64,000 nucleotides of DNA. Source: Octopus vulgaris (lineage: Eukaryota). A program made the position numbers and the translations under genes. The stretch is taken from contig OX597817.1 in the NCBI GenBank assembly GCA_951406725.2, positions 113,398,001 to 113,462,000 of the forward strand, read 5' to 3'. This document shows, piece after piece, positions 1-64,000 of the stretch (the stretch's first letter is position 1; each line of letters opens with the position of its first letter). Below the pieces are notes generated by a model, which saw only the letters and a list, made by a program, of their open reading frames with translations, was not told the DNA's origin and did not search any database.

Positions 1-280
1 AGTAGTCAAGTATAGGTTGTGCTAGTGGTATGTAAAAAGCACTATTCAAGCATGGTCAATGCCAGTACTGCCAGACTGGCCCTCGTGCCGGTGGCATGTA
101 AAAAGCACCAACTACACTCTTGGAATGGTTAGCATTAGGAAGGGCATCCAGCCATTGAAACTTTGCCGGATCAGATTGGAGCCTGGTACAGCTTCCTGGC
201 TTGCCAGTCCTCAGTCAAACCGTCCAACCCATGCCAGCATGGAAAGCAGACGTTAAATGACAACAATGATGATGATGATG
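1..280 (+). mobile_element. RTE-tail SINE or truncated RTE 3' end
   Basis: attaggaagggcatccagc...ccaacccatgccagcatggaaa...(GAT)n, as in the RTE 3' UTR; similar copies at ~2430, 2797, 27295, 40353, 41577, 59853, 60700. Confidence 0.8.
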
Positions 281-3200
281 CTCTTGACAGAATTTGAGCT
301 TAACATCACAGGCTGAGGAAACTTAGATCAGTTCAAGCTAAAGAGCAAACTTCCATATGGTTGCCTAGCTTATGGAAATAGTAGCCATTGATCCCTCAAA
401 TTATTTATTGCTTGAGAAAGGGTGAGTCAATGTACTCTTAGACATGCAATGCCTAAATCAAGGACAGGTAATGCACTGATGGTTGTGTTTTGCTGAGGAG
501 ATCAGAATAATACCCAAACATCTTCAGAATTGTCTCCCATACTTCCTGCTATAAAAACAGTATTAGGCAATATCCAATATTGCTTTACTCACTGCATATT
601 TCTTGTTAGCTTTTTAATGATGCAGGCATTAAATACTGTATTTGATGGCATATAAAATGCACTGCATTTTCAAAAAAATGTCTCAAAAACAATCACCTTG
701 GGTTTTATATGCAAAAGTTGGGCCTCCCATAAGCATTAATGTTTTAAAAACTATTTTTTCTTGAACATGCTCTGCTGATGTTAGGTTGTATCTATCATGC
801 TCATGTGTCTTTTATATCATCAAATAGAATACATAACTTGTATAGTGTTTGTTGTTTATGTGTGTCTCTTTAAATTACTCTTGTACTGGTTTCAATCATT
901 GAACTGCTTTGAAGAGTTTAACCAATCAAATCATTCCATGGGTCCATATTTTGCCAAACTATTAATTTACAGGGACATGAATATCAGTTGTCAAGCACAA
1001 TGACAATAACACACACACATACACATACATATATGTTCATTTATATGTTTTACTTCCTTTTTTTCCATAATAGCATGAGTTAGACAAATACATATTATTG
1101 GGGCATTGTTTACAGCTTGATGCCCTTCCTGTCACTAAGCCTTACCTGTTTTTCAAATACAGGACTTTTCATTCCACTCCTCTTTGAAAGTGCAGAAGTG
1201 GTGGACAATTTATTTATAGGAAATGTCAACAAACATCACCATTTGTAGCCAAGTTCATTTTTCTAGAGAAGCACACAAGGATGCTATTCACACATGCAAA
1301 CACCTGGTTATGAAGAATTATTACCTTGTTTGGAAACACGTGAGGGTTGGTAACAGGAAGGGCATCCTGTCATAAATAATTTGCCTCAGCAAATTCCATC
1401 AGACCCATGCAATCACGCAAAAGTGGACATTAAAACGAAACCACACACACAAACATTCAAACATATGGTGAGCCTTATACAGTTTCCATCTACCAAATTC
1501 ACTCACTAAGTATTGGTCAGCTCAGAGCTATAATAGAAGACACCCAAGTCTCATCCTGTGGGACTGAACTCAAACCACATGGCTAAAAAGTAAATTTCTT
1601 AACACAACAGTCGGGCCTTATTATTATTTGAGGGAATATTAATCCTAACTTACAGGGTAAAAAATTCAATTTAGAAATACTAAATCAAAGTTCACGCAAT
1701 ATAATATATATATATATATATATAAAATTAGAAAGAACCACCTTTTATCAATTCAAAATGAACTATTAAATTACACCATTTGAAAATTACATATAATAGA
1801 AATATTAAAATTAAAATAACAATAAAATACCAATGATTAAGTAAATTGCAAAATAATAATAAAAACGTATATAATTTGTACCAATTATATACATTTTTAT
1901 CATTTTTTTGCAATTTACTTAATCATTGGTATTGATATTTTAATTTTAATATTTCTAATTATATGAAAATTACATATAATAGAAATATTAAAATTAAAAG
2001 ATCAATAAAATACCATTAGTTGGTGATGATGGTGACAGAGAGAGAGAGAGAGGTACATACAGAGGTCTTTCACATAGTTACTGTCTATCAGATTCACTCA
2101 CAAAACATTTGTCAGACTGGGGATATAGAAGACAACACTTGCCGTAGGTGCCACACACTGTAACAGATGTCAACCACATGGTTTCAACACAGCTTGTTGA
2201 AGCACACAGTCAAGCCTGAACTCATTAGTTTACTTTGTAAATAATTATTTTTTCTTATGCCACATGATGTATATCATACATATTTATTTAGTGATTCATA
2301 TAGCAAGTATTGGAGGTGGTGGTGGCATTGGCAATTACGACAACAATCATCATTACCATCATCATCATTATTGCCTTCTTTTCATATAGCTTGTGGGTCT
2401 AACTTTAGTTCTCAGTTACAACTGTTTCATACAACATCATTATCATTTAACATTCGCTTTCCATACTTGGCATTGGTTAGATGGTTTGCCTGGAACTGAT
2501 AAGCCAGACAGCTGCTCCAGGTTCCTGTTTGATTTGTGGCATGGTTTCTACATCTGGTTGCTCTTCCTAATGCCAACCATTTCAATAGCTTAATGAGTGC
2601 TCTTACGTGCCACCAGCATGGGTGCTGTTTACATGACACCTGCAATGACCACAATTACGACTGCGATTTCACTTGGTTTGACAGGCCTTTTCAACACAGC
2701 ATTGCCAAAGGTCTCAGCCACTTATCATCACATTGTCAATAACCTCGGAAATGCATGAATATCACACACTCACATTTTAACATATATGAAACGATACATC
2801 ATCATCATGCATCCATTTTCTATGCTGGCATGAATTAGACAGTTTGACTGGAACTGATAAGCCAGAGAACTGTACCAGGCTCCAGTCTAGTTTAGCCTAG
2901 TTTCTACGGCTGGATGCCCCTTCTAATTGCCAACCATTCCAAGAGTGTAGTGGGTACCTTTTATATGTTACTGGGATGGATGCCTTTTATGTGTCACTGG
3001 CACATAAAAGGCTACATGCACAATAATAAGCATTTTTTTTTGTCATTTATAATCTCTTTGTGAGATTGATTAAAGATTAAATCTAGTATGTCTCGGACTA
3101 CATGATCCAGTGTGTCTTTTCTGTATTAAGATGTGTGTGGTTTGAGAGAAATTTGGTTGCTATTTCTTGCAGGCCAAGCAATGACTAGGAGGCTCCTTTG

Positions 3201-3557
3201 ATTGAATGTATTATTGTTGTTGTTTTCTCAGTGAACTGAATCAACAACCTTGATTTCAATACCCAGTTTGAGTCACATCATCCTATTTAATAACTATCCT
3301 TTTTAGCAGAAATCAATATTATTGACAAATTGGCAGAATCTTTAGAACATCAGACAACATAGCTTGTGTTTGTTTCAGTTCTTTATATTCTGCTATGGTC
3401 AACTTTTCTTACAACCTCCTGGGTTGATAAAACAAAATACCACTCAAACGCAAAATAAAATACAAGTCAAATTTGGAGAGAGGGAAGCAGTCGCTATAAT
3501 GAACTGTTCTCCTCTCCACTAAATTTGTGACTTGTACCTTATGTTAGAAATTATCAT

Positions 3558-3915
3558 TATTACCTTCGCTAAGGCGGAATTATTGTTTTCCATTGCATGC
3601 GTTTGTTTGTCCATGAACAAGATATCTCAAGAGCTGTTGGATGGATTCACATGAAACTTTCAGGGATGTTTGGTTTTGTGATTGGCATGAACTGATTAGA
3701 ATTTGTGATCAATTCGGTACTGGACAAAGATTTGGGCTTATTTTTCCTGTTTTTACTTAATTATTTTGAGAGCAGTCGGGTTCATTTTTAGTATTCTCAT
3801 TTGTGAGAGCAGTCAAGTTTATTTCAGATATTCTCATTTTTAAAAATTATCTCTGACTAATCGTTGAGAAGACATTGTGTTGCCTTGGCGGAGGTTTGTG
3901 CTCTCTGAGTGCTCT
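3558..3915 (+). mobile_element. Helentron-associated (HINE/DINE-like) non-autonomous element
   Basis: Subterminal inverted repeat accttcgctaagg / ccttggcggaggt, then a short hairpin; second copy at 36625-36972. Confidence 0.6.
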
Positions 3916-3989
3916 TGTTGTTATTATTTTTGCTAAGACAATAAAAGAATTAATTATTAAAAAAATAAAAGAATTAATTATTTTTGCTA

Positions 3990-5500
3990 AGACAGTGAGC
4001 TGCCAGAATCATTAGCATGCTGGACAGAATGCTTAGCGGTATTTCGCCCGTCACTACATTCTGAGTTCAAATTCCACCAAGGTTTACTTTACCTTTCATT
4101 CTTTCATGTTGATGAAATAAGTACCAGTTACACACTGGTGTCGATGTAATTGACTATCCCCTCCCCCTAATTTCAGGCCTTGTGCCTATACTAGAAAGGA
4201 TTATTTTTATTATTGCTGACTAAGTTGTTAGCACCCTGGACAAAATGCTTAGCAGTATTTCACCTGCCACTACGTTCTGAGTTCAAATTCCACCAAGGTC
4301 AACTTTACTTTTCATTCTTTCAGGGTCGATAAATTAAGTATCATTGAAACACTGGGGTTGATGTAATCAACTAGTCCCCCCTCCCCTCAGATTTCAGGCC
4401 ATTATTAAGGTAGCAAGCTTGCAGAATCGTTAGCATGCCAGACAAAATGCTTAGTGGCTTTTCTTCCATTGTACTGGGAGTCAATATAATCGACTAGCCC
4501 CCTCCCCCAAAATTCCAGGCCTTATGCCTGTAGTAGAAAGGATTATTGTGATTAATATGATTAAGGCAGCAAGTTGGTAGTCGTTAGCTCGCTGGATGAA
4601 ATGCTTAGTAGTATTTCGCCCATTGCTATGTTCTGAGTTCAAATTCTGCCGAGATCAACTTTACCTTTCATCCTTTCGGGGTCAATAAACTAAGTACTAG
4701 TGAAATACTGGGGTCAATGTAATCGACTAGTCCCTCCCAGCAAATTTCAAGCCATGTGCCTTTAGTAGAAAGGATTATTATTATTATTATTATTATTATT
4801 ATTGATCTGGCACAATTGTTAGCACATTGGATAGAATACTTAGCAGCATTTCTTCTGCCATTCTGAGTCCTAATTGTTCCAGGATCAACTTTGCTTTTCA
4901 TCTTTCAGGGGTTAATAAAATAAGTACCAGTGGTGCACTGGGGTTGATATAATCATCTACCCTGTGTGTCCATCCCCCCACCCACCCACTGCCAAGTTTC
5001 AGGTCTTGTACCTATAGTAGAAAGGATAATTACTATTACTGAGCTGGCAGAATTATTAGCACATCAGACAAAATATTTAGTGGCATTTCTTCTAGCTAAT
5101 TATGTTCTGTGTTCAAGTTTTGGCTCAGTCAACTTTGTTTTTCATCCTTTCAAAATAAGTACTAGTTGAACACTGCTGTCCTTGTAATCAAATAGTCCTC
5201 TTCTCCCCAAAAGAAATTGCTGGCCTTGTGTCCAAATTTGTAAACATTATTATCATCATCATGGCTGTGGATTGGCAGAATCATTAGAGTTAGATGAATG
5301 CTTTGTAAATATTTCTTTCAACACTGTATATTCCAAGTTCAAATTCCACTGATCTCAATTTTGATTTTCTTCCCTCCATGGGGCTAAAATGAAGAACTAG
5401 TCAAGTCCTAAGGTAGCAATTTTGAGGAGAGAGGTTTAGTCAGTATTATTGATTTTCAACCTTCATTCAAAATTGCTGCCCTTGTGCCTAAATTAGAAAT
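3990..5500 (+). repeat. Head-to-tail array of ~7 tRNA-derived SINE copies with (TTA)n tails
   Basis: Repeating gagctggcagaatcgttagca...ttctgagttcaaattc...ttcatcctttcggggtc...ccttgtgcct..gaaaggattatt; more copies at 22628-23060, 26436-26870, 33518-33740, 35969-36125. Confidence 0.85.
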
Positions 5501-7126
5501 AATTATTCATATTATTGATGTTGTTCTGTTATAGTTGTTTGTGCATTGGATTTTGTATACTATTAACTTCGTCAGCTGTTTTTCTATTCGCATTGTTGCT
5601 AATTCAAAAGTACATACTAAATTATTCAACAGTAATTCATCTGTAGATAATTAGAAAGTATATAAACTGATACATTGGTAGAAACACTAACTAGGTTGAA
5701 CTAAAAAGAAGATTTCTATTTAATTATCATTGCGAATGGATTTGAGCGAGATGTAATATTAATTATATTTTTTTTTTTTTACCCCTTCTTGAAATCACTT
5801 GACAGGCTTGATTTTTGTATCAAAGATCTCAAAGCTTGCCAATTTGTAGCTAAAAAGTTTGCAAGCCTGTTTAACAGTGAAAGAAGCCCATTTTAAACGT
5901 TTGGTGGAATATAGTAAATTTTGATGTCCCCCACCTCATTTTTATATCCAATTTTTCCAAGCTGGCATGAATGAAATTAGTTTTTAATTAATAAAAATTA
6001 GAATGTCAAATTTACAGAGTCATTGGGACGACTGGTAATATTCATTCTAGCACTCTGTGCGCTACATTCAAATCTCATTAAGGCCAATTTTGCCTTTCAT
6101 CTTTTTGAGGTTGATGAAGTACCAGTCCAAAGCAGTAAATTATCAGAACTATTAGAGCATCAAATGAGATACTTTATGGTATCCATTCTGGCTCTTGGTA
6201 TTCTGTCAGTGTTTAGGCCCAGGTGAGTTCTGATTGAGTAGACCTATGATCAAGAGCATTACAGCTATGACACACCATCCTATTTTCAGGCACTATATTT
6301 AGGACTACATTGCCCAATGTGTCCTTCATTTTCTGAAGGTGGTAGGATGTGATTTGAGGGGAATTTGACTGTTCCCTATTAGCTCAGTGACCATGTAGTA
6401 GGTTTTTTTTTTTCTGTTCAAATAAGCATGATGTATATTTTGGAGTTGACTCAATCCTCTAATTATTTTTTTACAAACATGAAACACTCTTATGCCTGGT
6501 TAAAACAAAATAATTATTAGCAACACACTGATGTAAGTATAGCTGTGTGGTTAAACAGTTTGCTTTGTGATCACATGGTTCTAAGTTCAATCCCATAGTG
6601 TAGCACCTTGGATATATGTCTGCTTTTGTAACCATGTATTTACCATTACTTTGTGAGTGGAATCTGATTGACGGACACTATGCGAATCCCTTACATCATC
6701 ATCATCACCACCACCTGTCTGTTTTCCATGCTGGCATGGGTTTTACAGTTTGACAGGAGCTAACCAGCCAGTAAGCCATCTAAAATCTGCTTGTCTGCTG
6801 TAACATGATTTCTACAGATGGATATCCTTCCTAACTCCAACCACTTTACAGAGTGTGCTGGGTCCTTTTTATATGCCACCAGCACCTGTATATGGGGCAA
6901 GCCTGCATGTATAGATGACAGCAAATTTACTTAGCTTGAAACATCTCAAATACAGCAAATCACAATAATTCCCAATCCCTTGTCATTTTCTCAGTGAGGC
7001 CCAATGTTCAAAGATCTTTTCTCACCATTTCATCTCACATTTTCCTGGGTCTACCCCTCCCACCAGTTCCCTCCACAATTAGAGCATTAATTGTGGTGAA
7101 TCCCATTGTATGTGTATATATATATA

Positions 7127-8561
7127 TTGGGTTGGCAACTAAGTTCCCATTTTTTTTAAATTTTGGAATTTATTGCGTTTTTAAATTTTTGGAATCTATT
7201 TTTTTTGAGAATTCTATTTTTGAATCATTTTGGAATCTTTGGGGGTTTTTTTTCTAGTTAATTTTTGTTTATTTTCAGATCTTTAAAATGGAATGTCAAG
7301 TTAACAAAAACAGGCATTTTCAACACCACCTTCTTTTTGCTTTTAATCAAGGTTCTAAGGCCACAAAAGCTGCTTGCAACATTTGTGCTGTGTATGGAGA
7401 GGGTACCATAGCTGAAAGAACTGCTTGTGATTGGTATGCCAAATTCAAAAATGGAAATTTTGACCTCAAAGACACACCTCGTTCTGGCCGTCCAGTTCAA
7501 TGAAGAGCAATTAAACCAACTTTCGCACAAAAATTCTCGTCAAACAAGGGAAATGGCAGAGAAAATGGAATGTTCCCACACTGCTATAGAGAAGCATCTC
7601 CACTCGATGGGAAAGGTTCACAAATATGGAGCATGGATTCCGCATGCTTTAAGTGACAACAACAAAAATCAACAAGCTACAATCTCTGCTGGTTTGCTTG
7701 CTCGTCGCCACTCAACTCATGGACACAAGCAACTATTTCTTTACCAAATCGTTACTGGCGACGAAAAATGGTGCCTGTACATCAATATGAAGCAGCATAA
7801 GGAATGGTTTAGCCCCGATAAACAAACAACTCTGCATGTGAAACAAGATCATCATCATCATCGTTTAACGTCCGCTTTCCATGCTAGCATGGGTTGGACG
7901 ATTTGACTGAGGTCTGGCAAACTAGATGGCTGCACCAATCTGATCTGGCAGAGTTTCTACAGCTTGATGCCCTTCCTAATGCCAAACACTCCAAGAGTGT
8001 AGTGGGTGCTTTTACGTGCCACCAGCATGAAGGCCAGTCAGGCAGTACTGGCAACGGCCACGCTCAAATGGTGCTTTTTATGTGCCACCTGCACAGGAGC
8101 CAGTCCAGCAGCACTCATCCACGTAAAATAATGTTGTGCATATGGTGGGGCTGGGAAGGGATTATCCATTATGAATTGCTTGAACGGAACCAAACAGTCA
8201 ACACGGAACTCTATGTTCAACAGTTGGAACAACTCAACACAGCTATTCAAGAGAAAAGACCTAATCATCAGCATGGAGTTCTTCTGCTGCACGACAAAGC
8301 ACACCCTCATATCACCAATATGACCAAGGAAGCCATTCAAACGCATGGCTGGGATGCAGAATTGAGAGCTTGGTTGGATCAATTTTTCGAGTCGAAATCG
8401 GGTGGTTTCTACCAATGAGGTATTGAAAATTCTTGTTGAACGTTGGAAAGAAGCTGTAAACAACAAGGGTGATTACATTATTGATTAATTAGTTGTTATT
8501 TTTTATTAAACCTTTTAAAAATTTTAATTTAAAAACAGCGGAAACTTAGTTGCCAACCTAA
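7127..8561 (+). mobile_element. Defective mariner transposon (mellifera-subfamily-like)
   Basis: TIRs ttgggttggcaactaagtt / aacttagttgccaacctaa with TA TSDs; transposase pieces RSGRP, WIPHAL, IVTGDEKW, KIMLCIWW, LLHDKAHPH; frameshift, insertion and loss of the YSPDL region. Confidence 0.93.
7850..8114 (-). mobile_element. RTE-3'-tail retroelement inserted into the mariner transposase
   Basis: (CAT)n-cgtttaacgtccgctttccatgctagc... interrupts KQD|HPRK. Confidence 0.85.
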
Positions 8562-8631
8562 TATATGTATGTATGTGTATATATACATATGTATGTATGT
8601 GTATATATACATATATATATGTATGTATGCA

Positions 8632-8660
<29 letters not shown>

Positions 8661-8662
<2 letters not shown>

Positions 8663-9531
8663 CATTATCATCGTCTAATGTCTGTTTTCCATGCTAGCAC
8701 GGGTTGGACGGTTCGACCAGGGTCTGGGAAGCCAGGAGGCTGCACCAGGCTCCAGTCTGATCTGGCAGTGTTTCTACAGCTGGATGCCCTTCCTAACGCC
8801 AACCACTCCGTGAGTGTAGAGGGTGCTTTTTACATGCCACCGGCACAGGTGCCAGGGGAGGCTGGCAATGGCCACGATCGGTTGGTGCTTTTTACATGCC
8901 ACCAGCACAGGAGCCAGTCAAGGCGGCGCTGGCATTGGCCGCGTTCGGATGGTGCTTTTTACGTGCCACCGACACGGGTATCACAACTACAATTTCCATT
9001 TGATATTTATTTCAATGTTCATGTACTTGACTCAATAGGTCTCCTCAAGCACAGCAGGTCGTTCTGCAATCCAAGGTACTTTGAATGGGCTGGGGCTATG
9101 TGAAACTGGTGCAGGAAGCAGCCCGGGTCTTTGCAGTCACAGCATATCTCCAGAGATCTCGGTCCTTCGTCATTGCCTCTGTGAGGCCCAACCCTCGGAG
9201 GTCATGCTTGACTACCTCATCCTATGTCTTCCTGGGTCTACCTCTCCCCCTGATACCTTCAACTGTTTGGGAGCGGCACTTCTTCACACATCTCTCCTCA
9301 TCCATCTGCAATACATGGCCATACCATTGCAAGTGTCTCTCTTGCACTGATGCTTCTTATGTCCAGCATTTTCTCTCAGGGTGCTTACACTCTGTCATGC
9401 ATGCACACTGATATTACACATCCAGTGGATCATGTTAGCTTCATTTCTTTCAAGTCTATGCATGTCCTCTGCAGTCACAGCCCAAGTTTCACTATCGTAA
9501 AGCATGGCGGTTCGCACACATGCATCATACA
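8661..9531 (-). mobile_element. 5'-truncated RTE copy
   Basis: Colinear with 42034-42765 (3' UTR plus C-terminal coding YDACVRTAML..ETWAVTAEDM); flanked by TA/TG microsatellite. Confidence 0.9.
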
Positions 9532-10011
9532 TATATATATATATATTTGTATGTGTATATATGTATATATGTGTGTGTGTATATATATATATATTTGTAT
9601 ACAGGGATGAAGTAGAAATAGTGTGTTGAGTTGCAAACCTTTATGCTAAAAGTAAAAATTTAGTCTTTTGATAAATAGAGCTTGATCAAATGAATTTTAG
9701 ACTGAATTAAACACTGAAGGTTGATGCAGTCAAATTATTGCTAAATGAATTTATTGTTAAACATATTTTTGAATTAACAATGTGAATAGACAAATGGGAA
9801 ATGAAGATAATGGTACAGAAAATCCAATACACAGGGGATGATAATGACAAGAACAACAACAACAATAAGAATAATTGTACAGATGACTTCTCAATATCTT
9901 TTTCCAACCAATATGTGTGTATTATCTAATAAGGTCCTCAATACATGATCACCTGATTTATGTAAAACATATTTGTTTTATTTTTGGTTTTGTTCATTTT
10001 TATCTGTATAG

Positions 10012-10070
10012 GTAGTCTATGGACAGTTCAGCTATGTTTGGAACCATTAGTGGAAATGATTCCCAATAAG
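10012..10070 (+). CDS. RMC1: RMC1 (C18orf8/Mic1, regulator of MON1-CCZ1) coding exon; earlier exons not found in window
   Basis: tgtatag|GT...AATAAG|gtaaga; encodes (G)SLWTVQLCLEPLVEMIPNK, matching recalled human GYLWNLQVKLEPIVNLLPDK. Confidence 0.88.
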
Positions 10071-12609
10071 GTAAGAGTAAAAGTTTATTATGTTAATTTA
10101 TTTGTTTGTGACGAGTTATTTTCTGAAGTTGAACTTGATTTTCTACTGTTTTTTTTTTCCCATGTATTTCATTTATTTTTGAGTCGTCTTCTAGTGTTGT
10201 GTTATTCTGTTTATGCTTGCAAATGTGTATACATGTATGTGTTTGCACAGCTAAACCATTAGATTTAAAACCATAATGGTAGCTTCTAAAACAACCAGGC
10301 ATGTCTAAGTAACTTGAACTTGTTTAATTTACATTGTTAAAACCTGTCCAGCCCTTGCCAGCATGGAAGATGGACATTAAATGATGATGATGATGATGAT
10401 ATACGTGAAACAGAGATTTCATGCAGATAATTATTGATTCGGCACTGATAATGTGACTAAAAACTTGGTTTTTGGATTTTGGATTTTGTTTGTGCCATAA
10501 TCTCATTAATTTCCCTTCGAGCCATCTTTTAACTGTAGTTAGAAGCCGTGTTGTGTAAAAGAAAAGAAATATTGAAGGAGAATAATGCTGGAATAAAAAT
10601 ATTTGAGTAGAGTATAAGCATAGCTAAATGGTCTAGAAATTTGCTTTGCTATTATGGGATTCCATTCTGAATCCCTCTTCCTGGAATGTTGGGCAAGTGT
10701 CTGTTATTGACAAGGTTTGAGTGCAACTGGTTAGGTAAAAAATTATGTGGAAACCCATTGGATGTAGTGTATCTGTGATTCAAGGGGTCCAGTTTTGTCT
10801 CACACAGTTATGCCAGTCCACCTGTGACCACCTTTTAATGATCACCCCACCACCTGCCAAAAACAAACTATGCATTTTGAAATGTTTCTATTTAAATTTA
10901 AACCTTTTGCTTTAATTTTATGTAAGAACCTTCAGTTAAATTGCAGTGGACATCATTATCTTACTTCCACTTTCCAGGCTGGTATGAGTTGGACAGATTG
11001 CCACAGTCCAAGTCAGTTCTTACTGGGAGCACTGCACTCATGAACAAGCTAGAGAATTATATGTTTCGTTTTTGATTTAGTTTCTACAGTTAGACATTCT
11101 TAGAGCATCCTAAGTGCATTTTAACATAGGACCAGTGCTTGAGAAGTTGTCATGACCCTAGTGAAATAAGACTACAGGATTCTCTCAATCATATACCATT
11201 TTTCACTTTCACCAACCACTTTACATTGTACTGAGTGTATTTTTATCATGGCACCAGCACAAGTGGAGTTGTCATGTCTCTCCACCAAAACCAGTTTGAA
11301 AGGACTTCTCCATCGTATACTTTCTCCTTTTGTCCACCAATTGCTTAGACTGTACTGTTTGTATTTTATCACCAGCTTAACCCTTTTAATACTGACCTAC
11401 TGGAAACTGATCTTACTTCTTATGTTACAAACTTGTTACTATAAAGTGATATAAATTTTATCATTTCATATCAGTTAATATTCCAAATTCCATCTTAATA
11501 ATGACTAAGTCAAGTTACTAAATTCTTCATTAAGTTCAAAATTAATAGAAGTAAAGTATATTTCAATAGAAACACAGTAAAAAATGGGTTAAAAAAGAAG
11601 TTATTTTACTAACACCCTTTAATCCTTTAGCATTTAACCCAGTTGTACCCAAATATTCTATTTGCTTTATGTTCAAACCAGCCAGATCTTCCCCCTCACA
11701 CCTACCCTACAATGTCATCCTAAAAATAAGCAATCGTATCATCAAAATCTCAAAGCTATAAGATAATGTGTGATTAATTCAAAACAATGTGAATAAAAAA
11801 GCATTACATTAAACAGAATAATGAATGCTAGAGGACTAAATCTTGATTATTAAAGAATAACTAATTTAAAAAAAACATGGATAGTGTATTTATTAGAAAT
11901 AATAGCAATTAAAGTATTATGGATGATCATATCTGTGGAATACTCAACCATTTGCACATGCTTCATTGAGTAGATAGTTTCGCTGATTGAGCAACTCATC
12001 ATTGCCACTGACAGAGGGCTGACTTCAGAATAGAAGTCAGACTTTAGAATAGAAAACATTGCAAATTTGAGATGTCAACCGCCTCAGTCAACAGTTTTGA
12101 CAATTATTTTGTGCACTATTTCTCTCAGTTTGCTTTTGATAAAAACATGGTTTAAATTTTGTTGTGAAGTTTTTGTTTATCACTCTAAAAATATTTTCAC
12201 AAAATTCATTGTGTAATAGCAGCTCATTAAAAGCATTTAAGTGTACCTGAAAACTATACCTGCCCATTCTTACAAAACAACCTGGTAAATCTGGTTGTAT
12301 CTTAAACTTTGGTGTATATTAAAATACCCACAAATAAGTTGACTTGTTTGAATGTAGTTAGTAAGTGTAAACAACCTATAAATTGGGTTTATGACCCAGT
12401 AGTTTTATTTATTTTCATCTCTGAGAGCTAGCATATATTGGATATTGGTACAAGTAAAAAATATTTTTATATCATATTTGTTTGCTACAGGATAGTAGTG
12501 GGAGGGAGTCTATATAAATGATAGCAACAAAAATGTAAAGATGGCTGTTGAATTGGAACATTTAAGTGATATGTTTACTAAATGTCTCTCTATATTTTTG
12601 TAATTCCAG

Positions 12610-12789
12610 TTGAAACTGATAGAGTTCTTAGTGTTGCGGAAAGACAGCAAATTGGTATTATTGTCAGTATGTCGACAAATGTTAATTCCTGGCCACCAAG
12701 CCACTCTTGTCACAATCGCACAAATCTATGATATGCTAAATGATGTTTATAAAAATTATCAAGAAGCTGAAACACAATATCTTGTACAT
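12610..12789 (+). CDS. RMC1: RMC1 coding exon (alternative donor possible after 12783)
   Basis: taattccag| acceptor, CAT|gtaagt donor, 180 nt phase 0; LKLIEFLVLRKDSKLVLLSVCRQML...YDMLNDVYKNYQEAETQYL resembles human RLMDFLLQRKECKMVILSVCSQML...FDKLNHEYKKYLDAEQSY. Confidence 0.9.
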
Positions 12790-12948
12790 GTAAGTAAACA
12801 TTTTTCTTCAGCTGCAGTTGTAATTTTGCATTGTCAATCAAGTGTACATTTAATTTAAAGAAAATTGATTCTATTTTTATATACTAGCTTATGTTGGATA
12901 GTTTTTGTGATTATTCATGTTTAAATAAATTATTGGAGATAACATATG

Positions 12949-13453
12949 ACTTGACTGACTTGACAGCATTCACCCGGGGTGGGTTGAGCTGGCTTCATTC
13001 ATCCTCAATGCTGCATCTCTCACAAACGCTGACCAAACCTCGATTTGAGGCTAATGACCACGTGATCTCCAACCACTCCTTATTCCAGCGGCAAATGCCG
13101 TAGATATGGGGGCTTAGGTTGGGTTCCAGATCAGCCTTGATTGTCATCAGCCAGGTTTATCATTGTCCACCACATCGCTTTCGCCAACCCTGAAGGGTAG
13201 CTGGGGCAATTGCTTCGTAGATGAATTCTCCTCGTTGACGACGGAGGGCATGACCCAGCCAACGCAGACATCTCGTTAGGATGACTTGTCGGAGGGAGGT
13301 GATTCTGCACTGGTGTCACACCGAATTGTTGGAGACAAAGTGATGCCATCGGACACAAAGGATGTGGCGTAGACAGAGGTGATCAAAGAATTCTAGTCGC
13401 TTAATATCTTCCACACTCATTGGCCATGACACACTGCCATGACTTGCGGCAGC
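12949..13453 (-). mobile_element. 3' fragment of a second, distinct RTE family, with TSD
   Basis: - strand reads RLEFFDHLCLRHIL..LRWLGHALRR..GWRKRCGGQ..IKADLEP..IYGICRWNKEW; tail CAAGTCAGTCAAGT; 13-bp TSD gagataac(a/g)tatg at 12936 and 13454. Confidence 0.85.
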
Positions 13454-14484
13454 GAGATAACGTATGTGTTTGAACAATTTTTATTTACATATGCAGTGGT
13501 GTGAAACAATTCTAACATGTCAAGCCTGTGACTGTAATTCAATTGTTGATTGTAATTTTTTCCATTAAACCATAAACAGACTTTGGAAAGATGTAAACAT
13601 GTCCTTACCCATACTATCTTGGAGTTATATTTGTTATATGATTTTTCTGGGGAAGAAACACTCTCACACACACACACACACACACACACTGCAAGACATA
13701 AGTGTGTGTCTGTGTATGGGCAAACACATTACAAAAATCATAAACTGTTAGAACTGACTGACAGTGTTGCTTCAGGTCAGATTGACTTCACTTGGAAGCC
13801 TGTTTAGTTACACTTACTGCCTGTTGTTCGTCTCTGTGAATTTTGACATGTGATTTCCTGAACAGAATCTAGAAGTGGAGCCTTCAATCAGAATAAGCTA
13901 AAATAAAAATGTTTGCAAACAAGTGATAACAGGAAATAATATTTGTTTTTATTGGAAACTAGAGCAATGGTTTAGTTGGTTATAGTAGAGTAAAATGTAT
14001 ACTCATAGGATTTATCCAAGACATATTGTGGCATAGTTGTGTGTGTATAAGCTTGTAAGTGCTGAGTTATTGTTGTTTAACCCAAAGTCGTCTCTGATCA
14101 GACACATCTATAATCAAAAATATTCTATCCATGAACATCCAATCTTTTTGTCTCAGACATAGTGTATCAAGGACTACATTATGTAATGTATTCTTCTTTT
14201 TCTAAGATAGACTTAAGTTTCAGAATTGACTGCCATTTCTCACAGGCTTAATGATCACATAATGATTCCTTCATTAACTTAGGTTCTAGATTATTTGCAT
14301 AGTTGTGAACTTAATCTTTGGGAAATGTTGATTCTAAGATTCTAACAAAGGAATTTTTTTTTCATGTGATTACATAATTGAAAAGTATATTGGATATTTT
14401 TTGAAATATTAAAAAAGAATGTACTAAGTTGGTGTGGCAGTTTGTTAGCTTATAGTTTTTTTTTTCTTTTTTTCTCATGTTTAG

Positions 14485-14592
14485 TCCGTTGATATCTCCA
14501 GCCGGCCTGATCCATATCAACGTTCAAACAAAGTGATATTAGACCAATCTGATATGTATACACATGTTTTTTCAGTCTTTGAAAATGCCAAG
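14485..14592 (+). CDS. RMC1: RMC1 coding exon
   Basis: poly-T...tttag| acceptor, AAG|gttagt donor, 108 nt phase 0; SVDISSRPDPYQRSNKVILDQSDMYTHVFSVFENAK (human AVLDQSDVYTHVLSAF). Confidence 0.9.
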
Positions 14593-14689
14593 GTTAGTAA
14601 ATATTTTTTCAGTTTCTCTCTCGTAATAAATGCACAAATTATATTTTTCTCATATTGAAATAGATTACAAAATGCAATAGGAACCAAAA

Positions 14690-15406
14690 TGATGGGTTGG
14701 ACAGTTTGACCAGTGTCTGGGAAGCCAGGAGGCTGCACCAGGCTCCAGTCTGATCTGGCAGTGTTTCTACAGCTGGATGCCTTTCCTAACCCCAACCACT
14801 CCATGAGTATAGTGGGTGCTTTTTACGTACTACCGGCACAGGTGCCAGGGGAGGCTGTCAACGGTCATGATCAGTTGGTGCTGTTTACGTGCCACCGGCA
14901 TGGAAGCCAGTCAAGGCAGCGCTGGCATCAGCCACATTCAAATGGTGCTTTTTACGTGCCACTGGCACAGGTATCACAACTACAATTTCCATTTGATTTT
15001 TATTTTGATGTTGATGTACTTGACTCAATAGGTCTCCTCAAGCACAGCAGGTCGCCCTACGATCCAAAGTAAGCACAGTAGGCCGTCCTGTGATCTAAGG
15101 TACTTTGGATGGGCTGGGGCTGCTATGTGAAGCTGGTGCAGGAAACAGCCATGAACTCACGTTATTTGTCGGGTCTTCGCAGTCACAGCATATGTCCAGA
15201 GATCTCAGTCTTTCGGCATTGCCTCTGTGAGGCCCAATGTTCAATGGTCATGCTTGACCACCTCATCCCATGTCTTCCTGGATCTACCTCTACCCTTGAT
15301 TCCTTCAACTGTTTGGGAGTGGCACTTCACACATTTCTCCTTATCCATCTGTAGTACATGACCATACCTGCACTAACATCTCTCTTGCATGCCACATCCG
15401 ATGCTT
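14690..15406 (-). mobile_element. 5'-truncated RTE copy ~100 bp downstream of an RMC1 exon
   Basis: Homologous to 8700-9360 and 42078-42590. Confidence 0.85.
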
Positions 15407-18230
15407 ATCATTATCAACCATTGAGTTAAGAGTTAGGAGTCAAATTGTTAGCCTACTAGTAGAGGAGTTATTGTCTATTATACCATCATCAGCACTACGC
15501 TGTCTCTTATATAGATACTTAATTCCAGCTAATTCATTTTATGTAGTTAAAAATAAACATCAAATAGAGGTAGATCACATAACTGTTACTGCATAAGTTA
15601 CTGTTGAAATTACAGATATGTGCTCAAATCCTCTTTCAATAGGGAATCAGATGTATCATGCAAGAGAGAAGACAATGCTGATACAAACTTGTGGTTCATA
15701 TGGAAAACGATAACTGCAGAGTAAAAAAAAATCAGTTGATTTAAGTAGGGAGAATTTTCAAAAGAGAAAGACATGGGAAGAAGTGATGAAAGCTAATCTC
15801 ATTAGGCTGAACCTTTCAAAGGAGATGAAATACAACAAATGGCAAAACACTATACTAGAGAAAATTTATTGTTGCAAGCATGTAAATGTAGATGTAAAAA
15901 TGATGATGCTAACTCAATCCATTTAGTTGTAAATAGATATTCAAGGAAGCACAGTTCATTGGTGCAAGAAGCAAGAGATAGCATGTAAATTGATTAGTTG
16001 CTTCGTTATTTTTATCATATTGATCTATTCCGTAATTACTCACAAAATAGAATATCTTATCTAAGACATGTTACAGAAACAACTAAAAATTCAAAGCAAA
16101 ATATAGCAATTGATTTTGTTTTGAAAGTACTTTGTTCATATTATCTGCAAGGGTGGTCAAGTGAGGATCTGTTTTAATTGTTGCTGCCATGTGGGTCTAT
16201 TTAAGAAAAACAAACTTATGTAATTATCTACATGGTGACTCTCTAACACAGCGCTTCTTAAACTATGGGTCGCAAAAATTAAATTCAAACACTTGAATTT
16301 CATTTTATATGTTATTTCACAAATGCATATTTAATACCTGGGGTTGCAAAAAATCTTGTGATGAAAAATGGGGTCATGAATGGAAACAGTTTAAGACGTG
16401 CTACTTTAATATATAATCCATTCAAATCTGGCCATAGTCAACATTATCTTTCAGTTTTCGAGGATTAATAAAATAAAGAACCAGTTTAGCGCTTGAACCC
16501 TTCTCCTAAATTTGAAGCCCTATGTCTGTAGTAGAACTCAATATATACCTCATTTTGCTTTATTTTCCCTACAAAGAGCTTCTAAATGACAAACTGGAAA
16601 TAGCAGTTAAATGAAAGCAACTACATCGTTTCATGTCCAATTCCATTGTACATCATCTTGATAAGTGTCTTCCATCATAGCTTGAGTCAGTTAAGATCTT
16701 GTAGATGAAATCTAGATGGAAAATGGGAGAAACCCATGAGTGAGGCTCCTGTTTTCACTTTCAAGTGGTGCATTTAATCCATCACTCTGTTTAACACTAC
16801 TACCAACTGGCTCTTGGGATGTCTTTAGTGGAGTCCACTATATTTATAAGCATCCAGGCCGGGCCTCTGGTCTCATAATTTCCTTCACCAGTCTGAGATC
16901 CTACAAAGGGTAATGAGTATGCTATCATTTCTCCCTTGATTAGGCCATTAAAAAATATCTCCATATTCTCTATTTTAATGAGTAATGTTTCTAGCTGCTT
17001 CTTAAGCTGACTTGATATTATTTAAACTTAATCCTACTTGAAACCTCTCTCTCTCATATCAATAGAAATGGTAGGCTAGTGATAACCTTCAGGCAGCGTA
17101 AACTACATTAGAAATACTTTAATCTCTACAGCTTACAAATACAGAAAATCTGTCACTAAAGCACAAGAGGGTACACTTTTCAGTATTCTACGTCTGAATC
17201 AAGCACATGCAGTAATTAGAATCAGTGTATATGGTTGAGGAGAAAGATATTCTTCTCAAATGTTTGGAATTTAAGCAACTTTTGTCCTTACTGAATATGA
17301 AGTTCTGTCTTCATATCAAATGGTACACTATGTGACAAGTCATATTGTAAGTATGAAGCAGTGAAAGCTAAAGATTCTCTGTTAGACAGGTTATAATCTG
17401 TTTGATGCTAAATGTGATTCTCAGAAGGAAATTGTGCTCAAATGAGAACAGGAAGTAAATAAACTAATGTGAAGAGTTTTGAACCATAAATTGAATGAAA
17501 TAGAAAACAAGCTCTCTTAGAAGGGTTGACATAAGAAGTTTATTGCAGTGTGATGTGAATGGATAATGGAAGCAAAATGGCTGCTTTTATTTATTTATTA
17601 AAAAGAACATAGTTTATCATACTAAAATAAAAATTCACTTAAGAATTTATCCAGGGCAGACAGTGTATGTGAACTTACAATGATAGCCGCTGTTAGTTGA
17701 AACATTATGCTCTGCCCAACAAAACACAATTCTTTAAGGCTTTGCTATGGCTAGCATTGTTTGTGTAGCTGAAAATAGATGCTAAACAATCTAAGTTGAT
17801 TTACTATCAAATTGTTTACCCTGTGTAGCTGCTAGAAACCTTGTATTTACTTTACCCTTATATCAGAAGTTAACTGAAGACTCATCTGAGACATGGTAGC
17901 ATAAAAAAAAAAACTTGTAATGATAATGTTCCTAATGCTAAACCACATGACCTGCAATGACCTCACATTTTGCTCAGGGTTAAGGGCCTTCTTTTAAGCC
18001 TTAACATCCCTTCCCCCACAAAAATACAAAAAACACAAAGCAATCTATTTGCTTGTCAATCTTTCACTCAACAATATAGTCCAAGCACATCACTTTATCC
18101 AGCCATATACTCTCAGTGACTTGTCTCTGCTACTACATAAATCTCTTCTTCTTATTTCTGTTCTCTAATCTGTGAAGTCTATCTCACTCTCGAGGAACAG
18201 AAACAAAATTCAGAAGCATTACAAAAATTC

Positions 18231-18236
18231 TTTATT
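18231..18236 (-). terminator. Candidate polyadenylation signal of the TMEM121-like gene (implies ~2.2-kb 3' UTR)
   Basis: AATAAA on - strand followed ~20 nt later by a T/GT-rich tract; the interval up to the ORF is repeat-poor. Confidence 0.4.
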
Positions 18237-20410
18237 ATTCACATTTCTTTTCTGCTGTATCTTCGGCTCTGTGTTTTTAACAACTGTGATAAATATAAAA
18301 TTCTTTCCAAAATAATAAATAGGTTGTAGAGGAGAAACTGATTTTACAAAATTGATTCGATGTTTATCTGACTGAAAACTTCTCATGAACTAGAGCCTTT
18401 GATTATTCAAGAAGTCATAGTCTTTAGTAAATAACCTGAAAGAAAATCTTTCTCCATTGTTTACTTAGGATTCACCTTCTGCAAATACTTTTGTTACAGT
18501 TGTAAATGGATTTAGTGTACATGCAATATCAAAGGCGATTTTGAAATATATTTTAAGCAAATCTCTGTATAAACACGATTTGAACTTGTTTTACAACCAT
18601 GCATTAATATTGTCTATAGTAAATATAACAGTGATATACCACATTTTCTTTTAAATGTCAGTTTATTCTGTGATAAACATATAGTTTAATTCTTTTGATT
18701 GTATGTTGTTTTCCAAGACACAAAGTTGTATTGTGCTCCTTTCTTTCTATGCTCAGTTAATGTTGAAGTTTGACTTAGTATTTCTCACTAAACCAGTGTG
18801 TATTTCCATATTTGTGGGTTATAAAACAATAAGATTTGTTACAGAATCCTTTATGATTATCTGAACATGCAAGTTTATCACAGTGTAAACTAATTTCAAG
18901 GACATCTAATTAAAACTACATTAGTTATTTGTTAAACATTTTGGGAAAGTTACTGAAATGTGTTGAAATCTTTGGAAGCTGTATGTAAAATCCAATCACG
19001 AACTATATGTTAATATTTGTTTTGAGATATCATGGCAATGTTATTTGATATATGAGTATTCAGCAATACATTTTCAAAGGGTTATATTTTATAGGGTAGT
19101 GGCATACAAATCTTTGTGTAATGGATAATGATGAGATGTGTGTGAAGAAGAGGAAGAAGTCACTTGAGAATCATATTTCATTTTTTCCTTCGCAACTGTT
19201 GGTTTATAATGTTTCAGTAACACTTAAAATCTTTGAAAGTTTTTCCTTTGTCTTTTTTTTTTGCTACATGAAAAATTATGATTCTCTTCTTTAGCATCAA
19301 CATGAATTTAGACATTGATTTCAGTAATTGTACAGTAACTGCAATTTTGCAATAATTTGCAATTCTCCTCCTTAGCTTCAGATATAGCATTTTTGTCAGA
19401 TCCCTTTGCAACAATTTATATTCTCTTCACTATCTCATAAGATAGCAGCAGTATTCCTGCTAGTATTCTTTATATTTAAAACTCTGGTTGCATTATTCAT
19501 TGCCACTCTGATATCTTTGGGGTTTTTTTCCAGCAGAGGCAGTCATTCCCATGAGTAGCTTTTTATACGATTCTCTTCTCCAATCATTTTAGGAAATTAT
19601 TGTGGTACTGTTATTTTGGAACAGCAACACTAATAATGTCTTTTATATTTGCATAAGATGAATTTTCTATTGCAATGTCACAAGTAATTTATAGCTCTCA
19701 TATTACTTTCTCTGTTTATATTCATGAAGTAGATGCCTAACTGTATCTTCCTGGTTAACATTTCTTTTCTGTGTTATTATGAAAGGTGCCAATTCAATTC
19801 TTGTTGAGTCAAGTGTATCTTTGTTTTCAATATCTCATCTTGCAGTAGTTCTTTAACCATTTAGCATTCACAATATTCTGTCAAAGGGAAGGTTTATTTA
19901 TTCACATTCTTTTGAACTAATCATGCATTATCTTGTAGCTTTGAAATTTTGATGAAGTAATTGTTAATTTTCAGAATGATATTGTAAAGTAGGTGACCAG
20001 TTTGAACATAAAACAAGTAGAATATTTTGGCCAGAAATGGCTGGTTTAAATCCAAGTTACAGATTTCTTTTACTCTTCAACCCAGAACACCAAACATTAA
20101 TTCAATTACTTACATGGTGAAAGTATTATGAGATGTGAAGTTATTTAAAGGAGGACACATTTAAAGTACCTTGCTTTCAATCATGACACCTTAGTATCTT
20201 GTTTGTGTGATTTCATGTGTGTATGAATGATAGATTTTTTTGTTTGAGACTTTTAATGGAGAAAGAGGATATATCTAAGTAACGCATATTATTAAGAAAG
20301 CAGGCAATTTAAAATAACAGTCACAGATAATTCTTTTTCAAGAAGGAAAATCAAGCTTTTTCTGTTTGAAAGCAAGCAATCAATGAAATATACTTAGTGA
20401 TGGGCAGAGA

Positions 20411-21325
20411 TTACATATGGACTTCTCCTTCTTTGTAATTAACTACTGGTTCTTCCCTCTGTTCATCCTCTGCCTTTTCTTTACAAATACGAAACAGATC
20501 ATATGATAATATTCCCATAACTAAGATATTTTTAATAATGAAAGCTGAAAATCCTTCACCAAATTGTTGCCACAGAATCAGTCGAATGGACATGAACAGT
20601 AAGTTAATGATAAAAATTTGGACCACTTTTTGCGCAATCATTAAATGTACAAAAATATGTTTACTTCCAAACTCTTGAATATAGAGAATGGTACATGGGA
20701 ACATTGGTATCATTAGATTGACAACGATTATCACCAATATCATATATACCATACCTTCTGATATTCGTCTTGTTTTTTCTTCTTCATACAATAACTCCAT
20801 AATATCCATTGTATCTAATAAATCTATAGGCACTGTAGCTCCAACTGTATATATAAATGTTTTCAGTCTATCAGGTGTAGTGTGATGTACGTGAGACATC
20901 AGCAGCAAGAAGAATACAACTGCTGTCAGACCAAACATAGCTCTCAGTGCATTTGCACTATAGATTCCAGTTTCATCTTCCATCTCTGCTGCAAAGGAAG
21001 TGAAAACCACTATCAGTTTACTTGATAAAACCATTGCATAAATCACCCAAGTGAGTGGTCCAAAGGGAAAAGTTTTTTTAAACTCATGATTTGGTAACTC
21101 ATAGCCTTCAAAATGTTTTTTATAGGTAAAGTGAATATGAACAATAAACAGAGCTAAGTATATACTATCTGCTATCAGCAGACACCAATATGTCGGTGTT
21201 TCTTTGTAATATACCAACTGGTAGTTGACAACAAGCATCTGCACCAAGAGATTTAGAATAATGGATATCCGCAACAGTCTGTGATGCAGGTATTCATAGT
21301 TTTTGATAATTCTTTGGATCAACAT
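20411..21325 (-). CDS. TMEM121/CECR6 (TMEM121B)-family multi-pass membrane protein, 304 aa, ORF in a single exon, nested antisense in the RMC1 intron
   Basis: Intact ORF with ~7-8 hydrophobic segments and family-like motifs WVIYAMVLSSKLIVVF, FGLTAVVFFLLLMSH, DLLDTMDIMELL, NLMIP, IRLILW, SAFIIKN; acceptor ttttgttttttattttgcag before 21470; in-frame TGA upstream of the ATG. Confidence 0.8.
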   Translation of the reverse strand: MLIQRIIKNYEYLHHRLLRISIILNLLVQMLVVNYQLVYYKETPTYWCLLIADSIYLALFIVHIHFTYKKHFEGYELPNHEFKKTFPFGPLTWVIYAMVLSSKLIVVFTSFAAEMEDETGIYSANALRAMFGLTAVVFFLLLMSHVHHTTPDRLKTFIYTVGATVPIDLLDTMDIMELLYEEEKTRRISEGMVYMILVIIVVNLMIPMFPCTILYIQEFGSKHIFVHLMIAQKVVQIFIINLLFMSIRLILWQQFGEGFSAFIIKNILVMGILSYDLFRICKEKAEDEQREEPVVNYKEGEVHM

Positions 21326-23060
21326 GTTGAATAGTCTAATGATGAGGAATCAAATTATACTGCAAGGCCTCTTGGAAATACTTGGACTGTATCTGCTAAA
21401 AGATGTTGAGTTTTTATATTGATATCTACTTTAGTGCTTGCATTTTCTTTTTTTCATTCTTCCAAATTTTCTGCAAAATAAAAAACAAAATTCAGTTTTG
21501 TAATATTGTGTATTGTAAGAGGAAGCTAAGTAGCTTTCAAAATTTCATTATGAGTCAAAAGGCATATTTTCATTTTTAATATCTATCTATATTATCTATC
21601 TTCTATCTATATTATGATGGAGAAATTTTTTTATAAATTCATGTTCCCAGAAATTTCCTGTAATTTTGATTTCTGAAGTTTATTGAATGTCTAGTTCATT
21701 CATTGTTTGCAATGCTCTGTCTCTCTCTCTCGCACAGACTCTATCTCTCTAATATAAACACACAAACTCACACACATACTGTCTCTGTAATATAAACACA
21801 CACACTCCAGATTTGACTAGCAGAAAAACTGCCTGGAGGGCAGTCTTTCTACTAGTCTTTATAATAGAAGTAATGACACAAAAATGAGCCCACACCTACA
21901 GAAGGTTTTCTGTTATATTGTTGGTGTTCCTATTTAGCCCCATATCAGCCCTAATTGAGCTGATCAGTGATCAAAAACACTCCAAATTCCTTCATTTTTT
22001 TTAACATAGTAGGGTGTGATTGAAGTATTTGATTGCTCTTTTTAGTTAACTGAGTGACTAAGTAGAGATTCCAATATTGGCTTGTGTTTTGTTGTATGTT
22101 AGTAACTGGTCATTGTATCCTTCTTACCTCATATTTATTGAAACAAAAATTAATGTTATATCTTTACTGAAACTATTTGATTTGAATGAACATTGGCTGC
22201 TATTTGTAGCAAGTCAAAGAAATTCCTTCTTTGGCTTTGAGACATTTTAAAAACTTTAATAATAATACTGATGATGATTTCTGATAATTATCTATAATAT
22301 TATTCTGCTTGTTATCACGTGTTTGAAAGTTATCTTTATGTGTCCTTAACTGTTGAAGAAAACCGATGACAGTCAAAATCTTTAACACAATAAAATAAGA
22401 GAGACCATAATTGAAAAGCAAGGATGACGGCTCAAAGGGCATCCAGCTGCAGAATACTGCTTGGAGAAGTCTTGTCCATCCATGCCAACATGTTAAAACA
22501 ATGATGCTGATTATTATTATCATTATTATGTTTTGACTTTTGTCAGAGGCTGCTTAGCTGAATGGTACAGCTGGCATCAGAGAGATACAGTGTTCAATTC
22601 TCTGCAGTCATCTGCTGGCAACTCTTAAGGTGGCAAGCTGGCAGAATCATTAGCATGCCAGGGGAAATGCATAGTGGCATTTCGTCCATCGATACGTTCA
22701 GAGTTAAAATTCTGTTAAGGTTGACTTTGCCTTTCATTCTTTTGGGATTGATAAATTAGGTACCAGTGAAACACTGGGGTCAGTGTAATTGACTTAGCCC
22801 TTCCCCCAAAATGTTAGGCCTTGTACCTATCGTAGAAAGGATTATTGTTATTAAGGCAATGAGCTGACTGAATCATTAGCATACCAGGGGAAATGCTTAG
22901 CGGCATTTCATCCATCTTTATGTTCTGAGTTCAAATTCCACCAAAGTTGACTTTGCTTTCATTGTTTCAGGGTCGATAAATTAAGTACCAGTGAAACACT
23001 GGAGTCAATGTAATTGACTTACTCTATCTCACCAAATTTCAGGCCTTGTGCCTATAATAG

Positions 23061-26000
23061 GTTGTGTTTTGGCTTTACTTATACAAGCTGCACCTGATTC
23101 TGAACCAGAGATGTCAAGAGACAATGAGATTTTACATCTAAAGATGCTAAGAGATGAAATGCCATGCAATTGAAAAAACTAATACTTGTGTGTTAGAGAA
23201 AAAATTAATAATACTGAATGAGTAAGATTGCATTTACAAGAAAGGAATTTACATAAAATATGTGATGTACCCATAAGTATGATCTTTTGCAATTCACCAG
23301 GAATTTGGACTACATATTTGTTTGCTCCTTTTGATCTCCTTCCAACGCCCTGGTAGCAATAGGTAATACTGTTGCTTTGAGATGCCACATTCTTCTGATT
23401 TTAATCTCCAAGGTCCTTATATGTGCTCAATTTCTCAAATGTTTTCAGAGTTGTTGTTTTTTTTTTTGTCAGCTGGGACTGCAACATCAATCAAAAGATT
23501 GTCTGTATTTCCCAAACAGTCAGAACTCTGAAATTCCAAAAGGCAGTAACTTCTTCATTCTGAACAACTTGTGGCAGCTTGTGTTCCCACCTATTATCTT
23601 AGTGTGAGAGGTTGCATGTGCAGTATATTGATCAGTGGATGTACTGAGCCGCCCAGTCATGTCTTTACAAGCATCCAGAGATTATGCAATCAGTTGTCTC
23701 TCTGAATGTTCTCAGCATACACATCATGATGGATTGCTTTCATGTTTCAGAATATTACTTTAGTAATTCATTAGTTGGAAGGCATTAATCCTGAGCAGGA
23801 ATAATACAGTCTTCATTTTCTGGTTTGAGACCAGAGCATGTCAACCCCACTGATGGGTAAGGGTTTGGTCTACATGAAGGTTCCTGACTTTAATTGGGTA
23901 TTTGCCATGCAGTGGTTTTTTGCCTCCATTTCTCCTTAGTGTATTGAAGGCTGGTTTGTTTGGCTATATTTTTTATTTGTTTTGCCTTGTCAGTTGGGGA
24001 CACATTTTCTTTGGACACTGATTCATCTAGCTGCATTTCTTGAAGGTATATTTTTGTGTTTTCCTTCAATGAGTGCAATTTTTTGTTATCGTCATGCTTT
24101 ACATCCAGTCATTTGCTTGTTGCAGGTAGGCTGAGAGCTTTGTGGTTGCAATTTTCAATGATATTTGAGATTGTATTCACTTCCTAACTGCCTTCTTTTC
24201 TTGGAAGATCTATTCAGTCTGTCTCTACTTTGTGGTGATGGATTGTTATCAGCTTTCAGATTTTGACCGCAAAGGTAGACCAGTTTATAACATTGAATTA
24301 GTATATGGTTACAAGCATAGTCTGTATGTTTATGGCCTCAATTTTGTTTTTGACACTCAACTCAGGATAACTCTTACTCTATGATAGCACTCCTTGCTTA
24401 TCTTTTCTCTCATTATTTAGTTTTTAATTCCATCTCCTTTACAGACGCTTAGATACTTATAACTGCCCTCAGGTTCTAATTCTTTATTTTAGTATCTCTA
24501 GGGTGACGTTGCATGTATTTTATAGTTTTCCCTTACCAAATGCAGCCTTGGCGCATTTGTCAAGCCCAAATTCCATTTTGATATCACTAAATTGTTTGAT
24601 TATGTGAAGGAATGCTTGCAGTTGTCGATCAATTTTTGCAAGTCATTCATGTAGAGAAGATAATTGATGGGTTTTCCATACATCTTGTAACCATAATTTG
24701 TTTCATTCAGGGTCTAGGGGATACAGTGCTAAACAGAATGGCAAAGGAGGTAATGAGTCTTCTTGAAAGATTCCACAATTAATATTAACTTCTCCAAAGA
24801 TTGCATTTGTTGTGTCTGTGGAATTAATGTCATGATGTTAGATAAAAAAAAAATCCTGATTTATTGATGAAATTTTGAATATCTCCGAGCATTCCAGTAA
24901 TCCATCTGTGCATTTTGTGTAGTCTGTCCAGGTCACTAAAAGATGTTTTTTCTTGTTGTGGCAGTCATCAAGAATCATTTTGTTAATTAACAGTGGACCC
25001 CACCATCCAAATGGCCCACATTTACAGCCTTTTTGGTTCATTAGGGTAAATGTTGATGATGTGGAATGCATACATGCATTCCATTAGGGCAGAAGTAAGA
25101 ATTTTGTACACTTTTGAAAGGTATGTTATGGGTCTGTAGTTCTTAGGGATTTTTGTTTCCTCATTTTGAGGGAGCAAAAGAAGTGATACCATTGGGGTCA
25201 TTTGTGGTTCCTTCATAATTACATTGTTAATGCAATAAGTTAGCATTTTATGCAAATTAGTAAAGATACTTAAGTCAATAGTTTGGGATCTTAACCTTAC
25301 CAAGTGATATCCATTTACTAGACATTTTCAGTGTAAGTCTGACATCTTCACTGATCTCTTCCCATATCTGCTCTTCTATAAGCTGTATTTTGTTTTGTCT
25401 GAAAATCCATGGGATATCACAGTTATGCTTCTTCTCATCTGTCCAAACTTTACTCCAGAATTCTGAGGTAAGAGAGATTCTATTTTGATTGTGCTCTTTC
25501 TAATGTGCCCATAGTAGAGGTACATGTCTTAGTGGTTAGGGTATTGAGCTTTTAGATCATGAGATTGTGAATTGGGTTCCTGGACCAGATGACACGTTGT
25601 GTTCTTGAGCAAAACACTTCATTTCATATTGCTCCAGTCCACTCACCTGGCAAAAATAAGTAATCCTGCGATGGACCAGTGACCTGTCCAAGTGGGGAAT
25701 ATTATTGCCATGGAAACCAGGAAACTGGCCCTTATGAGTCAGTTTGACTCAAAAGGAAAACCAAACTAATGTGCCTATAGAAATTCCTTGGCTTATTTGG
25801 AAACAATGTTATCTTGGATTATTTTTCAAAATGGTGTAATTGTGCAGTTTTGGCGAGCGCTTCTTGTTTTATCTTCCCCATCACTTCAGCAAACTGGTGT
25901 TTAGACTTTAATTTATATTTTTTTCATTATCTTTCTAGTTTTATGTTATGGCTATTGCTTAAGTTTTTCAGTATTACTATATCTTATCAGAGAGCATTGA

Positions 26001-26400
26001 TTTGTTTCTTGAATTTTTTTCTTGTTTTTCTTTTTTATTTACCACTTTATTTTTTAGTTTTATGTCACACATTTTGGTGCAGTCTATAGCAGCAGCAGCA
26101 TAGACAAACTCATTTATAATAGTCTTAAGGGCCATGTCTGCCTGATAGATTATTTTGACATTTTTTGTTACTATTGCAAATCAGAGGAAGGTCACTGCAT
26201 TCCTTCATGTCCATATTTTGGACTCAGAGCCATTCATTAATTTTTTCTTCAAGTTCTGTCAGATCAACATTATTTATTTCTGCTAAATTGTAGGTAATTT
26301 CAATGGTTTGTTCTCCAGGGAATATATTTATGTTGTTTCTTATTGTGTGTGTTATATTTTATTTACTTCTTCCTATGAAGGTGTTTTTTCTGCTTTGGCT
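23061..26400 (-). mobile_element. Degenerate R4/Dong-clade LINE (RT + restriction-like endonuclease); 5' boundary approximate
   Basis: Fragments PKNYRPIT, NQKGC, GIFQEDSLPPL, MEFGLDKCAK; C-terminal LLIDVAVPAD..EKLSTYKDL.EI..MWHLK..LQKIILMGTSHIL. Confidence 0.8.
25515..25765 (+). mobile_element. tRNA-derived SINE inserted in the Dong relic
   Basis: A-box-like tagtggttagg; 15-bp TSD ctaatgtgcc(c/t)atag at 25500 and 25766. Confidence 0.8.
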
Positions 26401-26842
26401 TTAACATCTTAATGGTTGTTGTTGTTGTTATTTCATGAGCTGACAGAATCGTTAGCATGCTGAGCAGAATGCTCAGTGGCTTTTGATTCTTCTTTACATT
26501 CTGAGTTCAAATTCCACAGAGGTCAACTTTTCTTTTCATCCTTTCAGGGTCAATAAAATAAGTACTAGTCAAGTACTGAGAGTGGGGGTCAATGCAATCG
26601 ACTAGCCCCCTTCCGCAAAGTTTCGGACCTTGTGCCTATTGTAGAAAAGATTATTGTTATTATTATTATTTAGGGTGGTGAACTGGCAGAATCATTAAAG
26701 CATTAGAGAAAACACCATTGCTGTATTTCTTTCAGCTCCCTATGTTCTGAATCTAATTCCTGCCTAGGTCAATTTCTGTTTTCCATTAAAACAGTACCAG
26801 TCAAGTACTAAGGCTCATTTCATCAACTAACCTCCTCCTCGA

Positions 26843-27194
26843 AATTGTTCTTTTGTTAGAAACAATTATTATTTTTTTGTTCCCAAATATCTCAACGAGA
26901 GATATTCAGTAGCAGCACTTCAAAGTAACAATTTTTTGCCAACCTAATGTGGCAGTCCCATTTTGATTAATTTATTCTTTTGTTGGAAGCAGTTGTTTTA
27001 ATTAATTTGTTTTTTAGTTAGAAACAATTATTATTTTGCTGTTCCTAAATCTCTCAACAAGAGATATTCAGTAGCAGCACTTAAAAGTAACAATTTTTTG
27101 CCAACCTAATGTGGCAGTCCCATTTTAATTATTTTTTCTTTTGTTAGAAGCAGTTGTTTTAATTAATTTGTTCTTTTGTTAGAAATAATTATTA
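26843..27194 (+). repeat. ~162-bp tandem duplication (2.2 copies)
   Basis: gttagaaa(c/t)aattattatt at 26855, 27017 and 27178. Confidence 0.9.
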
Positions 27195-30042
27195 TTCTAA
27201 TGAATTTGCCATATTTTTCTAATCTAGATAAACTTTTGTAGCATGTTCAGTTCAAATATATTTCCTTCTGTTAATTACTTCAAATAATATTGGCGTTAGG
27301 AAGGGCATCCAGCTGTAGAAACTCTGCCAAATCAAGACTGGAACCTGGGGCAGCCATCTGGTTCTCCAGCCCTCAGTCAAAACCGTCCAACCCATGCTAG
27401 CATGGAAAGCGGATGTTAAACGATGATGATGATGAATATGACTAAGATTTGAATTACTGTTAAATCATATAGAGAGGCTTCTGTTGTTGTTAATCCCAGA
27501 CTCAGCTTTTATTGTGTAGACTTACAATCAAAGGCATTCCAAACATGACCACTCCAAATTTTGGGGGGGATTCATATTATTTCATGTTCTTTCCTTATTT
27601 GACCCTTTTGCTGTTGAAATATACTACCTCTCTTTCAATTTATTTTGAAAATAACGAAAAGTTTTGTAAAATAACTTTGTTGTTGTTTTAGGCAGGCTAG
27701 TATCAAAAGGGTTAAGACAGTAGGTATGATTTGAGGGCAATCTGTTTCCATTTCTAGCCAACCAAGTGTCCAGATACAAGCTTCTTGTTAGATCAGAATG
27801 GGTTATGTGGTTAACACTGTTTAAGCACTACTGCAGTATGCTTAAACAAGGAGATAGCTTGAATTGCGTGATGTTGGTATGAGGATGACTTTGTTGACAT
27901 AGTCGTTTTTATTGATTATAATGACTTTGAATAGGTGTTTTCCCCATTTCAAAGGCAACAAAGCTGTTTTGAAAAACTTTTTTTTTCATTTTTGCTTTAT
28001 TTATTTCATTTCTATCTGCTTCAAACAGTTTGATGTAACGATATACCCCACAGCACTTATAGGCGTATCGAATAAATATACTTGTTATTTTTATAAAATT
28101 CTTTACTCAGGTGTGTAAATAGATATACAAGTTTTTCAAAAGCATGCTAAAGCCAATATTTGTTAAAAGTGTATTTAGAAAATTATACTGGTTCTGATGG
28201 GAAATTAAAACTAAAATAAACAAAAATGCTTTTCTCTCACTTTCCACTGGAAAAGAACATAATTTCTGAAATCTTTATTGTTTGTATCAATCCTTATTAT
28301 ACTTTTCAGTTTAAATGGTTCTAACATTTGAGATGGTTTCACTTTGTTAAATAATATATTTTTTAGATCGTATAATGTATAAAAGTTATGCATTTCTACT
28401 CTATTCAAAATAAAATTGTATATGGTGAAGATAACTAAAATAAATACTACTAAATCAAGAAAAATACAAAAATCTGTCTGATCTTAGTATATTTTCAAAA
28501 ACTGAAGCTTTAGATTTTCATTTATATTTTTTATTTGTTTATTATTGAAAGATAAGATTCAGCTTCTTTATACACCATGCTTAAGGTTACCTTTCTAGGG
28601 AAACCATCACTAAATTAAAAATATGGTTTAGAGCAAACTGTTAATATATTAACAGTGTTATAATATATACACCAAGCCTACTGTAAGTGGTTGAGAGTAG
28701 AAGTATTTAGATGTAAATTTAGTTGCTAATTCTTGTTGACAAAGCAACTATGTGGAGGCTTCTGTTCACAGGCAACATGTGAGACAACACAAAATTAAAA
28801 TATCCAAAATTGAAAGGTCACCTGGAAATGCAAGGAGCATAACTGTTGTTACACCAAACCCCTCTCAGGACATGCCATTACATGTAAAATTGCTTCTTAC
28901 TACTTATATACACCTACAACACTATCCCTTCCACCCAGTTCATATTAACATACAAAAAGAAGTATCAACATCAATAGCCTCATAAGTCCCAAACATTATT
29001 TGAAAGCACATCACAAGAGATATAAGTGTAGAAGAAGAGCAACTATTGCATTGCCCAAATTCACTTTGCCCATCTCCAGTGAGGTCACCACAAGAATGTA
29101 GATTACAGAATCAGATAGGACAGTGGAAAAATGCATTGTCTGCATTGTTTTATTGCTCCCATGCCAACAAAAATAAAACACTGTATGCCAGCTTGCATGA
29201 TGTGGATTTTTTTTCTAGTTGTGACATAGTATATCTGGGAAGCTCTGCGTGGTCATATTTAGTCTTGTATATGAGAACTGAATTTGAATTGAAATAACTA
29301 TTCTATGAATTCATATTGATTCAGTTACAAGCATGAATTTGCAGGGTTATAGATGGCCAATTCAATTGGATATTGGTGTTGATGAAATTAATGGCCAGTT
29401 GTTTGTGTTTAATCACCAATATGGGCTTTGAGAAAGATATTTAACTTTCAAACTACTACTTCCATGGTTATTTATTATTTCATTAATTTTAATTACTTTA
29501 GGGTAAAGTAGCCACGCACACTTTCTAAACAATAGGAGGCAGTGTAAACCGTCAGGTTGTTTTGTTTGGACTCATATCTCCTCAAGTTTATTTCTTAAGG
29601 GAAGTACATCCCAATAGTAGGTCTTACCTAAAATGTGACCCACAACCCCAAATTCCATCAATATTATGGAAACTCAGTGTTCAAACATATGCAATGGCAT
29701 TTTCTATTTTAAAATTATTTCTCATCATCTACATGTTTATTATCTCTTTGTATAGTTTTTTTTTTTAAGTCAATTCCAGTCATTGTTGTACCTGGCATTA
29801 TGTGAACAATGAGTCAATTGATCAGTTGTTCACTTACTACAAGGATTCACAACTAAGCATTTTTAAATGTCACATTTTTAATTCAGTCATTGTTCTCTAA
29901 GGTGACTGTTATAGAAAATTAATGTTAGCCTTCTTTATTGATAAGTGTTAGCTAAAATATTTTCTTAAGAGTAAATGTCACGGTGTGTATTTGCCAGTAT
30001 TGATATAATAATTGCCAGTGTTGATATAATAACATTTACTTC

Positions 30043-30764
30043 AGTCCACACAAACACCTTTAAGTAGAATTAGTGTGTAGGTCAGTTATACTGGAATTCA
30101 TGTGAATATATAAATACTTGTTTACCAGTTCCCTCTATAAATAAAGCCATTTTCACACATAATGTGTAAGTAATGTCTTGATGCATTAAAAGGATTTTCT
30201 CACTGCCCTGTGTTCTATCTTGCATGTGTGTTTGTGTGTGTGTGAGAGAACTGAGTCATTGAATAAATGGGACATATATTTTAAGATATTTTATTGGTTT
30301 TTGTCATTGCACTAGCTTTAAATGTTTAGTTAACCATATTGTCTCCTGAAATTCCAGTCCTCTACTTTATCAATCCCATATTGTGAGACTGCTCAGTTAA
30401 AGTACACACAACACCTTCAGATAGAATTAGTATGTAGGTCAGTTATACTGGAATTCATGTGAATATATAAATACTTGTTTATCAGTCCCCTCTATATATA
30501 AAGCCATTTTCACATATATTGTGTAATGTCTTGATGCATTAAAAGGATTTACTCACTGCCCTTTGTTCTATCTTGCATGTGTCTGTGTGTTTGTGAGAGA
30601 ACTGAGTCATTGAATAAATGAGACATATATTTTAAGATATATATATTTTATTGGTTTTTGTCATTGCACTAGCTTTAAATGTTTAGTTAACCATATTGTC
30701 TCCTGAAATTCCAGTCCTGTACTTTTATCAACCCCATATTGTGAAACTGCTCAGTTAAAGTACA
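30043..30764 (+). repeat. ~360-bp tandem duplication
   Basis: tagaattagt(g/a)tgtaggtcagttatactgg...ctgctcagttaaagtaca occurs twice. Confidence 0.93.
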
Positions 30765-31524
30765 TAAAGGAAAACTAACATAAGCAAATCGCACACGCAC
30801 ACATACAGTGGGCATTTAAATAGCTTCCATCTATGAAATTCCACTTAGAAGGTATTGCTCAACCTGAAGCTATAGTCAAACCCAGAATCAGGTTCTTCTG
30901 AAGCAGACTTCATGGCTACACAGCTATGCTCTCTCTCACACACACACACACGTGCGTATGCGCAGGCATGTTGGTTAGTGTGGTCATGGCTATGTGGTTA
31001 AGAAGTTTTCTTCCCAACTACATGGTTTCAGGTTCAGTCCCACTGTGTGGCACCTTGAGTAAGTATCTTCTACTGAAGTTTTTGGGCCAACCAAAGCTCC
31101 ATGAATGGATTTGGTAGGCAGAAACTGAAAGATGCCTGGTGTGTGTGCATGCGTGTGAATATATAAATATCACAGTATCGACCAGACTATTGGATGTTGC
31201 TATACATCGCTAGTCACAGTGCGCTTTACATTATTTTAGCTTTTGAATAATGTCACCTTGCTGGTTGGGCGAGCAGCCCAACATTCCCCCTTGATCTGAA
31301 GGCTATTCCATCGCAGAGTTACCCATTTACAGTGTTTTGCTCTGGAGCACAGCACACTGCCAAGTTCAGGAATCAAACCCACAGTCTAGTGATCGTGAGT
31401 GTAACACCCTAACCACTAGGCCAAAGGACAAATGATATAGGAAGGGGCTCAAAAAGACATACCTTTTACATCTATCTAATCTGAATCTAATAATATATAT
31501 TCAGTGGGGGTAAAAAAAAAAAAT

Positions 31525-32051
31525 GGAATTCTGGTTTAAGCACCCCATAAAACCCCTCACGGCTTTTTTATTTTTTAGAATTTTCAAAAAATTTTTGCGA
31601 ATTTGTGTTCTACACGCGGGAATTCATACGATTATGAAAAAAAAATTTTTTAACCACTCCCCCTCCTACCATAAACCTTAAAAGTTCCGCTCTTTTTTGA
31701 ATACCTGTTTTTTTAATCAGAGGTTAAAATACAGAGAGTCCAAATTTTTTGCTTAGATCCCAGCAATGGGCCATTCTTGAGTGCATTATCCGTCCATTAA
31801 ATGTGTTTATAGGGAGAAAAATATTGGAAAATATTAATGCATGTCAGTGACAAAGAAACGAGGAGGGTGTCAGGTGGTTATGAGATGTGCTAAAAGTAAC
31901 AGCAATATGGCCTTTAAATCACACTTTTTTTTTTTTACATAATTGTATCAATTTCTGTGTGTAGAACACAAATTCACAAAAGTTTTGTGAAAATTACTAA
32001 AAATAAAAGAAATTATGAAAGTTATGTGGGTGATGCTTAAACCAGAATTCC
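31525..32051. mobile_element. MITE with ~120-bp imperfect TIRs
   Basis: ggaattctggtttaagca... / ...tgcttaaaccagaattcc. Confidence 0.8.
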
Positions 32052-32241
32052 GCCAAAAAGAAAAATCATTGATTTTGACAATTTCATTGTTGTCATTAGC
32101 AATTCTTAACTTACTTTGTAAATTGTTATTTAATTTTAACTTTAACTCTAAAAAATTACATAGTTAAAAGCATAGCTTTCTTTGGGGTGCAAAGCATTCA
32201 AATTAACCTTGTCTTTGCATTTCGATGACAATTGTTTTCTA

Positions 32242-32893
32242 TCATATCTATAAAAGGGAGGATGTGTGTGTACGTGATTGTAATTTATGCACGTCCACAA
32301 ATTAGCGCGTATGTCGCTCAAATTTTAGGAGGACATGTGTCAACACCCTATCTGGGTTTTGTCAACTTATTTTTTTCCCGAGGCACCCGCGGATAGGGTA
32401 AAAATCTATTTTCAACCATTTTTAACCATAACAAATATCAGCCATTGCGTTTTTGATGGCGTCTAACAAAAAAAAAAGTAAGATAAAGAAAAGTGGAAGA
32501 AAGAGACAGAGAGTTTCATGGGAAAGACAAAGTGAGAAAGAGAGAGAGAAAGTGACTACGTTCATAAAAAAATAAAATGTAAAATGTTTTGTTTTTTGTT
32601 TTTGAAAGGCACACTATATTTTATAATCATAATTACAATATATTTATTTTAAATCGTTCATCTTTCTCCCCCCCCCTCTCTCTCTCACACATTACTTTGG
32701 GTGCGAAAGAGTTTTGTTTTTATTTTACGCCGAGTAAAAAAGTGTTTTGTTGAGAAATATATATAATATAACTAATTTCAACGGATTTCGCCCAAATTTG
32801 ACGTCTATATTACTTAGTTTGGTTTGAAATAAAGAACTTGATTAGCTTAATAATCGTAACTTAATCCCGGGCAAGGCCGGGTTATACTGCTAG
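32242..32893 (+). mobile_element. Non-autonomous Helitron
   Basis: 5' TC..tctataaaa; 3' hairpin cccgggcaaggccggg then CTAG|T. Confidence 0.75.
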
Positions 32894-33885
32894 TAAATGA
32901 TATGGAAACCAACGTGTAGTTTCTATGGGAAAACTCGTGGGAAGTACTTAGTTTGCGGCCGAAATTTCGCCCAAATATAAATCTGAAATGGTTTACTGAT
33001 GAAGTACTCGAAAATATAATTTAAGTTGATTGTCTATGAATTAGTAAAGTTCATAGATAATCTATTAATATTTAATTGCCTTTAGTACTTTAATTACTTG
33101 TCAAACAAGTACATGTAAACTTAATAGTAATTTTATAAATAATTAATTTTAGTAATGAATTTATAAAATCAGAGAGAAATTTATGCTTGCATTATAAAAT
33201 TAGAGAGACATTTATACAAATGCTTTCCCCAACAGATTGTTAAAATACTTGTAAAATTCTACCTCTGGTATTAAAAATGTTCCGCTTGGTCAAATTCACC
33301 TCAAATTACATCCTTAGACCAACGGTCCTCAACCTTTCTCCCACCACGCACCAGTGGGGTCACATAACAAAACAATAAAATGCATAATATATAATCTAAT
33401 TATTACATATATATTACATGTTTTGCAAAAACACCTTACAGACTGCGATAGTTAATAAAAAAATAAAGGGAAAAAAATACTTGTTCTTTCTGTACGACCC
33501 GGAGGTTTGGGACCTCTGAGCTGGCAGAAACGTTAGCACGCCGGGCGAAATGCGTAGCCGTATTTCGTTTGCCGTTATGTTCTGAGTTCAAATTCCGCCG
33601 AGGTCGACTTTGCCTTTCATCCTTTTGGGGTCGATAAACTAAGTACTAGTTACGCACTGGGGTCGATGTAATCGACTTAATCCATTTGTCTGTACTTGTT
33701 TGTCCCCTCTATGTTTAGCCCCTTGTGGGCAATAAAGAAATATGAATTAGACACAGTGATAGTGGGGGAAGGGATCGTCACAACTGGAATACTTTTGATC
33801 ATAGGGCAGCTGGTTGAAAGCTGACCTATGGCTAAACAACAAAAGTGGTGTTTACAAAACTATTTATTGCAATATATATATGGTA

Positions 33886-34062
33886 CTATTTAAGAAGTGT
33901 GGTCCCGGTGCGCGCACCTGCGCAAGCTAGTCGTGACTAGTCGATCCTTCAACGACTACCTAGCAAAGTAAATAAAACACAAAAACACGAAGGATCGACT
34001 AGTCACGACTAGCTAGCACGGATGCGCAAGTACCCGAGACCGGGACCGCTCTTCTTAAATAG
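33886..34062. mobile_element. Small fold-back MITE with TA flanks
   Basis: TIR ctatttaagaag..ggtcccggt / accgggacc..cttcttaaatag; perfect inner 25-bp arms 33926-33950 and 33989-34013. Confidence 0.85.
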
Positions 34063-35099
34063 TATATATATATATATATATATATATATAATGTGTATAT
34101 ATATATATATATATGTGTATATATATATATATAATGTGTATGTGTGTATATTTATAACTTAAATTGTTGATTATATTACACTGACAAACAGAAGATATAT
34201 AGGAGGCCCAAGAAGAAACCTAATGAATTTGCCAATCCATATATGCACGGAGAGGAGAGGAATTAGCACTTATTTCTTTTCTTTGATTGTCACTTTTTCG
34301 CGGTTGCAGACATGCGTAACAAAAAGTCGCTATAAATTATCAGTGGACGAATTCTTGCTTATTTTAGCGTTACTATTGAGAGTTAGCGGTATAGCCTTTA
34401 TATTTAAATATTGTATTCCAGTACCTTCTGGTATTAAGGAATATAACAGAATACTTTCAACATGTGATCCAATAAAGAAGTCTTGTACACGGCTTCTAGA
34501 AACTGCAGCCAAATTTCGGAATTCCCCTTAAACCACAATCTACTGTCTTAAAAACGATTTATACCCGAAACTGCATTTGATAATGCACTATTATGTACAT
34601 GAAGTCTGGTGGTGGTGGGGTGTGTACTGATATTCGTAACTGGAACGCTTTTGATCACAGGTCTATTCAATCGTGGTTGACTTGGAGCTAAACAAACAAC
34701 AAACTTTTCTGGAGATTTTCGGTGAAATCTTACTAATTTTTATAATTAATTATAAAGGGGTAATCATGGGTAAATATGCAGTTATGCAGATTTATTTAAT
34801 CATTTAGTTAATTTATTCCTTTTTACTTTGTTTTAGTTTGAACTGAAGGTTTGAAATCTTTTAAGAAAAAGAATTATTAGGAAAATATTTTAGCAACTTT
34901 GCAACAATTTATAGGTACCTAAATGTTTTCACCATTTAATGCAGTTAGTTTCTAATATAATAAACACAACTATCGTTTTTCCTCGCACGAACCCAAAATA
35001 TTTCCCATTTCTCTGACATGCTTCTTTTTTTTTTTTTTTATGAGAAAGTATTAAAAATAAAACAAAAATGGTAAGAAAAATGCTTCGAAGCAAACTTAC

Positions 35100-35280
35100 G
35101 TAATTTACTTCTTTTTGACTCCTGCGAACTTTCCTTTCGGGGTTGTTTGTATGAAGTTAAGAAAAAGAAGAAAAAACAGTGGGAGAAGGGCGACAGAAGT
35201 ATAACACTGCTAAAAATGCGTTTATCCCTCTGCTCAAAGAGTCCGTGTGACTTTCTAGCGGAAAGCTACTCATCTGCTAC
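35100..35280 (-). other. Candidate non-coding 5' UTR exon, possibly of the TMEM121-like gene
   Basis: - strand gttttcacag| acceptor and |gtaagt donor bracket 181 nt of unique sequence inside the CpG-retaining domain. Confidence 0.35.
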
Positions 35281-36125
35281 CTGTGAAAACAGCATCACTG
35301 TCTATATACAGTCCTTCTTAATTTATGTCTTGGTTGGTTCACGCAACTAGGTCACCAGAACAAAGGTTAAAATTGAAACCAGTTACATTTTCAAAGTATG
35401 TGCTTTCATTTAATGTTAAGTTTGTTCAGGCCTTGTGCCTATGCAAAAAAAAAAAAAAAAATCAATAAAACGTGAAGTGAAAAATGTATTGTAGTTAGTC
35501 AGTAGAAAATGTATTGTAGTTAGTTAATGCAGCGTGGTTGAATGATTAAGAAGCTCCGGTTTTCAATCACTAGGCTTCAGGTTCGATCCTACCGTGAAGT
35601 CTTGGGCAAGTATCTTTAGCGCAGACTTTGTGAATGAAATTGGGTAGACAGAAACTGTCAAAAGTAATCTAAAGGTGCGATCTTATCGCTCACTGCTATT
35701 TTGTTTCTGCTCAAGAGTTACGTTAAGGGTACACGTCCCGGTAAAATACTCAACTTTTTACGTGCAATTTTAATAAGTGTGTAGTTTAGTTGATCGAACA
35801 ATTGAACGCTCACTATCATAATATACGGTTGTGTGTGAGAGAGGGGAACAGTTTTTTGTTTTGATTTTTCGTAATATCTTTTTCTTTGTCCTTCGCCTAT
35901 GAGAAATTGTCCTTTATTCGTCGGGGGAAAATCGCGGGGAAAATTTAATCGACACCAGTATGATTTTATTGGCAGAATCGTTAGCGCCCTGGACGAAATG
36001 CTTAGCGATATTTCGCTCGTGGTTACATTTTGAGTTCGAATTTGCCTCTCATCCTTTCGGAGTCGATATAATCGATTAGCCACCTCCCCCGAGATGTCAT
36101 GCTTTGTGCCTATAGTAGAAAGGAT

Positions 36126-36616
36126 GGTTAATATCTAGATCCGCACCCGGTGGGAAAAATGGAAACGAAAATGTGTAACAGTTGTAAGGCATCGTATATT
36201 GACGGAATAAGACGGGAAAAAAGCGCGCTGACAAACGGGGGGGGGGCTCGGGAAATTCCCAGGATCAACCGTAGAGGCAAAAATGGAAAAAAATATGTGT
36301 AACAGGTGTTTAAACGCATTTCACACACATAGCCCAATGTCATAATTCAAAACTAACGCAGCGAAAATTTTGAAAAGTTCCCCCAGTTCTGAAAAAAATC
36401 GATAAATTCGACATGGGGTCGAGAATCAGGAACACAATGGTGAAAATTGATGGTAAATTTTTCTTTAAATCGTAGGCAATTTTCCGAGCCCCCTCCCCCC
36501 CCCCCGTTTGTCAGCGCGCTTTTTTTTCGTCATATTCCTTCAATATACGATGCCTTACAACTGTTACACATTTTCGTTTCCATTTTTCCCACCGGGTGCG
36601 GATCTAGATATTAACC
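36126..36616. mobile_element. MITE with ~130-bp TIRs and 8-bp TSD (Merlin- or MULE-like)
   Basis: ggttaatatctagatccgcacccggtggg... / ...cccaccgggtgcggatctagatattaacc; TSD gaaaggat at 36118 and 36617. Confidence 0.9.
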
Positions 36617-36624
36617 GAAAGGAT

Positions 36625-36972
36625 TATTACCTCCGTTTTAGCAAATGCGGAGGTATTGTTTTTCAGTCGCGTTTGTTTGTCCATGTACAATATATCTCAA
36701 GAACCACTGGATGGATTCGGATGAAACTTTCAGGGATGTTTGGCATCGTGACTGGCACGAACTGGTTAGATTTGGGGATCGATCCGGTACCGGAGAAGGA
36801 TTCTGGATTTTTTTTTTTTTTTAAACTTAATTCTGAGCGGTCGGGTTCATTTTTAGTATTCTCGTTTGTGAGAGCAGTCGAGTTTATTTCAGATATTCTC
36901 ATTTTTAAAATCATCTCTGGCTAATCGTTGAGACGTTGGTGTTGCCTTGGCGGTGGTTTGTGCTCACTGAGT
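36625..36972 (+). mobile_element. HINE-like element, same family as 3558-3915
   Basis: Colinear homology; inserted in a SINE TTA tail. Confidence 0.65.
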
Positions 36973-36988
36973 GTTGTTGTTGTTGTTG

Positions 36989-37031
<43 letters not shown>

Positions 37032-37160
37032 GTGTGTGGCATCTCAGCTTTCTGCCCTCTACTGCTACAAATAGTTTTGATCCTCTTAATACTTTCCTCT
37101 TTGGCTAATCCCTCAACTTTTTCAAGTTCCACTTGAAAAGTAATTGTAGAGAAGAAAATA

Positions 37161-37562
37161 CGGATCTTTTCGGTTTGAACGGCAGTTTTTTCTTGCGGTG
37201 TCATATGAAATTGTCACCCATAATTATGACCCTAGTATCGATCTATTGCATTTCAATCTATTTTAGGGTTAGGGGTGGAGAAAGGTATCTTTTTTTCTTC
37301 TGAAATGTAAATAAACCCAATCTGTTTCTTAAACGAGGGACATATTCATACGGCACAGAATGTTTCTTACCTCAATACACGTAATTGATTGGTTGAAATT
37401 GAAGAAAAACAACAACAAATATCTTACAAACCATAGAATTTTCTCAATAAAGCCAAGAGAAAAAGATGTTTTATAAACACATTCTACCAGTATGCGAAGT
37501 TTAAAATTTTTTAGTTACCTAGAAATTATGTTAAAAACTGCCTTTCAAACCGAAAAGATCCA
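37161..37562. mobile_element. MITE with ~30-bp TIRs and TA TSD
   Basis: cggatcttttcggtttgaacggcagttttt / aaaaactgcctttcaaaccgaaaagatcc. Confidence 0.85.
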
Positions 37563-37569
37563 TATATAT

Positions 37570-38058
37570 ATATAAAAAAAAAAAAAGAAGATAAATGCGC
37601 CTCGCTGTAAATCGAACCATCGCACATTTCTTCAGTGTACTTTTGCGTAATTACGTTTAAAATTTTTTTCTGTGTATGTTTCGTAAGATTGCCGTTTTGT
37701 ACTTGACGACCATTCAGTGATGGTGGTGGCATGCATATTAGATATTGGATGACTTTGCTGTGGTAATAACCATCTGTTTACGAAGAGAAAGTAGTCGACC
37801 TCTTGAAAAACAAGAAACAAAAAAAAAAACATAAGCTTTCAATTTATTTTCATTGTATCGTGTTACATTTATTTTATAGTCGCGTGCGAGTGTTTGAAAG
37901 AGAAACGTAGGAGGGAAATAAGTAAACGTACTGGAAAAGGAGCGTTTTCTTACAATCCACGTCACTTAGTTTCTTCGATTTCTTTTTACTGCAAAACCTG
38001 TCGTGTTTTGTTTAGACACGCGGGCGCTAGCGCGCAAGCACGCACGCACACTCACTCA

Positions 38059-38097
<39 letters not shown>

Positions 38098-38100
38098 GGT
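37570..38100. promoter_or_regulatory. CpG-rich unique sequence, putative promoter
   Basis: Dense CpG/CGCG (cacgcgggcgctagcgcgc, gtcgcgtgcg) in an otherwise CpG-depleted window. Confidence 0.4.
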
Positions 38101-38183
38101 AAGTGTTGTGTGTGTGTGTGTGTGTAAATATACTCATATGGTCACCCCGACCTGCTAGAAATATCAGCCAAATCTTTAAAATA

Positions 38184-38444
38184 CAGTAATTCCTCGACTA
38201 TCGCGGGTGTTACGTTCGAAAACAATAGGTGAAAATCCGCGAAGTAGAAACAGTACTGTACTGTATGTCTTTTTTTATTATTTTTATAATTTGAATTTAT
38301 TTTATTAATTTTTAGGCGTGAAAATGCTTTATTTTGCCACAAATAATTAAAATCTAAACAAAAATATTAATACCTATTGGCCACAGAAACCCGCGATGTA
38401 CTGAGGGCGCAATAGGTGAACGGCGCTATGGCGAGTGATTTCTG
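38184..38444. mobile_element. pogo/Tigger-like MITE
   Basis: TA|CAGT...CTG|TA termini with imperfect TIRs; interrupts another dispersed repeat. Confidence 0.7.
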
Positions 38445-39562
38445 TACACCCAACCGTGCCTTAAAAAAAAAGATGGAAGAGGTTATGCATTGAATGCTGT
38501 ATATCGAAAGATAGTCGAATTGAAATGCCTTTTATCATAGATCTCGATCAGGGCTGATTTGAGGTCAAACGATAAAGTGTAATTCGAATTTTGTTGTTCT
38601 TATTATATTAATATACAGAGGTAAAACCTGAGATGTTTCTAACCTGTAGAGCAAGACTTTATAAGTCGAATATAATGCTATAGTATAAATGACTATGCTA
38701 AGATTACAATGAATAATGATGGAAGTATACACTGTATATATATAGAAGTGACAGTTTTGATAACGTTGGTGGGGAACATCTAAATTTGATACTGAAATAA
38801 CTAAGCCACATGTTCTTGGATGAATATTTATTATCTTGTTTTATTGCTAAGACTCATGTGATTGTGGTTTATTGCTATTGTTTATTTTTCTTTTGCGGGG
38901 TATGGGTTTAATCGAAGGGGTTAAACAGTAAAGTGGAAGAAACCATTGCTGGGTTATCATAATAAGGCTGGAAATGTGATCAAAATGCTCACAGCAGAAA
39001 GCACTCTCCTAACCCTTTTGCATTTAAACCAGACAAATCTGGCCCAAATATTCCATCTGGTTCATGTTCAAACTAGCCACATCCAGCTTCTCATATCTAC
39101 TGTACAATGTCATTTTAAAAAGTACATAAACAATCGGATCATTAAGGTCTTGAAGCTACATGATTAATTGAAAACAATGTGAATAAATAAGCATCACATT
39201 TGACTGAGTAATTTTAATGCTAAATGGTTAAGACACCTAAAGATGGCAGATTGGCATTTGTTTAAAGTATTGGATAGAGTATCCCATATCTCATAATATA
39301 TATTCTGACTCTCTATGTTCTGAGTTCAGATCACACTGAAATCAGTTTTGCCTTTCATCCTTTTGGGTTGATTCAAAGAAGTAACAGTTCAAGGCACTGG
39401 ATTGTCAGAACTGTTAGAGAGTCTAGCAAGATGTCTTGTGATATTTGTTCAGGCTCTTTGCAGTCTGACAACAGCAACACTTGTGAGAATACTGGTTGCC
39501 ATGCTGTATCAACACAAGTCAACAGCCTTTTCCTTTGGTAAATTCAATGAAGGGGTATGGGA

Positions 39563-39836
39563 CGTTTTAACACATCTGTTTTAGCTGTGTATATGTATAT
39601 ATATCTATGCATATGTGTGTGTGTGTGTATATGTAACAAAGTGAAGTTGTAAGGTACCGCACGAGTGGAATTATATATGAAAGAAGGTTTGAAAATGCAA
39701 ATTTCAAAGATGTTTATTCACTTGATCAGTTTCACTTTTTTAGAAGCAGATTGTCAAAAGTAACATGTAAAAGCTTAACAAAGCTTTTACGTGTTACTTT
39801 TGACAATCTTTAAAATTGCATTTTCAAATCCTCTTT

Positions 39837-39903
<67 letters not shown>

Positions 39904-40566
39904 ATGTATGTATATGTATGTATATAAATGTATATATATATGTATGTGTATATATGTATGAGTATATGTGTATGTATGTATACATGTATGTATATATATA
40001 TGTATGAGTATATATGTATGTATACATGTATGTATATATATATGTATGTATGTATGTATATATATATATGTATGTATATATATATATGTATGTATATATA
40101 TCTATGTATAAATATATGTATATATATATGTATATATATATATATGTATATATATATGTATATATATATATGTATAAATATATGTATATATATATGTATA
40201 TATATATGTATATATATATATATGTATATATATATGTATATATATATGTATATATATATGTATATATAAATATATGTATATATATATGTATATATATATA
40301 TGTATAAATATATGTATATATATATATATATGTATATACATATATATGTATATGGCGTTAGGAAGGGCATCCAGCCGTAGAAACACTGCCAGATCTGACT
40401 GGGCCTGATGAAGCCTTCCAGCTTCACAGACCCCAGTTGAACCGTCCAACCCATGCTAGCATGGAAAACGGACGCTAAATGATGATGATATATGTATATA
40501 TATATGTATATATATATATGTATGTATATATATATATATGTATGTATATATATATATGTATGTATA

Positions 40567-40623
<57 letters not shown>

Positions 40624-41039
40624 TTTATTTTAAGCAGCAGAAAATTCAACAAAATCTGTAACAGATTTTGTTGAATTTTCTGCTGCTTAAAATAAAGCAT
40701 ATTACTCTACCACTGGTATTTGAGTACTCTTTTTTCCACCTTGTTTCACATTTATGTGTTTACTCCGTTTTGACACATCTGTTTTAGCTGTGTATATGTA
40801 TATATATCTATGCATATGTGTGTGTGTGTGTATATGTAACAAAGTGAAGTTGTAAGGTACCGCACGAGTGGAATTATATATGAAAGAAGGTTTGAAAATG
40901 CAAATTTCAAAGATGTTTATTCACTTGATCAGTTTCACTTTTTTAGAAGCAGATTGTCAAAAGTAACATGTAAAAGCTTAACAAAGCTTTTACGTGTTAC
41001 TTTTGACAATCTTTAAAATTGCATTTTCAAATCCTCTTT

Positions 41040-41116
<77 letters not shown>

Positions 41117-41389
41117 ATGTATGTATATGTATGTATATAAATGTATATATATATGTATGTATGAGTATATATGTATGTATACATGTATGTATATATATAT
41201 GTATGTGTGTATGTATATATGTATGTATATATATATATGTATGTATATATATCTATGTATAAATATATGTATATATATATGTATATATATATGTATATAT
41301 ATATATGTATAAATATATGTATAAATATATGTATATATATATGTATATATATATATGTATATATATATATGTATAAATATATGTATATA

Positions 41390-41442
<53 letters not shown>

Positions 41443-41723
41443 GTATATGTATCTATATATATATGTATATATATATGTATATGTATATATATGTATATAT
41501 ATATGTATATATATATATGTATAAATATATGTATAAATATATGTATATATATATGTATATACATATATATGTATATGGCCTTAGGAAGGGCATCCAGCTG
41601 TAGAAACACTGCCAGATCTGACTGGGCCTGATGAAGCCTTCCAGCTTCACAGACCCCAGTTGAACCGTCCAACCCATGCTAGCATGGAAAACGGACGCTA
41701 AATGATGATGATATATGTATATA

Positions 41724-41776
<53 letters not shown>

Positions 41777-41836
41777 TATATATGTATATATATGTATATA
41801 TATGTATGTATATATATGTATATATATGTATGTATA

Positions 41837-41879
<43 letters not shown>

Positions 41880-42017
41880 TTTAAGCAGCAGAAAATTCAA
41901 CAAAATCTGTAACAGATTTTGTTGAATTTTCTGCTGCTTAAAATAAAGCATATTACTCTACCACTGGTATTTGAGTACTCTTTTTCTACCTTGTTTCACA
42001 TTTATGTGTTTACTCCG
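39563..42017 (+). repeat. ~1.2-kb tandem duplication (copies start at 39563 and 40766), including TA microsatellites, hairpins and an RTE tail
   Basis: Non-microsatellite parts are near-identical with a few substitutions. Confidence 0.95.
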
Positions 42018-42264
42018 GTATATATATATATATATCATCATCATCATCGTTTAACGTCCGTTTTCTGCGCTAGCACGGGTTGGACGGTTCGACCGGGGTC
42101 TGGGAAGCCAGGGGCCGCACCAGGCTCCAGTCTGATTTGGCAGAGTTTCTACGGCTGGATGCCCTTCCTAACGCCAACCACTCCGTGAGTGGATTGGGTG
42201 CTTTTTACGTGCCACCTGCACAGGGGCCGGGGGGTCCGGCATTGGTCGCGATCGGTTCGAGCTT

Positions 42265-45200
42265 TTAACGTGCCAGCGGCACAGGGGCAACTGGGACCGG
42301 GGTACTTTGAATGGGTAGAGGGTATGTGGAATTGCTGCAGAAAGCAGCCCGGGTCTTTGCAGTCACAGCATATCTCCAGAGATCTCGGTCTTTCGTCATT
42401 GCCTCAGTGAGGCCCAATGCTCTGAGGTCATGCTTGACTACCTCATCCCATGTCTTCCTGGGTCTACCTCTCCCCCTGATACCTTCAACTGTTTGGGAGT
42501 GGCACTTCTTCACACATCTCTCTTCATCCATCCGCAGCACATGACCATACCATCGCAAGCGTCGCTCTTGCACACCACATCTGATGCTTCTTATATCCAG
42601 CATTTCTCTTAGGATGCTTACACTCTGTCTTGCGTGCACACTGACACTACACATCCAGCGGATCATGCTAGCTTCATTTCTTTCAAGTCTACGCATGTCC
42701 TCTGCAGTCACTGCCCATGTTTCATTACCGTGAAGCATGGCAGTTCGCACACATGCATCATACAATCTACCTTTCGCTCTGAGGGAGAGACCTTTTGTTG
42801 CCAGTAGGGGTAGGAGCTTTCTGAACTTTGCCCAGGCTATTCGTATTCTAGTGGTGATACTCTCTGTGCAACCACCTCCGCTACTAACTTGGTCACCCAG
42901 GTAGCGGAAACTATCAACTACTTCTAGTTTCTCTCCCTGGAGTGTGATGGAATCTGTTTTCTGAGTGTCTGTTGTGTCTATTGTCCCTGTGCATCTGCCG
43001 CACATGAAAGCTATCTTATCTGTTAATTTCCCTTTAATGTTGCTGCACCTCTTATGTGTCCATAACTTACATTGGGTGCATCTTATGGAGTTTCTACCTG
43101 TACCTTTCCTACAGATTGAGCAGGGCCACCTACCCGAGGGTGTGTGTGCTGAGTACCTCTTGCTGCTTACTAATACTTAGGTCTTTGCTACATTTATTCT
43201 AAGGCCCTTTGATTCCAACCCTTGCTTCCACACCCGAAATTTCTCTTCTAGTTCCGGTAGTGATTCTGCTATGAGAGCTAGGTCATCGGCATAGAGGAGC
43301 TCCCAGGGGCATCCCGTTTTGAATTCCTCTGTTATTGCCTGAAGGACTATGATGAATAAAAGGGGACTGAGGGCTGAGCCCTGGTGCACACCTACTTCTA
43401 CCCGGAATTCTTCACTATATTCGTTGCCAATCCTAACCTTGCTGACAGCCTCTCTGTATAGAGCCTGTACAGCCCTTATTAGCCATTCTTCAATCTCCAG
43501 TTTCCGCATCGACCACCAGATGAGGGAACGGGGAACCCTGTCAAAGGCTTTCTCCAAGTCTACAAAAGCTATGTAGAGGGGTTTATCTTTAGCTAGGTAC
43601 TTCTCCTGCAGTTGTCGGACCAGGAATATAGCATCAGTGGTGCTTCTACCTGGTACAAAACCGAACTGCATTTCATCTAAACAAATTCTCTCCCTAATGA
43701 GATGGGTTATGACCTTCTCTGAGACCTTCATCACCTGGTCCAACAGTTTGATACCTCTGTAGTTATTTCTATCTAGAGCATCACCCTTACCCTTGTAGCA
43801 GTTGACTATGGTGCTGCTGCACCAGTCATTGGGTATGACTCCATTGTGAACTACCTGGTTTACAATGCGGGTGACTATGGTATAGCCCACATAGCCAGCT
43901 GTTTTAAGCATCTCAGCAGTGATTCCTGATAGGCCAGGGGCTTTGCCTGGTTTCATATCCTTAATTGCCTTATCTACAAGGGAGCTGTCTATTCGGGTAG
44001 CTGGTCCCTCTACTGGGTCAACATTTGGCAGGCTCTCCTCCTCCCATTCATTCTCCTCATTCAGCAGTCTTTCATAATGGCTTCTCCAAGCCTCTTTCTT
44101 TTCACTAGCAGTAAAAGCAAGTGCCCCATCATCCATGCGGACACATTTCTCTCCTATAACATCACTATTTTCTCTGACACACTGTCTGGCAATCCGAAAT
44201 ACTTCAGCTCTTTGATCCTCACGTCGCTGGACATTGGCAAACTTCTTCTTTTCTGCTACGTCTTTGGCTATGTATACCTGCCGCCCAGCCTCCCTTTTGG
44301 CTATCTGGTACAGTTCCCTGCTGCCCCCATCCTTCCAGGCTTTCCAGGCCCGTCTCTTTTTACAGATGGCTTTATCTACTGCACTATTCCACCACCACGT
44401 AATTCTAGGTCTGGAAGGGACTTTGCACCATCCACAGACTCGGTCTGTGGCACTCAGCAAGCTGTCCCGTAGGAATTCCCAGCTACCTTCTATGTCTGAC
44501 GTCTGAAGCTCCTCCTCCCTCTCATCAAATTTCTTGATGAGTATGTCCCTAAATTTCTGACCATGTGAAGGGTTCTTTAGCCTCCAAATCCTTCTTTTCT
44601 GGATTGGTTTGTTTCTTGGAGTCCTTCTGGCCTCAAGCTTAAAGTCACTGATGATTAGCCTATGCTGAGGGATACATTCTTCACCCGGGAGGGTTTTTGT
44701 ATTCAAGAGCAACCCTGCATCCCGCTGTCTGGTGAGGATGAAGTCTATTTGGCTAGCGGAGTCTCCTGACTGATAAGTTATAAGGTGGCAGACTGGCTTC
44801 TTGAAGTTAGTGTTGCAGATTGAAAGGTTACATGCATCACAGAATTCCAGCAGTCTAGTTCCCTCATCATTTCTGGTGCCAATACCATAGCCACCATGTA
44901 CCCCAGTGAAGATACCCGATTCCCGCCCAACATGCCCATTAAAATCTCCACCTACAAAGATGAGGTCCTTGCTACTAGTCTTTGAAGTAGCCTGCAGAAG
45001 GCTATCATAAAAGTTGTCCTTCTGATCATTTGGTAGTCCCGCTTGTGGGGCATAGGCGGAGATAATCATAGCTGTGCCACTCTGTAGGACCAACCTGAGC
45101 TTAAGCACTTTATCGCAGACCCTGACAACCTCTATGACCTCATCCACCCATTTCTCCGCAAGGAGAATGCCTACACCCCCTACACCTTCCACGTTACCTT

Positions 45201-45519
45201 GCCAGAAGAGTTTGTACCTAAGTGCCTTGCCCGTGAGGACCCTAGCCGAAGCACCTCTCCATCTTACCTCTTGTATGCAGCATACATCAACCTGTCTTCT
45301 CTCTAGCATCTCTACAATCTCACTAGACTTGCCTGTCAATGTACCAACATTGATAGTGCCAACTCTGAAAACTGGGAAGGAGATGTGGGGGGAGGGGGAA
45401 TTCAGCGCCTGAGAAGAGGAGGGTTGTTGTGGTGGTGATAGTTTTCGTCGCATTTTTCTTTTGATCTCTCTTCCGACCTGTCCACGCCGTGGACAGGAGC
45501 TGGTGTTAGCAGTGGACAT
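42265..45519 (-). pseudogene. RTE ORF (~1084 codons): APE endonuclease + reverse transcriptase + embedded PHD-like finger; one premature TAA at 43177-43179
   Basis: APE motifs GTINV, IQEVR, SAYAPQ, GDFNGHVG, IDFIL; RT motifs NYRGIKLL, QFGF, FVDLEKAFD, GVHQGSALSP, YADD, FRYLG; RTE tail LRWYGHVLR, RGRGRPRKTW; the two listed ORFs are in the same frame. Confidence 0.95.
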
Positions 45520-45953
45520 TCGTTATCGTCACTGAGTAACGAAATTAGGTAGCGTAGTAAGGAGGAAAAATACAGATATTCTAGAGTTGAGTTGGGGGGG
45601 TCCAGCTGAGAAAGGTTTTACCAGTGAAAAGAGAGGGAGAGATAGTAGAAGGGGTGCGGTCAGGGAAGGTTGGGGTAAGGAGGAACGATGGCAGGAAGGG
45701 TTGGTGTATGTTCGTAAGAAATAAAAACGTAGGATATTACGGAGGGGACTGGAAGGAGATAGTCGGATTGAGGCAGTATCAGGAGGAAGCGTAAGATCAG
45801 TGGGCAGTTGATGAACTGTGGCGCTAGCAGCTTGTCTTTTCACAGTGAAAGCATATGAGGAGAAGGGGGGAGGAGGAGGGAGTAGGGCGTATCCGGTGTA
45901 GATGGTGAGAACAGTGTTCACCGGTATTGGTGGTGGGGGTGGGGGCGGGCGCA

Positions 45954-47249
45954 CCGTCGATGGCGGAAAGATGGGGAAGATGGATTAAGGCTTGGAGGTA
46001 GCCTAAAAAAGGTTATATTTCGTAGAGAGAGAGATAGGGAAGCCAAAATCAAGTTATGGCGGAAAGATGGGGTTAATGCTTAAAGGTAGCTTAAAAGGTT
46101 ATATTTCGTAGAGAGAGAGATAGGGAAGCCAAAATCAAGTTATGGCGGAAAGATGGGGTTAATGCTTAAAGGTAGCTTAAAAGGTTATATTTCGTAGAGA
46201 GAGAGATAGGGAAGCCAAAATCAAGTTATGGCGGAAAGATGGGGTTAATGCTTAAAGGTAGCTTAAAAGGTTATATTTCGTAGAGAGAGAGATAGGGAAG
46301 CCAAAATCAAGTTATGGCGGAAAGATGGGGTTAATGCTTAAAGGTAGCTTAAAAGGTTATATTTCGTAGAGAGAGAGATAGGGAAGCCAAAATCAAGTTA
46401 TGGCGGAAAGATGGGGTTAATGCTTAAAGGTAGCTTAAAAGGTTATATTTCGTAGAGAGAGAGATAGGGAAGCCAAAATCAAGTTATGGCGGAAAGATGG
46501 GGTTAATGCTTAAAGGTAGCTTAAAAGGTTATATTTCGTAGAGAGAGAGATAGGAAAGACAAAATCAAGTTATGGCGGAAAGATGGGGTTAATGTTTAAA
46601 GGTAGCCTAAAAGGTTATATTTCGTAGTGAGAGAGATAGGAAAGACAAATCGTTATTTCAACTTGAGACATTTAACAGAGGCAACGTATGAATAAATGTT
46701 GTAACAGCGAATGAATGTATGCCGTGCTATGTATGGAAGAATAAAGATAATAAGATAAATTTTTAAAAAACTTGCTGTGGGTATCGACCGGAAGTTGAGT
46801 TGAAGGAGAAAGGAAGTTGAATTGGGAACTGTAAATTGTAATGGCGATTTTCAAGTTTGAGCAGAAGAAGAAGAAGAAGAGGAGGAAAGACCGTCGATGG
46901 CGGAAAGATGGGGAAGATGGGATTAAGGCTTGGAGGTAGCCTAAAAAAGGTTATATTTCGTAGAGAGAGAGATAGGAAAGCCAAAATCAAGTTATGGCGG
47001 AAAGATGGGGTTAATGCTTAAAGGTAGCTTAAAAGGTTATATTTCGTAGAGAGAGAGATAGGGAAGCCAAAATCAAGTTATGGCGGAAAGATGGGGTTAA
47101 TGCTTAAAGGTAGCTTAAAAGGTTATATTTCGTAGAGAGAGAGATAGGGAAGCCAAAATCAAGTTATGGCGGAAAGATGGGGTTAATGCTTAAAGGTAGC
47201 TTAAAAGGTTATATTTCGTAGAGAGAGAGAGATAGGGAAGCCAAAATCA
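45954..47249 (-). repeat. Two blocks of 86-bp tandem monomers (7+partial and 3+partial) separated by ~240 bp of unique sequence
   Basis: Unit starts (cgtagagag) at 46021, 46107, 46193, 46279, 46365, 46451, 46537, 46623 and 46959, 47045, 47131, 47217. Confidence 0.95.
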
Positions 47250-47430
47250 TATATATATATGTATATATATTTAATTTAATTTTATTTTATTTACTTTATA
47301 TTAAAAATTTTTTATGTATTGGATTAAGTCTTTCTTTGTTTGATTTGCAAAATAGTGGTTTTGTCTCTAATTAATATTATATATGTATATATGTATGTAT
47401 ATATATATGCATGTATATATATATATATGT

Positions 47431-48680
47431 ATAACTTAGAAAGGTTTTGGCCAGTATTGGCCCAGGCCATGTCTGACTTAACAGCACCACCTGGCGAAGT
47501 CTTTCAATTCAGGATTTGGGCACCAAGGCCCATTCGAGCAGAGAGTTATTGTTTGCGGTGACATATCCGGGTGTGGGTGGTTTGTCCGGGTCTGTTTGAA
47601 GGAATTTGTCCAAAGACTTCTTGAATTTTGTGTGGTCAGTTTCTGTTTTGACATGTCCTGGTGTAATGTTGAAGAGTGCGGGTCTAATTGAGGTGAAATA
47701 ATTGTGCCGTATTGTCGTTATGTGATGCGATTTAGATTTTTGTTGTGGACGGATGGCACGTGGTCCAAGCCTTGGATGTATTTTGAAGGTGATGCTAACA
47801 TCATTCGGACAGTGCTTATGGAATATTTTCCACATCATACAGATAATGTAGCATTCACGGCGTCGTTGGAGTGAATACAGTTTCAGCTTCTCTAATCTAC
47901 CCCAGTAGTCGAGGTCTGACATGCCATCTATCTTTTTTGTGATTGACCTTTGGGGAGCTTCAATTCTCATAATATTTTGTTTTGTGTAGGGAGACCACAG
48001 TGGACAGCAGTATTCAAGGTGGGGTCAGGCAAAAGTGGAGAAGAGAAGGATAATGGTGTGGGAATCTCTCGACTTGAGGGTTCTGAGAATCCAGGAACAC
48101 ATTCTGCGGGCCATGTCAACTTTGCTGCTTATATGTGTAGCCCAGCTTATGTTGTTGTCCACTGTTACTCCCAAGTCTCTGATGTTGTTAGACGCCATGA
48201 GAATTTCTCCAGTAGGAAGGGAGTATGGGAGTCTCAGAGCATCCTCCCTTCCAAAGTGGATCAGTTCGAATTTGTCTTCGTTTAGCAACATGTTGTTCCT
48301 TTCCGCACATCGGACAACAGCCAGTAGGTCTGACTGAAGACTTATTCGGTCATCCACGCCATTGATGACCTGTAGCTTGGAATCATCAGCGAAGGTTCTG
48401 ATGTTACTGAAATCACTCATAAGAAATACGCTCACGTGGTGTTCCAGTTACATGAGGATTTCTTTAATTCTTGTGAGGCAATCTTCAAAGTTGCCTATGT
48501 GGTTTGGAACATCCAGTGGGCAATATGTATTGCATTTGACTATACTGTGTTGTCTTATGTATACAATTAGAGTGTCAAATACTGAATTTGAGTATGACAG
48601 TAAGAACTGGGGTGTAAGGTCATCACAGATATATGCAGCAACTCCACCACAGCTCCTTTCCCTTCTGTCTGTTTGCAGTA
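47431..48680 (-). mobile_element. CR1/L2-group LINE fragment with an internal deletion
   Basis: GGVAAYI (APE), FADDSKL, DLGVTVDNN, PHLEYCCPLWSP, LKLYSLQRRRE. Confidence 0.85.
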
Positions 48681-48686
48681 TATATA

Positions 48687-48747
<61 letters not shown>

Positions 48748-48898
48748 ATACATAAATAATATATATATGTGTGTGTGTGTGTGTGTATACATAAATAATA
48801 TATATATGTGTGTGTGTGTGTGTGTGTATACATAAATAATATATATATGTTTATATCCAAACATAATATATATATATATATATATAAATATATATATA

Positions 48899-49760
<862 letters not shown>

Positions 49761-50244
49761 ATATGTGTGTATATATATCCATATATACATAATATATATG
49801 CATTTATATATACATGCGTATATGTACATACTTCTATACATATATATAAAAGCATATGGGGCACAGGACGTCATGAAACACATACAACAAAAAGATATGA
49901 AACATGAGCACATGGAACACAAGCTATTCTCTCAAACAACAAAAGACACAAATGGAAAACAAGACAAACAGCACAAAGAATGACCCTTTATCAGCTGCTG
50001 GCCGCTTCTCCACTCTTGCACTTTGAGCATTTAACATGTATATATATATGTGTGTGTGTATATATGTATATATATATGTGTGTGTGTATATATGTGTACA
50101 TGTATATATGTGTACATATATATATGTGTATATATATATATATTTATGTGTGTATATATATGTGTGTGTATATATATATATGTGTGTAGATATATATATA
50201 TATATATAGGTATATGTATATATATAGGTATATATATATATATA

Positions 50245-50276
<32 letters not shown>

Positions 50277-50333
50277 CATTTTATATATCCCTTCATCAGA
50301 GACAATGTGAAAAAATGGTATATGTATATATAT

Positions 50334-50379
<46 letters not shown>

Positions 50380-50580
50380 TTTATATATCCCTTCATCAGA
50401 GACAGTGTGAAAAAATGGTTAAGCAATAGTTATTCTAGATAAGATATGAAATAGAGAGGGAAGTGGAGGAATGAAAATATACGTAAGATATGCAGGGATA
50501 TTGTATCTTCAGTTCCATTATTTAGGCAGAATGGTATACATATAAGATTCGTGTACCTTGGGATATATATATGTATATAT

Positions 50581-50629
<49 letters not shown>

Positions 50630-50631
<2 letters not shown>

Positions 50632-51029
50632 CGCAGGAGTGGCTGTGTGGTAAGTAGCTTGCTAACCAGCCACATGGTTCCGGGTTCAGTCCCACTGCGT
50701 GGCATCTTGGGCAAGTGTCTTCTGCTATAGCCCCGGGCCGACCCATGCCTTGTGAGTGGATTTGGTAGACGGAAACTGAAAGAAGCCTGTCGTATATATG
50801 TATATATATGTTTGTGTGTCTGTGTTTGTCCCCCTAGCATTGCTTGACAACCGATGCTGGTGTGTTTACGTCCCCGTCACTTAGCGGTTCGGCAAGAGAG
50901 ACCGATAGAATAAGTACTGGGCTTACAAAGAATAAGTCCCGGGGTCGATTTGCTCGACTAAAGGCGGTGCTCCAGCATGGCCGCAGTCAAATGACTGAAA
51001 CAAGCAAGTAAAGTAAAGTAAAAAGAGTA

Positions 51030-51030
<1 letters not shown>
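50630..51030 (+). mobile_element. Young composite tRNA-derived SINE
   Basis: A box tggctgtgtgg, B box ggttcagtcc, internal (TA)n, AGTAA-type tail; near-identical to 57208-57622. Confidence 0.9.
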
Positions 51031-51079
<49 letters not shown>

Positions 51080-51319
51080 GTATATATATGTATATGTGTA
51101 TATATATATATAATAATAATAATAATTTGAGGGAATATTATTCCTAACTTACAGGGAAAAATTCAATTTAGAAATACTAAATCAAATTTCACAAAATATA
51201 ATATATATATATAAAATTAGAAAAAACCCACCTTTTATCAATTCAAAATGAACAATTAATTACACCATCTAGAAAATTTAATTGTTCATTTTGAATTGAT
51301 AAAAGGTGTTTCTTTTCTA

Positions 51320-51355
<36 letters not shown>

Positions 51356-51356
<1 letters not shown>

Positions 51357-52108
51357 GGATGAGGAGAGCTGTGTGAAGAAGTGTCTCTCCCTGACAGTGG
51401 AAGGAATTCCATGGAAGAGGGAGGCCCAAGAAGACATGGGATGAGGTGGTGAAGCTTGACCTTTGAACGATGGGCGTCACAGAGTCAATGACGAAAGACT
51501 GAGACCTCTGGAGATATGGTGTGATTGAGAAGACCCGGCAAGTATAGTGAGATCACAACTGTAGCCATAGCCTACACCAGTGTTGCATAACCAGCCCATT
51601 TAAAAAGTACGTTTTAATAGTCGAGCGACATGCTGTGCTTGAGGAGACCTATTGAGTCAAGTAAAATCAAATCAAGATCAAAGTCAAATCAAATCACAAT
51701 CAAATGGAAATTGTAGTGGCTGATGCCAGTGCCGCCTGACACACAATAAGCACCATTCATATTTTGGTCATTGCCAGTGTCGCCTGAATGGCTTCCCTTG
51801 CTGGTGGCATGTAAAAAGCACCATCTGAACATGGTTGATGCCAGCCCCCCACCCCCTCCTCAACTGGCTCTTATGTGGATAGCACATAAAAAGCACCATC
51901 TGAACATGGCCGATGCCAGTGCTGCCTGGCTGGTGGCACATAAAAAGCACCCACTTCACTCTCAGAGTGGTTGGCATTAGGAAGGTCATCCAGCTGTAGA
52001 AACATTGCCAGATCAGATTGGAGCCAGTGCAGCCTCCTGTCTTGTCAGACCCAAGTCAAACCATCCAACCCATACCATCATGGAAAATAGATGTTAAATG
52101 ATTATGAT
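51356..52108 (+). mobile_element. 5'-truncated RTE copy
   Basis: MDEESCVKKC..GRPKKTWDEVV followed by the RTE 3' UTR and a GAT tail. Confidence 0.85.
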
Positions 52109-54855
52109 ATATATATTTCTCCATTTGCTCATGTGTGTATATGTTTGATTATCTCCACTGTCAAAACAGGTTTACTGTCCACTCAGATGTATCAAATTAT
52201 CAATGTCCAAACAGTCATCAATTGTCAAATCCATAGTCCACTTTAATTCATTGTCCCTGGGGTAGGAGCAAATGTAATTAACTGTCCACCCAACACACCA
52301 AAAATTATAGCCTTGTGCCACTTGCAAAATATTATTTGCTCTCAATTTATGATAATTATTAATATATAACATGAAAATAGTTTCAGTTGCTATCCAAGCA
52401 AGTATGTATGCCATCATCATCATCATTTAACGTCCATGTTCCACACTGGCATAGGTTGTACAGTTTGACAGGATCTAATTGGTTGAAGGACTGCATCATG
52501 ATCTACTTTAGTCTGCTTTAGTGTGGTTTCTACAGGTGAATGTCCTTCTTTACAGCAACCACTTTACAACGTGTACTGGGTTTTTATTTTCTTTCTTTTT
52601 CTCTCATGCCATCAGAACTTTTGAGATTGCCATGCAGCTTGCAAGATTATGAACCTAGAGAAAGGTGGTGGATGGAGGGGTAAAGTATGCAAGAAGTGAG
52701 GTAGCAGAGTAGGCTTCTTTTGTAGAAGAGTTGATGGATACTGACTTTCAGTAGAGGAAGGAAATTATATATATATATATATGAGTGAGTGGACCAATGA
52801 AAGAAAGGGGGACTCAAGACATTTATTAGGAGTTACATATACTATTTAATAATGGTTTGATTCAGTTCCATGCAAGAAGGTTCATGGGCTTGTAAAACGA
52901 ACCAAATGCTTCAGGTTTATATGTGTGTGTGTACGTACATACATATGTACATAAAAGAATTGCTATTTTGAATGAGGTAGCATAACAGTTAACCAATGTT
53001 TAGTACATCATATATATCCAAATTCCAACCAAGTATTAAACATAATTTGCTCTCCTGTTTCCTTTTGGTATTATATACATTTGAATTATTAACAGAGTGT
53101 GTGTCCAAAAGCAGAATAAAACAAGAGTATTAGTTTATCTTTTTATTATAACATCATAAATTACATAATCTTTAAATGTGTTTCACTAAGAAATACTAAT
53201 ACGTTGTGTGGTAATTGCTATGTAGACAGTTGCTTACTCACATTGAAATGCCAAGTCTTCAGAAGAACACACTAATTTAATCCATTATTATCATTATAGG
53301 TATGACTATAGGTGCAGGTGTGGCTGCGTGGTTAAGAAGTTTGTTTGTAACCACATGATTTTGGGTTCAGTCCCTCTGTGTAGAATCTTGGGCAAGTGTC
53401 TTCAACTATAGCTCCAAGCTGACCAAAGCCTTGTCTGTAGATTTGGTAGACAGGAACTGAAAGAAGCTCATCATATATAGAGTATGTGTGTGTGTGTTTG
53501 TGAATTTTTGTATGTTTGTATCACTTTGTCTTGATATTGTGTGATAGTTCTAAATCAGTGTCATCCTCATCCATTTCCAGTAATTTGAAAAAACGTTTGA
53601 CCATGGGAAAATATTACCTTACTTGTAAACAGGTTAGGGTTGGTGACAGGGAGGGTATCCAGCCATATAAAATCTGCCTCAGTAAACTCTGTCCAACCCA
53701 GGCAAGCATAGAAAAGTAGACAAAATAATAATGATATATAGATAGATTGATAGATATAGCTACCTTCCTCTGAGAAACATACATAAAATCCCCATACCAT
53801 ATCTTCCACCTGCAATATTACACTCAGCATTTATTACTCCCTAGAGATTTTTATAATGTTCTTCCACTTTATCTGTCTCACTACATCATGCTCATCAGCA
53901 CTTACCATTTTGTTTTGCTAATTGGTAGTCATATTGCTTATGTAACCAAATGTTCATCATAAACATTGAAAACCTTAAAATAGTTAACATGCTTAATAGG
54001 CAGACCTGAAATTGAATCTTCTTTATAATAGTTATTTTTATGCATGTCATGATAATAACAATAATAGTGGTAATAGAGCTCCAGCTCTATTATTATTATC
54101 ATCATCATCATCATCATCCTCATCATCATCATCATCATCATCATTATTATTATTATCATCATCATGACATGCATAAAAATAACTTGATGTTTGATATGTC
54201 AGTGTCTTCTACCTGAAAATGATAGTGTAGCTACATGGAATTTTTGCATCACTGTGAATAATATGATAACATAGTATTCACAAGAGTGCAAGTAAACTAA
54301 CAGAACTTCTTTTTCCCTTTTTCTGAGGATATTTCTGAGATCTGACAGCAGAAAAGGGTAGATGGTTTTCATTAAGATCTCTTTATGCTATAACTCTCCA
54401 ATTTGTTCCAAACTGAACAGAGCTATACAACAACATAAAGACTAAACAAAACAAGGATGCTATTATGCTAGAAATAGCAGCTCAGTTTCCCCTCAAACCC
54501 CTATTAAAACACAAAGAACATGTCAGATAATGTAGTCCTAGGAACACTAACTGCAAAAAAGACAGTTGGCCATTGCTGGGACCAAATAACTACAAATATT
54601 TATATCATTACATAAACTGGATGGTGGGTATTTATCTTAATGAGTTTTTTAGTCACTGTTAAAAGCCTTATCTTACTGTAATGTATTAGAAGTAAATCAG
54701 CATTATGGCACCCATCTACAGCTTTGTTATTGGCTATAATTAAAAATGAGAAAAGGAAGGGAAAATTGCTCAACCAGTAACCAAAAGTGGTATGTTGACA
54801 AGAGCTTTGTCTTAGACATGTCGTTTATCTATCAACATAATACAGACAAGTTTAA

Positions 54856-55075
54856 CCCTTTAGTGTTCAGATTACTCTGTTAAATGTAATACTTTTCCAC
54901 TCAAATTGTTTTGAATTAATCATGCATTATCTTATAGCTTTGAGGTTTCAATGATGTGATTGTTTATATTTAGAATGACATTGTCGGGTAGGTGTGAGAG
55001 GCTAGATATTGCCAGTTTGAATATAAAACATGTAGAATATCTGGGCCAGATATGGCCGGTTTAAACACTAAAGGG
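54856..55075. mobile_element. piggyBac-like MITE
   Basis: TTAA|ccctttagtgtt ... aacactaaaggg|TTAA; related copies near 11620, 19855, 39010, 61118. Confidence 0.85.
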
Positions 55076-55818
55076 TTAAAGGTGTTATTGTCAAATACAC
55101 TCAACTTGTATGTCCCATCTGGTGATTGATTATGCATGCTACGCTTAGGTATACCTAAAGATCGCATGTATAGTATGACATCATGTGATACCTAATACAG
55201 AGACATGTAACAAGAAATACCAAGTTACTTTCATTATTGATGTACTCTTTATATTATGGTATAACCCTCTTTGAACTGCACAGGACCTCATGTGATCACA
55301 CTATGTTAGGAGTTAACAAGAGCCAAAACCTGAACAATAAAATTGTTGTGCACTGGATGCATCCATTGATACTATGTATATATGTATGTATATATTCTTT
55401 TATTGGTTTCTGTCATTGGATTGTGGCCATGTTGTATTAACATGGCTTACCACCTTCTAGTGTTTTAGTAAATGATATCAAGCCCAGGCTTTTTTTTTTA
55501 AAGTCTAATATTTATTTTAACAATCCTTATCAATCAAACTGCTAACTTACAAGATGTAAATTTAGACACAGACATGTGTGTCTATGTGTATGATGGACTT
55601 CCATGCAGTTTCTGCCAACCAAATTTCATTCATAAAGTGTTGGTTGACAGAAGCCTATAACAGAGAACACTCATCCTCAATGCCCCCACAGTGTGACGAA
55701 ACCTGAAGCCATGTGGTTTCAAAATGGACTTCTTAACCGCAAAACCATGCCTATATATATATATATATCCAACCCTTGCCAGTATAGAAAACAGATATTC
55801 TAAATGATATGTATAGTA

Positions 55819-55874
55819 CAGTGGTTCCCAACCCTTTTATTTGTTTTCCCATGGACCCCTTTTAATATGCTTAT

Positions 55875-55917
<43 letters not shown>

Positions 55918-55968
55918 GTTCAGCAACCCCCCAGTACTATCTTTGCAGACCCCAGTTGGGAAGCACTG
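55819..55968. mobile_element. hAT (Charlie-like) MITE
   Basis: cagtggttcccaac / gttgggaagcactg; imperfect 8-bp TSD gtatagta / gtataggt; similar relic near 16249-16403. Confidence 0.7.
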
Positions 55969-57207
55969 GTATAGGTTGTCACTTGGGTTATGAGTGTTCT
56001 AATAAAAAAAATAATCCAAATTGGTTAAATGGGGTAACAACCGTATCTAACCAATCTAGACTGTTTTTTAAATATGTAATTATGCATAGAATATATAATA
56101 CAAGTTTTAACATGTTTCTTTCTAAATTCACCTTTATTGATTCAGTCACAATCTATAACAGTTTATTGAAATAATGATTTCTTACCTTGCTACAAAGTAA
56201 CTCTATACTGGGGAATAATGATGCAATGGAGTGAATTGATACTACTGTTACATATTGAAACCTCTGAGGGAGGCTCTGCTTCATTACTCTACCTGCTATA
56301 AAAGCAGCCAAATCTTCCTTAAATTATGCCCTACTATTCTAATAAAAGGGAAGACACATCAAATGTGGTTCTGTGTTAAGAAGGGAAAAAAATGGAATGG
56401 TCATGGTCAGAGCCCCTTTGATCATAGGTTGGCTTGATCAGAACTAGTTTGGGACCAAACATCCAGAGCCCTGATGTCGAAGTTGTGTCATTGGTTTGTC
56501 TTCACTGTGTTACTGTCATATACACTTTTCTGATGTTTCATGGGAATTGTTTAAATAGCATTTCATTCATTGGTAGTATATCACCATACCGCAATATTTG
56601 AATAATGTTTTTAAAACCCATTTGTTGCTAGATTTATTTGTACACAGTCTCTTTCAAACAAACATTTCCAATTCGAAACTATTAACATTACGATGCATAG
56701 GACCAGATTTTATCAGGAGAAATTTGGAAATACAATTTTAAATTTTCCATTCCAAATTATCTAAATCAGAGATGGTGATCTTTTTAAGCCTCCATTGGAA
56801 TAAAAGGCAAGGTTGACTCCAGTGTGATTTGAATTCAGTCTATAAGACAAAACTATCATTTCAAGTCAAAGGAAAGTTGTTTTGTTTTGTTTTGTTTTTT
56901 GAAAAAACAGTTCAACTTATCATTTTATTTCAGTGGTCATAAGTGCATGAAATTCTGCATTACAGAATTTAATATCATACTTATTGTGGAAAGGCTTATT
57001 TCAGTCACAACATGTAGTAGAAAATGTTGGTTAATAAATCAGATTTATAAAGAATCCATTGACTTAGCTTCCTGGATTGTCTGATTATTTGTGATTTCTA
57101 TTTTATGGAGTGAATTGATTAAATAATAGTGTTGTTCATTCATGTATTAAGATGATTTAGGTCAGTGATGACAAATCTATAATACATTTGTCAGCATGTG
57201 TTATAGA

Positions 57208-57622
57208 CTTTACTCTTTACTCTTTTACTTGTTTCAGTCATTTGACTGCGGCCATGCTGGAGCACCACCTTTAGTCGAGCAAATCGACCCCGGGACTTAT
57301 TCTTTGTAAGCCCAGTACTTATTCTATCGGTCTCTTTTGTCGAACCGCTAAGTGACGGGGACGTAAACACACCAGCATCGGTTGTCAAGCAATGCTAGGG
57401 GGGCAAACACAGACGCACAAACACACACACACATACATATACATATATATACATATATACGACAGGCTTCTTTCAGTTTCCGTCTACCAAATCCACTCAC
57501 AAGGCATTGGTCGGCCCGGGGCTATAGCAGAAGACACTTGCCCAAGATGCCACGCAGTGGGACTGAACCCGGAACCATGTGGCTGGTTAGCAAGCTACTT
57601 ACCACACAGCCACTCCTGCGCC
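57208..57622 (-). mobile_element. Young composite SINE, inverted relative to 50630
   Basis: Reverse complement of 50630-51030 with few differences. Confidence 0.9.
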
Positions 57623-59588
57623 TATATAATTATTTCCCTGCTGAATTATATTATAAAAAGCTTATTTATAAGCATTTACCGAAAACTAAAATACATCTGA
57701 GACATCAATAGTGGGATTATCAAAGAAATAAATATTTTGACAAGCTGGACTAAAAAGATCCGCGTCACTGATTTAGACAATTTGGAAAAGGAAATTTAAT
57801 ATTTCCTAATCTATCATGAAAAAAATTTGGTCCCATACATTGTGGTGATAATTGTTTCAATGGAAAATGTCTGTTTTAAAGACAGGCTATGTACAAATAA
57901 ATTGAGTTACAAATATATGTTAAAAACATTATTCATCTGTAAGAATCAATTGTTGTGTTGGATGAAATGCTATTTAAACAATTCCCATAAAACATCAGTA
58001 ATGTTTATATGGTAGTGATATAGCAAAGACAAACCAATGAGAGAGCCCTTACACCATTGCATGAAATAGCATCCAAATTCTCCTTAATTCACACCCACTG
58101 TCCTGAAAAATAGAAGGCTGCTTTAGATAATGTTTGTGATACATTGTTCCTAGAAAATAAAAGCTGGATGGTTATGACTTGAATGATTTTGATCAAAGGT
58201 CTGCTGAATCAGGGCTGACTGGGCTGAATTTCAACAATATGTGGAAGAAGTTCTAAGATAAAGTACTGACAGTATTAAAATGTATTATTATATTAAACTC
58301 CTATCAAAATATCAAAATAATGTGAATGATATCATAGGATTTCAGCTGATCAACACCATTGTGATATTCTAATGTATAACGGTACAGATGTTTTATTAAA
58401 CCCTTCCAAAACTTTGTGTATATTGAAATTTAACTGAAAGATATTACTAGTTTACTCTTTAGAAATATAGCCATGAAAGGGTCAAGTTACACTCCACACA
58501 TTAAATGGTGCAAGTTGGTAAATACACGAAAATATTAAGATTTACAGATCAATCCCATTATTTCAATATGGTAGTTGAAAAGTTATTCCCTTTCTCCATT
58601 AAATCACCCACATAAGTCATTCTCTGAAAATAACAATAATAATATTGTTTTCTGATATATGTACAAAAGTAAAAATATTAAAAGAAGAGCATACACTTGA
58701 TTACATTGACCTGATTATCAATCTCCAGGTGGATGAAAGGTAAATTTAACCTTGAGCAAGATTTAAACTTAGAATGTAAAATGATACAATTAAAACTGGT
58801 TGAGCAACACTTATTCTACTAATCCTTTAGTAACAATGATAATGATTTTTAACATAGGTACAAGGCCAGCAAATTTAGGTGGAGGGGTTAGTCAATTGTA
58901 ACAACTCCAGTACATGACCAGGGTTTCTTTTACTGATCCTGGGATGAATGGCAAAAGCTAACCTCAGCAGGATTTGAGCAGAGAACATAAATATTTCAAA
59001 CTAAATGCTGCAAGTCATATTGTCCAACACTTTAAAGATTTTGCTAACCCACTGCTGTAAAAATGATAATAATTATTTCTGATTTAAGCCAGCAAAGTTG
59101 TGAGGATGAACTACCATCAACTACCTTGACTGGTACTTTATTTTATCAACCCCAGAGAAATGAAAGAGGAAGTTGATAATAATAAAAATAAATTTTGAAA
59201 TTTTGGTGCAAGACCAAAAATTTCGGAGGAAGGGTTAAGTCAATTCATCTGCCCCAGTGCTCAACTGGTACTTATTTTATTGACTCCAAAAGGATGAAAG
59301 GCCAGATCGACCTCAGTGGAATTTGTATTCAGAATATAAAGGCAGATGAAATGCTGCTAAGCATTTTGCCCAGTGTGCTAATGATTATGCCAGCTCACCT
59401 CTTTATTAATAATAATAACGATGATGATTTCTTTCATAAATATCACATCAGTGTTTTCTCTAAATGCATGAAACTTTCCGTTTCTCCACTCTCCTAATAT
59501 ATTTAAGACTTCAAATTATTATAATTTTATTGGATTTTTTTTTCACATGCTTACTGTCACTCTCTCTTTTTCCTTTTTATTCCTACAG

Positions 59589-59666
59589 AATATATCTCAC
59601 AAATTTATGGTTGCAGTTCTAATTGAATATATCCGATCCTTGAATGAGCATCAAATAAATGTCCAG
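59589..59666 (+). CDS. RMC1: RMC1 coding exon (Mic1 domain)
   Basis: ttcctacag| ... CAG|gtatac, 78 nt phase 0; NISHKFMVAVLIEYIRSLNEHQINVQ (human PHKFVIAVLMEYIRSLNQFQIAVQ). Confidence 0.93.
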
Positions 59667-60244
59667 GTATACTCAACATTTTATACTACTTTTTCTGTCT
59701 ATTACATTTTGTACATAAGCAGGAAGCAACTCTTCTGTTGTAGCTGTGTACCTTCAGTATTTGCATGGGTTGATTGTATTCTGACCCTCATCAGCAAAAC
59801 AAAACTGACACTGTATTTGGCTAAGTAGTGAAGAAATTGTCTTTTTCTTTCATTGTCATCATCTTCATTTAACATCCAGTTTCCATGCAGGCCTGGGTTG
59901 GATAGCATGACAACAACTGGTAAGGCCAGGGTCCACACCAGGTTCCTTTGTCCGTTTTGGCTTGGTTTCTGTTGGATACCCTTCCTAACACCAACCACTC
60001 CACAGAGTGAACTGGGTGCTTTTTATGTGGCACCATCACCAGTGTCTTTTAAATGGTACCAGAACCAGTGCTCCACATCCTTATTTCTAATCAGCTTTGT
60101 AATACTCCCTACATTAAATATGTTAACACTAATTATTATATTTCATGCAAATGACATTAGTGGATTACTTATTTCCACTTCAATATTGCTTTCCTATTTG
60201 TCTGTCCTTACATTGTTTTGTTGTTTTTTTTTCGTCTCTTTCAG

Positions 60245-60349
60245 CACTATCTATATGAACTTGTTATTAACATATTGGTCAATCACAATTGTTTCTACCA
60301 ATTGCACCAGTTTTTACAGTACCATGTCCTCACAGATTCCAAACCTTTA
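60245..60349 (+). CDS. RMC1: RMC1 coding exon (Mic1 domain); later exons not found in window
   Basis: ctctttcag| ... TTA|gtaagt, 105 nt phase 0; HYLYELVINILVNHNCFYQLHQFLQYHVLTDSKPL (human HYLHELVIKTLVQHNLFYMLHQFLQYHVLSDSKPL). Confidence 0.95.
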
Positions 60350-60393
60350 GTAAGTGAATACCTATTTTCTCTCTCTCTTCCCTCTCCCTCCCT

Positions 60394-60424
<31 letters not shown>

Positions 60425-61949
60425 ATATTTTACTGTTTCTTTGCTTTGATATGAGCTTAATACAGTTTCTGTCTTCCAGATTCACTCACAAGGCATGGGA
60501 TAGCTAGTTGACCTAGGACAATAGTAGATGACATTTGCCCAGGGTGCCACACAGTAAGACTGAATTCAAAGCAATATGGTTGTGGTGTAAACTTTTTAAC
60601 CATAAAATCATATCTGCACCCGCCATCTTAAAAAAACTGAGAAAGACGTGACTAAGGACCGATATATCCAGTACACTGTTGTACTCAAGAAGATACGTGG
60701 GGTGGTTGGCATTAGGAAGGGCATCCAGCTGTAGAAACCATGTCAGAACAGACAATGGAGACTGGTGTGGCCTCAGGCCTTACCAGCTCTGGTCATACCA
60801 TCCAACCCATGCCAGCATAGAAAACAGATGTTAATACTGTTGCTGATGATGATAAATCCTAGATACATTGTGTCTGAATTCAAGACTGGAAACTGTTGAT
60901 CATATATTTGCTTTATCAGGGCTGACTTGTGACTAAACAGCAGATGCAATAACAGACAAGGTTAAGCTGAGCCATCTGTCATATCAGTGTAAACCTGAGG
61001 TCTGAAACTTATAGCTGCTAAATCAATTGTTTTGTAATTACTCTCAGGAGGAATTGGTTTTAATGGTACCCTTTTAAAAACTCTTGTAGTGTATTGTCAT
61101 ATTATTATTGTTTACCTTAACCCTTTATCATTCAAACCAGCCATATCTGGTCAAAATATTCTACTTGTTTTATGGTCAAACTGACCAGATCTGGCCTATC
61201 ACACTTACCCTATGTCATTCTAAGAAATAAATGCTCACATCTTCAAAATCTCAAAGCTACAAGATAATGTATAATTTATTCAAAACAAAGTGAATAAATA
61301 AGTATTATATTTGAGAGAAAAACCCGAATGCTAAAGGGTCAAGTCAACCTTGATCCAGGAGGCTAACAATAAAATGCATTCCAGCTGCAACTATTTCATC
61401 ATTTTCTTTTCACTCATAATTTATCACAGCATTATCCAACATCCTTTTTCCTTTTTTAAACGGTAAGGTTTCATTTGAGGGAGATGCAGGTTCTATTTCT
61501 AGTAGATCAAGTGACTAGCGGCTGTGTTATTGGCTTGTGTGTCATGTTCTATAGGGAAGACATCATTAGTTTATAGAACCAACTGGTTCTATAAACTGAC
61601 CACTGTATTTTGTTATTTACAAGATGATAGATCATTCTTCTTGACTCTAACTTCTGTCTCATTATGTTACCATTTTAATTAATCAAATTATACCAAAAAT
61701 TATTCATAACACTTTTCTCTGTACATAAAAGTCTTTATCAACTAATTGGGCAGGCTTGTGTAGGCTATACTATGCTGATGGGGTCTTATAGTTTGAAACA
61801 TGTCCATAGTTGTCCCTTACCAGCAAACAAAGATCATACTTCCTACAAAGCATGTAAATTAACTTTGAAAATTATCTCCACTTAGAGACTTTTTGCATAT
61901 AGTGCTCAGTATATGATCACTTAACTTATTTGTAGCCCTGTATCAGTTG

Positions 61950-62120
61950 TTGTTGTTTAACCCCAAGTCAGCTCGGATCCAGCAGACCTTTAATCAAGTC
62001 ATTCCACCTTTGACTATCTAGTCATTTATTTAGATATAGAATATCTTGGACTAAATGTTTTTCTTTTCATGCAGAACAATAGGTTATGATTTGAAGAAGA
62101 TTTAGCTGCTATTTTCCCTT
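61950..62120 (+). repeat. Old dispersed ~200-bp repeat family (representative copy)
   Basis: gttgtttaacccc..gtcagc..cagacct..tcaa..cattcca...gatttgaag..gattt.gctgctatt; copies near 6205, 14070, 21930, 27490 (+) and 33780, 34480, 38140, 56270, 58040 (-). Confidence 0.7.
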
Positions 62121-63426
62121 CATTGGAACCAAATTTATATAGGTACCACATGGTAGTATACAAAGTCTGATCAATAAATATCTGGACTGTTGCCATAGTA
62201 ACGAAGCTAAAGCATGCAGAGTGAAACTTCTTGTCAAAGTTTGATCTTGAACTCTGCTGTGCATGAGCACTAAGTTTTAACATTGCAGGTCACTTCTGCT
62301 GTTTACAGCAATGCTGGGAAGGAAGGTGTGTAGGGCCTGTTTGTCACATTGACCATGACAGAGAAAGTTGTCATGGCAATAGTTCTCTTTTACTTGTAAT
62401 AGAATCATTATACAATTGATTAGTGGTTTCTTAGTTTACAACATTGAAGCTTGACTCTTTTTTTGTAGACATAGAGAGAGCAATAAGAAACTATTCCAGT
62501 GTGTTATTTATTCCCTTGGAGCACTACAAGAAGACAGTGTTCAATAGTGTCACAAAGTTAGAGGACTAACTATTACCATTGTTGTGTCTGTTGATTTATG
62601 GATATTTTAATAATATCCATATTTAATAATGAGATTTTTAACTAAAAAACTGTCTGGTGGTTATCATGTAAAACAGTAAAACACAAAAGTATTAATTATG
62701 TATTACATGAAGATTCTTTATCACTATTTCAGGCTTGTCTAATGCTGTCACTTGAAAGTGTTTATACTCCGGCTCACCAGTTGGCGCTAGATATGATGAA
62801 GGTAAGAATTCTGACTGGATATTCATTCGCATTTTCTTTGATGTGTCTACACACACATGTGTATAAGTATTGCTGCATTCACTATATCCAGCTTTAGCGT
62901 CATCTCTAATCATTTGTCATTCTCCTTTCACACCGTTATGAAATTACCCACTCTTTCCTTTCTTCTTGATTCACTGCCTCTATACTCCCTTATACTTACC
63001 TTCATGTACCTTGAAAGTGGCACCCTGTCACCACCATCTTTATCTCTCTTCAGCTACTCTCACCCCACTTTATAATGTGGATTAGCCATGTATCTCCTCT
63101 ATAGCAAAGCACTTCTACTTGTCACTATATCATATTTTAGCCTTCAATACCTGGCATAAAGCCACCTCCCTTTTTCCTAAATACACTCCACTCAGTTGAG
63201 GGGGCTTTTTCTTTTCCTTTGTTTTCTTTCTCTTGCAATTTGCTTGGCAAACTCATTAGTGCAAGTGTTACAAAAATAAACACCCATTACACATGGTAAA
63301 ATGGATGACATCCAGCCATAGAAACCATTCCAAAGCAGACACTAAGACCAGACATAGTTCATTGGATCTTGTCAAACCGTCAACATGAAATATTGAGATT
63401 TAATGATGATGGTGATGATGTATATA

Positions 63427-63804
63427 TACTCTTTTACTTGTTTCGGTCATTTGACTGCGGCCATGCTGGAGCATATCGACCCCTAGACTTATTCTTTGTA
63501 AGCCCAGTACTTATGCTGTCGGTCTATTTTGCTGAACCGCTAAGTGACGGCGACGTAAACACACCAGCATCGGTTGTCAAGCAATGGTAGGGGGACAAAC
63601 ACAGACACACAAACATACACACACATATATATACATATATACGACGGGCTTCTTTCAGTTTCTGTCTACCAAATCCACTCACAAGGCTTTGGTCGGCCCA
63701 ATGCTATAGTAGAAGACAATTGATCAAGATGCCACGCAGTGGGACTGAACCCGGAACCATGTGGTTGGTAAGCAAGCTACTTACCACACAGCCACTCCTG
63801 CGCC
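63427..63804 (-). mobile_element. Composite SINE of the same family
   Basis: Homologous to 57208-57622 with a small deletion. Confidence 0.88.
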
Positions 63805-64000
63805 TATATATATATATATATATGTATATGTAAGAAATGAAAAAAGGAAAATACGCACACTTACATAGTTTTAATATAATTTTTAATATATCGACCCGTT
63901 TAGCTATCGCTTTTCATGATATCATGTTTTACTTATTTGAATATATATTTTTTCTTTAGAAGAAATTTTGTTCATGTATTGTGTGATGAAATTCACTTGT

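Follow-up and report, generated by a model that had tools for sequence, protein, structure and literature searches.

The window, a stretch of 64,000 nucleotides of Octopus vulgaris DNA, contains an RTE-type LINE element on the minus strand, which runs from 47249 down to about 42034. Both ends of the element adjoin (TA)n. Read from its 5' end, the element is laid out as follows:

47249, minus strand: 5' end of the element, abutting (TA)n; the outermost sub-repeat is incomplete.
46891..47249, minus strand: outer macro-unit, 5'-truncated; four ~86-bp sub-repeats, the last of which is a 97-bp terminal variant.
46652..46890, minus strand: spacer, the first half of the macro-unit; 239 bp, with a (CTT)n tract, a third GCCAT word and the CCGGTCGAT motif.
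About 46785-46870, minus strand, inside the spacer: zone matching the family-wide enrichment of 5' ends, from a position test across copies.
45954..46651, minus strand: sub-repeat part of the ORF-proximal macro-unit; eight ~86-bp sub-repeats, the dominant variant being private to the locus.
45520..45953, minus strand: tether (non-array 5' UTR); ~430 bp, non-repeated and pyrimidine-rich.
42265..45519, minus strand: single ORF; AP endonuclease, reverse transcriptase (RT) and a PHD finger inserted after the RT core.
42049..42264, minus strand: 3' UTR, retained in all ORF-less derivatives.
42034..42048, minus strand: tail, (GAT)5, followed by (TA)n target DNA.

The anchor ATGGCGGAAAGATGGG was found in 12 units, eight in block 1 (45954-46651) and four in block 2 (46891-47249), in agreement with the seven or more and three or more units counted in an earlier, sequence-only reading of this DNA. 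Seven of the 86-mers in the window are identical, and the array has a TRF score of 1345. That reading had also noted the same variant unit at the ORF-proximal edge of both blocks, at 45954 and 46891, and it is indeed present in each; the two copies measure 96 and 97 bp and lie 937 bp apart. The element does end mid-unit at (TA)n, with an incomplete outermost unit at the 47249 junction, and the minus-strand ORF has the proposed APE and RT domains. The array had been placed directly 5' of this ORF; in fact, the tether intervenes. The first ~50 bp of the tether form tandem repeats (about 34 bp) in sister subfamilies. The ORF of the window copy is interrupted by one in-frame stop (43177-43179). 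Its PHD finger lies at 42990-43120 on the minus strand (Pfam E 2.2e-5), and PF00628 was also found in many homologues, among the 120 listed. A 151-aa frame at 45529-45984, without a Pfam match, was taken as a chance frame. Beyond the 3' end, the region 39500-41900 holds a (TA)-rich tandem duplication of ~1.2 kb, each copy of which contains an older, oppositely oriented fragment resembling an RTE tail. Beyond the 5' end, a broken remnant on the minus strand (47509-48447, without a Pfam match) resembles the C-terminal portion of the RT of a different LINE, presumably a CR1-like one.

By structure, the element is of the RTE type and not an L1. It has a single APE-RT ORF, a microsatellite tail and bipartite ORF-less derivatives, and the L1 clade traits, ORF1 and poly(A), are absent. 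The tail was (GAT)n, a short tandem repeat, at all 104 loci with a located tail pattern. L1 ORF2p aligned to the ORF over the RT region only. The homologues were APE-RT proteins of ~1000-1100 aa, including soybean elements in whose clusters some members were named 'Craniofacial development protein 2', a label that we take to be typical of RTE endonucleases. RTE-2_OV, an octopus RTE expressed in the brain, resembles the window element in its single APE-RT ORF, zinc-finger region and microsatellite 3' end, as described in the sections of PMC9115989 devoted to it, and those sections mention no tandem 5' array. Identity of the two elements was rejected, each of the six published RTE-2_OV primers mismatching the window element at 7 positions.

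Several sister copies have open frames of 1000-1085 aa. The singleton changes in the ORFs comprised 191 non-synonymous or stop and 94 synonymous changes, as against 22 and 36 (non-synonymous and synonymous) for the changes shared by at least four copies (Fisher p 5e-5). Since the shared changes are mostly synonymous and the singletons are not, the family has spread by its own working ORF, and the lineage ORF is under purifying selection. RNA editing was rejected as the source of the differences between copies, as A>G and T>C changes numbered 22 each and the spectrum was strand-symmetric.

The linkage of the array to the family was followed through the 2.8-Gb genome. A 24-mer of the 86-bp unit (at most one mismatch) gave 45 matches, and the reversed control gave none. 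All 45 fell in nine loci, and in each the same tether and RTE body follow immediately; the 86-mer thus lay 5' of this family at 9/9 loci. A 22-mer of the spacer matched 155 times genome-wide; the first 100 of these matches represent 35 loci, and all 35 have the tether and then the RTE 3' end downstream. The possibility, raised in the sequence-only reading, that the array is an ordinary minisatellite occurring independently of the RTE was not borne out: no array lay away from the LINE at the 9 or the 35 loci. The same reading had asked whether other copies lack the array. An unselected set was drawn from the 318 matches to a 22-mer of the tether, the first 100 of which correspond to 91 loci. 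The array was reached in 69 of them; the other 22 were truncated within the tether, in one case at a run of N. None of the 91 carried another 5' module in place of the array. Four of the 22 tether-ending copies (L102, L118, L146 and L148) start at nearly one tether sequence (the GACACTGC region), which is possibly a truncation hot spot or a minor start.

The arrays begin at clean target junctions, with (TA)n as the 5' flank in 84/123 cases. Short-read contigs of other public runs, among them runs labelled as two other organisms, contained monomer and spacer pieces, one of them spanning the junction between spacer and variant unit. Array and tether pieces were also present in contigs of four runs guessed to be RNA; such contigs tell neither start, strand nor level. 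The array is the element's own 5' end, moves with the family and is not a neighbouring minisatellite. The preference for (TA)n targets is strong family-wide, (TA)n being found on both sides in 58/104 loci. Target-site duplications of at least 7 bp were absent from 18 non-(TA) sites and are undefinable within (TA)n. Two near-neighbour pairs (L033/L037 and L062/L063) have common 5' junctions and flanks and are probably local segmental duplications. Downstream of several copies, in the flanks of L038, L114 and L116, lie older RTE-type 3' UTR relatives that contain tandem repeats of ~62 bp.

Comparison of the copies revealed that the true repeat is a spacer followed by k copies of the ~86-bp sub-repeat. 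The units measure 312 bp where k=1 and about 250-393 bp in copies that mostly have k=2 and differ in their internal deletions; most subfamilies have one or two 86-bp-type sub-repeats per unit. The window subfamily has runs of 1-16 sub-repeats, its 937-bp unit corresponding to k=8. The 937-bp higher-order period of the sequence-only reading is therefore correct as a spacing at the window locus but not as a general period, since it occurs once and other copies differ. Similarly, the "~240-bp unique spacer" holds for its length and not for its uniqueness, the spacer 22-mer being repeated genome-wide and the spacer forming half of the real unit. The array units are AT-rich (36% GC). Array lengths ranged from 15 bp to over 14.5 kb, and unit numbers from part of one unit to about 40. 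Arrays above 2.5 kb were found in 13/69 loci, and several exceeded 11 kb. Most of the 13 meet (TA)n at a clean junction; three are open-ended or run into N, and their lengths are minima. A small inverted repeat, CCGCC-AT(C/T)-GGCGG, closes most macro-units; it is broken by one change at 46891-46903 in the window copy and by a C-to-A change in a large subgroup.

The unit type tracks the ORF phylogeny. Trees were built from 52 and 61 ORF bodies, which diverged by no more than about 2.6%. In them, the 86-bp-expanded and 312-bp unit types formed one clade (100/100), the remaining types formed another (100/100), and the 349-bp type was a subclade (100/98), the bootstrap of the second tree being not fully settled. 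Within single loci, the units carried variants of their own. A window-private variant occupies 8/10 internal monomers and is present in no other of the 8 loci compared; the copy with 16 monomers has a private variant in 5/15 of them. Locus-private variants were found in 24 and 18 of the 36 units of one array, and in sets of 2-4 of 36 in another. Their recurrence over many units points to local growth, which indicates that the arrays were amplified in place or in an unsampled parent.

ORF-less derivatives, in which the tether is joined to the last 240-340 bp of the element, accounted for 52/91 unselected loci, and 43 of these 52 contain the array. At least three different deletion junctions recur at many sites, one being common to 52/68 ORF-less copies. 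That these copies keep the array despite the loss of the ORF would fit a cis requirement. They resemble Bov-A, RTESINE and WALLSI3, in which an internal deletion keeps the 5' UTR and the 3' end and which multiply in trans, as outlined in the relevant sections of PMC5786205; the same sections state that bipartite ORF-less derivatives have been reported only for RTE, Ingi, Vingi and R2. The octopus derivatives differ in carrying a tandem array, a word ('tandem') that is absent from the main text of that paper, and in that a 5' ribozyme was not found with Rfam or with our own descriptor, which had no positive control.

To locate the putative promoter, we applied the truncation-profile approach as set out in the corresponding part of PMC6454616, with unit positions given on a 393-bp reference and the array phases at nine loci set by hand. 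The end-position tests left out 14 A- and C-type loci and the open-ended arrays, and the exposure-null test also left out ends beyond 2 kb. The 5' ends were dispersed overall, without a sharp truncation peak. Unit positions 16-116, in the spacer, held 24/53 ends, where exposure predicts 11.9 (width 100, scan p 0.005). Four widths were tried, and the narrower ones (60, 30 and 10) yielded p values of 0.03, 0.22 and 0.33. Under a uniform-in-unit null, 28/63 ends fell in the spacer zone against 16.7 expected (scan p 0.053). Ends were depleted beside the terminal GCCAT word (3 vs 9.8 expected). The junctions favour TA microhomology (13 vs 4.5 expected), which also shapes the end positions.

Motif and composition analysis covered the window units and 74 proximal units. 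The YY1-like core named in the sequence-only reading is real in so far as ATGGCGG occurs in every window unit (chance 0.4% in a shuffled 86-mer); the GCCATCTT motif of mouse L1 monomers is not there, and the unit reads CCGCCATAAC. The GCCAT core closes the unit in 69/74 proximal copies; CCGCCAT is present in 49/74 and the full YY1 motif GCCATNTT in only 9/74. With this count and the depletion of ends by GCCAT, the octopus RTE does not show the YY1 site near the truncation point that marks the rodent L1 monomers. TATAWA was absent from the 74 proximal units. The CpG observed/expected ratio was 1.33 in the arrays, 0.77 in the tether, 0.31 in the ORF and 0.95 in the 3' UTR; the argument for a promoter from CpG is weakened because the 3' UTR is also undepleted.

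A structured RNA derived from the array, which had been offered as an alternative to the promoter, gained no support from the Rfam search or our own descriptor. Among the matches listed, Rfam showed no ribozyme inside the element, either in the window copy or at seven other loci (150 of 169 rows). The descriptor, run without a positive control, found no 5' ribozyme of the HDV-like type that would fix the 5' end. The window element gave a single sub-threshold snoRNA match, in the ORF; at the seven other loci, the sub-threshold miRNA-like matches among those listed were attributed to the (TA)n flanks. The hammerhead core CTGANGA was absent from both strands of 11 5' regions. A retrozyme or Penelope-type hammerhead repeat was rejected, as there is no hammerhead core per unit and the one hammerhead among the Rfam matches listed lies in flanking DNA. 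This match, at L042 1543-1616 (minus strand), is a sub-threshold HH9 hit of 34 bits (E 7e-5) outside the element.

Taken as sequence evidence, these data are consistent, at moderate strength, with a broad, TATA-less putative start zone in the spacer. They single out neither the 86-mer nor YY1. Of the earlier proposal, the monomer-array 5' end linked to this RT stands, and the candidate promoter unit becomes the larger, spacer-containing unit in place of the 86-mer.

With the above results in hand, we take the array to be the 5' end of a young family of RTE-type LINEs, and we consider it probable that each macro-unit functions as an internal promoter without a TATA box, whose starts would be spread over a broad zone of the spacer. 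LINEs lose their 5' end first. For a terminal array to persist across all subfamilies and the ORF-less offshoots, it must therefore be copied into RNA, and this is most simply explained if transcription starts there. In the mechanism we propose, transcription would start within the array units, and each jump would lose the sequence upstream of the start or truncation point. Only copies keeping at least one unit could be copied again, and slippage or unequal exchange at the insertion site would refill the stack. In the window subfamily, the same instability may have multiplied the 86-bp sub-repeat (1-16 copies per run), giving the array its two-tier look.

The array could instead be a passenger VNTR in the 5' UTR, persisting by quick re-expansion, with the promoter situated in the tether or borrowed from upstream host DNA. 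End rates were fairly flat, as this reading would have it, at about 0.84 per kb for the first 2 kb of the array (range 0.65-1.24) and 0.55 for the tether; for the ORF, the rate was about 0.36 (our own arithmetic, from 35/57 copies on four contigs), and this contrast with the array counts in favour of the macro-unit promoter. Most 5' ends could have arisen simply by the random truncation of long RNAs, and the enrichment in the spacer is borderline under the uniform null. The entire 5' region is, moreover, a stack of unstable repeats, the tether varying from 354 to 863 bp across copies. The fungal telomeric LINEs FoTeR and MoTeR provide a parallel, having a 5' region rich in variable tandem repeats, and for FoTeR the pertinent sections of PMC12857005 show no promoter function; they differ from the octopus RTE in their short VNTRs, their REL endonuclease and the lack of a promoter-unit model in those sections. 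A promoter in the tether, however, would lose the array at the first jump, and yet 69/91 loci carry it. No shared host flank was noticed by eye at the 5' junctions except in the two near-neighbour duplicate pairs, and the ORF-less families retained the array while losing almost all else. Weighing these points, we regard a passenger array as unlikely.

A further explanation assigns the units a role as a needed enhancer or as a cis-element at the RNA level (packaging, export or a truncation buffer). Very long source arrays would then initiate transcription at their outer end, and short arrays would be products of truncation or collapse. Very long arrays exist, as the 13/69 loci above 2.5 kb and the several above 11 kb attest. 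The five autonomous copies with arrays above 2.5 kb have 1, 1, 0, 0 and 3 private substitutions; the 54 others average 5.9 (p 0.002). Such low counts are expected for source-like or very young copies. This effect was not repeated in the ORF-less copies (11 long vs 57 short, p 0.45), and it is partly clade-driven, three of the five belonging to the youngest clade. The long arrays hold proximal variants missing from their short sisters (11/12; 8/8). The long-array copies as they stand are thus unsupported as direct parents of the short ones, and no structured-RNA family matching the units was among the Rfam matches listed. We find an enhancer or RNA-level role of this kind quite improbable. An independent satellite or an assembly artefact abutting the RTE, to which the three long arrays running into N stretches might point, is largely refuted and barely credible, no array having been found without the tether and short-read contigs of other public runs holding monomer and spacer pieces, although the unit counts at single loci are assembly values.

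The macro-unit promoter that we favour can be extended, tentatively and with some doubt, to a wider scheme. A promoter stack that renews itself may have evolved independently in an RTE LINE, with the length of the array acting as the dial for activity. Arrays grown in place to 10-40 units would become the sources of subfamilies, and their daughters would receive short stacks. The ORF-less derivatives, which are the majority of the 5'-bearing copies, would exploit the stack and seed multi-kilobase satellite-like arrays.

The nearest known parallel is the 5' UTR of mouse and rat L1. According to the sections of PMC5381506 and PMC6454616 that deal with it, this region has variable tandem units at the extreme 5' end and a tether to the ORF, 5' ends inside the unit, a unit sequence that varies by subfamily and GCCAT words on the sense strand, all as in the octopus RTE; mouse alone is said there (PMC6454616) to have such repeats near the L1 5' end in high number. 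Unlike rodent L1, the octopus element is of the single-ORF RTE type, with a two-tier AT-rich unit, arrays of about 40 units and over 14 kb, and an array shared with ORF-less derivatives. It also lacks a sharp truncation peak, has none at the YY1-like word, and its promoter role is putative. By analogy, the octopus array is likely to work as the rodent L1 monomer promoter does, without the element being a member of L1.

Variable tandem 5' repeats are also present in Dictyostelium TRE5-A and trypanosome SLACS/CZAR. In contrast to the octopus RTE, these belong to other LINE clades and have short arrays and site-specific targets. The A-module of TRE5-A is a ~200-bp 5' module with promoter activity, as reported in the part of PMC3159450 that treats it. 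Thirteen recently active RTE families have been counted in an octopus, and 5' arrays are not described in the sections of PMC13282606 giving this count. Our search was confined to openly accessible papers, leaving aside repeat databases such as Repbase and Dfam and the library of PMC13282606, and found no published RTE or cephalopod LINE with tandem 5' repeats.

The design of monomers plus tether is thus known from mouse and rat LINE-1, and what appears to be new here is its occurrence in an unrelated LINE group, RTE, together with the two-tier unit. Work on how LINEs retain a 5' promoter, although every jump costs them 5' sequence, has been almost confined to rodent L1, and the replenishment of its monomers is called unclear in the relevant section of PMC6454616. 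Where elements like this one occur, their true 5' end will escape short-read assemblies and consensus libraries. The truncation-and-regrowth model can be put to the test in a second, unrelated clade, whose young copies number in the hundreds and have arrays from under one to about 40 units; the natural unit deletion variants and the ORF-less derivatives add to its use. Such a clade also suggests how the promoter of a LINE can give rise to dispersed satellite-like arrays.
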